The notes under the pieces: model-generated
Seen by the model: only the letters and a program-made list of their open reading frames with translations
Database searches by the model: none
What the model was told of the DNA's origin: nothing
Shown: positions 1-64,000 of the stretch, piece after piece
Layout of the letters: each line of letters starts with the position of its first letter
Numbering within the stretch: the first letter of the stretch is position 1
DNA from: Planctomycetota bacterium
GTDB taxonomy: Bacteria > Planctomycetota > SZUA-567 > H5-PLA8
Length of the DNA: 64,000 nucleotides
Reading direction: 5' to 3'
Assembly (NCBI GenBank): GCA_038227875.1
Contig: JBBRPR010000022.1
Coordinates: forward strand, 66,067-130,066
Made by a program: the position numbers and the translations under genes

Positions 1-698
1 ACAGCGACGATTCCACTGGGAAGACCGGCGGATCTGCCGTGGCGCCGGGTGTGTCCGCCAACACGACGCCAAACGCCACCGTGACCGAAAGTGCCCTGGG
101 CAGCAACTCCCGCAAGCAGAAAACAACGTCCAACCGCTACCACTACAACACGATCTCCGAACGCGTAATCGCGCCAGTCGGCTCCGTACGCCGGCTTTCG
201 GTCGCCGTGCTCGTGGCTCCGCATACCAAAACAGGCGGCAAAGATGCGAAGGACGCCGGCGCGCCGGCTCCGTTGCGCTCGCTGCAGGAGATGAACCAGC
301 TTAACGAAATCGTACGCTCAGCGGTGGGTTACTCGGCCGAACGCCAGGACGTGATCAAAGTCGAAGAACTTCCGTTTACGGCTGAACCAGTGGACTCCGC
401 CATTCCCGTTGTGGCGCCGACGGCCGTGTGGATGGATATGCTGATGCATAACATCGGCGACATTCTCGCCTTCATCGGCGTCGCGATTATGGCGCTGGTC
501 TTCTACAAGCTTTTCAGCCGAACGGTCGTGCAAGCAGCCGCGCAGCGTGCGGGTGGCTTGACTTCCAGTTCGAGCACCTCCAACACCAATTCACTCCAGG
601 AACGCCCGGTCAACGTGGTGATGCAGGAAGAAGTGAAGCAGTTGGTCTCGCAGAACAGCACGCAGGCCATCAATCTCATTCGCTCGATGATGAAGTGA
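1..698 (+). CDS. fliF: Flagellar M-ring protein FliF, C-terminal part (5' truncated by the window)
   Basis: Frame is open from the window edge. RRLSVAVLV and IVRSAVGYSAERQDVIKVEELPF motifs, then a TM helix and short C-terminal tail. Directly upstream of fliG. Confidence 0.9.
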   Translation, partial: SDDSTGKTGGSAVAPGVSANTTPNATVTESALGSNSRKQKTTSNRYHYNTISERVIAPVGSVRRLSVAVLVAPHTKTGGKDAKDAGAPAPLRSLQEMNQLNEIVRSAVGYSAERQDVIKVEELPFTAEPVDSAIPVVAPTAVWMDMLMHNIGDILAFIGVAIMALVFYKLFSRTVVQAAAQRAGGLTSSSSTSNTNSLQERPVNVVMQEEVKQLVSQNSTQAINLIRSMMK

Positions 699-734
699 TC
701 CTCTTTTACTCCTTTTCCATAGGAAGCGTTCACC

Positions 735-1760
735 ATGGCAACCGCAACGAAAGAACAGAAGGGCCCGACACTCACTGGTGTGCAGCGCGCCGCCATCGTC
801 ATCACCTCCCTGGGCCTGGAGAGCGCGGCGTCGGTGTTCAAGGGCCTTGAAGAAGAAGAAATGGAAGAGCTGACCACCGCGATCGCGGATTTGAAAAGTA
901 TTCCCGACGACGTCCGCAACCAGGCGCTGAAGGAATTCGGCGAACAGATGAAGTCCGGCGCGGCCTCCAATGAAATGGTGAGTTTGCAGAACCTGCTCGA
1001 AAAGAGCATCGGCAAGGAAAAGGCCGAATTCATCCTCTCCAAGATTCAGACCGCCAAAGACGGCAAGCTGTTTGAAGCCTTCAACATTCTCGACCCCAAG
1101 CAGATTGTCGCCATGCTGCAGCAGGAGCGACCGCAGACGGTCGGGTTGATCCTCTGCCATCTAAATCCCAAGCGCGCCGCCGAAATTCTCTCCGTCTTCG
1201 ATTCCGAATTCCAGGGCCAGGTGATCTGCTGCATCGGCCACATGGACCGCATTTCGCCGGAAGTCGTGATCAAGATCGATGCCATCGTGAAGCGCAAGCT
1301 CAGCGGCATGCAGGGCAAACTGCGCGTGACCGGTGGACCCAAGACGATCGCCCAGATGCTCAATCACGTCGACCGCAGCTCGGAAAAACGCATCTTCGAA
1401 GTCCTCAACAAGAAGGACGAAGGCCTCGTCGGCGACATCAAGCGCCTGATGCTCCTGTTCGAAGATCTCGTCTCGCTCGACGACAAGGCCGTGCAGCAGC
1501 TCCTGCGCGAAATTGACATGAACGACTTGGCGCTGGCCTTGAAGGGCGCGCCGCCGGAGATGAAGGCGCTGATCCAGCGCAATCTCTCCAAGCGCGCCGC
1601 CGAACGGTTGATCGAAGAGTCGGAATTGATGGGGCCCAAACCGCGCCAGGACGTGGAATCCGCGCAGCAGCGCATCGTCGCGGTGGTCCGCCGGCTGGAA
1701 GAAGAAGGCAAGTTGACGCTGGGCGGACGCGGCGGAGGCACCGATGAACTCGTCGCCTAA
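735..1760 (+). CDS. fliG: Flagellar motor switch protein FliG
   Basis: LTGVQRAAIV N-terminus, ERPQTVGLIL, LLFEDL and LALALKGA motifs; 341 aa. Confidence 0.97.
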   Translation: MATATKEQKGPTLTGVQRAAIVITSLGLESAASVFKGLEEEEMEELTTAIADLKSIPDDVRNQALKEFGEQMKSGAASNEMVSLQNLLEKSIGKEKAEFILSKIQTAKDGKLFEAFNILDPKQIVAMLQQERPQTVGLILCHLNPKRAAEILSVFDSEFQGQVICCIGHMDRISPEVVIKIDAIVKRKLSGMQGKLRVTGGPKTIAQMLNHVDRSSEKRIFEVLNKKDEGLVGDIKRLMLLFEDLVSLDDKAVQQLLREIDMNDLALALKGAPPEMKALIQRNLSKRAAERLIEESELMGPKPRQDVESAQQRIVAVVRRLEEEGKLTLGGRGGGTDELVA

Positions 1761-2388
1761 AGGACAAACCGTCCACATCGGCCGCATTCTCCGGGGCGTT
1801 GAATACGTCGCGAAGTCGGTCGATGGCCAGCCCGAAAACGGCGCCAACGGAACAGGAAAGCCCGCGGGCCCGACCACCTCGCAGCTGATCGACGCGGCTT
1901 ATGAACAAGGCCGCGCGAAGGGCCGCGAAGAGGCGCTGCGCGAACTGGCGCCGACGGCCGTGGCGCTCAAGCAGATGATGGACGTACTTACCCGCGAAAC
2001 CAAGGATCACGCCGGCGCGATCGATCGCTTCGCGACCCGCTTGTCACTGCGCATTGCCGCAAAAATTCTCGATCGCGAAGTCAGCGACCCCGCGGCGCTC
2101 ACCCACATGATCGCCAGCGCGCTCTCGCAGATTCCGCTCTCCGGACCTCTGCAGATCCGCCTCAATCCGCTCGATGTCGTGGAACTCAACGCGTTTCTCG
2201 GCCAGGCGCTGAGCAAGAATGTGTTCCTGCCAAAAGAGACGGTACTTGTTGCCGATCCCAGCCTGCGGCGCGGCGGTTGCGTGATCGACAATGGCACCGG
2301 CCGGCTCGATGCCCGCATTGAAACTCAACTCAGCCTGATCGAAAAGGCGCTTGAAGCCTACCCAGACAAGGAGCGCGCCCGTGGTTGA
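1744..2388 (+). CDS. fliH: Flagellar export ATPase regulator FliH
   Basis: AYEQGRAKG GxxxG repeat; IRLNPLD and ADPSLRRGGCVI...GRLDARIETQL C-terminal motif; lies between fliG and fliI. Confidence 0.9.
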   Translation: MNSSPKGQTVHIGRILRGVEYVAKSVDGQPENGANGTGKPAGPTTSQLIDAAYEQGRAKGREEALRELAPTAVALKQMMDVLTRETKDHAGAIDRFATRLSLRIAAKILDREVSDPAALTHMIASALSQIPLSGPLQIRLNPLDVVELNAFLGQALSKNVFLPKETVLVADPSLRRGGCVIDNGTGRLDARIETQLSLIEKALEAYPDKERARG

Positions 2389-3706
2389 TGCCCCGCTCGA
2401 TCTCAACTCCAAACTCAAACGCGTCCATGAAAGCTCCCGATTTGTGCGCATGGGTGTGATCAACTGCGTCTCCGGTCTGACGATCGAAACCTGCGGCCCC
2501 TTCGCGGCACTGGGTGAAATCTGCCACATCCATCTTCCGGATGGCACGCGCCGTCCCGCGGAAGTGGTCGGCTTCAAAGGTTCAAATCTCTTCCTGATGC
2601 CGCTGGGGGAACTCGATGGCATCGCTCCCGGACTGACCGTCACCGCCGAAGGCCGAGGCCTGACCATTCCCGTCAGCCGCCACATGCGCGGCCGCGTGGT
2701 CGATGGCCTCTGCCAGCCGATTGACGGCAAAGGTCCGATCACTCCTGAAGCGCACCAACCACTGGCCGCGCTGCCTCCCGATCCCCTCACCCGCCCCCGC
2801 GTGAAAGATGTGATGCCTCTCGGCATTCGCGTCGTCGACGGCATGCTCACCTGCGGCCGCGGACAGCGCATGGGTATTTTTGGCGGCTCCGGCGTGGGCA
2901 AGTCCACACTGCTGGGCATGTTCGCCCGCTATGCAAAATCGGACACGAACGTAATCGCCCTGATCGGCGAACGCGGCCGCGAAGTCCGCGACTTCATCGA
3001 ACGCGATCTGGGCGAAGAAGGCATGCGCCGCTCGATCGTTATCGTCGTCACCTCCGATCAGCCGCCGCTGCTGCGCCTGAAAGGCGCGCTGACGGCCTGC
3101 GCGCTCTCCGAATATTTCCGCGATCAGGGCCAGAACGTACTGCTGATGATGGACTCGGTGACGCGTGTCTGTCTGGCGCAGCGCGAAATCGGCCTGGCCG
3201 TCGGTGAACCGCCGACGACACGCGGCTACACGCCGTCGGTCTATTCGATGCTACCCAAGCTGCTCGAACGGTCGGGCACATCTGAGAAAGGTTCGATCAC
3301 GGGCCTCTACACGGTGCTGGTGGAAGGCGACGACATGAATGAACCGGTTGCCGATGCCACACGCTCGATTCTCGACGGCCACATTGTCCTCTCGCGCGAC
3401 CTGGCCGGCGCCAATCACTTTCCAGCGATCGACGTGCTCAACAGCCAGAGCCGCGTGTTCACGGACATCGCCACACAGAAGCACCGCGCCAACGCCGGAC
3501 GCATCCGCAATCTCATGGCCTCGTACAACCGCGCGCGCGATTTAATTGACGTCGGCGCGTACGTCCCTGGCAGTAATGCCGACACCGATGCCGCGATTCA
3601 GTCTCAGTCCAAGATTCAAAACTTCCTGCGGCAGGCGCCGGAAGAACATTCGACGTTTGAAACGACCACGAAAGCAATGGCCGGAATCACAGGGTTGGGT
3701 GAATAG
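2381..3706 (+). CDS. fliI: Flagellar export ATPase FliI
   Basis: Walker A GGSGVGKST, LIGERGREV and MMDSVTR. GTG start at 2381 chosen for the AAGGAG RBS (ORF track starts at 2351). Confidence 0.97.
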   Translation: MVDAPLDLNSKLKRVHESSRFVRMGVINCVSGLTIETCGPFAALGEICHIHLPDGTRRPAEVVGFKGSNLFLMPLGELDGIAPGLTVTAEGRGLTIPVSRHMRGRVVDGLCQPIDGKGPITPEAHQPLAALPPDPLTRPRVKDVMPLGIRVVDGMLTCGRGQRMGIFGGSGVGKSTLLGMFARYAKSDTNVIALIGERGREVRDFIERDLGEEGMRRSIVIVVTSDQPPLLRLKGALTACALSEYFRDQGQNVLLMMDSVTRVCLAQREIGLAVGEPPTTRGYTPSVYSMLPKLLERSGTSEKGSITGLYTVLVEGDDMNEPVADATRSILDGHIVLSRDLAGANHFPAIDVLNSQSRVFTDIATQKHRANAGRIRNLMASYNRARDLIDVGAYVPGSNADTDAAIQSQSKIQNFLRQAPEEHSTFETTTKAMAGITGLGE

Positions 3707-3787
3707 GAATTGGCTACGCGGTAACGCCTTTACTGCCAGGCGTTCACCGAGACATCGGCAGAATAATACCCTTCGATGGACTGCAAT

Positions 3788-4231
3788 ATGCGCTTCAAAT
3801 TCCGACTGATCCGATTGCTCGAACTGCGCGACGCCGAAGTCGATCGCTGCGAAAAGGCGCTGGGTGTTGCAATTCAGGCGACGCAGGCTGCGACGATGGA
3901 TATGCACCGCAATCAGCGTGAACAGCGCGAGTTGGATCGAGCCTGGGCAGAAGCGATGAAGACCTCGATCACGGGCGCCACCCTCATGGATTTCAATAAC
4001 GAACGCCTGAAATTGTTCGCCGATTCGCAAATGCTCAACGACGCGCTGCTGAAATGCCGCCAGCAGGAAGATGTCTGCAAGAAGGAGCTCGAACGCGCAA
4101 TGGCCAAGCAGAAGTCGCTCCAAAAACTGGAGGCTCGCGCGCGGTTGAAGCACGAAGCGGCCGAACGACTGCACGAACAGAATCAATTGGATGAGTTTTG
4201 CGTCACCAGCACAGCGAGGAAGAGCGAATGA
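3788..4231 (+). CDS. fliJ: Flagellar export protein FliJ
   Basis: MRFKFRLIRLLELR N-terminus, coiled-coil composition, EQNQLDE C-terminal motif; follows fliI. Confidence 0.85.
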   Translation: MRFKFRLIRLLELRDAEVDRCEKALGVAIQATQAATMDMHRNQREQRELDRAWAEAMKTSITGATLMDFNNERLKLFADSQMLNDALLKCRQQEDVCKKELERAMAKQKSLQKLEARARLKHEAAERLHEQNQLDEFCVTSTARKSE

Positions 4232-4890
4232 GACACGGTTCTGGAAAAGCAATGGCGGTGGTGCTCTTCATCGTCGGAATTGCCGTCGGCCTGGCCATCG
4301 CCGTGGTTCCACGCGTGATGGGCAAGGACCTGTTCAAATCAATGGTGCCCGCGGAAGCTGCCGTCGCCACGAATCCCGATGAGAAGACCGAAGACAAAGC
4401 GGACGACAAAGATAAGTCGAAAAGCGGCGCCGCACCCATGGTACATCCGAAGGAAGTGGAACTGCGCCGCATGATCGCCGACGTCTCCAAGCAGCGCGCG
4501 GCGCTCGACGAACGCGAAAAGCCGCTCGCTGTGCGCGAAGCCAAGATCAAGCAGGAACTCACCGCGCTGGAAGAATTGAAGAAGCAGATTGAAGACAACG
4601 AAGGCAAATTCAAGAAGGACATCGTCGAAGTCAAGACCGACGAAATCAAAAACACAAAGAAGCTGGCCAAGATCTGGTCGCAGATGGAACCCAGCGAAGT
4701 CGCCAAGATTGCCTCGGGGATGGACGTCGAACTGGTCGCCAAGATTCTTGGCGCGATGACCGAACGCCAGGCGGCGACGATCATGGGCTCGCTCACCGCG
4801 CTGCCCGATGCAGGCAAGCTCGCACCGGAACTGATCGTGAAACTTAAGCAGATGAAGGTGGCCGCGCCGCCCGTCACGGAGGCCAACTGA
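4228..4890 (+). CDS. YlxF/FlbB/MotE-like membrane-anchored flagellar protein (TM, coiled coil, MgtE_N-like helical domain)
   Basis: N-terminal TM, charged coiled coil, then KKLAKIWSQMEPSEVAKI...ILGAMTERQAATIM. Position between fliJ and fliK matches Bacillus ylxF and Borrelia flbB. Confidence 0.75.
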   Translation: MRHGSGKAMAVVLFIVGIAVGLAIAVVPRVMGKDLFKSMVPAEAAVATNPDEKTEDKADDKDKSKSGAAPMVHPKEVELRRMIADVSKQRAALDEREKPLAVREAKIKQELTALEELKKQIEDNEGKFKKDIVEVKTDEIKNTKKLAKIWSQMEPSEVAKIASGMDVELVAKILGAMTERQAATIMGSLTALPDAGKLAPELIVKLKQMKVAAPPVTEAN

Positions 4891-6929
4891 TGTCTACCGT
4901 CTCGACCAGTTCCACGGGTACGCCACCGCTCAGTGGCAGTCCGGTTCCCGCCTCTCCCGTCCCGGCCAATCCGAGCGATGGCGCACCGGCGCAGTCATTC
5001 AGCGACGTGCTGAACTCCATGCCAAATTCCGCGCCAACCTTGGCCGCGCCTGTCGCATCAACGGCGCCCGCTCCAGTGGCACCGCAAACGAACGGGCAGT
5101 CCGCCAAGTCTTTCAACTCCACGGCAGCGGCTGCCTCCAATACGACTGCAAACGAAACGGCCTCTTCCACGCGTTCTGATTATGTAGAGCCGAATGACAT
5201 CTCGACGTTGCCTGACTCCGCGGCGAATGGTACCGACCTGGCGGCCTTGCCTGCCGCGTCCACCGTTTCTCCAGACGAAGACAACGCGAATCTGCAGGCG
5301 TCGGTTCCGGTAAATTCCAATGGAAGAATCACGCTATCCGCGGCCGACGCCAGGGCCGCGAATGCAAAAATCCTGCGCGCGCTGGCACTCACGAACGCGC
5401 CCGCTCCGCTACTCATCAATCCTCTTGCCGTCGCTTCGGATTCCAATGCGCAAAGCGCGCCCGTAACGGCGGCGGTTCCACAGGACAACAGCAAAAACAG
5501 CGACGATGATGCGCAGGCTGCCACGGATTCGCCATCCACTTCCGAGCAGGTTCAAGCGCAACCGGTCGCGGTGCCGCCTCCCATGCAAGTATGTATTCCG
5601 CCGATCCCGGCGCCTGTCCAGGCCAGCTTCACTCCAACCACGAACACAAACACGGATGGGGAGAGTGACGCAGCTTCCGGAGAGCGCACACCCATCACCG
5701 CGTCATCCACATTTAACGCCAGCACCCAGCCTACGCGCATCATGGTCAACGCCGCCACTGTGCGCGATCGGTATGCACAGACGGATTCAACGCCACACTC
5801 CAGCGACGCAGCTGCGCCAGATCAGGCCGCGAGCACGCAGCTTGATCCGTTGCGAAACCTGTTGGATACCATGACTCCCGTCGATGCTGCGCCAGTCGCT
5901 CCTGCGTCCGATACCACGCTCTACAGTCAGAATGACGCAGCGTCCATCGTTCCGGCGGACACGTTCACAATACGGACGACGACAACAGCCACCGCTGGCC
6001 AGAGTACGAAAGCCGGCGCCAAATCGAGCACTGTGGAGAATGCGTCGAATTCCACGGTGGTGGCTCATTCGAACACGCTCGCGAGTGCTCCCTCTATCAT
6101 CCAAACCGCAGCGCAGTCGGCGGCACTGTCGAACGACACGGTTTCAACGTCGAATGCGAGCGCCGCAGCGGCCACGATAGCAGCCGTCAGCACCGATACT
6201 CAAAACGCCCGCGGTACCAGCGAAACAGGTTCGAATTTCCCAAAGAATTCCGCTCAACCCGCGTCGTTTTCGAACGATCAGTTCAATGTCGCCGCGCCCG
6301 TTGCTCCGGCCCTGTCCGCCGGATCGACCGACGCGAATGCAAACAATGCCGACACCGCGTTTGGCCACGACCGGCAAGCGTCTTCAGCTTCACAGCTCGA
6401 CTCCGACGCGCCCGCAAGCGGCCCTGCCGCCAATGGGTCGAAGGCTGAAACTTTTGCAGCGAATGCATTTTCTGCAGTCGCGCCCGGTGGCTATTGGACG
6501 GAAAAAACTCCGGATGCCGCGCCTGCGAAAACCTCCGAAGTTTTCAATCAAGTTCTCGACGTTCTTCCAAAGCCTTTGCAGGCAACGACCATAACGATCA
6601 AGCCGGAAGGCTATGGCGCGATCACCATCCGCGTAACCCCTCAGCCGCTGGACACCGCGTCGCCGTGGCGAATTTCCATTCGCACCTCCGATGCTTCGGC
6701 GCACGCCTTGCTTTCACAGAATGTTGCCGAACTTCGGCAAAATTTAAAAGGCGATCCTGCGCATGTGTTTGGATCGCTGAAACCGGCGCTGCAGGCCAGC
6801 GCCACTCAGGAAACGCCAATGCGCCAGGACAGTCAGAATTCAAAGGGCGGACAACGGCAGGATTTTGAGCAACGGCAGCGCAACAGGTCCCGCGGATTCG
6901 TCTTCGAATTACCGGAACTGGACGCGTAA
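4890..6929 (+). CDS. fliK: Flagellar hook-length control protein FliK (679 aa)
   Basis: Long Ala/Ser/Thr/Pro low-complexity region. C-terminal ITIKPEGYGAITIRV...ALLSQNVAELRQNL resembles the T3S4 domain. Directly before flgD. Confidence 0.8.
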   Translation: MSTVSTSSTGTPPLSGSPVPASPVPANPSDGAPAQSFSDVLNSMPNSAPTLAAPVASTAPAPVAPQTNGQSAKSFNSTAAAASNTTANETASSTRSDYVEPNDISTLPDSAANGTDLAALPAASTVSPDEDNANLQASVPVNSNGRITLSAADARAANAKILRALALTNAPAPLLINPLAVASDSNAQSAPVTAAVPQDNSKNSDDDAQAATDSPSTSEQVQAQPVAVPPPMQVCIPPIPAPVQASFTPTTNTNTDGESDAASGERTPITASSTFNASTQPTRIMVNAATVRDRYAQTDSTPHSSDAAAPDQAASTQLDPLRNLLDTMTPVDAAPVAPASDTTLYSQNDAASIVPADTFTIRTTTTATAGQSTKAGAKSSTVENASNSTVVAHSNTLASAPSIIQTAAQSAALSNDTVSTSNASAAAATIAAVSTDTQNARGTSETGSNFPKNSAQPASFSNDQFNVAAPVAPALSAGSTDANANNADTAFGHDRQASSASQLDSDAPASGPAANGSKAETFAANAFSAVAPGGYWTEKTPDAAPAKTSEVFNQVLDVLPKPLQATTITIKPEGYGAITIRVTPQPLDTASPWRISIRTSDASAHALLSQNVAELRQNLKGDPAHVFGSLKPALQASATQETPMRQDSQNSKGGQRQDFEQRQRNRSRGFVFELPELDA

Positions 6930-6938
6930 GGAGCGATC

Positions 6939-7370
6939 ATGACGACCACTAACGCACTCGGCAGCACTTCGACTTCCAGTGTGGCCAACACGGCCTCGAA
7001 CCTGTCCAAGAGCATGAATGCCGACACGTTCATGAAGATGTTCACCACCGAACTGGCCAACCAGAATCCGATGAGCCCCATGGACACGGCGCAGTTTCTC
7101 AATCAGTTCTCGCAGATTACCCAGGTTCAGTCGGTCACAGAATTGACCCAATCCATGGGTAAATTCCAGAACATCATGTCGTCACTGCTCAATTCGAGCA
7201 ACGCCAACCAGGGCGTCGGACTTCTGGGAAAGACCGTGAATTTCACCGACCCGAATGGCCAGCCGGCCTCAGGACTGGTGAGCGCGATGGCGATCGCGCC
7301 GGATGGCAGCGTCAAACTCAATGTCAACGGCGCCGCCGTTGATCTGACTTCCGTCACCCAGGTGAACTGA
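6939..7370 (+). CDS. flgD: Hook capping protein FlgD
   Basis: FMKMFTTELANQNPMSPMDTAQFLNQ motif and LLGKTV. Confidence 0.92.
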   Translation: MTTTNALGSTSTSSVANTASNLSKSMNADTFMKMFTTELANQNPMSPMDTAQFLNQFSQITQVQSVTELTQSMGKFQNIMSSLLNSSNANQGVGLLGKTVNFTDPNGQPASGLVSAMAIAPDGSVKLNVNGAAVDLTSVTQVN

Positions 7371-7427
7371 CCACGCATTCGTCAACCGCGCCATTCCGGC
7401 GCCCGTTCGGAATAGGAGAAGAACAGC

Positions 7428-8336
7428 ATGTCCATTGAATCGATGTATACCGCGGTTTCCTCGCTGCAGGCGCATCAGCAGTACCTCAGCGTGGTCGCGA
7501 ACAATCTGGCCAATGTGGATACGATCGGATTCAAGGACAGCCGCGTGCTGTTCTCCGACGCCATCTCGCAGACGCTGCAGCAGCCCACCGCGTCGTCGGG
7601 CCTGAACCCCGGCGGCAATGGCTCGCAGATCGGCCTGGGTGTCGGCCTGAGCAGCATTACGCCGCTGTTCACGCAGGGCTCCTTGATGTCGACGGGCGTG
7701 CCCACCGATCTGGCGATCAGCGGCAAAGGCTTCTTCGTGGTGAAGGATCCGACCGTCGCTCCGGCCAGCACGTACTACACGCGCGCCGGCGCGCTTAATC
7801 TGCAGAATTCCTCCGTCGCCGGCATCCAGGGCTATCTCGTCACGCCCACGGGCCAGCGCGTACAGGGTGCGGTCATCACCGCGCCGGCCACGGCCGCCGC
7901 CAATGGTGCCGCGCTCGCCGATGTCACCATCCCGACGACGGCCGGCGGTCCTCCGGCGCTCAACGTTACTGACTACAACATCGATTCGTCAGGCCGCGTC
8001 AATCTGCTTCTCTCGGACGGCAGCAATGTGCCGTGGATGCAGATCGGTCTGCAGAATTTCCAGAATCCCGAAGCGCTCCTGAAGGTCGGCCAGAACTTGT
8101 ACCAGGCTTCGCTGGCCTCCGGCGCGCTGTTCACCGGCGGCGGCACCGATGTCTTCCAGACTCCGGGCACCAGCGGCACGGGCAATCTCCGCTCCGGCTA
8201 TCTCGAACAGTCCAACGTCGACCTGGGTACCGAGTTCTCGAATATGATCCAGGCCGAGCGCGGACTGCAGGCCAGCGCCCGAGTCATCACGACTTCTGAC
8301 GAAGTAATGCAAGAGCTCATTAACCTCAAGCATTAG
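7428..8336 (+). CDS. flgE: Flagellar hook protein FlgE (short, 302 aa)
   Basis: ANNLANVDTIGFK, TDLAISGKGFF, YTRAG and LEQSNVDL...MIQAER motifs; follows flgD. Confidence 0.9.
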   Translation: MSIESMYTAVSSLQAHQQYLSVVANNLANVDTIGFKDSRVLFSDAISQTLQQPTASSGLNPGGNGSQIGLGVGLSSITPLFTQGSLMSTGVPTDLAISGKGFFVVKDPTVAPASTYYTRAGALNLQNSSVAGIQGYLVTPTGQRVQGAVITAPATAAANGAALADVTIPTTAGGPPALNVTDYNIDSSGRVNLLLSDGSNVPWMQIGLQNFQNPEALLKVGQNLYQASLASGALFTGGGTDVFQTPGTSGTGNLRSGYLEQSNVDLGTEFSNMIQAERGLQASARVITTSDEVMQELINLKH

Positions 8337-8437
8337 CGTCCGATTAGCTAGTTAGACAGTGCTTCTGTTTGAGCAGCGCGCTCCGGCGCTGCTCCGCGTG
8401 GACTCGTGTACCTGTTCGACATCAGGAGCTGACCGCT

Positions 8438-9289
8438 GTGGTGCTTCCGGGACTCATAGTCGTCTTTGGTGCGATGATCGGCGGCTTTCTCATGGCCGGC
8501 GGCAATCCCCTTGGACTGATCCAACCCGCCGAGTTCATTACGATTGGCGGCATGGCGTTTGGTTCCATGGTCATTTCCACGCCCATGAAGATCCTCAAGC
8601 AGTGCTTTGCCAAGCTGCTGGGTTCGTTCAAAGGCGGTCACATCTCTAAACAACTGTACATGGACCTGCTCGTGATGATGTTCAAGCTCTTTTCCCTCGC
8701 CCGCAAGAACGGACTGCTGGCGCTGGAACCGCACATTTCGGAACCGGACAAGAGCGACATCATCTCCAAGTACCCCAAGATTTCGCACAACAAGATTCTG
8801 ATCGAAATGATCACCGAAGTCCTCCGCCTGGTCGTCGACGGCAGTGCGCAGCCTGAGGAAATCGACAAGCTGATGGACGAGAGCATCGAAACGTTCGAAG
8901 CCGAAGGCCACATGCCCGTCGGCGCGTTGCAGAGCGTCGCGGACGGACTCCCGGGCATCGGGATCGTCGGCGCGGTGCTGGGCATCATCATCACCATGGG
9001 ACATATCGATGGCAAGCCGGAAGAAGTCGGTCATCACGTTGCTTGCGCGCTGGTCGGAACGTTTCTCGGCGTTTTCTGTGCTTACGGCGTACTGAGCCCC
9101 ATGATCGCCAACATCTCCCAGGCCGAATCGGAAGAAGCCAAGTGCCTGGTCGTGATCAAGACCGCGATCACCGCCTACGTCAACGGCTCAAGTCCCGCCG
9201 TGGCGATTGAATTCGCACGCCGCGCCGCCTTCAGCTTCGACCGCCCGACCGCCGCGGAAGTGGACAAGGCCTGCAAGAGTGAAGGCTGA
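8438..9289 (+). CDS. motA: Stator protein MotA (E. coli/LafT-like type)
   Basis: LIQPAEFITIGG, ARKNGLLALE, LPGIGIVGAVLG, ALVGTFLG and PAVAIEFARR. GTG start at 8438 after AGGAG (ORF track starts at 8369). Confidence 0.95.
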   Translation: MVLPGLIVVFGAMIGGFLMAGGNPLGLIQPAEFITIGGMAFGSMVISTPMKILKQCFAKLLGSFKGGHISKQLYMDLLVMMFKLFSLARKNGLLALEPHISEPDKSDIISKYPKISHNKILIEMITEVLRLVVDGSAQPEEIDKLMDESIETFEAEGHMPVGALQSVADGLPGIGIVGAVLGIIITMGHIDGKPEEVGHHVACALVGTFLGVFCAYGVLSPMIANISQAESEEAKCLVVIKTAITAYVNGSSPAVAIEFARRAAFSFDRPTAAEVDKACKSEG

Positions 9290-9371
9290 GTTTGAAATGA
9301 TGAATTCTGATCGACGAATGTGCAATGCAACGCCATCTGAAAATTGAAAACTGTCCGTAAAGGACGCTGTC

Positions 9372-10292
9372 ATGAGTGAAGAAGGCGCAGTCAACGAACG
9401 CCCGATTATCATAATCAAGAAAAAGAAGAAGGGTCACGCTCATCACGGCGGCGCGTGGAAGGTGGCGTTCGCCGATTTCATGACCGCGATGTTCGCGCTG
9501 TTTCTGGTGCTATGGATCCTCTCGCAAAGCCAGGAAGTCAAGGCTGCCGTTGCCAGCTACTTCCGTCATCCCACCGACTACGAAGGCAAGCCCGACGCCG
9601 ATTTCCACGGCAACAACGGCCTGATGGAAAACCGTCAGGGCCGGCTGGATCACATTCCCAACGTACTTCAGATTGAAGGCAAGCAAGGTTCGGAAGGCGC
9701 CGGCCAGTCGCCTGAATCCGTCGCTGGAGGCACCGCTCCTGCCACAGCGGAAGCCGGCTTACGCCCGGAGATTGTCGAACGCGTCGAAGAACAGGAAAAA
9801 GATGAGACTCGTTCGTTCCTCAAGATCGCCGACGACTTGTGGATGGTGCTGGGCATGGACGGCTCGTTCAAGCGCTTCAAAGACAACGTCCTGATCGAAG
9901 CGATCGAAGACGGCCTCGTGATCCAGCTCGTCGACCAGCCTCGCGCGCCGCTGTTCGAAGAAGGCAGCACCGACTTCAAGCCCGCGATCAAGCGCGCCCT
10001 CTCGATCCTGGCCAAGGAACTTTCGAAGTATCCAAACAAGCTCGAGATCGACGGACACGCCACCGAAATGTCCAACGCGTACGATTCACGCAAAAAGTGG
10101 CTGGCCAGCAGTCTCCTCGCCGATCTGGCCCGCGGTGAATTGGAATTGCAGGGATTGAAAGCCAACCAGATCACCAAGGTCTCCGGCTGCGCCGACATGC
10201 GCCCGCTGAATCCCCAGTCTCCCTCCGACCCCGTCAACCGCCGCATTTCGATTCTGGTCCGCCCGCGTCAGTGGCGTCCCGAGCGATACTGA
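9372..10292 (+). CDS. motB: Stator protein MotB
   Basis: HHGGAWKVAFADFMTAMFALF with the conserved Asp; OmpA-like C-terminal domain ending NRRISI. Confidence 0.93.
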   Translation: MSEEGAVNERPIIIIKKKKKGHAHHGGAWKVAFADFMTAMFALFLVLWILSQSQEVKAAVASYFRHPTDYEGKPDADFHGNNGLMENRQGRLDHIPNVLQIEGKQGSEGAGQSPESVAGGTAPATAEAGLRPEIVERVEEQEKDETRSFLKIADDLWMVLGMDGSFKRFKDNVLIEAIEDGLVIQLVDQPRAPLFEEGSTDFKPAIKRALSILAKELSKYPNKLEIDGHATEMSNAYDSRKKWLASSLLADLARGELELQGLKANQITKVSGCADMRPLNPQSPSDPVNRRISILVRPRQWRPERY

Positions 10293-10295
10293 AAG

Positions 10296-10399
10296 AGGCA
10301 GAAGTCAAAAGGCACTCAGCAGGAGCTAGATCGCGATGCATTCCGTGATCACGTCTAGGCGAAACTGCCTTCCGCCAACTGCTTTCTGCCTTCTGCTTA
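10296..10399. repeat. Inverted heptamer tandem repeats (AGGCAGA-like / CTGCCTT-like)
   Basis: AGGCAGA-AGTCAAA-AGGCA at 10296-10314 faces CTGCCTT-CCGCCAA-CTGCTTT-CTGCCTT-CTGCTTA at 10365-10399. Confidence 0.55.
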
Positions 10400-10401
10400 A
10401 T

Positions 10402-10416
10402 TGGAACGCCTCTTGC
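10402..10416 (+). promoter_or_regulatory. Putative sigma54 (-24/-12) promoter upstream of fliL
   Basis: TGGAACG-CCTC-TTGC versus consensus TGGCACG-N4-TTGC; GG-N10-GC spacing; intergenic. Confidence 0.7.
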
Positions 10417-10466
10417 GATAGGACTTTCATGCAATCGGAATCCGGCAAAAAAGTGAGGATACTTCC

Positions 10467-10985
10467 GTGAGCGCCACTGAACAAGCTGCACCAGAGCAAG
10501 CTTCAGCACATGGAGCCCCTGCGAAACCAAAGTCCAAGATCATGCTGATGGGAATCGGTGGCGTCGTTTTCGGCGCGCTGGGACTCGGCGGGTACATGAT
10601 GTTCTTCAAAGGTTCGGCCCATCAGCCGCCGCCGCAGGAGAAGACCGCGACACCCGTCGCCGCTGGCGAAGAAAAGCGCGCCAAGGCGCAAGTCATCACT
10701 CTGAAGCCGATCGTCGTCAACTTGCGTAACAGCAAAGGGACGCGGTACTTGAAGGTCACCGTGGCGATGGAAACCACCTCGAAAGAGGCGGCCGAAGAGT
10801 TGGGCACTTTAAGCCCGCAGATCAGCGACCTCTTCGTCGACAAGCTCAGCAACGTAGAAATCACGGACGTGGACAACTCCGCCGGCCGCAACCGGTTGAA
10901 GCGAGAATTGCTCTCGGGCATCAACGAACTCCTTGAAAAGGGTTCGATCAACACCATCTACTTCACCGAGTTTGTCATTCAGTAG
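10467..10985 (+). CDS. fliL: Flagellar basal body-associated protein FliL
   Basis: Single TM; IVVNL...RYLKV and IYFTEFVIQ C-terminus. Confidence 0.93.
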   Translation: MSATEQAAPEQASAHGAPAKPKSKIMLMGIGGVVFGALGLGGYMMFFKGSAHQPPPQEKTATPVAAGEEKRAKAQVITLKPIVVNLRNSKGTRYLKVTVAMETTSKEAAEELGTLSPQISDLFVDKLSNVEITDVDNSAGRNRLKRELLSGINELLEKGSINTIYFTEFVIQ

Positions 10986-11001
10986 GAGCGGACGAGAAGC
11001 G

Positions 11002-11985
11002 ATGGCCAACCTGCTTTCTCAAAACGAAGTCGATACGCTGATGCAGGCCATCTCGTCGGGCACTGTTCCGGCGACCGAAGACAAGGCCAAGCAGCCCGTA
11101 AAAGTCCGCCGCGACGCCAAGCTCTACGACTTCCGCCATCCCGTCATGTTCCTCAAGGATCAGCTGCGCACACTGCAGATGATCCACGAGTCCTTCGCCC
11201 GCAACTTTTCCAATTCGCTGGCCTCGTACCTGCGCATGGGTGTGAAAGCCAAGTGCACCGGCGTCGACCAGATTTCCTACGGCGAATTCGCGCTCTCGCT
11301 GCCAGACCCCTGTACGATCGTGAACACCCGCTTCCATCCGTCCGAAGGCCGCACGCTGCTGGCGATTCATCCGGCCGTGGGCATCGGCGTAATCGATCGC
11401 GTCATGGGTGGAACTGGCGCGGGCGGATCGCTCAACAGGCCGTTTACGGAAATCGAACAGACCATCATCGATGAACTCGTCAACATGACGCTCCGCGACC
11501 TGGAACCGGCGTGGAACCGCATCTTGAAAGTCTCCTTCACCGCGGAAGCCACTGAACAGAGCACGCAGTTCATCCAGATCGCCAACATGGAAGACACCGT
11601 CGTCTCCGCGACGCTGGAAGTGAACTTCGCCGAGACCAGCGGCATCGTCAGTCTCTGCTATCCGTTCCGTTCGCTGAACACCGTTGCCGAACGTTTGAAC
11701 GCCAAGCATTGGGTTGAAGAAGAACAGAAGGCACAGGCCGCCAAGAGCAAGACCGCCGGCATGGCCTCGATCAGTCAGATTCCGCTGCAAATGGCTGCGA
11801 ACCTTGGTGTTGCGCACATCACCATGCACGACTTAATGCAACTGAAGAAGGGCGACGTGCTGCTGTTGAACCGCGAGATCGATCAACCGATTGAATTGGA
11901 AGTCGGCGGCAAGGTCCGTTTCACGGGACGACTGGGTGCGCGCCACGGTCATACCGCCGTACAGATTGAACAACGCTCGATGTGA
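11002..11985 (+). CDS. fliM: Flagellar motor switch protein FliM
   Basis: LSQNEVDTL CheY-binding peptide, YDFRHP, MGGTG, C-terminal SpoA domain. ATG at 11002 (ORF track starts at 10933). Confidence 0.95.
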   Translation: MANLLSQNEVDTLMQAISSGTVPATEDKAKQPVKVRRDAKLYDFRHPVMFLKDQLRTLQMIHESFARNFSNSLASYLRMGVKAKCTGVDQISYGEFALSLPDPCTIVNTRFHPSEGRTLLAIHPAVGIGVIDRVMGGTGAGGSLNRPFTEIEQTIIDELVNMTLRDLEPAWNRILKVSFTAEATEQSTQFIQIANMEDTVVSATLEVNFAETSGIVSLCYPFRSLNTVAERLNAKHWVEEEQKAQAAKSKTAGMASISQIPLQMAANLGVAHITMHDLMQLKKGDVLLLNREIDQPIELEVGGKVRFTGRLGARHGHTAVQIEQRSM

Positions 11986-12011
11986 TTTGGAAGACTTAAG
12001 GGAGAAGAACC

Positions 12012-12761
12012 ATGGGTAATGCCGTCGCCACCGATACGCTCAAAGCTCTGATCGTCGACCCCGACGAGAAGCGCGCGACCACGCTTGTAGATGCACTGAA
12101 GAACTGCGGCTATTCGCCCGTCACCGCCGAGGACGAAATGTCCGCGCGCATGTTGGTGGACTCCGAGAAATTCGACGTCGTGCTCTGTTACGACAAAGTC
12201 GCCAACGGCACGGTGATGGAGGTTTTAAAGAGCCTCCACGAAGCCAATCCGGATCTGCCGGTGATCGTGTTGAGCGACGATCCCAAATCACCGCTCATCG
12301 CCGATGCCATTAAGGCAGGCGCCATTGACTCTTATGCGACGTCGGAAAATTTAGCAGCGCTTTACCCCAAGCTGGCGGCGATTCAGGCTCAGCAGGAAGC
12401 GAAACACGAACATGCACATGCGCCTGCCCCCGCTGCGCCCGCCACGACGATTCATCCTGTCCGGTTGCCCCAATTGGGTGAAAGCGCCGCCAAGAACGAA
12501 CCGGCCAACGTCGACCTAATCATGGATGTGCCCGTGGCCGTGAATGCGATCCTGGGCAACACCACGATGCGGATTTCCGAGCTGCTCCAGCTCGGGCCCG
12601 GAAGCGTCATCGAACTCGATAAACGCGCCGGCGAACCCGTCGATATCTTCGTGAACGACAAGCTCATCGCCTTTGGTGAAGTCGTGGTCGTAAACGAAAC
12701 TTTTGGCGTGCGAATTACAGAAGTGATCGACCCCAAGCAGCGCATCCAAGCGCTCGCCTAA
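12012..12761 (+). CDS. fliN: Fusion of an N-terminal (pseudo-)receiver domain to C-ring protein FliN
   Basis: Residues ~10-125 have a REC pattern (ALIVDPD, FDVVLCYD, PVIVLS, AIKAGAID). C-terminus NVDLIMDVPV...GSVIELDKRAGEPVDIFVN...GEVVVVNETFGVRI is FliN. Confidence 0.88.
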   Translation: MGNAVATDTLKALIVDPDEKRATTLVDALKNCGYSPVTAEDEMSARMLVDSEKFDVVLCYDKVANGTVMEVLKSLHEANPDLPVIVLSDDPKSPLIADAIKAGAIDSYATSENLAALYPKLAAIQAQQEAKHEHAHAPAPAAPATTIHPVRLPQLGESAAKNEPANVDLIMDVPVAVNAILGNTTMRISELLQLGPGSVIELDKRAGEPVDIFVNDKLIAFGEVVVVNETFGVRITEVIDPKQRIQALA

Positions 12762-12857
12762 TTCCTACGTTGTTCAGTTAATTCTATGAAGCTTCAAGTG
12801 TTAGGTATTGACCTTCGCGTCGAATATCCCTGCTGATTTCTCAAATGCAAAATTTGC

Positions 12858-12885
12858 CGACGGGAGAGCTAAAACTCTCCCGTCG
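12858..12885. repeat. Perfect 11-bp inverted repeat / hairpin
   Basis: CGACGGGAGAG-ctaaaa-CTCTCCCGTCG; no U-tract follows. Confidence 0.6.
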
Positions 12886-12888
12886 AGC

Positions 12889-12904
12889 TGGCCTTCGGCT
12901 TGCA
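12889..12904 (+). promoter_or_regulatory. Putative sigma54 promoter upstream of fliO
   Basis: TGGCCTT-CGGC-TTGCA; GG-N10-GC spacing. Confidence 0.7.
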
Positions 12905-12940
12905 TCCTTCGGACATATCGGTTCATCCGGAGAAATGTTT

Positions 12941-13633
12941 ATGCTGAAAGTTTCGAAAATCTGTGCGCTGGCGCTGATTTCTTTCTTCGCTCTGAACACA
13001 CAGCCCCTGTTCGCCCAAGACGCCGAAGACATGGTGCTGAACCGCAAGGGCGAAGCGAACGCGCGTATCGACTTGAGCGTCCCGACAACGCACTCAGGCA
13101 TGAACGCCTCGCGGGCCGAAAGCCTGGCGCTGCAGAGCTCCTCGAACATCCGCCTCGCCGGTCTCCTCCTGGTGCTGCTCGGGGCGTGCGGTGGTGCGAC
13201 GGTGCTTTACTACAAGCGCCGCCGCGGCACTTCTTCCGCGACCGGCTCGCCCCGCTTGAACATTGTCGAACGCCTGCCCTTTGGACCCAACCGCGAATTC
13301 GTGCTCTTAAAGGCCTGCGACCGGATGCTGGTGGTCGCGGCGCATGGAAACCAGATCGTTTGCCTGACGGACATGGCCACCGATCTCGCTCCCGTGACTG
13401 CCGCGTCCATGCCCCACATGATGGAAGCTACCGGCCAGGCTCAAGATTACAGCGATGCAGCGCCGCTCTCCTACGAGTCGCTCTTCTCGCAGGTTCGCCG
13501 CCGCGCCTCGGGTGACGTGACCCCGCCGGCCCGCGCCAAGGCCCCGGCGCAGATGGCCAAAACCGCGCCTGTTCCCGTGCAGGTCGCCGCTCAAGAAAAC
13601 GACTGGCCGGAAATTGAAGGAGCCGACAAGTGA
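12941..13633 (+). CDS. fliO: Flagellar biosynthesis protein FliO (FliO/FliZ family)
   Basis: Signal-like N-terminus, TM helix, then LNIVERLPFGPNREFVLLKACDRMLVV. Lies between fliN and fliP. Start chosen after GGAG (12935 also possible). Confidence 0.75.
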   Translation: MLKVSKICALALISFFALNTQPLFAQDAEDMVLNRKGEANARIDLSVPTTHSGMNASRAESLALQSSSNIRLAGLLLVLLGACGGATVLYYKRRRGTSSATGSPRLNIVERLPFGPNREFVLLKACDRMLVVAAHGNQIVCLTDMATDLAPVTAASMPHMMEATGQAQDYSDAAPLSYESLFSQVRRRASGDVTPPARAKAPAQMAKTAPVPVQVAAQENDWPEIEGADK

Positions 13634-14418
13634 ACGTCCGCCGCTTACTTCCCTCAACCTGCACGCTGCTGTTGGCCGTCATGCTGGTGCTGATCGTTGT
13701 GGCGCCACACGCGATGGCTCAGGAAGCAGGCAACACCCCGACCGCCACGCCAGCGCCCTTTGAAGTCAAAGTCGGTGAAGACGGCCCGCGCCTCAGCGCC
13801 AACTTGAGCATCCTCATCGGCATGACGTTGCTGGCGATGCTCCCGGCCGCGCTGGTGATGATGACCTCGTTCACCCGCATCATCATCGTCCTGGGTTTCC
13901 TGAGAAACGCGCTCTCCACGCAGCAGACTCCGCCCAACATTGTGCTGATCGGCATCGCCATGTTTCTGACCCTTTTCATCATGGCCCCGACCATGGAACG
14001 CGTGCAGCAGAACGCCGTCGGACCGTACATGAAGGGCGATATCAACGCCACCGAAGCGATCGACAAGGGCCTGCTGCCGATGCGCGAATTCATGGGCAAG
14101 CAGACCCGCAAGAAGGACTTGGCGCTGATGGTTGACCTCTCCCGCGCCAAGACGCCCAAGGACTTCAGTGAGATTCCAACCCTGACGCTGGTCCCAGCGT
14201 TCATGCTCAGTGAACTGCGCACCGCGTTTCAGATGGGATTCCTGCTCTTCCTGCCGTTCCTGGTGATCGACCTGGTCGTCTCTTCTGTGCTGATGTCGCT
14301 GGGAATGATGATGGTGCCGCCGGCCAGCATCAGTCTGCCCTTGAAACTGCTCCTATTCGTCGCCGCAGATGGCTGGGACTTGCTCGTGAAATCACTCGTC
14401 GTCTCCTTTGGTGGATAG
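13630..14418 (+). CDS. fliP: Export gate protein FliP
   Basis: MMTSFTRIIIVL, QQTPPN, LVPAFMLSEL and MMMVPP...KLLLFV motifs. Confidence 0.97.
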   Translation: MNVRRLLPSTCTLLLAVMLVLIVVAPHAMAQEAGNTPTATPAPFEVKVGEDGPRLSANLSILIGMTLLAMLPAALVMMTSFTRIIIVLGFLRNALSTQQTPPNIVLIGIAMFLTLFIMAPTMERVQQNAVGPYMKGDINATEAIDKGLLPMREFMGKQTRKKDLALMVDLSRAKTPKDFSEIPTLTLVPAFMLSELRTAFQMGFLLFLPFLVIDLVVSSVLMSLGMMMVPPASISLPLKLLLFVAADGWDLLVKSLVVSFGG

Positions 14419-14428
14419 GTAAACAGTC

Positions 14429-14698
14429 ATGGAATCGGCTTCGCTCCTGACGCTTCTCTTCTCCGTCTTCATGGTTACGGCCAAGATCGCCGCACCATTG
14501 CTGATCTGCGGCATGCTGATCGGCCTGGCGACGGGCTTATTCCAGGCCGTGACGCAGATCAACGATGCCACGTTCGCGTTCCTCCCCAAAGTTGTCGTGA
14601 TGGCGCTGGTGCTGTGGCTGTGCCTGCCTTGGATCCTGCAGGAGATGACTGGCTTCCTCGGCCGCACGTTCGAAATGATGGAGCATGTGACGCGATGA
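14429..14698 (+). CDS. fliQ: Export gate protein FliQ
   Basis: GLFQAVTQINDATFAFLPK; 89 aa. Confidence 0.95.
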   Translation: MESASLLTLLFSVFMVTAKIAAPLLICGMLIGLATGLFQAVTQINDATFAFLPKVVVMALVLWLCLPWILQEMTGFLGRTFEMMEHVTR

Positions 14699-15465
14699 CT
14701 GTTTCGCTGCAGATTGTCTATCTGTTCATGCTGGTCACGTCGCGCGTCAGCGGCCTGGTGACGCTCGGCCCGGTCTTCTCGAGCATGATGGTCAACGCGA
14801 AAGTGCGTATCGCCCTGGTTCTTTCAATCTCCGCCGTGCTCACCGCCTCACTTCCCGCTCAGAAAGAGATCAACCCTTCCATGATGTCGATGGGCTTCGC
14901 GATGGCCGGCGAATTCGCGACGGGACTGCTGCTGGCTGGCGGTTTTCGCCTGGCGATGACCAGCGCAAGCATCGCCGGCGAGCTGGCGGGATTGCAGATG
15001 GGCCTGGGTTCGGCCTCGCTCTTCGATCCGCATACGGCGGCCAACTCCTCGGTGCTCCCCAACTTTTTCGTCCAGGCGTTCACGGTCCTCTTCATCGCGC
15101 TCGACGGCCACCACCACATGCTGCGCATCCTGAGCGAAAGCCTGACGGTGCTGGCCCCCAACGCGAAAATGGCGCTGCCTTCGATCGAATTCCTGCTCCG
15201 CCAGACCGCCGAAATGCTCGCCTACGGCTGCCGCCTCGCCGCGCCGGTCGTGATTCCGCTGCTGCTGATCACCATCGCCGTGGGCATGGTCTCCCGCGTC
15301 TTCCCGCAGGCGAACGTGATGTCGCTCAGCTACGCCGTGAGCATGACCGTCGGGCTGCTCCTGCTGGCCGTGATGATGACGGGGATCGATGGCGCCGTAT
15401 GGCACCTGATCCAGGACGCGGACCGCTTCGCGCTCCGCAATTTACAAGCTCTTGCTGGCAACTAG
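14695..15465 (+). CDS. fliR: Export gate protein FliR
   Basis: AGELAGLQMGLG...FDP, LDGHHHML and SRVFPQANV motifs; ATG overlaps the fliQ stop. Confidence 0.93.
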   Translation: MTVSLQIVYLFMLVTSRVSGLVTLGPVFSSMMVNAKVRIALVLSISAVLTASLPAQKEINPSMMSMGFAMAGEFATGLLLAGGFRLAMTSASIAGELAGLQMGLGSASLFDPHTAANSSVLPNFFVQAFTVLFIALDGHHHMLRILSESLTVLAPNAKMALPSIEFLLRQTAEMLAYGCRLAAPVVIPLLLITIAVGMVSRVFPQANVMSLSYAVSMTVGLLLLAVMMTGIDGAVWHLIQDADRFALRNLQALAGN

Positions 15466-15500
15466 TGAACAGGGTTGGACTGAACTAAGGGAACGGGCAC

Positions 15501-16592
15501 ATGGCCGAAGACGAACAGGGCGATCGAACGGAAGCCGCATCACCGCGCAAGCGCGAAGAAGCGCGCAAAGCCGGCCAGTTCGCGCGCTCCCCGGATCTCT
15601 CCGGCGCCACGGTGCTCTGCGCCGCGCTGATCGGCCTCGGTGCGTTCGGCGGCACAATGTTCACCGGCGAAATCTCCTTCATGAAGCAGTGGATCGGCAA
15701 CCTCGACGGCAAGACCGACGTCGTCAAGATTCTCACCAATCAGTTCCCCACCGGCTTTGCCGCCGTAGGTTGGGGACTGCTGGGCATGCTGATCATCGTC
15801 GAACTCGCGGCGCTGGGCATCGGCATCGTACAGTGCGGTCTCCACATTCACGAAGACATCATCCCGCTGCGCTTCGAAAGCCTAAACCCGATGAACGGCT
15901 TCAAACGCATCTTCTCGATGCAGACTGTGCTGAGCACCGCCTTCGGACTGACCAAGATTGTCGTCATCTCCATCTTCGCCTACCGCATCATCCACACGCT
16001 GATCGAAGCTGCGCCATTCTGGTGGCAGTCGTCGCTGAATAACCTCTTCGCGATGGGCTGCGCGCTGGCCAGCCAGCTGGCCTGGAGCATCGCCATTCCC
16101 ATGCTGCTGCTGGGGATCATGGACTACGGCTACAAGTGGTGGAAGACCGAAAAAGACCTGATGATGACCAAGGACGAAGTGAAGCAGGAAAACAAGCAGA
16201 ACGACGGCGACCCGCACGTTAAAAACCGCATCCGCCAGATCCAGCGTCAGCGCGCCGCCAAACGCATGATGAAGGACGTGCCGAAAGCCACCGTGGTCAT
16301 CACCAACCCGACGCACGTCGCAGTCGCGCTCTTCTACGATACGAAAACATCTGGCGCGCCGGTGGTCATCGCCAAGGGCGAACACCTGGTCGCGCAGCGC
16401 ATCAAGCAGATCGCCCGCGAACACAACATTCCCGTCATGGAAGAGCCGCCGCTGGCCCGCGCGCTCAACCGCACCACCGAAATCGGCCAGGAAATACCTG
16501 TTGAGTTTTACCGGGCAGTGGCAGCCATTCTCGCCCTGCTGCATCGAGCCAAAAACGCGGCCGTTAGAACGGTCGCCGGGAGGCAGGCGTGA
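15501..16592 (+). CDS. flhB: Export switch protein FlhB
   Basis: RTEAASPRKREEARKAGQ, MTKDEVKQE and the NPTH autocleavage motif. Confidence 0.97.
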   Translation: MAEDEQGDRTEAASPRKREEARKAGQFARSPDLSGATVLCAALIGLGAFGGTMFTGEISFMKQWIGNLDGKTDVVKILTNQFPTGFAAVGWGLLGMLIIVELAALGIGIVQCGLHIHEDIIPLRFESLNPMNGFKRIFSMQTVLSTAFGLTKIVVISIFAYRIIHTLIEAAPFWWQSSLNNLFAMGCALASQLAWSIAIPMLLLGIMDYGYKWWKTEKDLMMTKDEVKQENKQNDGDPHVKNRIRQIQRQRAAKRMMKDVPKATVVITNPTHVAVALFYDTKTSGAPVVIAKGEHLVAQRIKQIAREHNIPVMEEPPLARALNRTTEIGQEIPVEFYRAVAAILALLHRAKNAAVRTVAGRQA

Positions 16593-18727
16593 GTACAGCA
16601 GCGGCAATTCGCCCCAGTGGCATTCAAGGATTGATGCGGCACATGGATGTCGCGTTGGCCTGCGGCGTCATCGGCGTGATCATCATCATGGTCGTGCCGC
16701 TGCCCACGTGGAGCCTCGACATCTTCCTCTGCTGCCAATTGGCACTCTCGCTCTCGATTCTGCTGGGCACGATCTACAGCGCCGAACCTCTGGAATTTTC
16801 GGGCTTCCCTCCCCTGCTCCTGATGGTCACGCTCTTCCGCCTTGGACTGAACGTCGCCACCGCCCGTCTAATCCTGCTGCAAGGCGATGCCGGCTCGGTG
16901 ATTACCGCCTTCGGACAGTTCGTGGTCGGCGGCAACTACATCGTCGGCGTGACGATCTTCCTGATCCTGCTGGTGATTCAATTCGTGGTGATCACCAAAG
17001 GCGCCGGCCGCGTGGCCGAAGTGGCCGCACGTTTCACGTTGGACGCCATGCCCGGTAAACAGATGGCCATCGACGCCGACCTGAATGCCGGCCTGATCAA
17101 CGAAGAACAAGCCCGTGCCCGCCGCCAGAAGATCGAACGCGAAGCCAACTTTTATGGAGCCATGGACGGCGCCAGCAAGTTCGTCCGCGGCGATGCGGTG
17201 GCCGCGCTGATTATCACCGTCATCAATCTCCTCGGCGGTTTGGCCATCGCCTGCCTGCAGCGCGGCATGTCGCCCGGCGACGCCCTGAAGCACTTCGCCC
17301 TGCTGACCATCGGCGATGGTCTAGTCACCCAGATCCCCGCACTGCTGATCTCCACCGCCTCCGGCATCCTGGTCACCCGCGGCGCTTCCGACCTGAGCCT
17401 CGGCGAAGATTTCGGCCGCCAGTTGTTCATGCGCCACAAGGCGTTGCGCGTCACCGGCGTCTTCCTGGCCATCTTTGCCTTTATCCCCGGACTGCCCACG
17501 ATTCCGCTGCTGCTGATGGCCGCCGGCGCCTTCGCGCTCTCGACGATCGTCAAGCGCGACGAAGCCGTCAACACCGCCGCCGCGGCGCGCAAGACGGCGC
17601 TGGCCGGCAAAGATACGCCAGCGGGCACCACGCCCGCTCCCAAACCCGACTCACCCGAAGCGCAGCTCCAGATGGACATCCTGGAACTGGAGCTCGGACC
17701 CTCGCTGCTCCCGCTGGTGGATAAGGGCGGCGGCGACCTGCTCAACCGCATCACGACGATTCGCAAGAAGCTCGCCGCCGAACTGGGCATCATCATTCCG
17801 CCAGTTCGCGTGCGCGACAATCTGCAGCTCCCCGGCCGCCAGTACCGCGTGAAGGTGCGCGGCGCGGTGGTCACCGACAACACGCTCCAACCCGACCGCC
17901 TGCTGGCGATCGATCCGGGTGGCGCGAAGACCGGTCTGGATGGCCTGCCCGCCCGCGATCCGGCGTTCGGACTGCCGGCCCTCTGGATCACGCCCAACCA
18001 GCGTTCCCGAGGCGAAGCCTACGGTTACACGGTCGTCGAACCCGTCTCGGTGCTCTCGACGCACGTTCACGAAGTCATGCGCGCCAACGCCGCGGATCTG
18101 CTCTCGCGCCAGGATGTGCAGAAGATCGTCGACCGCGTCAAAGAATCCGACCCGGGCCTGGTCAAGGACATCATCCCCAACGCGATCACGCTGGCCACCC
18201 TGCACCGCGTCCTGCAAGGCTTGTTGCGCGAACGCGTTCCGATCAAGGACATGGGCACGATTCTGGAAGTGCTCGGCGATTCCACCGGACAGAACCGGAC
18301 ACTGGAAGCTCAGATCGAAGACATCCGCATCGCGCTCGCTCCGTCCTTTGTCGGTGCAATGCTCGACGACTCCGGCAAACTCATCTCCCTGGCGCTCGAT
18401 CCTGCCTTGGAAAGCCGCCTGATCCAGAGTCTGGTTCAGAACGACCGCGGCGCGATGCTGGTCCTGCCGCCGCAGCAGGTTACGGCGCTGGTGCGCCGCA
18501 TCAACGACGATGTCTCGGCGCTGCAGCGCAAGAAGCTCAAGCCGGTGCTCGTCTGCTCCGGTGCACTGCGCAACCACATCCGCCGCCTGATCGAACGTTC
18601 GGTGGCGACGCTGCCGGTGATTTCGTACTCCGAAGTGCCACGCCGGGCCACGTTGGAAATCGTGGCTCAGATTCCGACCACAATCTTCAACCCCGCCGAA
18701 GCAACCAAAGCGGTGATCAAGGCCTGA
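16589..18727 (+). CDS. flhA: Export apparatus protein FlhA
   Basis: RVAEVAARFTLDAMPGKQMAIDADL, FYGAMDGASKFVRGD and TIGDGLVTQIP. Confidence 0.98.
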   Translation: MSTAAAIRPSGIQGLMRHMDVALACGVIGVIIIMVVPLPTWSLDIFLCCQLALSLSILLGTIYSAEPLEFSGFPPLLLMVTLFRLGLNVATARLILLQGDAGSVITAFGQFVVGGNYIVGVTIFLILLVIQFVVITKGAGRVAEVAARFTLDAMPGKQMAIDADLNAGLINEEQARARRQKIEREANFYGAMDGASKFVRGDAVAALIITVINLLGGLAIACLQRGMSPGDALKHFALLTIGDGLVTQIPALLISTASGILVTRGASDLSLGEDFGRQLFMRHKALRVTGVFLAIFAFIPGLPTIPLLLMAAGAFALSTIVKRDEAVNTAAAARKTALAGKDTPAGTTPAPKPDSPEAQLQMDILELELGPSLLPLVDKGGGDLLNRITTIRKKLAAELGIIIPPVRVRDNLQLPGRQYRVKVRGAVVTDNTLQPDRLLAIDPGGAKTGLDGLPARDPAFGLPALWITPNQRSRGEAYGYTVVEPVSVLSTHVHEVMRANAADLLSRQDVQKIVDRVKESDPGLVKDIIPNAITLATLHRVLQGLLRERVPIKDMGTILEVLGDSTGQNRTLEAQIEDIRIALAPSFVGAMLDDSGKLISLALDPALESRLIQSLVQNDRGAMLVLPPQQVTALVRRINDDVSALQRKKLKPVLVCSGALRNHIRRLIERSVATLPVISYSEVPRRATLEIVAQIPTTIFNPAEATKAVIKA

Positions 18728-18757
18728 AGTTCAGGCCGCTAACGGAGTGTCCGAGCC

Positions 18758-19687
18758 ATGCAGATTAAAACGTGCCAGGCTGAGAACTTGAAGGCGCTGA
18801 TGGATAAGATGCGGAAGCTCTACGGCCCTCAGGCCGTGCTGCTCTCCGTTCGTCGACTGGCGGACGACGATCGCCGTACTTCGGCCTACAACGTAATCGA
18901 AGGCACGGTGGCGACCGAAACACCGGCCGTGGCTCCGGAGCAGCCCACAGTGGCCTCCAAGCCCCAGATCCAGGCTCCTCCGCTCGCGGCTCGGCCACAC
19001 CCGGCGCCGCGTGAATCGGCAGCGCAAAATGTGCCGTCCGATTTCTCGCACACGGCCCCTTCTGCACCGTGCGAGAGCCTCGCGACGCTGCAAGCTGTGG
19101 CTTTGGTCGGTCCGATGGGCGCCGGCAAGACCACCACCGCCGCAAAAATTGCCGGTCGTTTGGCGCAGATGCGCAACCAACCCGTTGGCGTGATCTCCAC
19201 GGATACCGATCGCCCGGGCGGCTCGGCACTTCTGGCGGCTTACGCGCAGGAACTGCAACTCTCGATGACCACCGCGACCGCGGCATCTGATTTGCAGAAT
19301 CGTTTGTCACGCTGGAATTGCCGGGGACCACTGGTCATCGATACGCGCGGATACAGCCCTCGAGATGGCATCGCGATCGAACGCCTGGGCGAACTACTGA
19401 GCACCAATACCATGAAGATGCAACGCTACCTGGTTTTAAGCGCCACTGAACATCCGGCTGTGGCGCGCGAATGTCTGGACGCCTACGCCGCGATCGGTCT
19501 GCACGGTGTCGTCCTGACGCGCGTCGATCAGGCGGCCGGCATCGGTCACTGCCTGGCGGAAGTACGCAAGTCCAACGTGCCGATTGCTTTCATCGGCACC
19601 GGCGAACGCGTCCCGATGGATCTGCGAGAACCCAGTTCGACGAGTTTGCTGGCCCTGGAGAATTCCGCTCGAAACGTTTTCGCTTGA
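18758..19687 (+). CDS. flhF: SRP-family GTPase FlhF (short, divergent)
   Basis: B-domain-like N-terminus, GPMGAGKTT, DTRG, TRVD and GTGERVPMDL; lies between flhA and flhG. Confidence 0.85.
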   Translation: MQIKTCQAENLKALMDKMRKLYGPQAVLLSVRRLADDDRRTSAYNVIEGTVATETPAVAPEQPTVASKPQIQAPPLAARPHPAPRESAAQNVPSDFSHTAPSAPCESLATLQAVALVGPMGAGKTTTAAKIAGRLAQMRNQPVGVISTDTDRPGGSALLAAYAQELQLSMTTATAASDLQNRLSRWNCRGPLVIDTRGYSPRDGIAIERLGELLSTNTMKMQRYLVLSATEHPAVARECLDAYAAIGLHGVVLTRVDQAAGIGHCLAEVRKSNVPIAFIGTGERVPMDLREPSSTSLLALENSARNVFA

Positions 19688-19705
19688 TCTACAACCCGCA
19701 GCGTT

Positions 19706-20578
19706 GTGCCGGAGCCGTACTGCATGATCCCTGCTCACGAAAATAACACCAACCGAGAGCCACACATCTTTGTCATCGTCAGCGGCAAGGGCGGCGTCGG
19801 CAAGACTAACACCGCCGCCAATCTCGCCGTGCTGCTCTCCATGGGCGGCAAACGCGTGCTCCTCTGCGACGCCGACTTCGGCCTGGCCAACGTCGACGTA
19901 CTACTGGGCCTCTCGCCTCAAAAAACCATTCGCGATGTAATCGAAGAGCGCTGTAACCTCTCCGAAGCCATGCTCCGCGGCCCGGCGGGCATCACGATTC
20001 TCACCGCCTGTTCCGGCTACACCGACATGGCGGAACTCGACGCGCACAAGATGGACTGGCTGCTCGAGGAACTCAAGAAATGCGCGGCCGGCTACGACTT
20101 CGTGCTGATCGACGCCCCCACGGGCATCGCCACCAACATGCAGCGCGTGATCGAATTGGCCGACGAAGCCATTCTGCTCACCACCCCCGAACCCACGGCC
20201 GTAATGGACGCTTACGCGGTGCTGAAAGTGCTCTCGACACGCGCTCCGGATCTGCCGGTGAAACTCGCAGTGAACATGATCTCCTCGATGGACGCCGGCG
20301 AACGCATCGCCGCGGGCATCGATGAAGTTGCCTCCAAGTTCCTTAACCGGCGCATCGAAACCGTGGCGCAGATGCCCTTCGACCCGAATGTGCAACTGGC
20401 CGTCCGCCGCCAGATTCCGTACGCCTTGAATTTTCCCAACTGCCCCGCGTCGCGGTCGCTGCGCCTGATGTGCCAGCGCCTGCTTAACGGCATGCGGGAG
20501 CCGGTGTTGTCCACCGCCAGTCGCTTCAGCGCCACGCTGAACCGGTCCACGTCCTGGCCTGGCCCCTTGAACGGATAA
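19706..20578 (+). CDS. flhG: MinD-family ATPase FlhG/FleN
   Basis: SGKGGVGKT, DADFGLANVD and TTPEPTAVMDAYA. Start may be the ATG at 19724. Confidence 0.92.
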   Translation: MPEPYCMIPAHENNTNREPHIFVIVSGKGGVGKTNTAANLAVLLSMGGKRVLLCDADFGLANVDVLLGLSPQKTIRDVIEERCNLSEAMLRGPAGITILTACSGYTDMAELDAHKMDWLLEELKKCAAGYDFVLIDAPTGIATNMQRVIELADEAILLTTPEPTAVMDAYAVLKVLSTRAPDLPVKLAVNMISSMDAGERIAAGIDEVASKFLNRRIETVAQMPFDPNVQLAVRRQIPYALNFPNCPASRSLRLMCQRLLNGMREPVLSTASRFSATLNRSTSWPGPLNG

Positions 20579-20584
20579 TCGACC

Positions 20585-20980
20585 ATGTCGCAAGCCGTCG
20601 CCACTCCTCCAGCGCCAGCCCCTGCTACGGCAGCACCTGCAGCGCCACGCGTTTCAAACCCAAACGCAGCCGGTTCACTGGTCCGCGCGTTCGCTTCTGC
20701 TCCGAAGGGCGCTCCGCCCAAGCCCGTCGAAGAAGAAGCCCCACCCCCGGAACCGCGTTACAACCCCGTGGAGCTGGCGATTTTTCTGCGGCAGACCGTG
20801 CTGGTGATCTGTGCGATGGCGGCCGTGAGTTGCGCAGGCGCGGCGCGTTATGGCAACCGCAGCTGGTTGATGGCCGTGATGTGCGCCGCAGTCGCTGCAA
20901 TCGTCTCTGGCGTCATCGGCATGGCGCTTGCACGTAGTTTTGCAGAACATTGTTTGACCGAGGACACGCCCGTTAAATAG
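20585..20980 (+). CDS. Hypothetical two-TM membrane protein with Pro-rich N-terminus
   Basis: Fills the flhG-fliA gap in operon orientation; two hydrophobic segments. Confidence 0.65.
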   Translation: MSQAVATPPAPAPATAAPAAPRVSNPNAAGSLVRAFASAPKGAPPKPVEEEAPPPEPRYNPVELAIFLRQTVLVICAMAAVSCAGAARYGNRSWLMAVMCAAVAAIVSGVIGMALARSFAEHCLTEDTPVK

Positions 20981-21036
20981 GCAAACGCAGCCGGATGTCC
21001 TGGATCCCACGGTACTGAGCGGGAAGCCGGGTCTGA

Positions 21037-21888
21037 GTGAAAGGCAGTCTTATCGTGCTCGATTCAGAATCACACACTCACTCACACGCCCGAGGCCCCT
21101 CCGAGCCCCAGGTCTCCCCGCTGCCCTCACCTATCCAGCAACTCTGGGCGCGCCGCACCGCCGATCCCACGGACGCCGATGCCGTTGAGCAGCTCGTCAT
21201 TCATTACCGCCCGCTGGTCAATTCCGAAGTCCACCGCGCCCGCGCCAAGTTTCCGCGCCATGTCGATCCCGATGAACTCGATGCCGCTGGATTGGAATCA
21301 CTCTTCATGGCCATCGACGGTTACGACCCGTCGTTCGGCACCACGTTCGAAGGCTACGCGCGCCGGCGCATCTGGGGCGCGATTCTCGACCGCGTCCGCT
21401 CCATGGACGGCACCCCGCGGACCGTCCGCCGCGCCGCGAAGGTACTCAACGGCGCCACCAACAGCTTCCTCCAGCGCACCGGCCGCCAGCCTGGCATGGA
21501 AGAGCTGGCCGAGGAAGCGGAAGTTTCAGCCGATGAGCTCAAGCATCTTGAACGCTACTCGCGCATGTCCGGCAAGCTCTCGCTCGATGCCGTCTCGTCG
21601 AATGGTCAGTCGGATCACGACGATTCCTACGCGACCGCTGCCGGCCTCTCGAACGACAAGGTCCGCGATCCGCTCCAGCAGCTCACCGATGGCGAAACCA
21701 AAGCCGCGCTAGTCAAAGGGATTGAAGCCCTCCCCGATCGCGAACGCGCCATCCTAGTGCTGCACTACCACGAAGGCATCATGTTTAACGAAATTGCCGC
21801 CGCGATGAACGTCTCCGAATCGCGCATCTCGCAGATTCACGGACGTGCGCTGGAACGACTGAAGCGGTTCCTCACTTGCCGCGAGTAG
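21037..21888 (+). CDS. fliA: Flagellar sigma factor FliA (sigma28)
   Basis: FEGYARRRIWGAILDRVRSMD..PRTVR and EIAAAMNVSESRISQIH. Exact start uncertain. Confidence 0.93.
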   Translation: MKGSLIVLDSESHTHSHARGPSEPQVSPLPSPIQQLWARRTADPTDADAVEQLVIHYRPLVNSEVHRARAKFPRHVDPDELDAAGLESLFMAIDGYDPSFGTTFEGYARRRIWGAILDRVRSMDGTPRTVRRAAKVLNGATNSFLQRTGRQPGMEELAEEAEVSADELKHLERYSRMSGKLSLDAVSSNGQSDHDDSYATAAGLSNDKVRDPLQQLTDGETKAALVKGIEALPDRERAILVLHYHEGIMFNEIAAAMNVSESRISQIHGRALERLKRFLTCRE

Positions 21889-21951
21889 GCTCGTGGGGAC
21901 CTTCAGGTCAATTGGCCTGATGGTTAGAAATCAACACCTGCTGGGCCGCGT

Positions 21952-22290
21952 GTGGCGATGAAAAACTCCAACGCTACCGACCGCCGGACAACCTACCGAC
22001 ACCACTGCAATTCTGTCTGCCAGGTGGGCCTCAACGCAGTCCTGCGCGACTTGAGTCTGGGCGGCGCGGCCGTCGAGCTCCCGTTTTGCGTGCCGCCGGG
22101 CGAACGGATTCTCCTGCGTATCTACGACAACGATCCCAAACTGCGAAGTGTGTCTGCGGAAGTGCTCTCCACCAGCGGCGGACGAGTGCATGCATATTGC
22201 ATGCACGTGCGCTTTTATAAGCTTCAGCCGGACGTGGAAAAAGCGCTGCAGCGCTACTTGCTTGCGCTGCAGGCGAATCGAGTGGCGTAG
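21952..22290 (+). CDS. Stand-alone PilZ-domain protein (putative c-di-GMP receptor)
   Basis: RRTTYR (RxxxR) and DLSLGG (DxSxGG) motifs. Confidence 0.85.
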   Translation: MAMKNSNATDRRTTYRHHCNSVCQVGLNAVLRDLSLGGAAVELPFCVPPGERILLRIYDNDPKLRSVSAEVLSTSGGRVHAYCMHVRFYKLQPDVEKALQRYLLALQANRVA

Positions 22291-22385
22291 GTTTTGGTGC
22301 GGGTCGAGTCGGTCAGTGAGCACGTTGTGTTGTGGTATGGACTGGACAGTGTCCGATTTCTCGGACGCTTGCATCGGCTGGTGTG

Positions 22386-22592
22386 TTAGTCGCAGACAAA
22401 GTAATCTTTATGGCCACAGACACATTCGTATTCGAATCCCTTCACAGCGCCGTTCTCTTTCTTCAGTGTCAGCTTGCCGAATTCAGAATGCTTTCCCATA
22501 GGCTGAATCAGGACCGGCTGCGTCGCCACGGTAACGGCGCTGGCCTTCAAGCAGGCGGTATTGCGGCGGATGATTGCGGTGCGATTTCCCAT
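22386..22592 (-). CDS. Small hypothetical protein with C-terminal CxCxH...C motif
   Basis: GGAG RBS before the ATG at 22592, an upstream sigma54-like motif, and C-terminus KGFEYECVCGHKDYFVCD. ORF track starts at 22616. Confidence 0.65.
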   Translation of the reverse strand: MGNRTAIIRRNTACLKASAVTVATQPVLIQPMGKHSEFGKLTLKKENGAVKGFEYECVCGHKDYFVCD

Positions 22593-22640
22593 TGTAAAAT
22601 TCTCCGAGGTGTCCATTCACTGCGTTCCGTAGTGTTACAT

Positions 22641-22656
22641 GGCAAATCAAAGGCCC
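22641..22656 (-). promoter_or_regulatory. Putative sigma54 promoter for the small Cys-motif gene
   Basis: Minus strand reads GGGCCTT-TGAT-TTGCC; GG-N10-GC spacing. Confidence 0.5.
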
Positions 22657-22719
22657 ATTTTCTCAGCAGTGCTCAGGCATTTACTGCACATCCATTTCCT
22701 AACGATTCCCCGCAGGTTG

Positions 22720-22735
22720 TGGCAAGAGGATTGCA
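22720..22735 (+). promoter_or_regulatory. Putative sigma54 promoter upstream of cheY
   Basis: TGGCAAG-AGGA-TTGCA, a near-consensus match. Confidence 0.75.
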
Positions 22736-22809
22736 ATCTGTTCGGTGTCCGGCAAGCGTCCTAAAGTGCCCGGAAAATTTTGCGGCTGCCCTACTCGGAG
22801 ATTTTCAAT

Positions 22810-23190
22810 ATGCGCGTTCTAGTGGTCGACGACTCCTCAACGATGCGGCGAATCCTCATCAACTGTCTGGCGAAGATCAAGGTGACCGACGTCGCCCAGG
22901 CAGGCGACGGCACCGAAGCGCTGACCGTGCTCGCCGCGCAAGGTCCCTTCGATCTGATGCTGACCGATTGGAACATGCCGCAGATGACCGGCATCGATCT
23001 CCTCAAGGCGGTGAAGGCCGACCCCAAGCTCACTGCCATGCCTGTGGTGATCGTGACGACCGAAGCGGAAAAGGAACGCATTGTCGAAGCGATCAAGTGC
23101 GGCGCGGCCAATTACATCGTCAAGCCGTTCACGCCCGAAACGCTGTACGAAAAGATCAAGAGCCTCGTGACGTTGCCCGCGCCGGCCTGA
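22810..23190 (+). CDS. cheY: Single-domain response regulator CheY
   Basis: VLVVDDSSTMRRI, DWNMP (phospho-Asp), VTTE and NYIVKPF. ATG at 22810. Confidence 0.9.
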   Translation: MRVLVVDDSSTMRRILINCLAKIKVTDVAQAGDGTEALTVLAAQGPFDLMLTDWNMPQMTGIDLLKAVKADPKLTAMPVVIVTTEAEKERIVEAIKCGAANYIVKPFTPETLYEKIKSLVTLPAPA

Positions 23191-23249
23191 ACGCGGGTCG
23201 GATCGGTCAACTGTGCGTCCTTAACAACGATGATTAAGGGAACCTGAAA

Positions 23250-24296
23250 ATGCTCAATTCGCTCCAGAACACCAAGGCGCCTTCGGCCACCGGCGCACCA
23301 TCGGCCGGCGGTGACTCTCACAAATCGATCGCAGTGGCGGAAACGCAGAATCCGCCCAAACGCAAACTGCTCCAACCCGACAGTTTCAACGAGGTCAAGC
23401 TCGCGGAGGAATTCCGCGAGTCCACGAAGAACTGCAAGGCAATGTTCGCGGATCCCTCGTTCGATCTGCCCATGCTGCCGACCTCCGCGGTGCGCGTAAT
23501 GAACCTGATCCAGGATCCCAACGCCTCGCCGAAAAAGATCGCCCACGCGCTCCAGACCGACACGGTGCTGACGGCTAAGTTCCTGCGCATGGCCAACTCG
23601 CCCTTCTATGCCGGCACGCGCGTGATCGACTCCGTCCATGTCGCCGTTGACCGACTGGGCATGGCCGTCACCAAGAATCTCGTCCTCAGTATTTCACTCA
23701 ACGGCACGATTGTGCGCGAAAAGCGCCTGGGTCACAGCGCCATGGGACTGTGGTCGCACGCCAACAACGCCGCGCTCGCCTCGCAGCTCCTGGCCCAGCG
23801 CCTGAGCATGCCACAGCAGGCCGCGTTCATGATGGGCCTGATGCACGACATCGGTAAACTCGCCGCGTGGGTCACCCTCAACAATATCCTGAGCAAGTAT
23901 CCTGGCGTTCGGCCTGGCGTGCTCGAAATGCTGGTCGAAGAGAGCCATCTGGCCATGGGCGATGCACTGCTGACGATCTGGAAGATGCCGCTGGAAGTTC
24001 GCGTCGCTGCCGGCGCGCATCACAACATCGAATCCCTCAATACCGCGATGCAGTACGTGCTCGAGGTCTGTCCGGAAGTCAACGTCTCCGATTGCTCGGC
24101 CGTCGCCTCCACTGCCGCTTGTGTGATGCTCGCCGATCGCGCCTTGGGTGCGCTGGGACTGTCCGATGAAGAACTGGAGCTGGATGTGACCCAGCTGGAA
24201 GTGGCTGAAGAGATCGGACTGTCTCAGTCGCTTTTGATGACGTACCTGTCTCAATTGCCGAAGTATCTTCAGGACAACACGTTCCAGGATAAATAA
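23250..24296 (+). CDS. HDOD domain protein
   Basis: LPMLP...D..LTAKFLRMANS, AVDRLG, LWSHA, GLMHDIGKL and WKMP...HH. Confidence 0.9.
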   Translation: MLNSLQNTKAPSATGAPSAGGDSHKSIAVAETQNPPKRKLLQPDSFNEVKLAEEFRESTKNCKAMFADPSFDLPMLPTSAVRVMNLIQDPNASPKKIAHALQTDTVLTAKFLRMANSPFYAGTRVIDSVHVAVDRLGMAVTKNLVLSISLNGTIVREKRLGHSAMGLWSHANNAALASQLLAQRLSMPQQAAFMMGLMHDIGKLAAWVTLNNILSKYPGVRPGVLEMLVEESHLAMGDALLTIWKMPLEVRVAAGAHHNIESLNTAMQYVLEVCPEVNVSDCSAVASTAACVMLADRALGALGLSDEELELDVTQLEVAEEIGLSQSLLMTYLSQLPKYLQDNTFQDK

Positions 24297-24314
24297 AAAG
24301 TTGGAGTTTAGGGC

Positions 24315-24341
24315 TTAAACGCGGCATAATGGCGCCGATAA
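24315..24341 (+). promoter_or_regulatory. Putative sigma28 (FliA) promoter upstream of flgM
   Basis: TTAAA at 24315-24319, 14-15 nt spacer, perfect GCCGATAA at 24334-24341. Confidence 0.75.
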
Positions 24342-24362
24342 GCATTGCAGGAGAAGAGGAAT

Positions 24363-24698
24363 ATGCGAGTCGACGTCAACAACAGCATTAACGGCCCGGC
24401 ACCGAAAGATCCCCGAGCCGAAGCGGCCAAGCAAGGCGAGAAGGCCGGCCAGGTGGTTCCCGCCAGCACGCCCGATATCGATCACGATGGCGATACCGAC
24501 AGCGGAAGCAGCGACACCATTGAATTTTCGGCCGGTGCCCAGCAGCTGCTGGAACAGGGCAAGGGCGCTTCGGGCGCGGTTCGACCGGAGATGGTCGAGC
24601 GAGCCAAGTCGATTCTGCAGTCGGGTTCATACAACGACAAGGGCGCGATTGAAAAGACCGCCGAAAAAATTGCCGACAGCTTTAGCGCTGAGGCATAA
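24363..24698 (+). CDS. flgM: Anti-sigma28 factor FlgM
   Basis: DTIEFS...VRPEMVERAKSILQSGSY...AEKI pattern, upstream sigma28 motif and AGGA RBS. Confidence 0.8.
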   Translation: MRVDVNNSINGPAPKDPRAEAAKQGEKAGQVVPASTPDIDHDGDTDSGSSDTIEFSAGAQQLLEQGKGASGAVRPEMVERAKSILQSGSYNDKGAIEKTAEKIADSFSAEA

Positions 24699-24861
24699 CG
24701 GCGGACTCCGAGGTCTGGAGTCAGACTAGTTCCATGCGCTGCGCAGATTGCGCACGCAAGTTCTGACTCCCGGCCACCAGCCCTTTGCCAGTTCAACACA
24801 CCTCACCTCCCCCAATTAAATCCCAGGTTCTACCGTACGCGGCAAATTATCCCGCGTGTGG

Positions 24862-24877
24862 TGGCATTGGCGTTGCT
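24862..24877 (+). promoter_or_regulatory. Putative sigma54 promoter upstream of flgF
   Basis: TGGCATT-GGCG-TTGCT; GG-N10-GC spacing. Confidence 0.75.
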
Positions 24878-24905
24878 CTCTGTGTTACGTCACAGGAGCG
24901 AAGCC

Positions 24906-25646
24906 ATGACACCCGGAATTTACTCGGTAGTATCTGCAATGAACGCCCGCTGGACGCAGCAGACAGAAAATGCTGCCAACCTCAGCGGCTCGACCACCCT
25001 CGGCCACAAGCGCTCAGTCGTCGCGTTCGGCTCTTTCAATAAAGAGATGGCCGGCGCGCGCGAAGCGCAGGCAGCCAACGGCGTAAAAGTGCCGCCGCAG
25101 GATCTGGTCTACACCAAACCGGTCACCTACGATTGGTCGGGCGGACAGATGACGCCCACCGGCGCACCCCTCGACGCGGCCATTGAAGGCCCCGGCTTCT
25201 TCCAGATTCAGACGCCAGGCGGTCCGCGCCTCACCCGCGCCGGCCACTTCATGCTCAATAACAACAAGGAACTGGTCAACGACGCCGGCTATCCCGTGCT
25301 CAGCGCCGGCGGCGGCACGATCACCGCCGAAAATGGCGCAACGATCAGCGCCGACGGAACGATCAGCGTCAAGGGCCGCGAGATCAACAAGATCGCCGTC
25401 TTCAACGTCGACCGCACCGACGCGCTGAAGTCCGACGGCGGCGCGCTTTTTTCCGCCAACGGCGCCAAGGTCACCGAGATCCCCGCCAAGCTCGCGCCCT
25501 CCCAGTTGGAAATGTCCAACGTCAGCGCACCGGTCGAGATGACGACCATGATCCAGAACCAGCACATGTACGAAATGTTGACCCGCGCTTTCCAGGCGCA
25601 GGACGAAGGTTTGAGCAAGGCGATCCAGGATCTGTCCGGATCGTAA
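24906..25646 (+). CDS. flgF: Basal-body rod protein FlgF
   Basis: TGAPLDAAIEGPGFF, LTRAGHF and LEMSNVSAPVEM; precedes flgG; ATG after AGGAG. Confidence 0.88.
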   Translation: MTPGIYSVVSAMNARWTQQTENAANLSGSTTLGHKRSVVAFGSFNKEMAGAREAQAANGVKVPPQDLVYTKPVTYDWSGGQMTPTGAPLDAAIEGPGFFQIQTPGGPRLTRAGHFMLNNNKELVNDAGYPVLSAGGGTITAENGATISADGTISVKGREINKIAVFNVDRTDALKSDGGALFSANGAKVTEIPAKLAPSQLEMSNVSAPVEMTTMIQNQHMYEMLTRAFQAQDEGLSKAIQDLSGS

Positions 25647-25684
25647 CGAACGCAGTGGTCACGAACTAAATTGGAGAACTACAC

Positions 25685-26467
25685 ATGATTCGCGCATTGA
25701 TGGCCGCCGCCAGCGGCATGCAAGCTCAGCAGATGAACGTGGACACGATCGCCAACAATCTCGCGAACGTGAACACCTCCGGCTTCAAGCGCAGCCAGGT
25801 GATGTTCCAGGACATGCTCTATGACACCATTCGCGCTCCGGGCGGCAATCAGGGCAACGGCGCCAAGACGCCCTCCGGCGTCCAGATGGGACTCGGCACG
25901 CGAATGGTCTCCATCTCCAAGGTCTTCACGCCGGGGTCGCTGCAGGTCACCAACCGCGATCTCGATGTGGCCATCAATGGCCAGGGCTTTTTCCGAGTTA
26001 AAATGCCCGACGGAACCCTCGCCTACACGCGCGACGGATCCTTCAGCAAAAACTCCGAAGGCCGCCTGGTCAACTCCGATGGTTTTGAAATCGACGGCAT
26101 CGACGCGCTTTCGCCCAACTCGACGGCCGTGACCATCTCTGGCAACGGCACCGTCTCGGAAGTCGTCAACGGCACCACCGCCGACAAAGGCCAGATCAAA
26201 CTCTACCGCTTCGTCAATCCGTCAGGCCTGCAGTCCCTCGGCCGCAACTTGATGCAGCCGTCGGCCGCCAGCGGCGATCCGCAGGAAGGCATTCCCAGCC
26301 AGGACGGCTTCGGCAGCCTGCAGCAGGGCACGCTCGAATCCTCCAACGTTCAAGTCGTCGACGAAATGGTGAACCTGATCGTCGCCCAGCGCGCGTACGA
26401 AATGAACACCAAGGCCGTCCAGGCCAGCGATGAAATGCTCCAGGCCACCAACAACCTGAAGAGGTAA
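25685..26467 (+). CDS. flgG: Distal rod protein FlgG
   Basis: IANNLANVNTSGFK...FQDMLY, AYTRDGSF and LESSNVQVVDEMVNLIVAQRAYEMN. Confidence 0.96.
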   Translation: MIRALMAAASGMQAQQMNVDTIANNLANVNTSGFKRSQVMFQDMLYDTIRAPGGNQGNGAKTPSGVQMGLGTRMVSISKVFTPGSLQVTNRDLDVAINGQGFFRVKMPDGTLAYTRDGSFSKNSEGRLVNSDGFEIDGIDALSPNSTAVTISGNGTVSEVVNGTTADKGQIKLYRFVNPSGLQSLGRNLMQPSAASGDPQEGIPSQDGFGSLQQGTLESSNVQVVDEMVNLIVAQRAYEMNTKAVQASDEMLQATNNLKR

Positions 26468-26473
26468 TCGACC

Positions 26474-27529
26474 GTGAAAATCTTCTCCACTGTCACACTG
26501 CTCTCTTTGGCGCTCGTCTCGTCCGCCCCGTCTCTCCGGGCGGGCGAGGCGGTGCTGGCCGAGCCGATTGCCGCTGTCGCGCCCGTCGCGATTCCGGCTT
26601 CCACTCTCTGCGTGACGCTGAAGTCCGACGCCACGTCGACGGACGAACAAGTTTGCCTCGGCGATGTCGCCCAGATCACCGGTGTCTCCGATGCGGTCGC
26701 GACAGAGATGTACAAGTTCCCCGTCTGCCGCGCGGCCAATCCGGGACAGGTTCGCACCGTCACCGTCTCGGATGTGCTGATCGCGCTCCAGAAATTCTCG
26801 AAGTCCAAGACGAAACCCGATTTGAAAGGCAGCGACGTCAAAGTGATGGCCTCCGCGGACGTCGTCAATGGTCCGCAGTTGGCTGAAGCCGCCGCGACGG
26901 CCGTGCGCAACGAACTCTCCAAAGACCAGGACTTCGACGTCCGCTGCGAATCCGTTGGCAACACCACCGACCAGATTATCCGCGCCGGCGCGTACGAACT
27001 GAGCGCCGATCTGCCTGAAGAAGGTGCGCGTCCTGGCAACCAGAGCGTCCGCGTGCGCATTCTGCAGAACGGAAAACGCGTCGCCGAGACGGTCTGCACC
27101 GTCAACGCGCACATCACCTGCACGATTCGCGTGGCTGCCGAGCACATTCCTTCGGGCGACGTGCTGGAAGCCAACGAAGTGAAATCGATCCGCAAGGAAG
27201 TCACAGCAAATGATCTCCGCGAACGCTGCGACGTGACCAAGCTCTACGGCATGCGCGCGCGCACATCGATCTCTGCCGGACAAATGCTGACACGCTCCGA
27301 ATTCGCCTTGCCGTTCGTGATCAAGCGCGGCGAGGCCGTCCACCTGACGGTCCGGCGCGGCGCGCTGGAACTGACCGCCACGGGACAAGCGCGCGGCGAC
27401 GCGGCGCTCGACGACCCGGTCCACATTTTTATCGCCGACAGCAACGCCGAAGTTGTGGCTCGCGCCTCCGGTTTGCGAGAAGCCTGCATGGACGATCCCA
27501 GCAACCCCAACGGCAAAGGCCAACGCTAA
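26474..27529 (+). CDS. flgA: P-ring formation chaperone FlgA
   Basis: Signal peptide, SAF-like region, VIKRGEAV...GALELTATGQA; lies between flgG and flgH. Confidence 0.85.
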   Translation: MKIFSTVTLLSLALVSSAPSLRAGEAVLAEPIAAVAPVAIPASTLCVTLKSDATSTDEQVCLGDVAQITGVSDAVATEMYKFPVCRAANPGQVRTVTVSDVLIALQKFSKSKTKPDLKGSDVKVMASADVVNGPQLAEAAATAVRNELSKDQDFDVRCESVGNTTDQIIRAGAYELSADLPEEGARPGNQSVRVRILQNGKRVAETVCTVNAHITCTIRVAAEHIPSGDVLEANEVKSIRKEVTANDLRERCDVTKLYGMRARTSISAGQMLTRSEFALPFVIKRGEAVHLTVRRGALELTATGQARGDAALDDPVHIFIADSNAEVVARASGLREACMDDPSNPNGKGQR

Positions 27530-27559
27530 ATTTTCCGTTCAAGAGAGGAACCTTCGACC

Positions 27560-28237
27560 ATGCGCACCGCCATTCTCACTCTGATCTCCACGCTGGCACT
27601 CAGCGGCTGTGTGGCGCCCAAGGGCCGCCCGACGGCCGCGACGCTGCCGCAGCCGGTCAAGATCATCAGCTCGCCATCGGTCGTCAGCGATGGTTCGCTC
27701 TGGCAGGCCGATGCCCGCAACGATAATTCTCTGACCGGAGACATCAAAGCGCGCAACAAGGGTGACATCGTCACCGTGCTCGTGATTGAAAAAGTGAACG
27801 CCTCCCACACACGCAATACCGCAACGAATAAGACACAGGGAACCGACGCCTCCGCGTCGCAGTTCTTCTTCCCCGGCGTGGGCACACTGAAAGGTGCGAC
27901 ACCGAACCTCAGCTACAAGTCGGCACGAACCTACGCCGGCGGCGGTACGGTGACCGATTCGAATACCGTGACGGCGACCGTGAGCACCCAGGTGGTCGAA
28001 GTGCTGCCCAACGGAAATCTGGTCGTCAGCGGGTCGCGCGAAGTCACGCTCTCCGGCGAAGTCCAGACCGTCACTCTCACCGGCATCGTCCGCGAACACG
28101 ACATCGCGCCCGATAACACCGTGCCGTCCACCGCGCTGGCAGAAGCCCGCGTCCACATCGCCGGTGCAGGCCCGCTGGATGACGCGCAGAAGCGCACCCA
28201 GGTCGCCCGCCTGCTGGACTGGGTCAACCTCTTCTAA
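27560..28237 (+). CDS. flgH: L-ring lipoprotein FlgH
   Basis: Lipobox LSGC, GDIVTVLV, VVEVLPNGNL and GIVR..DI..DNTV.S. Confidence 0.93.
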   Translation: MRTAILTLISTLALSGCVAPKGRPTAATLPQPVKIISSPSVVSDGSLWQADARNDNSLTGDIKARNKGDIVTVLVIEKVNASHTRNTATNKTQGTDASASQFFFPGVGTLKGATPNLSYKSARTYAGGGTVTDSNTVTATVSTQVVEVLPNGNLVVSGSREVTLSGEVQTVTLTGIVREHDIAPDNTVPSTALAEARVHIAGAGPLDDAQKRTQVARLLDWVNLF

Positions 28238-28273
28238 TTCACTCACTCTCGCGACAGAGAACGGACGGTGGCC

Positions 28274-29494
28274 ATGCGTAATCTCGTGATCGTGCTCCTG
28301 ATGACCGTGCTCGTCGGACAAGCGCTGGGCGCGGAAGCAACACCGCCCACTCCTCCCACTCCTGTCGCTCCCCCCATTGCAGTCAAGGGGCCGGTCTCCA
28401 GTGCCTCACCGGTTATTGCGGAACGGCGCTCCAATCAGCAGACGATCGAAGCGCCAACCGTGCGCATCAAGGACGTCGCGGACATTCAGGGCGTGCGCGA
28501 CAATCAGCTCGTCGGCGAAGGCATCGTCGTGGGCCTCGACGGCACCGGCGACAAGCAGGGCACGCAGACGCTGCAGGTCCTTTCAAATTTTATCGCACAT
28601 ATGGGCGTCACCGTCCCGGCCGCCCAGCTCAATCCCAAGAACGTGGCCATTGTCGCCATCACCGCACAGTTGCCGCCGTTCATGAAGAAGGGCGCGAAGA
28701 TCGACATCCAGGTCTCATCGATGGGCGACGCCTCCACGCTCCAGGGCGGCATCCTCATTCAAGCTCCGCTCAAGGGCGCCGACGGCCGAGTCTACGCCGT
28801 GGCTCAAGGCGCGATTTCCGTGGGCGGTTTTTCAGCCAACGGCGGCGGCGACTCCACCGTGCAGAAAAATCATACGCTCGTCGGCCGCATTCCCAACGGC
28901 GGTCTGATCGAACGCGAAGTTGAAACGACCTTTGCCCACAACGGCGTCGTCCGCATCATTCTGCGAAAAGGCGATTTCACCACCGCGCAGCGCATGGCCG
29001 AATGCATCAACACCCGCTGGGCCGATTCGGCCAAAGCGATCGATCCGATGACCATTGAATTCCGCCTGCCCTGCAATCCCAACGAACAGACCACCGTGAT
29101 GGCCACGGTCGCGGAACTCGAAAGCCTGCTCTTCACGCCCGATCTTTCCGCCCGCGTGGTGATCAACGAACGCACCGGAACAATCGTCGCCGGCGCACTG
29201 GTCCGCCTCTCACCGACCGTGCTCTCGCACGGAAATCTGTACATTACGATCAAACGCTTGAACGCCGTCTCGCAGGCCAATTCCCTGAGCAACGGTACGA
29301 CCGTCGTCACCACCGATACGGCGACCGAAACCGTCGAAGAGAACGGCCGTGCCATCGTCCTCGAACACGGCCCGACGCTGGCCGATCTGGCCGCGGCGCT
29401 CAACGCTCTAAAGGTAAAGCCGCGCGACATCATTGCCATCTTTCAGGCTCTGAAGGAAGTGGGCGCATTGAATGCCGAACTGGTGATCATGTAA
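28274..29494 (+). CDS. flgI: P-ring protein FlgI
   Basis: RIKD...GVRDNQLVGEGIVVGLDGTGD, VVINERTGTIV and GALNAELVIM. Confidence 0.96.
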   Translation: MRNLVIVLLMTVLVGQALGAEATPPTPPTPVAPPIAVKGPVSSASPVIAERRSNQQTIEAPTVRIKDVADIQGVRDNQLVGEGIVVGLDGTGDKQGTQTLQVLSNFIAHMGVTVPAAQLNPKNVAIVAITAQLPPFMKKGAKIDIQVSSMGDASTLQGGILIQAPLKGADGRVYAVAQGAISVGGFSANGGGDSTVQKNHTLVGRIPNGGLIEREVETTFAHNGVVRIILRKGDFTTAQRMAECINTRWADSAKAIDPMTIEFRLPCNPNEQTTVMATVAELESLLFTPDLSARVVINERTGTIVAGALVRLSPTVLSHGNLYITIKRLNAVSQANSLSNGTTVVTTDTATETVEENGRAIVLEHGPTLADLAAALNALKVKPRDIIAIFQALKEVGALNAELVIM

Positions 29495-29497
29495 GGC

Positions 29498-29513
29498 TGG
29501 CACACCATTCGCC
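29498..29513 (+). promoter_or_regulatory. Putative sigma54 promoter upstream of flgJ
   Basis: TGGCACA-CCAT-TCGCC; GG-N10-GC spacing; immediately after the flgI stop. Confidence 0.5.
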
Positions 29514-29552
29514 ATCATGCTCAGTGAGGCGCTCGACCCGGGAGAATTTGCT

Positions 29553-29975
29553 GTGACACCCACAAGTTCAACGACTTCTGGCATTTCTTCCACCGGTACG
29601 ATGCAGAACTCGGCCCTCGGTGCACTGCCCCGCGATCCCAAAGCGCGTTTGAAGAAGGCCGCGCATTCCATGGAAGCCCTTTGGCTGACGGACATGCTGA
29701 AAGAAGCGCGCCCCAAGGGCGGCATGTTCTCCAAGTCGTTCGCCTCGTCCACCTTTCAAGACATGATGAGCCAGCAGCTGGCACAGAACATCGCCGACAC
29801 CGGCCTGTTGGGACTTTCCGACAGCCTCAGCCGCCAGTTGCTTCACACCCAAAGTGAAATCAGCAAGACCCAGTCTGGCTTGGCCGGCGAGGGCTCCGAC
29901 GCCTCACCCGCCAACTCGGCTTCACATCCCGCAGCGGCCGTAGCGCCCATTTCATCAGGAACCAGCAAAAAATGA
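29553..29975 (+). CDS. flgJ: FlgJ-like rod-binding (rod cap) protein without muramidase domain
   Basis: LKKAAHSMEALWLTDMLKEAR...FQDMMSQQLA...GLSDSLSRQL. GTG at 29553 after GGGAG (ORF track starts at 29517). Confidence 0.75.
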   Translation: MTPTSSTTSGISSTGTMQNSALGALPRDPKARLKKAAHSMEALWLTDMLKEARPKGGMFSKSFASSTFQDMMSQQLAQNIADTGLLGLSDSLSRQLLHTQSEISKTQSGLAGEGSDASPANSASHPAAAVAPISSGTSKK

Positions 29976-30334
29976 AGACTTCATCCAGCGACCCTATGAA
30001 CTTCCTGCGCAAGTTGTACGAGTCACTGCAGTTGCTCAACCGCAAGCTGGTTACTGCCAGCGCGTCAGGGACGTTGGAAGCCGTTCACGACATCGGCGAA
30101 ATTCTCCCCGAAGCCAAAACGTTCAGCATCGACCAGATTCCAGCCAGCGAGATGGGCGAAGCGCGAGACTTGGTTCGCCGCATCATGCAGCTCCAGGAAT
30201 CCAACCGCTCCATCTGCAATGGCGGACTGAAGATCATCCGCACGTTCGCCGAATCCATGGGCAAGACTTCATCGTACGACGAAAGCGGAGCGATGCGGGA
30301 CGCCGTGCTTCAGGACTTGAACATCTCCGCCTGA
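29972..30334 (+). CDS. FlgN-like export chaperone
   Basis: Helical 120-aa protein with QESN...SSYDESG pattern; lies between flgJ and flgK. Confidence 0.6.
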   Translation: MKTSSSDPMNFLRKLYESLQLLNRKLVTASASGTLEAVHDIGEILPEAKTFSIDQIPASEMGEARDLVRRIMQLQESNRSICNGGLKIIRTFAESMGKTSSYDESGAMRDAVLQDLNISA

Positions 30335-30337
30335 ATC

Positions 30338-30353
30338 TGGCCCCGAGGCTGCC
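30338..30353 (+). promoter_or_regulatory. Weak putative sigma54 promoter upstream of flgK
   Basis: TGGCCCC-GAGG-CTGCC; spacing correct, -12 element imperfect. Confidence 0.35.
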
Positions 30354-30444
30354 GACGGGTTGTTGCAGTTCTGAGAATCTTTCCGCATTCGGGCTTCATT
30401 GTGCGTGAAAGCATCCGAAGTGGAAAGCAGGAGGAGTTACTTTT

Positions 30445-31839
30445 ATGCCGATGACACTCAGCGGCATCCTACAATCTGGCATGAGTAGTCTGAAGACCTT
30501 TCAGAATGGTCTGGCGATTACGTCGAGCAATATCGCCAATGCCAGCACTCCCGGCTACTCCCGCCAGCGCATGAACTTGAGCGAAGAAGATCCGCTCAGC
30601 ATCATCCCCGGGCAGGTCGGAATGGGTGTCCAGATCACCAGCATCTCCCGGCAGCGCTCGCCGTTCATCGACAACGCCGTGCGCGCGGAGATTGGGCAGC
30701 AGGCCAAGTATCAGCAGGTCGGACAGGATCTGCAGAACATGGAAGGCGTGCTCGGCAATCCGACCAACCCGACGCTCAACGCCGACCTGACCAACTTCTA
30801 CAACGCGTTCCAGACGCTCTCCACCTCGCCACAGGACGTGATCAGCAATCGGCAGAATGTGATCGAAGCCGGCACGACGCTCGCCTCGGATTTTCAGACC
30901 GCCAATGCTCAGCTCGCCACGGTCCAGTCGGGGCTCGATACGCAAGTCAATCAGTCGGCCACTGACATTAATTCGATGCTCACCAGCGTCGCGTCGCTCA
31001 ATCAACAGATCAACAACGTCTCCCAGCACGGCAGTACGCCCAACGATCTGATGGACCAACGCGATCAGCTGCTGGATAAACTCAGCGGCTACATGGATCT
31101 AACCCTGAGTACGCAGACCAACGGCTCGATCAACATTGCCGTCAATGGGCAGTCGTTGGTGAACAACTTTACCGCTTCGAGTGTCTCGGTCGCCAGCGTC
31201 GGTTCGCCGGCGCACCCGCAGATTCAGGCCGGTGGCGTCTCGCTGGCCACCAGCGGCGGACAAGTGGCCGGCTTCGTCCAGTCGTACACCAATATCGACT
31301 CGATGCAGAATTCGCTCGACAGCCTGGCCAGCGTAGTGATCAACCAGGTCAATGCAATCCACGCCGCTCCCGGTGCCGCGTTCGATCTCAACGGCGCGCA
31401 GGGCGTCAATTTTTTCACCGGCTCCAGCGCCTCGACCATGGCCATGAATCCCGTGGTTCAGAGCGATCCGGCCAAGGTCGTCGCAGGGAAGACGGCAGCC
31501 AAAGGCGACAACACCGCCGCACTGGCCATGGTGGCGCTGCAGGATCAACTGGTCTACCCGGCCGGCGTGCCGACCGGGACGCTGGGATCGGCGATTTCAA
31601 CACTGAGCCTCCAGCTCGGTTCACAGGCCAACCAGGCCAACAGCATGCAGACCACGCATTCCAACTCGCTGAAAAATCTGACGGCTGAACAAGCTTCCGT
31701 CAGCGGCGTCAGTACCGATGAAGAACTGACCAACATGATGCAGTATCAGCGCGCGTACCAGGCCGCCTCGCGCGTGATCACGACCGTGGACGAATGCATG
31801 GACATGATCATCAACCGCATGGGCAAGGTTGGATTGTAA
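30445..31839 (+). CDS. flgK: Hook-associated protein FlgK
   Basis: SNIANASTPGYSRQ, PNDLMDQRD and SGVSTDEELTNMMQYQRAYQAASRVI. Confidence 0.96.
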   Translation: MPMTLSGILQSGMSSLKTFQNGLAITSSNIANASTPGYSRQRMNLSEEDPLSIIPGQVGMGVQITSISRQRSPFIDNAVRAEIGQQAKYQQVGQDLQNMEGVLGNPTNPTLNADLTNFYNAFQTLSTSPQDVISNRQNVIEAGTTLASDFQTANAQLATVQSGLDTQVNQSATDINSMLTSVASLNQQINNVSQHGSTPNDLMDQRDQLLDKLSGYMDLTLSTQTNGSINIAVNGQSLVNNFTASSVSVASVGSPAHPQIQAGGVSLATSGGQVAGFVQSYTNIDSMQNSLDSLASVVINQVNAIHAAPGAAFDLNGAQGVNFFTGSSASTMAMNPVVQSDPAKVVAGKTAAKGDNTAALAMVALQDQLVYPAGVPTGTLGSAISTLSLQLGSQANQANSMQTTHSNSLKNLTAEQASVSGVSTDEELTNMMQYQRAYQAASRVITTVDECMDMIINRMGKVGL

Positions 31840-31862
31840 CGGCCGGCTAAGGGACGTGGCAG

Positions 31863-32798
31863 ATGACAACACGAGTCACCGATCAGGCGCGCTATCTGGA
31901 TCTCGCGCCACAATACAACAGCTTGCTCGCGCAACAGCTGACGATTCAGCAGCAGATCTCCAGCGGCAAACGGTTGACGCGCATCGACCAGGACCCCATC
32001 GCCGCATCGCAGGCGCAGCAGTTGCACGCGGAAGATTCCCGCGTCCAGCAGGACCTGACGAACATCGACGCAATGAATTCCTTCTCGCAGATGACCGGAA
32101 CTGCCGTCGGCAACGCCGTGCAGTACATTCAGCGCGCGCACGAACTGGCCATCTCTGGCGGCGATGCCACCAAATCCCCCAGCGACCTGGCCTCCATCGC
32201 CGGCGAAGTCAATCAGGTCATCCAAGGACTCATCGACACCGGAGCGCAGCAGTTCGAAGGGCAGTATATTTTCTCCGGAGCGAAGTCGAACACGCCGGCC
32301 TTCACGGCCGTCAAAGACGCAGCGGGTAACATCACCTCAGTGACCTACAACGGCGACGGCTCGTCGCTCCAGGCCGAATACGCACCGGGCAAACTGATCG
32401 ACTACAACGCACTGGGCTCCAACGAGAACGGCGGCACCTTCGGCGTCTTCAAGGATGTCGGGGCGGGCATCGATACGTTCCAGACCCTGATTCAGCTCCG
32501 CAACGACCTGACTTCCAATCCGCAAAACCTCTCCAATGACGTCGGCGCCGTCAACACCGTGCTGGCACATCTGACGGCCGCGGAAGTGAAGGTCGGCGGC
32601 ACGCAGAATCGATTGGCAGCGATGACCACCGCGCAGCAGGACCTGCACGATCAGTTCGGCCAGAATCTTTCCGCCGTCGAAGACACCGACGTGGCCGCGT
32701 CGGCCACCAAACTCGCCGGGTTGCAGAACGCCTATCAAGCCGCGCTGGCCATCGGCGCAAAAGTCGGGCAAATGAGCCTGTTGGATTACCTGAGGTAA
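31863..32798 (+). CDS. flgL: Hook-associated protein FlgL
   Basis: QQQISSGKR...DP, GQYIFSG..S.TPAF, YNGD and C-terminal MSLLDYLR. Confidence 0.92.
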   Translation: MTTRVTDQARYLDLAPQYNSLLAQQLTIQQQISSGKRLTRIDQDPIAASQAQQLHAEDSRVQQDLTNIDAMNSFSQMTGTAVGNAVQYIQRAHELAISGGDATKSPSDLASIAGEVNQVIQGLIDTGAQQFEGQYIFSGAKSNTPAFTAVKDAAGNITSVTYNGDGSSLQAEYAPGKLIDYNALGSNENGGTFGVFKDVGAGIDTFQTLIQLRNDLTSNPQNLSNDVGAVNTVLAHLTAAEVKVGGTQNRLAAMTTAQQDLHDQFGQNLSAVEDTDVAASATKLAGLQNAYQAALAIGAKVGQMSLLDYLR

Positions 32799-32800
32799 AC

Positions 32801-33262
32801 ATGACTGAGACGCGATTCTTCCCCGCCCCTGTTCAGGAAAAAGCACCCCGCCCCGCTTCCGTGCGCGCGTCGGCCGTGCTGCCGACCCGCGTCCATTTCG
32901 CCGGCGGCCTGACTCCCTTTGCCACCGCGAAGAACTTCGCGCTGCGTGCCGATACCTCGGTCGCGCCATTTCTGCGCCTGGTCTGCGAAGACCTCGAGCT
33001 GGCCTTCGTCCTGATCGATCCGTTTTCATTGATGGAAGAATACAAGCCGGAGTTTTTCGAAACCGACATCGAAGAACTGAAACTCAAGCCCGACGACAAA
33101 CCACTGGTGCTCTCCATCGTGAATTTAAGCCGCGGCGTGGAGCAGGCGACGGCGAACTTCGCCGGCCCGCTGCTGATCAACCCCGCCACTGGCGAAGGCC
33201 GACAGGTCGTCCTTGTTAACGCCGGACGTTATTCAGTGCGCCACCGCTTGCTACAGAGCTGA
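32801..33262 (+). CDS. fliW: Flagellar assembly factor FliW
   Basis: LAFVLIDPF, TANFAGPLLIN...GRQVVL and YSVRHRL. Confidence 0.9.
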   Translation: MTETRFFPAPVQEKAPRPASVRASAVLPTRVHFAGGLTPFATAKNFALRADTSVAPFLRLVCEDLELAFVLIDPFSLMEEYKPEFFETDIEELKLKPDDKPLVLSIVNLSRGVEQATANFAGPLLINPATGEGRQVVLVNAGRYSVRHRLLQS

Positions 33263-33274
33263 AAGGAGTACGCC

Positions 33275-33568
33275 ATGCTCGTTCTCACGCGCAAAGAAGG
33301 CGAGTTCCTGCTCCTGGGCAAGGACATCGAAGTGCGGGTGCTCCGCGTGGACGGCGACCAGATCCGTTTGGGCATCGTCGCGCCCCGCTCCGTCAACATC
33401 GTCCGCGGCGAGTTGCTCAACGAAATCCGCGAAGAGACCGCACTCTCCGCCAAGCCGGCTCACGACAGCCTTGAAAATCTTGCACGCCTGCTCAAAGGCG
33501 CCACCAGTGCGCAGCCCGCAGCCCTCGGCACGAAAGCGTCTCCGGAGCCCGTTGTAAAATCCAACTAG
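33275..33568 (+). CDS. csrA: Translational regulator CsrA with C-terminal extension
   Basis: MLVLTRK.GE...IRLGIVAPRSVNIVRGE; adjacent to fliW. Confidence 0.95.
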   Translation: MLVLTRKEGEFLLLGKDIEVRVLRVDGDQIRLGIVAPRSVNIVRGELLNEIREETALSAKPAHDSLENLARLLKGATSAQPAALGTKASPEPVVKSN

Positions 33569-33651
33569 TGGTTGTCAGCAAATTTTGCAGCCACTTCCTC
33601 TCGATCGTCCGATTTTAAAGCACTTATAAAATCCAAAAGTTCTCTCCTGTT

Positions 33652-33667
33652 CGGCGCTCTAATTGCA
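33652..33667 (+). promoter_or_regulatory. Putative sigma54 promoter upstream of the TPR-GT41-FkbM gene
   Basis: CGGCGCT-CTAA-TTGCA; GG-N10-GC spacing; AT-rich intergenic region. Confidence 0.55.
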
Positions 33668-33722
33668 AATCCTATCTTTAACAATTTGAACTCTGCTATC
33701 CGCTAACTGGAGGCGTAACAGG

Positions 33723-36700
33723 ATGAACCGTGCATTTGCCAAGACCTTCCGCCAAAACGTCGACCTTCGAGCTGAATCCGCGATACAAATTTACAATACC
33801 GCCGTCAACGCGCAGAAGCGCGGACGGGTGGATGAAGCTCTGCTCGGCTACCGCAAGGCGCTGAGCATGAAGCCGACGTTCGCGCCGGCGATGCACAACC
33901 TCGGCCGCATCCTCTCCGACCGCGGCAACTACGAAGAAGCGATCAAGATTTTCGAGAAGGCCATCGCCATTCTCCCCAACGACGCCGACATCCAGAACAG
34001 CCTGGGCATCGTCTACAAATCCGTTCACCGTTTCCGCGACGCGCTGAAGTGCTTCCAGACCGCCGCCGACCTGAAACCCGAATTCGTCGGCGCGTACAAC
34101 AACATGGGCACGACGCTCGACAGCATCGACAAGCACGAAGAAGCGCTGATCTGCTACCGCAAGGCGCTCTCGATCGATCCCACCTACCCCGACTGCTACA
34201 ACAACATCGGCGTGGCGCTGAAGAAGCTCTCGCGCCTCCCTGAAGCCGTCGCTGCGTACCAGAAAGCCATTGAGTACAAGCCCGATTACGCCGAGTCCTA
34301 CAACAATCTCGGCGGCATCTATAAGGAACAAGGACGCTGCGACGAAGCCCTCGAGATGCTGCGCAAGGCCATCTCCTTCAAACCGCAGTCGGCTGAAATG
34401 CACTCCAACATTCTCTTCACCAGCCATTGCTTCCCCGGCTTTACGCCGGAGGTCATCTTCGAGGAACACAAGAAGTGGGGCGTCAAGCATTCGCCGGCGG
34501 ACATGGAAGCCAAGTCGCACGCCAATATCCCTGATCCCAACCGGCGTCTGCGCGTCGGCTACGTCTCACCGGACATCCGCGACCACTCCTGCGTCTTCTT
34601 CCTCGAACCATTGATCGGCGCGCACCACCCCGACCAGGTTGAAACCTTCGCCTACGCCGAAGTGCCCAAGCCCGATTGGAAGACGGAAGTGATGAAGAAG
34701 CTCTTCCACAATTGGCGCAGCACCATCGGCATGTCACACGACGCCGTGGCTGAAATGATCCGCCGCGACCAGATCGACATCCTGGTGGAATGCGCCGGGC
34801 ACACCAGCAACAACCGCCTGCTGACGCTGGCGCGCAAACCCGCGCCAATCCAAGTCACCTATCTCGGCTACCCCGACACCACCGGCATGCACGCCGTCGA
34901 CTACCGCATCACCGACGCCATCGCCGATCCGGAAGGCGCTGAAGCGTTCCACACCGAAGAAGTCGTGCGTCTGCCCGGCGGATTCCTCTGCTTCAAAGTT
35001 CACGACGACGCGCCGGCCGTCGTGCCGCTCCCGGCCAAGGTCAAGGGCCACGTCACCTTCGGCTCGTTCAACGTGATTCACAAGCTCTCGCGCGAAGTGA
35101 TCGAACTCTGGTCGCGCATTATTCTCAGCGTTCCGGGCTCCAAGATTTCGCTCAAAGCCAACGCCTTCTCCGACAAATTCACGCGCGACCGCTACATCAA
35201 CATGTTCGGCGAATTCGGCGTCACCGCCGACCGCATCAACATGCTCGCGTGGGAACAGGCACGCTTCAACCATCTCGGTCTCTACGGCGATGTCGACATC
35301 TGCCTCGATCCGTTCCCCTACAACGGCACGACGACGACCTGCGAAGGCATGTGGATGGGCGTGCCGCTGATCACGCTCAACGGCAACATCCACGCCTGTC
35401 GCGTCGGCGCCAGTCTACTCTCGCGCGTCGGTCTCGAAGAATTCATCTGTCAGTCGAAAGAAGAATACGTCCAGAAAGCCGTCGCGATCGCCACGGACAC
35501 CAATCGCCTGGAACAGATCCGACTGTCGTTGCGTGGCAAAATGGCCAAGAGCACGCTCTGCGATGCCGACAAGTTCGCGACGTCCATCGAAGAGAAATAC
35601 CGCTGGATGTGGCAGCGCTGGTGCCAGAAGCAGCAGGAACGCGGCAACGTTCCCACCGCGACCTATACCGCGCCCGCACCGATCATCGACCAGAGCACCC
35701 TGGCGAAAACTCCGCAATCGTACGTCCAAGAATTGACGAACCTGCTCGGCAAACCCGCCGCCACGACGACGCCCCCTGCTCCGACCCCAGCGGTCGCGCC
35801 CGCTCCCGCGCCGGTTGCAGCCAAGCCCGATTCCTCTGCCTCGACGGCAATCTCGAATCAAGCCCTCGTCATCGGTCGCGTCGCGGAACTCGCGCTCCTG
35901 GCTGACGGCATGGCGCGCTTCGGACACTATTCTTCGGCCGCGCAGTACGCGAGCCAGGGTTTGGCCAACTTGAAGCGCGGCCAGTTCTCCGGCGGCTTCC
36001 CGCAGGCGCTGCTCTCCAGTTGCAACGCACCCACGATCGAAGGCGTTTTCCTGCGCCAATGCATCGAATTCAGCGCGCACTCCAGCTTCCTCGCGCGCGA
36101 ACAGTACAAGGACTGGGTAATCGCGTGGGCCAAGCTCGAACCGAACAACCCCGAACCGTTCCTGCGCTTCGGTCTGCTCTTCGCGCTCTTCGCGTTAAGC
36201 CGCGGCGTGGCCATCTCCCGCACCGCGTTGGAAACGCTCGATCACGCGCGCCGCATCCAGACCGATGTCCGCCCCACCCTCGCGCTGCAACTGTGCGAAG
36301 GAAAGCTTGAAGAACTCCAGCTCCCGTATTTCGGCAGCACGCTCCACCTGTCCAAGGACCTCACGAATCTCAGCACGTTCGTGATGCTGGAACGGGGCGA
36401 CTGGTACGAACCGGAGCTCGATTTATTCCGCAGCCTCGTCCGCCCCGGCGATCGTGTGCTGGACGTGGGCGCCGCTGTCGGAGTCTACGCGTTCGGAGCC
36501 GCCCCCTTCGCAGGCGAGCAGGGCCGCATCCTCGCCATCGAAGCCGATTCGCGTAACGCCGCGCTGCTCCGCAAAACCGCCGCCCAACACGCGACCGTGC
36601 AGATTCATGAACTGGCCGTCAGCGACCACGAAGGCATCGGCCGCCTGCGCGCCGGCGACACGCCGGAATTCTCAGAACTCGTCGACGGAGAAGCCGAAGG

Positions 36701-37058
36701 AAAGCCCGTGCAGTTGAAGACCATCGACCAGGTCCTGGCTGCCGCTGGACTGGAAACGGTCGACATGCTGAAACTCGACATCGGCAACGGCGCGCTCCAA
36801 GCCATCGCTGGCGCCGAAAAAACGCTGAGGTCGGGCGCCCCCATCGTCATCTACGACGCCCGCGACGGCAAGAAACTGCGCACCGACCTGATCGCGAAGT
36901 TCAAGGATTTTGGCTACGAGAGCTACGTCTTCTCTCCGTTGCGCCGCATCCTGGAACGCTACACCGAAAAAACCGACGTCGACCCCTTCACCCAGAACCT
37001 GGTCGCGTTGAAGCCTGAGGCCCTCGACCGCTTCCAGGGAGTCGTCGCCATCGCATAA
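33723..37058 (+). CDS. TPR repeats + OGT/SPINDLY-like GT41 glycosyltransferase + FkbM-family methyltransferase fusion
   Basis: About 6 TPRs (YNNLG-type). GT41 motifs RLRVGYVSPD..DHS, KPAPIQVTYLGYPDTTG, FGSFN..HK and LDPFPYNGTTT. C-terminal VLDVGA.VGVY...AIEA...LKLDI. Confidence 0.88.
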   Translation: MNRAFAKTFRQNVDLRAESAIQIYNTAVNAQKRGRVDEALLGYRKALSMKPTFAPAMHNLGRILSDRGNYEEAIKIFEKAIAILPNDADIQNSLGIVYKSVHRFRDALKCFQTAADLKPEFVGAYNNMGTTLDSIDKHEEALICYRKALSIDPTYPDCYNNIGVALKKLSRLPEAVAAYQKAIEYKPDYAESYNNLGGIYKEQGRCDEALEMLRKAISFKPQSAEMHSNILFTSHCFPGFTPEVIFEEHKKWGVKHSPADMEAKSHANIPDPNRRLRVGYVSPDIRDHSCVFFLEPLIGAHHPDQVETFAYAEVPKPDWKTEVMKKLFHNWRSTIGMSHDAVAEMIRRDQIDILVECAGHTSNNRLLTLARKPAPIQVTYLGYPDTTGMHAVDYRITDAIADPEGAEAFHTEEVVRLPGGFLCFKVHDDAPAVVPLPAKVKGHVTFGSFNVIHKLSREVIELWSRIILSVPGSKISLKANAFSDKFTRDRYINMFGEFGVTADRINMLAWEQARFNHLGLYGDVDICLDPFPYNGTTTTCEGMWMGVPLITLNGNIHACRVGASLLSRVGLEEFICQSKEEYVQKAVAIATDTNRLEQIRLSLRGKMAKSTLCDADKFATSIEEKYRWMWQRWCQKQQERGNVPTATYTAPAPIIDQSTLAKTPQSYVQELTNLLGKPAATTTPPAPTPAVAPAPAPVAAKPDSSASTAISNQALVIGRVAELALLADGMARFGHYSSAAQYASQGLANLKRGQFSGGFPQALLSSCNAPTIEGVFLRQCIEFSAHSSFLAREQYKDWVIAWAKLEPNNPEPFLRFGLLFALFALSRGVAISRTALETLDHARRIQTDVRPTLALQLCEGKLEELQLPYFGSTLHLSKDLTNLSTFVMLERGDWYEPELDLFRSLVRPGDRVLDVGAAVGVYAFGAAPFAGEQGRILAIEADSRNAALLRKTAAQHATVQIHELAVSDHEGIGRLRAGDTPEFSELVDGEAEGKPVQLKTIDQVLAAAGLETVDMLKLDIGNGALQAIAGAEKTLRSGAPIVIYDARDGKKLRTDLIAKFKDFGYESYVFSPLRRILERYTEKTDVDPFTQNLVALKPEALDRFQGVVAIA

Positions 37059-37130
37059 ACCTCTCTTCAGGGAGAGACCGACAGCTCCAGACTCTGTCGA
37101 AAGAGAGACTCTCGAAAGCGGCGCCCAGTG

Positions 37131-39137
37131 CTAAGCGCGAAGAGTGCGCACGCGCCGTCCCAGCGCTCGCACGATGTCCGGCAAGTCGAAGTGCTTCAGC
37201 ACGCCGTGCGGAAAGTTCGCCGCGGGCCAGCGCACGATCGGCGTTAGTGCCCAGGCATCAAACGACTTCGGCAAGTTGCGCAAGGTTACGGTCGCGACAC
37301 GGCTGCAAAGCAGCCCCGCGAACGCCGCCAGGATCGCGCCCTGGCCGTGGCCCACCAGATCCACGCGCGTGGCCCCGTCGTGAATCAGCAGATCGAGCGT
37401 GCGGAGCACATCGAACACGCGCCGCCCCAGGTAGCTTTCGCCAAACAGAATGCCGTGGCCATGGCACATGTAGTCGAGGCCATAAGGTTCGAAGAAATCC
37501 GTGGCGGGCGGCTGAATCGGCATCGACTCACCGGTGCCTCGGACATCCAGCGCGTAAAATCCCGCTTGGCCACGCCATTTTCCCGTGAGCGCACGGTCGT
37601 TGAGTTCGGCCTCGGCGCTTAGATGCGGAAGATAGAGCGTGATCCGAGATTCCACGTCCAGCGTGTGGCCGTCCGTGCTCATCGGCTTGAATAAAAACGC
37701 GCGAATGCCGCTGACCCGGGATGCGTCTCCGTTCTTTCCATTCTCTGTCTCCACCGCAAACCGCGCGGCGCGAAAATGCTCATACGAATTCGGACGCAGG
37801 ACGCGGTACTCGGGCGGGTTCGCTGTGCCGCCAGGCGTACCGGGTCGGGGTTCCAGTTGCAGGACCCTGCGGACACGCTGAGCCAATACCGCGCGCGTAC
37901 GCGCGGGACGCGCCTGGCGCTCCGCAATCTGCTTTTTCGCAATTGCGGCGATCTGCTCAAAGATCGGCGTCGCACCCGCCGCGATCACATTTCCGCGCGG
38001 GGTGACATTCAACTTTTCGTGGACATCGACACATTCCCGATCCGACAGCTTCTTGACGCGACCCATCAGGCCCGCGTGGCGCGCAAAGAATTGAACCATT
38101 GCGTCCTGATTGTGATGCGAATAGCCGTGCCCCGATGGGCCGACGAAGAGCTCCACGTTGCGCGGCGGCGCCTTGAGCAATTCAAAGAAGCGGCGGATTT
38201 CCACGTGAGCTTCCTGCAGCCCGCGCCGGTCGAAGAAATCGAATTTCTGGCCCAGAAGAATCGCCGGTACCGGCGCGCGCGCGATGATGAAGTCGGCCAT
38301 CTCCAGGCCGGCGGCGAGCACCCCCGGCGGATACTGTTCGCAATCGGCGGGGAGTTCGTTCTCCAAATTTCGCGCGAACGACGTGACGAAACAGCTGGGC
38401 GCCGCCATCGTCAGCCGCGGTTCGATTGCCCAGTTCCACGTCGTCATCGTGCCGCCGCCGGAATTGCCCGTCACGCCGATGTGGCGCGGGTCGAGTTCCG
38501 GGCGCGTCAGCAGATAATCCAGCGCACGAATGCCGTCCCACGCGCGCCACATGCCGAAGAATTCGCCGACGAGTTCCAGCTGCTTGCCCATCATGTTGTG
38601 CGCGAAACAGCAGCTGGCGGAGAGATCCGCGCGCTCCTTTTTGGGTAGCATGAAATACTGGTCGCGCTCACCCTGATTGAACGGATCGATAATCAGCGTC
38701 ATGAATCCCGCCGAGGCCAGCCGCTGCGCGAACGCCTGGTATTTGGGCTCCCGTTTTCCCGCCAGCGAATGCCCGCAATCGGCGAGCACGCCGGGTGCGC
38801 GGCGATTACGGCTGCAGCCGTGCGGCAGGTACAAATTCGCCGTGACAAAGCATCCCGGCCGGCTTTCAAATAGAATCTTCTCGATGCGGCAGACGTCAAT
38901 CTCGACGGTTCCTGTAACGCGCGCGTTCAACGGCGTTTTCGCGGGGCGCGGCGAGAACGCACGCGCTATCGCCTCCTGCACGCGCTCCTGGTAGCGCAAC
39001 GCATCGCGGTGCGTGCGCAACGCCGCCAGCCGCGCGGACCGTTCGCGCCGCATCTCGCGAATCCGCGCGATGTAGTCGTCGACCACCATCATCGGATGTG
39101 TGTTTGTGCGCAATACGGGCGTGACGTTGAGCTTCAT
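37131..39137 (-). CDS. Two-domain alpha/beta hydrolase (acetylxylan esterase-like)
   Basis: FESRPG..VTANLYLP, CGH, WDGIRALDYL and nucleophile motif GNSGGG; second degenerate hydrolase domain (DVRGTGE). Confidence 0.85.
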   Translation of the reverse strand: MKLNVTPVLRTNTHPMMVVDDYIARIREMRRERSARLAALRTHRDALRYQERVQEAIARAFSPRPAKTPLNARVTGTVEIDVCRIEKILFESRPGCFVTANLYLPHGCSRNRRAPGVLADCGHSLAGKREPKYQAFAQRLASAGFMTLIIDPFNQGERDQYFMLPKKERADLSASCCFAHNMMGKQLELVGEFFGMWRAWDGIRALDYLLTRPELDPRHIGVTGNSGGGTMTTWNWAIEPRLTMAAPSCFVTSFARNLENELPADCEQYPPGVLAAGLEMADFIIARAPVPAILLGQKFDFFDRRGLQEAHVEIRRFFELLKAPPRNVELFVGPSGHGYSHHNQDAMVQFFARHAGLMGRVKKLSDRECVDVHEKLNVTPRGNVIAAGATPIFEQIAAIAKKQIAERQARPARTRAVLAQRVRRVLQLEPRPGTPGGTANPPEYRVLRPNSYEHFRAARFAVETENGKNGDASRVSGIRAFLFKPMSTDGHTLDVESRITLYLPHLSAEAELNDRALTGKWRGQAGFYALDVRGTGESMPIQPPATDFFEPYGLDYMCHGHGILFGESYLGRRVFDVLRTLDLLIHDGATRVDLVGHGQGAILAAFAGLLCSRVATVTLRNLPKSFDAWALTPIVRWPAANFPHGVLKHFDLPDIVRALGRRVRTLRA

Positions 39138-39202
39138 CGGCGCTGGTGTCTCTCTGATTTGATTGAATTGGAAGACGCCACAATCTAAATCAAACTCCTG
39201 CG

Positions 39203-40321
39203 CTATGCATTCTTATAATCCCGCACCTGTTCGGTCGCGTAATGTTGACCAAATCGATTGGCCAGAAACGCATCGAGACCGATCTGCTCCTGCCGCACGA
39301 ATCCGCGAGGCGGAAGCTTTCCTGCCGCATGCAAGTCGACGGCCGCGCAGATCGCCGCGGCTGTGGTGATCTGGATGGCGCTCCAGTGTTCGCCATACAT
39401 CTGCTTGTGGTAAATCTTCCGCGCGTCGGTCACCTGCGTCAGGTAGCCGTTGCGGTATCCAGTGACCGTACAGAAAACCAGCACCACGTCCTGCAGCGTG
39501 ATCGGGACGGAGTTCTCCAGGATGTCCTTCAATATCGAACGCCGTTCCGACAGGCGCAGTCCGTTGACCAGAAATGCCATCAGCTCGCGGTGGCCCTCGT
39601 AACGCACCGTCTTGTAGTCGAGCGTGCGAACCTTGCCCGAAAGGGTGTCGCAGAGCGTTCCCAGTCCGCCGGATGTGTTGAACGCTTCGTAGTCCATGCC
39701 GTCGAGTGAGAAATGCTCCAAGCCCTCCAGCGGCAGAATCTCGATTTTCTTCCCGGCGTGAATTGCTTCGCACAGGTTGCAGTACTCGTTGATCAGGCCG
39801 TCGGTCGACCAGGTCAGATTGTATTTCATCGCGTTGGACGGAAATTGCGGCAGCGCGCCGACGCGCATACGGACTTCGTCGAGCTTGTCGAAACCACGCG
39901 CGAGTTCATACGCGGCGATGCAGATGAATCCGGGCGCCAGCCCGCACTGTGGCATGAAGATCTGCCCGTTCCTGGCGCTCAACGCAAAATTCTGGATCGC
40001 CCTGGTCGTGGCAACGTCTTCCGTCAGATCGAAGTAGCTGATCCCCGCCGCCAGCGCCGCTTCGGCAATGCGGATGTTGGCGTCGAACGTGCAAGCAGAG
40101 ACGACCGTCTGCACGCCGGCCATCGCCTGCCGCAGCGCCGCCGAGTCGGAAATGTCGAGTTTCAATGTCTTGACCTTCTGCCCTGACAGGCCCGCCGCGA
40201 GACGGTCCAGCGCCCGCGCATCGACATCCGCGACGACCACGTCGTAATCTCCGCAATGCGCCAGCAGTTTGGCGATTGCGCTGCCGATTTTTCCGGCGCC
40301 CAGCAGGAGCAGTTTGTGCAT
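39203..40321 (-). CDS. Saccharopine dehydrogenase family, L-lysine 6-dehydrogenase-like
   Basis: GAGKIG, YFDLTED, PQCGLAPGF, VGALP.FP.N.MKYNLTWSTDGLINEY and EAFNTSGGLG. Confidence 0.88.
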   Translation of the reverse strand: MHKLLLLGAGKIGSAIAKLLAHCGDYDVVVADVDARALDRLAAGLSGQKVKTLKLDISDSAALRQAMAGVQTVVSACTFDANIRIAEAALAAGISYFDLTEDVATTRAIQNFALSARNGQIFMPQCGLAPGFICIAAYELARGFDKLDEVRMRVGALPQFPSNAMKYNLTWSTDGLINEYCNLCEAIHAGKKIEILPLEGLEHFSLDGMDYEAFNTSGGLGTLCDTLSGKVRTLDYKTVRYEGHRELMAFLVNGLRLSERRSILKDILENSVPITLQDVVLVFCTVTGYRNGYLTQVTDARKIYHKQMYGEHWSAIQITTAAAICAAVDLHAAGKLPPRGFVRQEQIGLDAFLANRFGQHYATEQVRDYKNA

Positions 40322-40378
40322 CGGCGTGTGTGTTCCCTTTTTAATTTCGAGTCTCGATTGAACTGGAGGAGGCGCGCG

Positions 40379-41581
40379 TTATTCCGCAGTCCAGCGCGGG
40401 AGTTCGCAGCGCAGCGCCCCGTCCTGGCGGTACCCCAGCGCGTATTCGGCCTGGATGATCTGCTGGATTTCTTTGCTGCCCTCGTAGATCACCGCCCCGC
40501 GGCTGTTGCGCCAGAAGCGTTCGACAGGAAATTCATTGCTGAATCCGTATGCGCCGTGGATTTCGATGGCATGGTCGGCGGCCTGTTGGGCGTTGACCGT
40601 GTTGGTCCACTTTGCCAATGCCACTTCGCGCGTGCATCGCTGTCCCTGGTTCTTCATCCAGCCGCAGCGGCGCACAAGCAGGTCTCCGGTATCACGGCTC
40701 TGAACCATGAACGCGATCATCTGCTGAACGAGCTGATGCTTGCCGATCTCACGCTTAAACGACGTCCGCTCGTGACAGTACTTGGTGCTCGCGTCCAGGC
40801 ACGCGCGAATCAGTCCGATGGATCCGGCTGCCACGGTATAGCGACCGTTGTCCAGCGCCGACATTGCGATGCGAAAACCTTCGTCGCGGTGGCCGAGCAG
40901 GTTCTCTTCAGGAATTTCGACATCGCTGAACGCCACGCCGCCGGTGACGCCGCCGCGCACGCCGAGTTTGCCGTGCAATTCGTAGGGCTTCACGCCCTTC
41001 CAATTGCGCTCGACGATGAACGCGCTGATGCCGGAATGGTCGCGCTTCTCCTGCTTCTCGCGGTCGGTGTGCGCCATCACCAGGTACTGGTCGGCGACGG
41101 TGCTGAGACTGATCCAGATTTTCTCGCCGTTGAGGACATAGCGGCTGCCCTTCTTCTCGGCGAAGGCCTGGATGCCCGCGACGTCCGTGCCCGCCGCCGG
41201 TTCGGTCAAGCAGAAGGTCGCCAGCTTTTCGCCGCGCGCCAGCGGTGCGAGGTACTTCTGCTTCTGCGCCTCCGTCCCCCATTGCAGCAGCGCGCAGGAA
41301 TGCAGGCCGTTGTGGACCGAGACGATCACGCGCGCGGACGAGTCGACGTATTCAAATTCATCGCTGAGAATCGCGAGCGTGTGGTAGTCGAGACCCAGGC
41401 CGCCATACTTTTTCGGGATGCTGCAGCCCAGGAAGCCTTCCTCGCCCATTTTTCGATAGATGGACGGATCAGCCTTCGCCTCTGCGTCGCGCTCGCGCGC
41501 GCCCGGCGCAACGACGCGCTTCGCAAAATCGCGCGCGGCTTCTCGAAAACTTTCGTGATCCGCGTTGTACGAAAGATCCAT
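40379..41581 (-). CDS. Acyl-CoA dehydrogenase (possibly glutaryl-CoA dehydrogenase-like)
   Basis: FCLTEPAAGTD, LNGEKIWIS, IHGAYG and IYEGS. Substrate is inferred only. Confidence 0.9.
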   Translation of the reverse strand: MDLSYNADHESFREAARDFAKRVVAPGARERDAEAKADPSIYRKMGEEGFLGCSIPKKYGGLGLDYHTLAILSDEFEYVDSSARVIVSVHNGLHSCALLQWGTEAQKQKYLAPLARGEKLATFCLTEPAAGTDVAGIQAFAEKKGSRYVLNGEKIWISLSTVADQYLVMAHTDREKQEKRDHSGISAFIVERNWKGVKPYELHGKLGVRGGVTGGVAFSDVEIPEENLLGHRDEGFRIAMSALDNGRYTVAAGSIGLIRACLDASTKYCHERTSFKREIGKHQLVQQMIAFMVQSRDTGDLLVRRCGWMKNQGQRCTREVALAKWTNTVNAQQAADHAIEIHGAYGFSNEFPVERFWRNSRGAVIYEGSKEIQQIIQAEYALGYRQDGALRCELPRWTAE

Positions 41582-41613
41582 GGTGTGAACGTCTCCAGAT
41601 GTGCTGCGTGAGC

Positions 41614-43827
41614 TTAGAGTTCGATGCTGACATCGGCGGTCATCGAGACCGTCTTGTCTTTGCCGTTGGCCTTGATCGTGTAGGCCGAGACGTCGGTCCG
41701 GGCGATCTTCACTTTCTGTTTGCCGTTTTCCGCGAACTGGCCCTGCCCGGCGGCTTTGTACTCAGCCAGCGGAATAACCAGCACGCCCTTGTCGTCGGCC
41801 TTCTGCTTGATCACCTCCTTGCCGCTCTTCTCGAGCACGATCACTTCCGCGTTGGGCGCGGTTTTGACGGTGAGCAGCCAGCCGAATTCGTACTCGGAGA
41901 CGTAGTTGGTCGTGTAGTCGTTGACCTCGGCCTGGAACGTCATGCCTTCGAATTTATTGCCGTAGAAGCCGACGTTGTGCGTGGGAAATTTGTACCAGCC
42001 CAGCACAATCGGCACGAAATCCGACGCGCCCGGCGCCTTGCGAAACGTGTTGCCACGGAACGACGCGTTGGCCGCCGGCCCATACATCGTGCCGATCCAC
42101 ACCGGCGTCACGTTGCTGATGATCGTGTTGTCAGTGTACGTGCCGCCGTTTTCCGAGCCGCCGATGTAGAGGGCGTACGCGCCGTGCTTCTCGTCGTTGA
42201 CGCCGTCCTTTTGTTCGACGGTAATCGCGTTGTCGTGGACGAAATTCTGCTCGCCGCCCACACTCATGAAAATGCCGTAGACCATCGGCTTGTAGCCGGC
42301 ATCCGCCTGCGGAAACGCGTGGCCGATCACCTGAATCTTGTTGTGATGAATCGTGTTGTTGCCGCACCAGCCCTTGGCGTCGCCCTTTTTCGCGTCGTAG
42401 TCGGTCACGCGGATGGCGCTGACGCTGTAATCGGCCTGCGCGTATTCGTTGACCGGCGGCGAGGCTTCGATGCGGAATTCGTTCTCGCAGACCTCCACGC
42501 CCTGCTGCTTGAAGATCAGGATTCCCGATCCCTGTTCGGGCTGAAACTTATTCTTGTAAACCTTCGTATTGTTGCCGCCCGGTGAACAACTGTAGTGATT
42601 GACCACGTGCTGCTTGTTCACGAACAGGTTGTCGTGAATCTTCGAGTTGTCGCCGCGCACGGTCAACTGGCCCTGCCCGCCGATGAACTCCGAATCCGAG
42701 ACGTCGCTGGGCTTGTTGGCGCCCATCAGCGCGACGCCGTAATCCTGCTGGCGGTGCCGGTCAATGATCCACGGCGTGTCCAGTTCCACGCGGCAATTCT
42801 TGAGCGTGCCGAACGGCGCGTCGACCGCATAGGTGTTGATGCCGGCGGCTTCAAACTTGACGTTGTCGAGTTCCACCCGGACGTCGCTGGCGGTGGACTG
42901 CAGACCCCAGGTGCGGATCGCCTTCGAACCGAGCTTGATCACGCCGTTGCGAACCGTGACGGTGCCTTCGCCGTGAACCACGGGGATGCCGGCCTTGGGT
43001 TGGTCCTGCGTGTTCGGTTCGGTGTAATCAAAGAACGCGCAACTGTCGCCGTCGAGAATGCATTTGTAGTAAGCCCATGGCAGCGTCTTCTCGACGATCC
43101 CGACGCCGACATCCAGAGCCGGGCGGAGGTCGACTTCGTCGATGATGCAATCCTTGTTCACCGCTTTCACACGGATGCGGTATTTGCCCGCGGACTGGCC
43201 GAACATCAGCGCAAAAACCGTCCCGCCGCCGAGCTTGCAGGTGCGGTTGGGTTCCGGACAGCACGGCCGCGTGTTGTTGCCGAACTTGAAAGCGCACTCG
43301 ATCGACTTACCCTGCTCGTCTTCCACAAAAATCCCGACGTCCATGCCCTCCCACGCCACCGCCGCCATCGCATAATAGGCGCGACCCGCGACCGGCAGAT
43401 TCACGTACGGCGAAACCAGTTCCTGGCCCTTGGGCAGCAGACACACTTTCTTGCCAACCAGCGGGTGGAGCAGCGACAGATCCTTGACCTGCGCGCCGGG
43501 CGCCATCGAGACGTCCCAGCCTTTCAGATCTTCTTCGAAGCTGCAGTTGGCGACGCCCTGATAACCGGCCGCGTAGGTCAGCGTGTGGCCGTTCAGATCG
43601 AGCGTCACGTTTTTCGCCAGAAACAGACCGCTGGCGGGAGCAACGAGGTCGCGGGTCAGCACGTACGTCGCGCCTTCCTTGTCACAGACGCCGGGCTTCT
43701 CGACGGCGATCTCGCCGGGCTTCAATTCCCGCGGTGCCGTGGTCTGCCACGCTGCATGCGCGGCCTGTGTACACAGCGCGAGGCTCAGCAACGTGGCCCG
43801 ACATCGTTTCGAAAAAAGCGATTCCAT
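41614..43827 (-). CDS. Secreted parallel beta-helix protein with CBM-like insert and C-terminal Ig-like domain
   Basis: Signal peptide (AHA), NVTLDLNGHTLTY, and Asn-ladder repeats (IHDN, VYKNKF, IHHNKI, VHDNAI). Confidence 0.65.
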   Translation of the reverse strand: MESLFSKRCRATLLSLALCTQAAHAAWQTTAPRELKPGEIAVEKPGVCDKEGATYVLTRDLVAPASGLFLAKNVTLDLNGHTLTYAAGYQGVANCSFEEDLKGWDVSMAPGAQVKDLSLLHPLVGKKVCLLPKGQELVSPYVNLPVAGRAYYAMAAVAWEGMDVGIFVEDEQGKSIECAFKFGNNTRPCCPEPNRTCKLGGGTVFALMFGQSAGKYRIRVKAVNKDCIIDEVDLRPALDVGVGIVEKTLPWAYYKCILDGDSCAFFDYTEPNTQDQPKAGIPVVHGEGTVTVRNGVIKLGSKAIRTWGLQSTASDVRVELDNVKFEAAGINTYAVDAPFGTLKNCRVELDTPWIIDRHRQQDYGVALMGANKPSDVSDSEFIGGQGQLTVRGDNSKIHDNLFVNKQHVVNHYSCSPGGNNTKVYKNKFQPEQGSGILIFKQQGVEVCENEFRIEASPPVNEYAQADYSVSAIRVTDYDAKKGDAKGWCGNNTIHHNKIQVIGHAFPQADAGYKPMVYGIFMSVGGEQNFVHDNAITVEQKDGVNDEKHGAYALYIGGSENGGTYTDNTIISNVTPVWIGTMYGPAANASFRGNTFRKAPGASDFVPIVLGWYKFPTHNVGFYGNKFEGMTFQAEVNDYTTNYVSEYEFGWLLTVKTAPNAEVIVLEKSGKEVIKQKADDKGVLVIPLAEYKAAGQGQFAENGKQKVKIARTDVSAYTIKANGKDKTVSMTADVSIEL

Positions 43828-43940
43828 GGAGTTGCTCCTGGGACGGCGTAAACCGTGTGGCCGAATCTGCTCTCAAAAAATACACGCGAACCGCAGGAAT
43901 GCAGGTTCTTCCTTGTACCTTAAGTGTACCGCAATGACGC

Positions 43941-43977
43941 AAAAAAACTCCCGTGCGGTTCGACGGCCGCACGGGAG
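43941..43977 (-). terminator. Rho-independent terminator
   Basis: CTCCCGTGCGG/CCGCACGGGAG stem followed by 7 U on the minus strand, just after the 44015 stop. Confidence 0.8.
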
Positions 43978-44014
43978 GAAAGGGCGAGAATCGGATTTTC
44001 GGACGGGCGCGCGC

Positions 44015-45175
44015 TTACTTTCTCTTCTCCGCGACGGTCGCGCCTTTCGTCGGCACGAACTTAGCAGTACGAATGAAGTAGACGTCATCGCGGCCGTCAT
44101 ACAGCAGCGCGAAACCCTTAAGCTGCGGCAGGTAGCGGAAGCGGTTGTTGATGCCCGCTCCACCGGCTGCCGGCGGCGCTTTGGAGCCGGGGCCGAATTT
44201 GAAGAGACTCATTTCCCACGCGTTGGTGTCGTTGGGCGTAATCACGTAGATGCGGCCGGCGCCATCGCCCTGCCCGCAGTAGTAGAGGAAGCGGTCGTTG
44301 TCCGGATCGTAGTCCATGCCGCAGTAGGTCGGCTTGTCTGCGAGGAACTGCTTGACCGCATCGTTGGACGCGAAGGTGACTTGGAAGGTCTGCGTGCCGG
44401 CCACCGGAGTTCGCGTGGCGGAGATCACCGGATCGCCGTAGCCCTGTCCGTCGCCAAAGTTGAGTCCGAAGATCTGGTTGCGCCTGGTATCAAACGCGTA
44501 GGGAAAGCGCACGCCGACCGGCGCGCCCTTCTTGATCGGGCTGCTCCACGTTTTGGTCGTAGGGGAAAATTTGTGCATGCCCTGCGTCCAGATCTCTCCA
44601 GTCGCGGGGTTGGTGACGACGCCGTAGCCTCCCGGAACATCCGGGTACGTCCCCGCCGGATCCCACGTGTTGGTGGCCAGATTAAAGCCGTCGAGCTTCG
44701 GAAATTCGTGAGCGCCCGGCGTCGTAAAGCGGCATCCCACGAGCATCACGCGATCCAGCGACGCGACGTACTGCGTACTGGCATACGTGTGTCGCGACGC
44801 CGGTTGGCCGTCCGGGTTGTACGGTACGTCGTCCGGAGCCACCGGCGATCCCGCATGCCGCAGGATCCAGGCCGGCGCATCCGCGCGCAGATCGATCGAG
44901 GTCACGCGGTTGTCGCGCGACCCGCCGTGCCCGCCCGCCGCCGCGATAATGATTTCGCTGGTGCTTTCCTTCACCGTCATGCCGGAGAAATCATTGACCG
45001 GCGCGCCACCCGCTCCTTTGGTTCCCGGGATCGGAAACCATTCGTTGAGCCCCTTCCCCGCCAGCCACTTCGGTTCCGCCGGAAGCCCCGCAGTGGGCTC
45101 TGCCGAGAACGCCGCGTGACAACACAGAACACCAACCACGCCGATCATCAGAAGCGAAACGCGAGCCGTTTTCAT
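44015..45175 (-). CDS. Secreted beta-propeller (Kelch-like) protein
   Basis: Signal peptide; GGHG, P.SRHTY, FNLATNTW and YDPDND blade-like motifs. Confidence 0.65.
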   Translation of the reverse strand: MKTARVSLLMIGVVGVLCCHAAFSAEPTAGLPAEPKWLAGKGLNEWFPIPGTKGAGGAPVNDFSGMTVKESTSEIIIAAAGGHGGSRDNRVTSIDLRADAPAWILRHAGSPVAPDDVPYNPDGQPASRHTYASTQYVASLDRVMLVGCRFTTPGAHEFPKLDGFNLATNTWDPAGTYPDVPGGYGVVTNPATGEIWTQGMHKFSPTTKTWSSPIKKGAPVGVRFPYAFDTRRNQIFGLNFGDGQGYGDPVISATRTPVAGTQTFQVTFASNDAVKQFLADKPTYCGMDYDPDNDRFLYYCGQGDGAGRIYVITPNDTNAWEMSLFKFGPGSKAPPAAGGAGINNRFRYLPQLKGFALLYDGRDDVYFIRTAKFVPTKGATVAEKRK

Positions 45176-45360
45176 GGGTTAACTCCTCAACCTGGATATT
45201 TCTGACTACTTTGTAACTACAAATGTGACTACATGCTATTCAGGGTTACACCGAAGGCAATGGGGAAAGAAGGAAAAAAATGACTGCGTAAGGGGAGATG
45301 ATTTAGCTCATTGAAATGGAGGCACTGCAGCGGAAATATTCTTACATTGTGCGCAAAACC

Positions 45361-45382
45361 GTGGTTGCAAATTTGCAACCAC
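45361..45382. repeat. Perfect 22-bp palindrome
   Basis: GTGGTTGCAAATTTGCAACCAC equals its own reverse complement. Confidence 0.8.
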
Positions 45383-45499
45383 CAAAAACCAACGACCTGG
45401 TGAGCCAAAGGATTGAGCGTTTTCCGTTAAGTCGTGAAAAATGCGACCCGGCCTCTAAGACCAGGTCGCTTGTCGAACCCCAAACTTTGACCCTCTGCC

Positions 45500-46900
45500 T
45501 CACTTCATCAAATCAAAGCACGTCAACTCGTCATCATACCGCAGGTACAGTTTGCCATGAGCCGCGACCGGGATGACCCAGCAGGGGGCGCCGGCTGCGT
45601 CGCCGCCGGGGTTCTGGGGTTTCTTGTGATGGAGCCACGGGTGGAGCTTCAACGCGCCTTTGATTTCGGTGACCAACTGGTAGGCCGTCGGCGATGGCTT
45701 CACCAGTAGCAGATCGCCGCGATAGGTCAGGCAGACCAGGCAGCCGTCGACCAGGATCATCGAGCCGTTGCCGGTCTTCGCTTCCCATTTTACTTCACCG
45801 GTCTTGATGTCCATGCAGACCAGATCGCCCAGCGGACCGCCACCGAAGTACCAGCCATTCATCTTGTCGGCCGTCAGCGTGGTGAAGGTATAGACGTACC
45901 CGTCCACGGCGATGCCCTGGCTCAAGCTCTGGCCGTACTTGTCTTTGCCGCCGACGTAGCCTTTCCAGAGTTGCTTGGCGGACTCGCCTTCCACTTCAAT
46001 GCCCATCGGCGGCTTAGCGTCGCTGGTGGAGAGAAACAGCGCATTCCCAACTGCGATCGGACCGGCCGGCGTGTAGTTGCCGCCCCACCCTTTTTCGATT
46101 GGGAATTCCCAGATGGCCTTGCCGGTGCGCGGATCAAGTCCGCAGGCCAGCGTGCCGGTGCTGTATAGAATTTGTTCGACGCCCTTGATCGTGACCTTCG
46201 CCGGCGAGACGTGGCCGTAGGCGGGATTATCGCCGCCCGCGGCCTGCTTGTAATTCCAGACCACCGCGCCAGTGTCCTTCTTCACTGCGCCGACGAGCGA
46301 GAATCCCGCGGGTCCTTTCAGGCCCGGCACAATCAGCAGATCTTCCCAGACCAGCGAACTGGCGGAGTACCCGTGACAGGCAGCGCAGGCTTCAGTCTCC
46401 CAGAGTTTCTTCCCGTCGGCCAGGTTCAGGCAGAGCACTTGGCCGACGCGTCCGGCGACATAAACTTTGTCGCCATCCATCGTCGGCATTGTGGCCGGTC
46501 CAGTGCCCCAGCCGTAGTCGTCGTAGGAGTCCGGAAACTCCGTCTTCCAGAGCGGCTCGCCGCCCTTGTCCGCGTCGTAACAGAAGACGATATTCGTGTG
46601 GCTCTTGCCGTCCGCCTCGTCGCGCTGGCCCATCACGATCAGCTTGTTTTTCTGAATGCTCGGCGGCGACCAGGTACACGTATCGGGGCTCAAGCCCTTC
46701 ACTTCCCAGACTTTCTTCAGACCACCCGTCCAGTCCTTGCGGATTCCGGTGATCGGGCTGCTGGAATTTCCATTGGGTCCGCGTCGCGCCGGCCAGTCGG
46801 CAGAGGCCAATTCCTGCGCGCCGCTGCGCGTGGAAGTCAACGCGACGACCACCGTCATAATAACGACCCATGCTGCCGATCCACGGCTGAGTTTTTCCAC
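45500..46900 (-). CDS. Secreted PQQ-binding-like beta-propeller protein (BamB-like family)
   Basis: DWPARRGP, repeated xxxGxxxW docking motifs (LNLADGKKLW, LDPRTGKAIW, MDIKTGEVKW) and GKLYLR...LTCFDL. GTG at 46900 after AGGAG. Confidence 0.85.
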   Translation of the reverse strand: MEKLSRGSAAWVVIMTVVVALTSTRSGAQELASADWPARRGPNGNSSSPITGIRKDWTGGLKKVWEVKGLSPDTCTWSPPSIQKNKLIVMGQRDEADGKSHTNIVFCYDADKGGEPLWKTEFPDSYDDYGWGTGPATMPTMDGDKVYVAGRVGQVLCLNLADGKKLWETEACAACHGYSASSLVWEDLLIVPGLKGPAGFSLVGAVKKDTGAVVWNYKQAAGGDNPAYGHVSPAKVTIKGVEQILYSTGTLACGLDPRTGKAIWEFPIEKGWGGNYTPAGPIAVGNALFLSTSDAKPPMGIEVEGESAKQLWKGYVGGKDKYGQSLSQGIAVDGYVYTFTTLTADKMNGWYFGGGPLGDLVCMDIKTGEVKWEAKTGNGSMILVDGCLVCLTYRGDLLLVKPSPTAYQLVTEIKGALKLHPWLHHKKPQNPGGDAAGAPCWVIPVAAHGKLYLRYDDELTCFDLMK

Positions 46901-47116
46901 GCGCGTCGCTCCTTTGCTCTGTGTATTCCTTCTTACCACATAATTCATACACCTCGTTTTCAGCGCGGTAAGCCTGCGAATACCGTAGAATACCGGAACT
47001 ATTCCGACTTGCTTTTCTACCGCGTTCGGCCACCTCATTCCCGCGTTTGCCACTCGACTTTAGAGATTCCATCCTTCATCATTCAGCGCTCATTCCACAT
47101 CTCCTAGAGTAAAGAC

Positions 47117-47368
47117 ATGGGTTCCAAAAACAGGCGCTCCAAAGATGAATCGTTCGGCCCAGGCACGTTAAACCGGCGCGCACCGGACGGGTCGAAGCTT
47201 TATCTGACCGTCGAAGAGACGGCGATGCACTTCAACGTGGCCAAGTCGACGGTGCTCAATTGGATTAAAGTCGGCGTCGTCCCCAGCTACAGCCTGAAGG
47301 GCCGTGTCTACTTCAACAAGAATGAAGTCGCCGCTTACTGGCAGATGTTCAATCCCGAACGCCGCTAG
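47117..47368 (+). CDS. Excisionase/BldC-like helix-turn-helix DNA-binding protein (HTH_17-like)
   Basis: YLTVEETAMHFNVAKSTVLNWIKVGVVP..KGRVYF. Confidence 0.8.
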   Translation: MGSKNRRSKDESFGPGTLNRRAPDGSKLYLTVEETAMHFNVAKSTVLNWIKVGVVPSYSLKGRVYFNKNEVAAYWQMFNPERR

Positions 47369-47555
47369 TTTTTTGCGCCATCATTTTTTCGATTGGCACC
47401 CATACCGATCCCGTCATCCAAACTATAGAAGGTAGAACCGCGCCGTGGGGGACAGTGCGGGTTGCGCACACGTGCTCGACATTTCGCGCGCGCCGCCCGA
47501 GTTCCGGTTCAGTTGCTGCGGTTCGGGTTTATGCTGCTCTTTCGGAGACTTCCTC

Positions 47556-50500
47556 ATGCTGCGCCGCTCCGGTCTGATTTTCGGTACGGTCCTGCTGGCA
47601 TTGCTGGCTCGCGCAGCGGCGGAAGAAGAGTTCGCGTTCCGCGTCAAATACCTCCGCACGGTCAATCTCGATAACACCACCATCATCGCCACCAAAGTCG
47701 ACCACGCGCCGAAGTTCGACGGCACGCTCAACGATCCGCTCTGGAAGACCGCCGGACAGACGCAGTCTGCCTTCGTCAATTTTCCGTCGAAAGAACTCTG
47801 CGGACGGCAAACGGTTACCTTCTGCTGCTACGACAATGAGAATCTCTATTTCGGCTTCGACTGCGAGGAACCGGAACTCGACCAGCAGCAGATCGACAAC
47901 GGCAATATTCCCGCGGCCGATCACGTCGGCGTGCATCTGGAAGTCGGAGACACCCGCGGACGCGGCGTGCGCTGCAACATCATTGGCAACCGCAGTGGCT
48001 GCAATTATGGAGGACCGTGGCGCGAACAGAAAATTCAATACGAATGCAAGGCCGGACCCAACCGCTGGTTTGTGCTGATGGGTATTCCCTTCAAGTCGCT
48101 GCAGGGCACCGACGGCCCGCCGCTGCGCGGCGAAGTCTGGGGCGTGAAGTTCACGCGCTACGGGAAGAACTCCGAGACCGGCGCGTCGCGCATGCGTTCG
48201 TGCTGGCCGTTCATTCCGACGATCTCTGAAGACGTCGTCTCCTACAACGCCTCACTTTGCTTCGGTGCCAACAACATGCTCGACAACGGCGCTCTCAGCG
48301 GAAACGGCAAGGAGATTGCCGGTTGGACCGCGAACGGCAGCGTTGACGCCACGGCCAAATCTCTGAACGCCGAAGCCGGCGCGACATTGCAGCAGAACCT
48401 GTCCTTACGCGCGGGCATGCATTACTGCGTCGAATGGACCGCCGCGCCGGAATTTAAAGGCGACGTCACAGCGCTGTGCGGCGGCAAGACGCTGATGGCG
48501 AAGGACCTCGCCAAAGGACAGCGCATCGACTTTCAGCTCCCCAAGGAGACCAAGGATCTGGAGCTCGCCGTGAAGCTCCAGGGCCACGGCGCGCCACCAC
48601 AGCTACGCCTGACTCCGGTGATCGACGACGTCCCGGCAGATTGGATCTGCCTGACCAACAACGACTGGGTTCCCGAACGCAATTTGAAGAACAAGATTCC
48701 CGCCGCGCCCGACGGCGTCTACACCTACCTCAAGACGCCGATGCGCGATTTTGGACGCGCCTACTACACCGCACGCGGCTGCCCGGATCCGGCCGCCAAA
48801 GAACTGCCGTATGAATGGATGGTCCTCGGGCGTCCGACTCGCAAGCCGCTGGCCGCTCCACCGCCGCGTCCGGATATCGGCGAAGAGGAGTTCGAGAATT
48901 TTCCGTACGAGGTCATCTACCAGGACAACGGCGTGCCGGAATTCTGCGGACTACCGTCAGGAAGCTTCGACGCCGGCGGAATGCAGGGCTGGATTCCGTT
49001 CTCGAAAGGCAGCCTCACCGGTGACCCCTCCTGGGCCGGCTGGCCGGTCGATCGCTGGGCTCAGGTTGCACCCCACGACGTCGTCTTCGACTTCAAAGAC
49101 AAATACTTCATCCGGCGCATCGACATCCAGCAGATCAACTCCGGCGTGCGCAATCTTGAAATTTTCGTGCGCGACAACAACCCCAAGGAGAGCTTCGCCA
49201 CCGTCTACCGCTTCAACGGGCCGGGCACCGAACGCAGCAACCACACGATTATCCCTGTGTATTTCAGTCAGAGCGGACTGGATTCCGTTGCGCAGCAACT
49301 GCGTTTGTCGATGGCCGTCGACGGTCCGTACGGCGCGGGGGCGGCGGTCAGCTCACCGAACCTGGGCCGCGTCAATTGCCAGGTCGGACTCTACGGGCTG
49401 GCCGAAGTGTGGATCTGGGCCGAACCGAAGGGCAATCACGCGGACAATGAAATCAAGGAATTCAAAGCCTTCATTCCCAACGCGCAGCCGCCGCTCAAAT
49501 TCGATCAGCTCCATAAAATCAACGAGCCGGTGCTCTGGCCGCGCCCCAAAGAACTGGTGAAAGGCGAAGGCCGCTTCGAAATCAAACCCACCACCACGCT
49601 GCTCTGCGCCAAAAACGGGCGACTGCCGGATGTGGCTCAACTGCTGCTCGACGACGTGAAAGATCGCTTCCTGACGTCGCTCCAGACAAAAACTCCGGCG
49701 GAGGCTTCGGGCGGAGAAAACGCGATCGCCATCGGAGTCGTCGGAACCGATCCGGCCTTCGACGCGCTGTGCGTGAAGGCCGGCATCGCCACCGCGATCG
49801 ATTCTGGCGAGCCCCAGAGCTTTACGCTCAAGGTCACGCCAACGCAGACGCTCATCGCCGCCGCCGACGCCGAAGGCGCAGCGCATGGCGTACGTACGCT
49901 GCTGCAATGGATCGAGCACGACGAGACCACGCCGTTCCTGCGCGCCGTCACGATTCACGATTGGCCGCTCTTAAAATACCGCACAATTGTCCCGTCATCC
50001 GATCACCGCCAGCCGCTGCTGCCGGTCGTGAAGAATCCGTGGAACTATTTCTCCATCGTCAATGCGGTCTCCTACTTCCGCTTCAACTCGATGATCGACT
50101 GGCTGCCCACGGAGCTCTACCAGAACAGCGAAGAGAAAACGCGTGAGCTGCTTCACTACAGTTCGCGGCGCTTCACGGATATCCGCCCAGCGCTCTGGCT
50201 CCGCAGCGTTCCCGGCGATTGCATCGAAGCCAATCCCGACGATCAACCCGACGGCCAGGGCGGCATTGCCAATTCCGACGGCACGTGGGAAAGCGACAAT
50301 CTCTGCCCCTCAAATCCCAAGTCGTACCTCGCGCTGGAACAGTTTCTCGACACGGCCCTGCGCACCCACGACACCGGGCGCTTCGTGGAAGTCGGCTACA
50401 TGGGTTCGCTGGGCAAGGCGTGGAATGTCTGCCGCCTCTGCCGCAAGCGCGGACTTTCCGGCTACGATCTTTACGCCGACTTTCTCAACAAGATCAACTC

Positions 50501-52160
50501 CATCTGCCGCGAACGAAATCGCACCGGTATCTTTACGAATGCGATCATGTTTTCCGAAGCCGTCCAGCGCGCCAGTGCGGCGCGGAATCCGGCCGAGGCG
50601 TTCGACTCCGTTAACCGCGGCATCGCCGTACGCTTCGACCGGCCGACCAATACCGGCGACATCATGAAGTCCGGCTTCTGGACGATCTCAAAACCATGGG
50701 ACACGCCGCAGGCCGCCGCCAATGGCGCCGGTTATGCGTGGGGCGGCAAGGCCTACTTCGACAAAGTTAGTGACGGAACCGGTTCAGAAGGTGTGCTCTG
50801 CGCCGGCGAACGCTGCGATTACGACTGGTACTGGCGCGGCGAGCTCGGCGGCCGCGTGATGCTGACGGCCGATGCCTTCTGGAACGGCCCCGCGCCGGAA
50901 GGCGCCAAGCGACCGGAGTTCGACCAGCAGGCCGCCAATGCGTGCGTGCGCTTCAACGAACGCGTCGGCTCGCACATCGAATACCCGTCCTGGCGCACAG
51001 GCATGACGCCGAAATTTTTTCAGCTCGATATCAAAGCGCTGTGCAACCGCAGCCATATCGACGAAGGCTCCGCCTCCGGCATGGGACGCTCCGGCCCTAA
51101 GGAAGGTGTCAACGGTTTCGGCGCAGCGTTCGACTTCCGGCGCGTTCCCATGGGTGCGCAAACGTTCGCGGACGTACCGTTTGAGGTCATCGATCCGGCG
51201 CAGAACAAATGGAAGTCGATGATCGTCGTCGGAACAGGCGTGAAAGAAGCGCTGATCCCCGGCGCTGTCAGCAGCGTCAGCATTCCCGTGGGACGCAAGG
51301 CCGCGAGTATGTGCGTGCTGCGCGCCAATCTGCGCACCGTTGCGCGCTCTGGACAGATGGAGCACTACTTCAACATCCTGCAGCCCGCTTATGTCTTTGA
51401 ATACAGCGACGGTTCGCGCTGCGTCTGTGACTGGGAGATCCGGCGCAATTTCAACGACATTGTGCCACAGACATTCTACTACGGCGGAGGAGTGGGCGGA
51501 TCGGTGCTCAGTTTCCTGCTGCCCACCACGCGGATCGCGTACGCTACGAACACCATTTCCGGAGCCGGCGCGAATCTGTTCCTGTCAGAAATCGTCAATC
51601 CGTATCCAGAGAAGGACGTGCGCAACTTGGTTGTCCAGTTGCCGAACCCGGAGCACCGCGACTACACGTTCGAATTTCACGACGCGATCTTCGCCGTCAC
51701 CGGCGTCGAGCCGGTCGAATGGGACGTGAAATTCTGGAAGGAACATTCCAAGCCGCTGCTCCCGCCCAACCCGGCGCTGCCCGCGGACGCGAAGAAGATC
51801 GAAGGCCTGAAGTTCAACGACAACGGCAAACTACCCGTGCGCGTCTTCGAATCTCCGGCACCCAAGCCACTGCAACTGCAGGCCATGAAGTCCCGCCTGG
51901 CGATGCCGCCGGGCTATAACGGCAACGCCATGTGTGTGCGCAGCCGCCACGCCGACGTCATCGTCTCCGTGACCGCCGACGGCAAGACCTGGACCGAAGC
52001 CGCGAAGCTTCCCGCGTGCACCGGAATGGACGGCGAACACACGCTCGTCTTCCCGCCGGTGCAAGCCGCCGCGATCCGTCTGACGCTGGATTGCACGCCG
52101 TACACGGAAGAGGACAACGCGGACATTAGTTTTGTCGCGTGTGAGTTGTTTGAGAAATAG
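47556..52160 (+). CDS. Large secreted modular protein: CBM9-like, discoidin-like, GH20 domain 2 and GH20-like barrel
   Basis: Signal peptide; APKFDGTLNDPLW...YDNENLYFGF (CBM9-like); LWPRPKEL...PQSFTL...HGVRTLLQ...IHDWP..KYR (GH20 domain 2); LCPSNP. ATG at 47556. Confidence 0.75.
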   Translation: MLRRSGLIFGTVLLALLARAAAEEEFAFRVKYLRTVNLDNTTIIATKVDHAPKFDGTLNDPLWKTAGQTQSAFVNFPSKELCGRQTVTFCCYDNENLYFGFDCEEPELDQQQIDNGNIPAADHVGVHLEVGDTRGRGVRCNIIGNRSGCNYGGPWREQKIQYECKAGPNRWFVLMGIPFKSLQGTDGPPLRGEVWGVKFTRYGKNSETGASRMRSCWPFIPTISEDVVSYNASLCFGANNMLDNGALSGNGKEIAGWTANGSVDATAKSLNAEAGATLQQNLSLRAGMHYCVEWTAAPEFKGDVTALCGGKTLMAKDLAKGQRIDFQLPKETKDLELAVKLQGHGAPPQLRLTPVIDDVPADWICLTNNDWVPERNLKNKIPAAPDGVYTYLKTPMRDFGRAYYTARGCPDPAAKELPYEWMVLGRPTRKPLAAPPPRPDIGEEEFENFPYEVIYQDNGVPEFCGLPSGSFDAGGMQGWIPFSKGSLTGDPSWAGWPVDRWAQVAPHDVVFDFKDKYFIRRIDIQQINSGVRNLEIFVRDNNPKESFATVYRFNGPGTERSNHTIIPVYFSQSGLDSVAQQLRLSMAVDGPYGAGAAVSSPNLGRVNCQVGLYGLAEVWIWAEPKGNHADNEIKEFKAFIPNAQPPLKFDQLHKINEPVLWPRPKELVKGEGRFEIKPTTTLLCAKNGRLPDVAQLLLDDVKDRFLTSLQTKTPAEASGGENAIAIGVVGTDPAFDALCVKAGIATAIDSGEPQSFTLKVTPTQTLIAAADAEGAAHGVRTLLQWIEHDETTPFLRAVTIHDWPLLKYRTIVPSSDHRQPLLPVVKNPWNYFSIVNAVSYFRFNSMIDWLPTELYQNSEEKTRELLHYSSRRFTDIRPALWLRSVPGDCIEANPDDQPDGQGGIANSDGTWESDNLCPSNPKSYLALEQFLDTALRTHDTGRFVEVGYMGSLGKAWNVCRLCRKRGLSGYDLYADFLNKINSICRERNRTGIFTNAIMFSEAVQRASAARNPAEAFDSVNRGIAVRFDRPTNTGDIMKSGFWTISKPWDTPQAAANGAGYAWGGKAYFDKVSDGTGSEGVLCAGERCDYDWYWRGELGGRVMLTADAFWNGPAPEGAKRPEFDQQAANACVRFNERVGSHIEYPSWRTGMTPKFFQLDIKALCNRSHIDEGSASGMGRSGPKEGVNGFGAAFDFRRVPMGAQTFADVPFEVIDPAQNKWKSMIVVGTGVKEALIPGAVSSVSIPVGRKAASMCVLRANLRTVARSGQMEHYFNILQPAYVFEYSDGSRCVCDWEIRRNFNDIVPQTFYYGGGVGGSVLSFLLPTTRIAYATNTISGAGANLFLSEIVNPYPEKDVRNLVVQLPNPEHRDYTFEFHDAIFAVTGVEPVEWDVKFWKEHSKPLLPPNPALPADAKKIEGLKFNDNGKLPVRVFESPAPKPLQLQAMKSRLAMPPGYNGNAMCVRSRHADVIVSVTADGKTWTEAAKLPACTGMDGEHTLVFPPVQAAAIRLTLDCTPYTEEDNADISFVACELFEK

Positions 52161-52182
52161 GACGAGGACTGAGGACGACGAA

Positions 52183-52215
52183 AAGAAACTCGCCGCATGG
52201 AGCGGCGAGTTTCTT
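52183..52215. terminator. Bidirectional rho-independent terminator
   Basis: AAGAAACTCGCCGC-atgga-GCGGCGAGTTTCTT between convergent genes. Confidence 0.8.
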
Positions 52216-52237
52216 GAATTGTGGACAGTCTCGCCGA

Positions 52238-53131
52238 TTACGCCTTCAACTTCGCCATGATCTCGCCAATCTGGCGCTCCGCATTCTCGGCGCTGAGCTG
52301 CGCGGTGCCGGCGCCTTTGTGGCCACCGCCGCCGTAGGTGCTCAGCAGCTTGCCGATATTCACTTTGCACGTGCGGTTGAAAATGCTGTGGCCGACGGCG
52401 ATCACGACGGCGCCTTGATGCCCGTTGAACAATCGCGCTTCGACGTTGGCCTTCGGGAAGAGCGAGAAGACCAGGAAGCGGTTACCCACCGGCTTCTCTT
52501 TCAGGCCGCGAAAATCGGTGACGATCACGTTGCCGTCTTCCTTGCAGCATTTGCTCAGCAGCGCGTTGAATTCATTCTGCTCGTTCAACACCCGCTGCGA
52601 GCGCTTGTCGACTTCCGGATGCTTCATCACCTTTTCAAGCGACACTTCCTTGATGTATTCCGCCAGCCAGCGGAAGTATTTCTGGAACTCCGGCCCCAAC
52701 CCCGAACGCGGGTCGAGCGTCAAGCCGAGGAGAATCCAGCCTTCCGGACTTTTCACGTCCTCCATCGTCAACTGGGCGCTGTCGAGGCGGTCGGTGGCTT
52801 CGAGCAGTTCGGCGAACTTCGCGAATTTGGTCGTGTGGTATTGCGGGTAGTGATTGTAAATCACCCGGGCGCAACTCGGCGCGACTTCAAAGCGGCCGTT
52901 CATGCCGGCGATGGTCGTAACTTTTTCTTCTTCTGAGATGTGGTGGTCGAACCACAGCCCGCAACCTTTGATGTACGGCAGATTGACGACGATGTCGTCC
53001 TTGTCCGCCGCGACTTTGCCGTCCTGAGCGTCCTTGGGGTGAACGAGTTTCACTTCCCGGATCTCGGTCACTTCCGTCAACAGCACCGTGCTCGCCAGCC
53101 CGTCAAAATCACCCCGCGTGATGATGCGCAT
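52238..53131 (-). CDS. DHH/DHHA1 phosphoesterase (nanoRNase / PggH-like)
   Basis: TRGDFDG, VHPKD.QDG, NLPY, FDHH and GGGGH. ATG at 53131. Confidence 0.85.
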   Translation of the reverse strand: MRIITRGDFDGLASTVLLTEVTEIREVKLVHPKDAQDGKVAADKDDIVVNLPYIKGCGLWFDHHISEEEKVTTIAGMNGRFEVAPSCARVIYNHYPQYHTTKFAKFAELLEATDRLDSAQLTMEDVKSPEGWILLGLTLDPRSGLGPEFQKYFRWLAEYIKEVSLEKVMKHPEVDKRSQRVLNEQNEFNALLSKCCKEDGNVIVTDFRGLKEKPVGNRFLVFSLFPKANVEARLFNGHQGAVVIAVGHSIFNRTCKVNIGKLLSTYGGGGHKGAGTAQLSAENAERQIGEIMAKLKA

Positions 53132-53223
53132 GAAGCAGACTCCTCGCGAAAGTCCAAACTCCAGAGGTACTACTGAATCGTTAACCGTTGCAAGGTAAGT
53201 CTTTCGAGCTCCAAGGTCAACGT

Positions 53224-54387
53224 TTAAGTGGGCGTCGGTTTCACTTGGGACTTGCGCGAAATCATGAAAGCGATGGGAATTCCGATGCCCACGATCAGCA
53301 GCAGCGCGCCGATCAGCGGGCGATAGACCACCCACGCGACGGCCACCGTGACCATCCACACCGGAATCGCGCAGACCAGTGAGGCCAGAAACGCGCCGGC
53401 ACCCACGATCGAACCGATGAACGGCACCACGTCGGCAACGGTGACCAGCGGCGAAAGCATCATGCCGAAGCCGATCCAGATCACCACGAACCCGACGCCG
53501 CGGATGATCCAGGTGATGTTGGCGTTTTCTTCTTCGGCCTGCTTGAACATGGCCTCGGCGCTGAGCGTGCCCGCCTGCGCCAGCAGCACTTCGCCGGTCT
53601 GCGCCGGGTACGATTCGAACGTGCCATGTCCCTGCTTCGCCACGACGCTCAGGGGACCGGCAGGCAAAGTGGAGTACGCGACGCGGAGGTCTCCGATCGC
53701 CGGAGATGCCGGGTCGCCGAAATAAATCTTCTCCTGCGTGATGATCGGTTTCTTTTTAGCGAAGTCCAGGCTTCCGGCCGTTTCCAGTGCCGCCTCGGGG
53801 GGCGTCAGCGTTTTGTCCATGGGCAGCTGACTGAGCACGACGTCGTTCAAGGTGAACGCACCGAGCGTCGCGTCTTCGGCATTCCAGCTCTGGCTGCCCA
53901 CCGGGAATTCGCCGGGATTGGCGTGGCCTGATTGTTTGAAACCCGCCGACTTGATCACCTCATCGCTCCACACTTTTTCGTAGGTGTAGGTTGTCGTCCG
54001 TTCTTCGCTGCCGCCGAGATTGTTGTGCTTCTCGGTCTTCTCGCGCTGCTTCCATTGATACATTTCGACTTTTCGGCTCAGCCGCAGCGCACCCGGTGCT
54101 TCGACGCCGAACTTGGCATCGTTCAGGCCGTCTTTCGACGCGCCATTTCCGGAGACGTGAATCAACTTGCCTTCGTTGCTTGAATCGACTTCCTTGGAAT
54201 CAACGGAGACGACGTTGGCCTTGCCTTCCGCCAGGGCCTGCGCGCGATGCACGGCCCGGCCTTCGCCCCAGAAAAGCACGACGGCGCTGATAACGATCAG
54301 CAGGAATCCGATGGCCACGCCCTTGATCGATTCGACCAGCCGCGAGAAAAATCCGACACGCGTGGTTTCAGAAAACATGTCCGCCAT
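53224..54387 (-). CDS. TMEM43-family membrane protein
   Basis: LFWGEGRAV, NEGKLIH, L.RKVEMYQW, IGDLRV and three C-terminal TMs. Confidence 0.85.
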   Translation of the reverse strand: MADMFSETTRVGFFSRLVESIKGVAIGFLLIVISAVVLFWGEGRAVHRAQALAEGKANVVSVDSKEVDSSNEGKLIHVSGNGASKDGLNDAKFGVEAPGALRLSRKVEMYQWKQREKTEKHNNLGGSEERTTTYTYEKVWSDEVIKSAGFKQSGHANPGEFPVGSQSWNAEDATLGAFTLNDVVLSQLPMDKTLTPPEAALETAGSLDFAKKKPIITQEKIYFGDPASPAIGDLRVAYSTLPAGPLSVVAKQGHGTFESYPAQTGEVLLAQAGTLSAEAMFKQAEEENANITWIIRGVGFVVIWIGFGMMLSPLVTVADVVPFIGSIVGAGAFLASLVCAIPVWMVTVAVAWVVYRPLIGALLLIVGIGIPIAFMISRKSQVKPTPT

Positions 54388-54541
54388 GAGATCCACCTCG
54401 AAAAATATGAAAACAGTGAATGGAAGTAATGGAATGGATGATAGCGGTTTTGAAATTGCAGTGGCAATCTAAAAATGGCGGGGATCGAGCGGCACAGAAA
54501 ATAGTTTCAGAGCTTAAAGATTCCGTCCAGAATTGTGCGGC

Positions 54542-54736
54542 TTACTGCCATTCGATCTTGTTCTTCTGAATCTTGGGCATCGCCGAGAGGCGCTTGAAAA
54601 TCTGGTCGCGTTCGCGGACTTCGGGGAGCGGCGCGCGTTTTACCAGTTTCCGGCGGACCGGTTTCGCGATCGCAACCGGAGCCGGAACCGGCGTGGGCGC
54701 GATCTGTATTTTAAAGAGCTTTCCGATCCATTCCAT
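54542..54736 (-). CDS. Small basic hypothetical protein (64 aa)
   Basis: GGAGG RBS well spaced from the ATG; sits alone in an intergenic gap. Confidence 0.5.
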   Translation of the reverse strand: MEWIGKLFKIQIAPTPVPAPVAIAKPVRRKLVKRAPLPEVRERDQIFKRLSAMPKIQKNKIEWQ

Positions 54737-55134
54737 GACAGTCCTCCCACAGTCTGTGCGCGATCTACCGCGCTCAGGCCTTATTTAGACTCTGCTAATT
54801 CGTTTGGGGTTCAGTTATTCTGTTCGAAACTCTCTACACCTTGATATACACCGCTGGAAGAATCCAGTTGCGCGAAATCTTAAATTTCAGCGCGTTGTGA
54901 ATTCCATTTCCAGCAGATGGATCGGACGTATCTTCCGAGATTCACCGAATTTTCAGCTTCTCGACATTGAAAATCTGTTCCCACATCTGCGTATGACGCC
55001 CGCGACTTCTCTCCGCGAGTACCAAGTCAACTACCTGTACTCACGGCAGTTATGGCATTCTCTTTGAATCACGGGGATGGCACGGAACGTGGTCTATTCT
55101 CGATTGGAGCACGCTGTTGTTGGAGAACGCAAAA

Positions 55135-55311
55135 ATGTTTACGGGACTACTTCTACTCCTCCTCCTCTTGATCGCAGTGGCGTACCTGGTCTCCATCCCG
55201 CGTCGCTCGCCCGAAGACTATATGAAACGCCGCTGGGGCAACACGCCGCACGAGCGCGCGCTGGACAACCCGGCGCTGGACAAGGCGCGTCAGGAAAAAA
55301 ACGACGCTTGA
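55135..55311 (+). CDS. Small single-TM hypothetical protein
   Basis: GGAG RBS, Leu-rich TM; immediately precedes the ABC permease. Confidence 0.5.
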   Translation: MFTGLLLLLLLLIAVAYLVSIPRRSPEDYMKRRWGNTPHERALDNPALDKARQEKNDA

Positions 55312-55326
55312 TGGGAGTTTCTCGAC

Positions 55327-56451
55327 ATGCTCTTCGTTGCCCTGCGCATGCTGATCGGAGACACAACCAAGTACCTGGCACTCTGCTTTGGCCTGGCGTT
55401 CTCCGTCACACTGATTACACAACAAGGTTCTGTCGTGACCGGAATGTTGCGGCGCACGGCGTCAAGCGTTGAGAACGTACCGCAGGCCGACATCTGGGTG
55501 ATGCATCCCTCAACGCGCTACTACGATGAGCGCCGCGCGATCAGCACGAACTCGATCAACCGCGTCCGCGGCGTCGAAGGCGTGCTGTGGGCGGAGATGC
55601 TCTACACCGGCGGCGGCTCGGCCATGCTGCCCAATGGCACCTTCGCGAATGTTCAGATCATCGGCGTCGACCGCGTCTCCAAGATCGGATTGCCCAACTT
55701 TTTCTCCTCAGGCAACCCGAACTCCATTGATCCGGTTGACACGATTCTTTGGGACGACGGCGGCTCGAAGGCGTACAGCAGCGTCAAGCTCGGCGACGTG
55801 CTGGAGATCAACGACCACCGTGCCAAGGTCGCGGGACTGGTGAGTGCGCCGCGCCGCTTTTCCAGCAGCGCGACGATTTATACGACGTTCGACCGTGCGA
55901 TTCAGTACGCGCCCAGCCAGCGCAACATGCTCTCGTTTGTAATCGCCAAAGTTCAGCCCGGCTTCAAGGCCGCGGATGTCGCGGCGGCCATCCAGAAGCA
56001 GACCGGACTCGGCGCCTACACCGCCGACGACTTCTATTGGAAAACCGTTGAGTTCTACCTCCGGAACACCGCCATCCCCGTCAATTTTGGCGTGACCATG
56101 TTTCTCGGAATCATCGTCGGCGTGGCGATCGCCGGACAGACGTTCTACTCCTTCACCGTCGAGAACACGCGCCATTTTGGCGCGCTGAAGGCGATGGGTG
56201 CGAGCAACTGGACGCTGATCAAGATGGTGCTGCTGCAGGCCGCGGTCGTCGGCACCATCGGCTGGGGCCTGGGAGCCGGCGCGGCGGCGGTCTTCGGCAT
56301 GAACATCACGCCGCGCTCCACAATCGGCTACATGCTCACACCGCATCTGCTCGCCTTTACCTTCGCCGTAATGTCGATGACGGTGCTGATGGCCGCGCTG
56401 GTCAGCATCCGGCGTGTCATGAAAGTCGAGGCCGCCATTGTCTTCCGCTAA
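55327..56451 (+). CDS. ABC exporter permease (DevC/FtsX-like)
   Basis: ADIWVM, IIGVD, QTFYSFTVEN.RHFGALKAMGA. Confidence 0.9.
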   Translation: MLFVALRMLIGDTTKYLALCFGLAFSVTLITQQGSVVTGMLRRTASSVENVPQADIWVMHPSTRYYDERRAISTNSINRVRGVEGVLWAEMLYTGGGSAMLPNGTFANVQIIGVDRVSKIGLPNFFSSGNPNSIDPVDTILWDDGGSKAYSSVKLGDVLEINDHRAKVAGLVSAPRRFSSSATIYTTFDRAIQYAPSQRNMLSFVIAKVQPGFKAADVAAAIQKQTGLGAYTADDFYWKTVEFYLRNTAIPVNFGVTMFLGIIVGVAIAGQTFYSFTVENTRHFGALKAMGASNWTLIKMVLLQAAVVGTIGWGLGAGAAAVFGMNITPRSTIGYMLTPHLLAFTFAVMSMTVLMAALVSIRRVMKVEAAIVFR

Positions 56452-56463
56452 ACGGAGCCGGTT

Positions 56464-57171
56464 ATGAAATCCGAGATCGCGATTCATCTGGAAGGCGTGA
56501 CCAAGTCGTTCGGCCGCGGCCAGACGCGCGTCGACGTGCTCCGCGGCATCGATCTCGATGCGTACTTTGGCGAAATTCTGCTGCTCGTCGGGCCGTCCGG
56601 CTGCGGCAAGACCACGCTGCTAAGCGTCCTCTCCGGTCTGCTCGACACGGAGCTTGGCCAGATCATCGCCTTCGGTTCGCACATCGAAAAAATGTCGGAC
56701 AGCGAAAAGACCACATTTCGCCGCGAAAATGTCGGCTTCGTCTTTCAGCAGTTCAACCTCATTCCCACGCTCTCCGCCGCCGAAAACGCGGCCGTGCCCC
56801 TTTTCATACAGGGCATCGGTGTTTCCACCGCCAAGAAGCGTGCGGAAGAATTGCTCGAACAAGTCGGCCTGGGCCACCGTTCCCACGCCTATCCCAGCGA
56901 ATTGTCCGGCGGCGAGCAGCAGCGTGTCGCCATTGCGCGATCGTTGATTTCCAATCCGCGCCTCTTGATCTGCGACGAACCCACAGCCGCCCTCGACGGC
57001 GACACCGGCTACAAAGTCATGGAAGTGCTGCGCGAATCGGCCGTGCGGCCCGACCGCTGCGTGATCGTGGTTACTCATGATTCTCGCGTCCTTACATTCG
57101 GCGACCGCATCGCGCACATGCTGGATGGAAAAATTCAATCCGTGGAAGTCCCTGAACACGCAGCAGGTTGA
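56464..57171 (+). CDS. ABC ATP-binding protein (DevA/LolD-like)
   Basis: [25 protein letters not shown] and VTHD. Confidence 0.93.
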
Positions 57172-57184
57172 AGGAGTACCCGTC

Positions 57185-58378
57185 ATGCTCAAGTACGTCG
57201 TAATGGTGGTTTCACTGATCGGCGCCGCAGTGGCCATCACGCTTTCGACGCGGAACATCAAGAAGCAGCCGGTGCAGAAGCCGTTCAAAGAACCGCCCCA
57301 CAATCCGTACCGCCAGAGCATCGGCTGCGCCGGCATCGTCGAAGCGGCCAGCCAAAATGTGGTGATCGGCGTCAGCGAAGCCGGCCGCGTCGTCAAGGTC
57401 TTCGTCCACCGCGGCGACAAAGTCAAAGTCGGCGACCCGCTGCTGCGGACAGATACATCCAATCTGGAAGCCCAGCGCGTCGTGGCCGTCGCGGCCGTGG
57501 CGACAGCCAACGCAGCGCTGGAACGCGTCAGCGCGTACCAGCGTCCGGAGAACGGCGAAGTCCTCCGTGCGCAGCAGGCGCAGGCGCTGGCGCAGCAGCA
57601 CGAAACCGAACACAGCGTAGTTGAAGCGCAGTTCACTGCCGCGCAGCAGGAATGGTTGGTGAAAGATCTCGAAGACCAGGTCGCGCGGCTGGACCTTACC
57701 GTTAAATCCCACGCGTCTCCGGAGCAGGATTTGATCCACGCCCGGTTTCTGCTCGGAGCCGCTCAGGAAAATGCGAACTTGCTGAAACAGAAGATCGACA
57801 CCGCGCGGCTGCATGTCGTGACTGCCACCGCCGCTACGCAATTGGCGCAGGCCAATCTCGACGTGTTCCTTGGCGGCGCGTGGAAGCCGGACCTTGCCGC
57901 CGCAAAGGCCTCGGTGCTCCAGGCCGAAGCGCAACTCAAGCAGATCGATCTGCAGATCGAACGCTGCACCGTCCGCGCACCGCTGGACGCGGTGGTGCTC
58001 CGACAGGAAATTCACGAAGGCGAGTACGCCACCACCACCGACCCGCTCGCCGATTCCGGAAATGTCGGGATCGTGCTCGGCAATCTCGATCACCTCAATA
58101 TTCGCGTCGACGTCGACGAATTCGACGCTCAGCGCTTCAAGCCCGGGATGAAAGCGAAGGCGCTCTACAAGACAGGCGAAGGTGAACCGATCGAGCTGGA
58201 TTTCGTGCGCGTCGATCCGTTCATCATCCCCAAGCGCGCGCTCACCAACAGCCAGAGCGAACTGGTGGATACGCGCGTCCTGCAAATCGTCTACACGGTC
58301 GCCACGCCCAATTCCAACCTGTACGTCGGACAACAGGTGGACGTTTACATCGATACCGAAGGACAGCACCAACCCTGA
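57185..58378 (+). CDS. HlyD/DevB-type membrane fusion protein
   Basis: Lipoyl half-motifs (GDKVKVGDPL; VRAPLDAVV), long coiled coil, VDTRVLQIVY. Confidence 0.88.
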   Translation: MLKYVVMVVSLIGAAVAITLSTRNIKKQPVQKPFKEPPHNPYRQSIGCAGIVEAASQNVVIGVSEAGRVVKVFVHRGDKVKVGDPLLRTDTSNLEAQRVVAVAAVATANAALERVSAYQRPENGEVLRAQQAQALAQQHETEHSVVEAQFTAAQQEWLVKDLEDQVARLDLTVKSHASPEQDLIHARFLLGAAQENANLLKQKIDTARLHVVTATAATQLAQANLDVFLGGAWKPDLAAAKASVLQAEAQLKQIDLQIERCTVRAPLDAVVLRQEIHEGEYATTTDPLADSGNVGIVLGNLDHLNIRVDVDEFDAQRFKPGMKAKALYKTGEGEPIELDFVRVDPFIIPKRALTNSQSELVDTRVLQIVYTVATPNSNLYVGQQVDVYIDTEGQHQP

Positions 58379-58494
58379 ACGCACACGTCCATCGGCAATA
58401 GCTGCTGGAGATTCTAATTTCCTGAAGTGGCTCCGTTGTTTCGTGCACCCTTTGCGCTACGATTGGCCACCTCTATGCAGAGGTGACGCTTTCA

Positions 58495-60381
58495 ATGGCC
58501 AGTGCGATTCTCGATAACCTCGGCATCCAGATCAAAGAGATCGGCGATTTTGAAATTGTTCGCAAGCTCGGCGAAGGCGGCATGGGCAGCGTCTTTCTGG
58601 CGCGGCAGAAATCGCTCGACCGGCAGGTCGCGCTCAAAGTCATCGCGCCCTCCTTCTCGGACAACGCCGATTTCATCGCCCGGTTTCAACGCGAAGCCCG
58701 CGCCACTGGCAACCTCAATCATCCCAACATCGTCCAAGGTATCGACGTCGCACGCGACGCGAAGACCGGGCTCTGGCACTTCGCCATGGAGTTCGTCAAC
58801 GGTCCGTCGGTCAGCAAGCTGCTGAAAGACGGTCCGCTGAGCGAAGAGCGCGCATTGAAGATCACGCTGCAGGTCGCGCGGGCGCTGGACTACGCGGGCA
58901 AGCGCGGTTTCGTTCACCGCGACATCAAGCCCGACAACATCCTGATCGCCGCCAGCGGTGAAGCCAAGCTCGCCGACCTGGGCCTGGCCAAGCGCACCGG
59001 CGAAGATGCCAGTCTCACGCAGACCGGCTTTGCCGTCGGTACGCCGCACTACATTTCGCCCGAGCAGACCCGCGGCGACAAGGACATCGACGGCCGCGCT
59101 GACATCTACTCGCTGGGCGCGACGCTTTTTCATCTCACCACCGGCCGGCCTCCATTCGATGGCCCCACGGCCGCGGTGATCATGGTCAAACACCTTAACG
59201 ACGAGCCGCCGACCGCGCGGCAGATCAATCCGAAGGTCAGCGAAGGCTGCAGCAAACTGATTTCAAAAATGATGCGCAAAGACCGCGCGCAGCGTTTCAA
59301 AACCGCGGCGGAACTGATCGAGCGGATCGAAGGGGTCCTCGCCGGCGAAGATTTGCTTGCATCGGAACCGGCGCGCGAGCCAATTCGCAAGCGCGGCGAC
59401 CAGGGCGAATCGCGCACGGGCGTGAAGCGCAGCCGGAAGAATTCCAACGCGCTTCTTTACGCCGGAATCGCGGCGGCGGTGGCAGGCGTGGCGGTGGCCA
59501 CGGCCATCGCGGCGTTCTCAGGAACTCCTCCCGCCGCCCCGGAATCCAAACCCCAGGCCCGGCAGGCGGAACCACAAAAGCCCGAACTGCCGAACGCCGC
59601 AACCCTCACTCCTCCACCCGCTCAGCCGGTTGTTCCCGCCGCCGCCGTGCCAGCCGCTCCACCTGTCGCGCCTGCCGCCGCCCCCATCCCCGCTCCGGTA
59701 ATCCCTGCTCCAGAGTTGGCGGCGCTGGAAGAAAAAGCCCGCAAGGTCTGGGAAGCACTCCACATCACCGGCGCGCCACCGGCCAATCCGCAAGCGGCCG
59801 GGTTGCAGATCAGAGTGCTCGATGAATACGGAAAGGTGTTTGGCCGCACCAAATTTGCCGCCAGCATCGCCGACAAGATCCGCGACGCTCGCGCGCAGGC
59901 ACAGAATGTCGTCGGCGTCGCCGCGGGAATCTTCGTCGGCCGCGCCCAAGGCAGTGATTGGATCGATTTCAAACCCGATGGCGCACCCGCTCCGGAACAT
60001 CTGGCGATCGATACCAGGAATCAGGAGCTAGTCGGAGTGGTCTCGAAGCTGGTCACGTACCGCCGATTGAAAGTTCAGTGGAAGGATCGCAACGGCGCGA
60101 AGCTCGTCTCCTCCGTCGAATTGCTTCCCGTGCCCGCAGAAGGTTCCGAAGGCGTCACGGTCGGGCGCGTCGTGGCCTCTGACCTCAACGGCCAGTGGGG
60201 CCTGCGCTACCTTGACATCCAGACTGACGCAGGCGAGCTTCACCGCTTCGCGCCCAACAACCATGGTCGCGACCCGAACTTTCCAGAGATGATTTCGAGG
60301 GCAAAAATCGGCGAGAAGATCAAAGTCTCCTGGTTCTGGGAACTGCGGCCGCGCCTCGTCAAGCTCGAACCGGCCGAGTGA
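58495..60381 (+). CDS. Membrane-anchored Hanks-type Ser/Thr protein kinase
   Basis: LGEGGMG, VALK, HRDIKPDN, DLGLAK, GTPHYISPEQ; then TM, Pro-rich linker and C-terminal domain. Confidence 0.93.
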   Translation: MASAILDNLGIQIKEIGDFEIVRKLGEGGMGSVFLARQKSLDRQVALKVIAPSFSDNADFIARFQREARATGNLNHPNIVQGIDVARDAKTGLWHFAMEFVNGPSVSKLLKDGPLSEERALKITLQVARALDYAGKRGFVHRDIKPDNILIAASGEAKLADLGLAKRTGEDASLTQTGFAVGTPHYISPEQTRGDKDIDGRADIYSLGATLFHLTTGRPPFDGPTAAVIMVKHLNDEPPTARQINPKVSEGCSKLISKMMRKDRAQRFKTAAELIERIEGVLAGEDLLASEPAREPIRKRGDQGESRTGVKRSRKNSNALLYAGIAAAVAGVAVATAIAAFSGTPPAAPESKPQARQAEPQKPELPNAATLTPPPAQPVVPAAAVPAAPPVAPAAAPIPAPVIPAPELAALEEKARKVWEALHITGAPPANPQAAGLQIRVLDEYGKVFGRTKFAASIADKIRDARAQAQNVVGVAAGIFVGRAQGSDWIDFKPDGAPAPEHLAIDTRNQELVGVVSKLVTYRRLKVQWKDRNGAKLVSSVELLPVPAEGSEGVTVGRVVASDLNGQWGLRYLDIQTDAGELHRFAPNNHGRDPNFPEMISRAKIGEKIKVSWFWELRPRLVKLEPAE

Positions 60382-60388
60382 CTCGCCG

Positions 60389-61297
60389 CTACTTCGTGAA
60401 CGACTTGAACGCGCGCGGCACCGGCGCTTCAAAGCGCATCGGCTTTTTCGTGACGGGATGTTTGAAGCCCAGCTTCAACGCGTGCAAGGCCAGCCGCCGC
60501 GCGCGCCAGCGGGGATGCGCGGAGCGCTCTGCGCCATAGCGCGGATCGCCCAGCACCGGGTGGCCGGTCTCCGCGAAGTGGACGCGGATCTGGTTGCGCC
60601 GGCCGGTCTCCAGCCAGACGCGCACGACCGACGCGTCATGGACGACGCGGTCGAGCTCGTAATGCGTGATCGCTAGCTGTCCGTCGTCCTCGTCTTTCGT
60701 TGAGAACTGCTGCAAGCTCGGCGACGTCGCCAGATAGCTTTCGAACTTTCCCTTCTTCGGCACTTCACCGGCGACAATCGCGAGGTACTCGCGCTCCGGC
60801 TTGCGCTCTTCGAATTGGGTCTGCAACAGTTTGGCGATCTCGCGCTCCTTGCCAAAGACGAGCACCCCCGACGCGCCGCGGTCAAGACGATGGACAAGCT
60901 GCGCACGTTCGCGGCCGCCGTTGTGCGTGAGGTATCGCGTGATCGCGGCGACCAGCGTGTTCTCGTCGCCGGGATGCGCGGGGACGGTCAGCACGCCCGC
61001 TGCCTTGTCGACGACGATCAGGTGCTTGTCTTCAAAGAGGATCGTGAAGTTCTCGTCCTCCCACGCGCGCTTTTTGGGATGGTAGCGGGTATGGATGTCG
61101 TACGTCGCTTCGACGACATCGCCCACACTGACCGGCGCGCCGATGACGCGGCAGGTCTCATCATTGATGCTGACGCAATCGTGATCAAAGAGCCCGCGCA
61201 ACTCCGAGCGCGACAGTTTCGTGAGCGTCTGTACGACTTTATCCGCGCGGCCGGCGAGCTCCGCGGTGACGTCGATTTTCTTCGTTATCATTGCCAT
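60389..61297 (-). CDS. RluA-family pseudouridine synthase with S4-like N-terminus
   Basis: VVDKAAG, HRLD, LETGRRNQIRVH, GHPVLGD.RY and LALHA. Confidence 0.92.
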   Translation of the reverse strand: MAMITKKIDVTAELAGRADKVVQTLTKLSRSELRGLFDHDCVSINDETCRVIGAPVSVGDVVEATYDIHTRYHPKKRAWEDENFTILFEDKHLIVVDKAAGVLTVPAHPGDENTLVAAITRYLTHNGGRERAQLVHRLDRGASGVLVFGKEREIAKLLQTQFEERKPEREYLAIVAGEVPKKGKFESYLATSPSLQQFSTKDEDDGQLAITHYELDRVVHDASVVRVWLETGRRNQIRVHFAETGHPVLGDPRYGAERSAHPRWRARRLALHALKLGFKHPVTKKPMRFEAPVPRAFKSFTK

Positions 61298-61330
61298 GAT
61301 GCGAAACTATACCGCGTCGGGTGAAAACGG

Positions 61331-61468
61331 TATTGCGGATTTCGGATTGCGGATTGCGGAGTAGTAGGGATGACTCACGGGTTGTTAACCGTGCACCCAC
61401 TATTGGAATGGCATTTTGGAAACTCGGCGTTGCGCCCTCTCCTAATCCGAAATCCGAAATCCGCAATA
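61331..61468. repeat. Inverted heptamer tandem repeat element (ATTGCGG / AATCCG-A/C)
   Basis: ATTGCGG-ATTTCGG-ATTGCGG-ATTGCGG at 61332-61359 and AATCCGA-AATCCGA-AATCCGC-AATA at 61444-61468; includes an 18-bp perfect inverted repeat. Confidence 0.75.
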
Positions 61469-61627
61469 ATCAGTCCCGCCCTCTGGAATTACGCACCAAC
61501 CCTGCTAGTATCTCAGGCTCTGAATGTCCGCATTCAGAATGCCGTTTCCTGCGCGTGCAGTCGGCACAACACCGATCCCCAAACGTGAAATGATCCGCTC
61601 CCAATAAGGTGCGGTGCTTGAACTCCC

Positions 61628-63442
61628 ATGGCGACGTTACTGAAAATTGAAGACGCGTACAAAGGCTACGGCGACCGCGACCTCCTCGATGGTGCCGAAT
61701 GTGAAATCCCCGACGATCACAAGGTGGGCTTGATCGGCCGCAATGGAGCGGGCAAGTCGACGCTCATCCGCGTGCTGCTGGGCGAGGAAGAACTCGATAA
61801 GGGCCAGGTCATCCGTCATCCGCGCCTGCGCCTGGGCTACCTGCGCCAGCACGATCCCTTTCTCGAAGGGGAAACGGTCCTCGAATTTCTGATGCGCGAT
61901 TCCGAACAGCCGGATTGGAAGTGCGGCGCCGTCGCCGGCCAATTCGAACTCAAAAAGGAAAAGCTCGAAGGCCCGGTCAAGAAACTCTCCGGCGGTTGGC
62001 AGACGCGCGTAAAACTCACCGCGCTGCTGCTGCATGAGCCGAATCTGCTGATGCTCGACGAACCGACCAACTTCCTCGACTTGCGCACCCAGTTGCTGCT
62101 CGAAGATTTCTTGAAAGGCTTCCGCGGCGGCTGTTTGATCGTCTCCCATGACCGCACGTTCCTCAACGCGACCTGCGACCACACGCTCAGCCTGTCGCGC
62201 GGCAAGCTCACGCTCTACCCCGGTAACGTCACCGCGTTCCTGGCGTACGAACAGGAACAGCGCGAAATTGACGTGCGCACCAATGCCGCGATCATGACCC
62301 GCCGAGCGCAGCTGGAAACGTTCATCGCCAAGAACAAAGTCGGCGCAAACACCGCATCGCAGGCCAAATCGAAAGCCAAGCTGCTCGACCGGCTGCAGGT
62401 GAAGGACATCGAACGCGCCGAAAAGACCGTGCGCATGAAAGTGCCCGCGGTCGAAGCGCGCTCGGGCCCCGCGCTGCGCTGCACGAATCTCACTATTGGC
62501 TATGGCGAGACGGCGATCGCGAAGGACATCAACGTCGAAATCAATCACGGTTCGCGCGTCGCTGTTGTCGGCGACAACGGACAGGGCAAAACCACGTTTC
62601 TGCGCACGGTGGCCGGTTCGCTGGAACCGCTTGCTGGCGCGCTGAAGTGGGGTTTCGGCTGCGACATCGGCTGCTACGCGCAGCACGTCTATACCAGCCT
62701 GCCCGAACACTACACGGTCAAGGAATACCTCGGCGCGCAGGCCACCGGCGATGCGACGATGCAGACGGTGCTCGACATGGCCGGCTCCTTCCTCTTCCGC
62801 GGCGACGATGTCGAAAAGGACGTCTCGGTGCTCAGCGGCGGCGAACGCGCGCGGTTGTGCATGGCCGGTCTGCTGCTCAGCAAGCATTCCGTGCTGATCC
62901 TCGACGAACCGGGAAATCACTTGGACGTCGAAACCGTCGAAGCCCTCGCTGATGCGCTCAGCCGCTACCGCGGCACGGTGATCTTCACCAGCCACGACCG
63001 CAGCTTCATGGAACGGATGGCGACGGCCGTGGTGGAAGTGCGCGACGGCAGCGTCACGAATTATCCCAACGATTACGCGGCGTACCTCTACCGCGTGAAA
63101 AAGGAAATCGAAGAAGGCGAGCGCGGCGCCAAGGGTTCGACGGGCAATGCCCCCGCGGTACGGGTCGTTCTGCCTGAAACAGAAGAAGCGAAGGCCGAAC
63201 GCAAGGCGCGCAACCGCCGCCTGTTTGAAATCCGCTCGCAGTTGCAGTCGCTGGAACGGCAGATGGCCAAGTACACGGAGAAGAAAAACACCGTCGAAGA
63301 ACAGGTCCGCACGCTGGGCGGCGCGGAACTGGCCAACGCCAAGCGCGAACAGGTTGCCACACTGGAGAAGCTTTCGTCGATCGAAGAGAAGTGGCTCGCG
63401 CTGCAGCAGGAACAGGAAAAACTCGAGAAGGCCAACGCGTGA
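61628..63442 (+). CDS. ABC-F family ATPase (Uup/YheS-like)
   Basis: Two NBDs (GRNGAGKS/LSGG/DEPTN and GDNGQGKT/LSGGE/DEPGN), no TMs, C-terminal coiled coil. Confidence 0.93.
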   Translation: MATLLKIEDAYKGYGDRDLLDGAECEIPDDHKVGLIGRNGAGKSTLIRVLLGEEELDKGQVIRHPRLRLGYLRQHDPFLEGETVLEFLMRDSEQPDWKCGAVAGQFELKKEKLEGPVKKLSGGWQTRVKLTALLLHEPNLLMLDEPTNFLDLRTQLLLEDFLKGFRGGCLIVSHDRTFLNATCDHTLSLSRGKLTLYPGNVTAFLAYEQEQREIDVRTNAAIMTRRAQLETFIAKNKVGANTASQAKSKAKLLDRLQVKDIERAEKTVRMKVPAVEARSGPALRCTNLTIGYGETAIAKDINVEINHGSRVAVVGDNGQGKTTFLRTVAGSLEPLAGALKWGFGCDIGCYAQHVYTSLPEHYTVKEYLGAQATGDATMQTVLDMAGSFLFRGDDVEKDVSVLSGGERARLCMAGLLLSKHSVLILDEPGNHLDVETVEALADALSRYRGTVIFTSHDRSFMERMATAVVEVRDGSVTNYPNDYAAYLYRVKKEIEEGERGAKGSTGNAPAVRVVLPETEEAKAERKARNRRLFEIRSQLQSLERQMAKYTEKKNTVEEQVRTLGGAELANAKREQVATLEKLSSIEEKWLALQQEQEKLEKANA

Positions 63443-63819
63443 AGATCCAGTGGTTCACCAACAACGTCCGCGTCCGCATAAAACCCGCGGAACTGGAAGC
63501 GTTGCAGCGCAACGATGCCGTGCGCGAAGAACTGCGCGTCCCCGGCAGCGGACATTGGTCGGCCGAATTGCTGCCGGGCGCGACGCACACGGGCCTGACC
63601 ATCGCCAGCGGCGCACTGCGAATTTCGCTGACCGACGCCGATATCATACAATTGACGAAACCTGATGCCGAAGGCGTCTACTTCAAGCACGAAGGCGTGA
63701 CCTACTACGTCGAAAAGGATTTTCCCTGCGCGCATTCCGGAACCGGCCCGGCCGCGGAATCTATCACGGGAAAGTTTCCGCCCAACGAAAGCTTCAAGAA
63801 GCGGAAGAATATTTCGTAG
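63439..63819 (+). CDS. Hypothetical protein translationally coupled to the ABC-F gene
   Basis: GTG overlaps the ABC-F stop (GTGA); protein-like pattern NNVRVRI...VEKDFPC. Confidence 0.65.
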   Translation: MKIQWFTNNVRVRIKPAELEALQRNDAVREELRVPGSGHWSAELLPGATHTGLTIASGALRISLTDADIIQLTKPDAEGVYFKHEGVTYYVEKDFPCAHSGTGPAAESITGKFPPNESFKKRKNIS

Positions 63820-64000
63820 TCCGGGCGTCCCGACAGGTTCATCCTGCGCAAGTCGTTTACTACCAATAGACTCCAATGTGGATTGTTCTACCGATTTGTT
63901 CCCCCGTTGCAATTGATTACGGTTGGTCCCAGACCTTTCCGAAAGGAAGAGCGGCCGGGAGGAAATGGTTCTCGAGGTGATGCCCTCATTTCGCCCGCGC

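Follow-up and report, generated by a model that had tools for sequence, protein, structure and literature searches.

A receiver-fold domain fused to the C-ring protein FliN in an uncultured family of Planctomycetota

The textbook example of a fixed rotor on which a diffusible response regulator acts is flagellar switching by phosphorylated CheY (CheY-P), and the known elaborations of that rotor consist of a phosphatase (FliY) or of extra docking peptides. The stretch of 64,000 nucleotides analysed here (the window), from a contig of a Planctomycetota bacterium (GCA_038227875.1), contains a fliN gene of which the product begins with a receiver (REC) domain, raising the question of what such a domain may do as a part of the rotor protein itself. 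The features of the locus, numbered from the first nucleotide of the window, are the following:

11002..11985, + strand: fliM (327 amino acids, ATG at 11002)
11014-11040, + strand: N-terminal CheY-docking peptide LSQNEVDTL of FliM, within fliM
12000..12004, + strand: Shine-Dalgarno sequence GGGAG, 7 nucleotides 5' of the REC-fliN ATG, found by sequence inspection
12012..12761, + strand: REC-fliN, the only fliN of the genome, an open frame of 249 amino acids plus stop
12039..12410, + strand: pseudo-receiver domain with (beta-alpha)5 fold, residues 10-133
12411..12452, + strand: disordered His/Ala/Pro-rich linker, residues 134-147
12453..12758, + strand: FliN part, namely an N-terminal arm (HPVxLPxL) and the SpoA/FliMN_C domain, residues 148-249
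21952-22290: PilZ gene flanking the CheY gene
22810..23190, + strand: canonical single-domain CheY-type receiver
23250-24296: HDOD gene flanking the CheY gene

The REC-fliN gene starts 26 nucleotides past the stop codon of fliM (11983-11985), in the order fliL-fliM-[REC-fliN]-fliO-fliP-fliQ-fliR-flhB-flhA, with flhF and flhG 6-8 kb downstream in the same cluster. FliMN_C (PF01052) matched twice in the 9.34-Mb genome (88% complete), at FliM's C-terminal end and in REC-FliN. The genome further encodes a full chemotaxis set (3 CheA-type, 16 MCP, and 2 CheC/CheX-type matches), and the CheY-type receiver of the cluster, which keeps all residues of the phospho-site (DD, D, T, and K-P), is regarded as context and as a candidate partner at most. 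The presence of this set and of a canonical CheY in the cluster suggests that the pseudo-REC supplements the diffusible pathway and does not replace it.

The initial annotation, made from the sequence, had divided the product of this sole fliN into a REC-fold domain, a His/Ala/Pro linker, and an intact FliN domain, a division that was borne out by domain models above their cut-offs, by the predicted fold, and by the genome scan. Pfam Response_reg (PF00072) matched residues 13-106 with 35.8 bits (E 1e-8; cut-off 30.2), FliMN_C matched residues 169-239 with 94.9 bits (cut-off 23.8), and the NCBIfam fliN model (TIGR02480) scored 106 bits (cut-off 84.05). Similarly, residues 152-248 aligned to the FliN proteins of Salmonella and Thermotoga with E-values of 1e-24 to 1e-25. 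The AlphaFold2 model of residues 10-133 displayed the succession beta1-alpha1 to beta5-alpha5, with pLDDT values of 82-89 for residues 11-110, 71-72 for residues 111-130, and below 50 for residues 133-165, and Foldseek matched the modelled REC to solved receiver domains with TMt values of 0.84-0.91. A look-up in the ESM Atlas retrieved generic receiver clusters only, which scored 0.87-0.88, short of the 0.9 mark. Within this protein, 22 residues separate Q125 from H148; across the REC-FliN family, this spacer, measured from the alpha5 Gln to the HPV motif, is 9-41 residues long. The annotated lack of a FliY-type CheC-like domain was upheld by the Pfam scan, in which neither PF04509 nor PF13690 matched REC-FliN; the FliY model NF005995 matched the C-terminal FliN part only (profile positions 255-376; 134 bits versus a cut-off of 218). 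In addition, residues 1-20 contained no EIDAL-type motif.

The fusion is not an assembly artefact, which settles a concern raised at annotation. A contig from an independent sequencing run is identical over positions 12193-12476, a span that takes in part of the REC, the whole linker, and part of the FliN arm, and an independent metagenome contig with 90% nucleotide identity has a single open frame over residues 76-249. No RNA data set was listed among the public runs for this stretch, and two further runs cover short parts of it only.

To read the state of the phospho-site, the REC was aligned to intact REC-FliN relatives and to the canonical CheY of the window; the result agreed with the degenerate receiver annotated before. 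D16-P17-D18 aligns with the CheY DD pair, the second metal-binding Asp being gone (P17), and C59-Y60-D61 aligns with CheY T-D-W, so that a Tyr stands at the position of the phospho-Asp and the Asp is shifted by one. The Thr/Ser position at the end of beta4 is occupied by S88, and T110-S111 aligns with K-P, the conserved Lys being gone (T110). In none of the 35 degenerate REC-FliN proteins found was the phospho-Asp, the second metal-binding Asp, or the conserved Lys kept; the position of the phospho-Asp holds Q (22 proteins), H (5), N (3), Y (2), K (2), or C (1). The acidic pocket itself was found with D at position 16 in 31, D or E at position 18 in 30, and D or E at position 61 in 33 of these 35, and with Ser or Thr at the beta4 position in 19. 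From these residues, the pseudo-REC probably no longer accepts a phosphoryl group by standard chemistry.

Searches for the architecture returned a conserved family of 43 distinct proteins, all metagenome-derived and from uncultured Planctomycetota. Apart from the 35 that are degenerate like the window's protein, six have every residue of the phospho-chemistry and two have separately lost the Asp. In a sample of 401 Planctomycetota genomes, the fusion was confined to the window's own family. In the tree, REC-FliN forms one clade versus plain FliN (SH-aLRT 99), and the intact and separately degenerate forms together form one clade (support 98). A single fusion event, in the ancestor of those members of this one uncultured family that are flagellated, gave rise to the architecture. 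Intact forms occur in sister genera (genomes G002, G006, G007, and G012; proteins P0038, P0039, P0132, and P0140) and score 94-106 bits on Pfam Response_reg, versus 35.8 for the window's REC, whereas the REC of the divergent member P0134 is no longer detected by Pfam. As these genera keep all residues of the phospho-chemistry, their FliN is very probably a genuine response regulator. Regarding CheY content, genomes with intact and with degenerate REC-FliN gave no match at the stricter threshold and CheY-like matches in three out of five, for both types, at the looser one.

A profile search of 1.84 billion representatives gave at least seven full-length, single-stretch REC-FliN proteins among its best 150 matches (P0009, P0030, P0037, P0132, P0134, P0135, and P0140); these matches were mostly multi-receiver proteins, which makes the number a lower bound rather than a census; below rank 150 there could be fusions that arose independently with unrelated receivers. 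A scan of genome contigs retrieved, among the matches listed, one full-length relative (L003, identical to G006), the rest being mainly plain FliN. Several candidates were set aside. Six phylum-level matches that aligned from before residue 101 (G372, G129, G151, G389, G302, and G148) had no REC, their N-termini being Ala/Pro-rich or EIDAL-bearing, and P0036 (248 amino acids, 87% identity over 40% of the query) consists of a FliM C-terminus read into the first half of the REC, presumably in an indel-ridden assembly. Two short proteins, P0035 (154 amino acids) and P0124 (148 amino acids), start inside the REC or hold the FliN part only, and may be truncated calls at contig ends.

Despite the lost phospho-site, the degenerate lineage has not let go of the domain: the fold, a surface made up of alpha5 and the alpha1-beta2 loop, and the three acidic pocket residues are held by purifying selection. 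All 35 distinct degenerate members are open frames, at pairwise REC identities of 27-91%. Their mean pairwise identity amounts to 44% for the REC, 28% for the linker, and 73% for FliN; the REC hence evolves faster than FliN, which would equally be expected of a looser scaffold domain. The selection comparison covered one strain pair (90% DNA identity) over residues 76-249, and counted 18 synonymous and no non-synonymous codon changes in REC residues 76-133, 11 and 4 in residues 134-165, and 18 and 0 in FliN residues 166-249, respectively. Two patches are conserved in the REC, namely N31-C32-G33 and L117-x-P119-K120-L121-A-A-x-Q125, located on the alpha1-beta2 loop and alpha5, off the phospho-site. 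Specific to the degenerate clade are C32, G33, L117, K120, and L121 (all 100%), Q125 (97%), and N31 and P119 (both 94%).

Concerning the origin of the domain, FliN of sister families of the same class measures 134-167 amino acids and bears an N-terminal peptide of the type xQ(E/D)(E/D)IDALL in all 17 cases examined, and FliM next to REC-fliN has kept its own EIDAL-type peptide in seven out of seven loci. According to an excerpt of PMC6946799, the EIDAL motif of FliM is bound by CheY, and motifs of this kind are sporadic in FliN/FliY. The REC took the position of this ancestral docking peptide on FliN. Its closest kin lie elsewhere than in CheY. The best paralogues of the intact REC were five NtrC-type sigma54 activators (36-41% identity, E 1e-20 to 5e-23), the window's CheY reaching only 34% identity (E 2e-10), and no CheY model figured among its best 25 NCBIfam matches. 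To judge by these similarities, the REC domain is not a CheY by descent and is nearer to NtrC-type receivers. Of the tethered CheY-like domain proposed initially, the receiver fold thus stands and the kinship to CheY does not; because the REC is nearer to NtrC-type receivers by sequence, 'tethered CheY' is an analogy and not a membership, and a CheY-like use of the FliM N-terminal peptide becomes less likely.

Several known systems resemble REC-FliN in part. Pseudo-receivers such as the N-terminal domain of FleQ (PF06490) have no working phospho-chemistry and are kept for protein-protein contacts. REC-FliN shares with FleQ the receiver fold devoid of such chemistry, but its attached domain is a rotor protein and not an AAA+ transcription activator, and its match to PF06490 stays below the cut-off (21.5 bits, E 3e-4; cut-off 22). 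The intact REC-FliN of sister genera has the architecture, operon position (fliM-[REC-fliN]-fliO), family, and clade in common with the window's protein, and differs in keeping DD, D, T, and K-P. FliY of B. subtilis and Thermotoga combines an EIDAL peptide, a CheC-like phosphatase domain, and a SpoA domain. It is likewise a FliN-type SpoA protein of the C-ring that carries an extra N-terminal chemotaxis/two-component module, is encoded next to fliM, and replaces plain FliN, as far as excerpts of PMC12826062 and PMC6946799 describe it; the module of REC-FliN, in contrast, is a receiver fold instead of a CheC-like phosphatase and goes without an EIDAL peptide. As with CheY at the switch (CheY-FliM_N/FliM_M, Salmonella CW C-ring, PDB 8wiw; contacts on FliM compared on the basis of an excerpt of PMC11528121), a receiver fold is placed at the C-ring and the docking peptide of FliM is kept. 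Indeed, the REC model superposes on CheY with a TMt of 0.85 at 25-26% identity. Unlike CheY, the REC is joined to FliN by a covalent tether and has lost three phospho-site residues (phospho-Asp, one metal-binding Asp, and Lys). The Cle proteins of Caulobacter are CheY-like motor regulators that act at the flagellar switch with c-di-GMP as input (excerpt of PMC5677366), yet they are free proteins, whereas the REC is a part of FliN. A full-text literature search, with supplements and the 2006 response-regulator census outside its scope, found no description of a REC-FliN protein, in line with the initial impression that the architecture is unfamiliar from characterised motors.

The reading preferred here, with evenly balanced confidence, is that a response-regulator FliN was turned, in the window's lineage, into a C-ring module for docking or regulation that works independently of phosphorylation. 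The receiver-fold domain is tethered to the N-terminus of FliN by a flexible linker, and would be present in about 100 copies per motor if the Salmonella ratio holds (1 FliM to 3 FliN in a 34-mer ring, FliMC:3FliNC forming a spiral according to an excerpt of PMC11087270). This module may bind a motor or chemotaxis partner, the candidates being the FliM N-terminal peptide, the FliN/FliM core, a neighbouring REC, free CheY, and FlhG, and the contact would tune the switching bias or the assembly of the C-ring. The initial annotation had put forward that the tethered domains might bias the motor, serve as a dock for the neighbouring CheY, HDOD, or PilZ proteins, or be competitors for the FliM N-terminal peptide. 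The derived Glu or Asp beside the lost phospho-Asp (33 out of 35) may lock the domain in an 'on-like' shape. Regarding the first candidate, complex prediction of REC residues 1-135 with FliM residues 1-45 scored 0.00 in both runs, carried out without controls.

Among the other explanations, a purely architectural role, in which REC domains pack on each other or on the FliM_C:FliN3 spiral, seems unlikely. Receiver folds often dimerise, the conserved patch on alpha5 and the alpha1-beta2 loop is distant from the phospho-site, the weak match to the non-phosphorylated FleQ-type receiver model points the same way, and the phospho-chemistry is lost in 35 of the 43 proteins; in other lineages, FliY adds accessory mass to the C-ring, as stated in an excerpt of PMC6946799. 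However, with its disordered linker and its spacer of variable length, the domain looks more like a mobile module on a tether than like a fixed element of a lattice, a mere brick would need neither the acidic pocket that is kept nor the new acid beside the lost Asp, and relatives possess a fully intact receiver. These acids, present in most degenerate members, together with the Ser/Thr at beta4 and the ancestral role in signal reception that the intact relatives suggest, could instead speak for a domain that is still a sensor, its acidic pocket (D16, D18, D61, and S88) binding a metal or small ligand or undergoing a non-canonical modification (shifted Asp/Glu, Tyr60), so that a chemical input would still reach the C-ring. 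That is rather improbable, as the phosphoryl-stabilising Lys and the second metal-binding Asp are gone in all 35, Tyr60 occurs in just two of them, and the varying residue at the phospho-Asp position means that no single chemistry is conserved there.

Still less probable is a role in assembly or number control and not in switching, whereby the REC would have replaced the EIDAL peptide as a handle on FliN-containing building blocks of the C-ring for FlhF or for FlhG, a MinD-like ATPase of the same cluster. Both genes lie close by, the EIDAL-type peptide of sister families occupies exactly the position that the REC has here, and binding of FlhG has been reported for FliY in B. subtilis and for FliM in monotrichous species (excerpt of PMC12826062); but as the EIDAL peptide of FliM itself is present in all seven loci, that handle would still be available to FlhG. 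Moreover, the analogy with FleQ is the only known link of such REC folds to FlhG. Hardly tenable, finally, is the notion that the domain has no function, either because a formerly useful receiver is decaying here or because assembly or gene calling produced an artefact. The loss of catalytic residues, the low Pfam score, and the REC of P0134 that escapes detection would be expected of decay, yet this notion is contradicted by the open frames in 35 out of 35 diverged members, by the 18 to 0 ratio of synonymous to non-synonymous changes in the REC part compared, and by the contig that spans the REC/FliN junction, besides the confident fold model and the same open frame in a separate metagenome contig.

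Beyond the phosphorylation-independent module preferred above, a bolder and more doubtful proposal is that REC-FliN represents a motor-resident two-component element. The intact forms would be phosphorylated by a kinase or phosphorelay and the signal would be read without a diffusible CheY, while the window's lineage would have become hard-wired, with the pseudo-receiver frozen 'on-like' by the acid beside the lost Asp, setting the default behaviour of the motor or controlling whether free CheY-P can reach the FliM peptide.

New in this family is the presence of a receiver domain inside the rotor protein itself, with intact and fossilised versions side by side. The source databases name all of these proteins, intact ones included, plain 'FliN', which constitutes an annotation gap. 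Phosphorylation of the intact forms would make the C-ring a direct output of a two-component pathway, and the degenerate forms would then reveal the role of a receiver fold at the motor once phosphorylation has been dispensed with. Should the motor-resident proposal prove true, bacterial flagellar motors would turn out to receive signals through an input of a new class, which these planctomycetes display as a series from active to fossilised.

The open frame at 12012-12761 (+) encodes 249 residues, has a GGGAG ribosome-binding site 7 nt 5' of its ATG and starts 26 nt past the fliM stop. It is part of a large flagellar cluster.

Gene order of the large flagellar cluster in the window
Part 1: fliF, fliG, fliH, fliI, fliJ, unnamed ORF, fliK, flgD, flgE
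Part 2: motA, motB, fliL, fliM, REC-fliN, fliO, fliP, fliQ, fliR
Part 3: flhB, flhA, flhF, flhG, unnamed ORF, fliA, PilZ, CheY, HDOD, flgM
Part 4: flgG ... flgI, flgJ, unnamed ORF, flgK, flgL, fliW

Further features of the cluster and its border
4198-4890: 230-aa ORF between fliJ and fliK, no clear family; weak MgtE_N/FliG-like Pfam match (20.1 bits, under cut-off)
20585-20980: 131-aa Ala/Pro-rich ORF between flhG and fliA, probably membrane-bound; no Pfam match, no clear family
21952-24296: PilZ (49.2 bits), canonical CheY (22810-23190) and HDOD (146 bits) genes, consecutive between fliA and flgM; together a small group of possible motor regulators whose likely inputs are c-di-GMP and phosphorylation
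25650-28270: flgG-flgI interval, where flgA and flgH are expected; crude ORF picking gave two minus-strand frames with lower third-position GC (0.61-0.64) and no Pfam match; true genes probably on the plus strand
33723-37058: 1111-aa protein with TPR repeats, GT41 (O-GlcNAc-transferase-like) and FkbM methyltransferase domains, just downstream of flgL-fliW; candidate flagellin-modifying enzyme

The product of 12012-12761 contained FliMN_C at residues 169-239 (Pfam, 94.9 bits), scored 106 bits on the NCBIfam fliN model (cut-off 84) and aligned over residues 152-248 to solved FliN structures (E 1e-24 to 1e-25). It is therefore the FliN of this organism, and its FliN domain is intact, as the initial annotation had stated. 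The NCBIfam FliY models matched the FliN part only, under their cut-offs. FliY is the nearest characterised system, being likewise a FliN-type protein with a chemotaxis module at the switch, but its module consists of a CheC-like phosphatase domain and an EIDAL peptide, both of which are absent from the window protein; for the CheC-like domain this is as first read.

Ahead of the FliN domain, a response receiver domain was found at residues 13-106 (Pfam, 35.8 bits; gathering score 30.2), giving a receiver-FliN protein (REC-FliN). In an AlphaFold2 model built from 38 family members, residues 10-133 adopted the five-stranded beta-alpha receiver topology (pLDDT 82-89 over residues 11-110 and 71-72 over 111-130), followed by a disordered linker (133-165; pLDDT below 50) and a FliN domain of lower confidence, as expected because it was modelled as a monomer of an intertwined dimer. 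Foldseek aligned the N-terminal domain to solved receivers with TM 0.84-0.91, including CheY (0.85, at 25-26% identity). Alignment with the window CheY and with intact relatives placed D16-P17-D18 at the acidic pair, C59-Y60-D61 at the phospho-Asp site, S88 at the Thr/Ser position, and T110-S111 in place of Lys-Pro. As judged from the alignment and the model, the receiver is a real fold that is chemically dead; the earlier residue-level description of its degeneracy was right in every point.

The fusion is not an assembly artefact. Indeed, a contig of an independent public run was identical over 12193-12476, running from the receiver across the linker into the FliN arm, and an independent metagenome contig of 90% nucleotide identity kept a single frame across residues 76-249. 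At the fliM/REC-fliN junction, a 194-nt, low-depth (4x) contig of an independent run differed by C>A at 11976 and by four inserted nucleotides behind 11981, just before the fliM stop, and the gene call of P0036, from another assembly, extends from the FliM C-terminus into the receiver; these differences are either sequencing error or real variation.

Among 120 matches listed from 5.8 billion protein clusters, at least 38 proteins (the window's included) contained both Pfam domains, being 235-287 residues long and 36-91% identical, and a search of 40 related genomes added further members. Profile searching among 1.84 billion 50%-identity representatives yielded at least seven full-length REC-FliN among the best 150, a floor, since the remainder were multi-receiver proteins and plain FliN. 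All REC-FliN found were metagenome-derived, annotated at source only as 'flagellar motor switch protein FliN [Planctomycetota bacterium]'. In the GTDB family of the window genome, seven of 17 genomes (its own included) had a FliN match, in all seven cases REC-FliN. The window query found no FliN in the other ten (G001, G003-G005, G008-G010, G014-G016), some of which share a genus with a REC-FliN genome; either flagella are patchy within genera or the MAGs, 74-95% complete, lack the gene. The same query found no FliN in three genomes of other families of the order, and in 18 of 21 genomes from other families of the class the FliN was plain, about 134-170 residues long. Of 401 genomes sampled evenly across the phylum, 197 had a FliN-type match (E <= 1e-15). 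Among the matches listed (48 weaker ones came besides), four were full-length, all from the window's family, and no other started before query residue 76; the six earliest-starting ones, when fetched, contained no receiver.

The wide profile search also returned, from outside the window, the fragment P0200 and the 405-aa protein P0144, in which an N-terminal TIR domain (PF13676, 73.8 bits) precedes two FliN-type SpoA domains (PF01052, 144.9 bits in two stretches), an odd architecture that may be unrelated to flagella. An ESM Atlas cluster (53 proteins, each about 251 aa), commonest in Planctomycetota, combines a receiver with CheX (PF00072, 100%; PF13690, 92%) and is another case of a receiver fused to a part of the chemotaxis pathway in this phylum.

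The 43 distinct REC-FliN sequences examined fell into three groups.

Groups of REC-FliN by state of the receiver
Intact: 6/43; all five signature residues (DD, D, T, K-P); three genera of the window's family
Separately degenerate: 2/43; DD kept, Pro in place of the Asp, Glu or Gln in place of the Lys
Degenerate, including the window's: 35/43; second acidic residue, phospho-Asp and Lys absent in 35/35

In the last group, the Asp position was occupied by Q (22), H (5), N (3), Y (2), K (2) or C (1). Intact forms, of which the wide profile search gave two further representatives (P0132 and P0140), reached 94-106 bits on the Pfam receiver model. With three plain FliN proteins from the same class as the root, a maximum-likelihood tree placed all fusions in one clade (SH-aLRT 99), showing a single origin, and united the intact and separately degenerate forms (SH-aLRT 98). 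A single group of the 35 degenerate forms was weakly compatible with the tree (SH-aLRT 62). The program warned of long branches meeting at the root, so that the root position within the fusions is not secure. Since a complete receiver active site would hardly be regained, the simplest history is a single fusion involving a working receiver, whose chemistry was later lost at least twice.

In searches of its own genome and that of the window, the intact receiver of one relative came closest to five NtrC-type sigma54 activators (36-41% identity, E 5e-23 to 7e-20), their architecture confirmed by Pfam; the window CheY reached 34% identity (E 2e-10). Similarly, its best NCBIfam matches were NosR-family, AtoC, NtrC, RssB, GlrR and FixJ-type receivers, CheY models being absent from the best 25, and the window's own receiver leaned the same way, with a sub-threshold FleQ match. 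The proposal of CheY-like domains tethered to the C-ring is partly supported: the architecture and the degeneracy are confirmed, and 'tethered CheY' is, given these matches, a functional analogy at best.

Codon comparison between the window and one 90%-identical strain covered residues 76-249.

Codon changes between the two strains
Receiver, residues 76-133: 18 synonymous, 0 non-synonymous
Linker and arm, residues 134-165: 11 synonymous, 4 non-synonymous
FliN domain, residues 166-249: 18 synonymous, 0 non-synonymous

This pattern indicates purifying selection on the dead receiver. Mean pairwise identity among the 35 degenerate members was 44% for the receiver, 28% for the linker and 73% for FliN, and the spacer containing the disordered linker, from the alpha5 Gln to the HPV motif in the FliN arm, was Ala-rich and 9-41 residues long. 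The most conserved receiver residues lie away from the old active site, namely N31-C32-G33 in the alpha1-beta2 loop and L117, P119, K120, L121 and Q125 on alpha5 (all 94-100%), P119, Q125 and C32 being specific to the degenerate clade. The pocket leaves a remnant, with Asp at position 16 in 31/35 and Asp/Glu at position 18 in 30/35. A derived Asp/Glu directly follows the lost Asp in 33/35; Met, Leu or Gln occupies that position in the intact forms.

In other families of the class, all 17 FliN examined (L090-L092, L104-L117) start with an xQ(E/D)(E/D)IDALL-type peptide, in some cases duplicated; several FliN from other classes of the phylum (L099, L100, L102, L103) have it as well. By sequence, this peptide corresponds to the EIDAL motif, a CheY docking site on FliM that occurs sporadically on FliN and FliY (excerpts of PMC6946799); FlhG reportedly binds FliY in B. 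subtilis and FliM in monotrichous species (excerpts of PMC12826062). The rotor of Planctomycetota with such plain FliN would thus offer CheY or FlhG docking on FliN besides FliM. The REC-FliN proteins carry no EIDAL-type peptide and have the receiver in its place, indicating replacement of the docking peptide by the receiver. All seven fliM genes adjoining REC-fliN keep their own N-terminal peptide (LSQNEVDTL in the window), and the genome encodes three CheA-type kinases, 16 chemoreceptors, two CheC/CheX-type matches and the canonical CheY. With the FliM peptide, CheA, chemoreceptors and CheY present, the built-in receiver is therefore an addition to the ordinary chemotaxis pathway, not a substitute.

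The ancestral REC-FliN would have been a response regulator with the rotor protein itself as output domain. About a hundred copies per motor would be expected if the Salmonella arrangement applies (a 34-mer ring with three FliN per FliM_C; excerpts of PMC11087270). Candidate partners, unranked, are the FliM N-peptide, the FliM/FliN core, a neighbouring receiver, free CheY and FlhG. In Salmonella CheY, alpha4-beta5-alpha5 holds the FliM N-helix, and alpha1 and loops touch the FliM middle domain (excerpts of PMC11528121); the conserved alpha5 and alpha1 end of REC-FliN are of the same general kind, a resemblance only. Speculatively, the acid beside the lost Asp might act as a mimic of phosphorylation. 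Among rival readings, a purely architectural role ranks first, ahead of a surviving non-canonical sensor function and then a role in FlhG-dependent assembly, whereas a functionless relic comes last, being contradicted by the selection data.

Free CheY at the switch, FleQ-type pseudo-receivers and the CheY-like Cle proteins, reportedly driven by c-di-GMP, are each analogous to part of this picture. The full-text literature searched, some 8.4 million papers and preprints, contained no description of a receiver-FliN protein (subscription journals lie outside its coverage, and a passing table mention is possible), and the motor review PMC7355467 mentions neither 'receiver' nor such a fusion. The architecture was unfamiliar to the initial annotation, and the full-length matches listed from the 401 genomes are confined to the window's family. 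REC-FliN is real, conserved, rare and undescribed in the literature searched, and can equally be regarded as a C-ring protein whose accessory domain is new or a response regulator whose output is new. Sister genera with an intact receiver may hold the more striking biology, the window protein being the fossilised end of the series.
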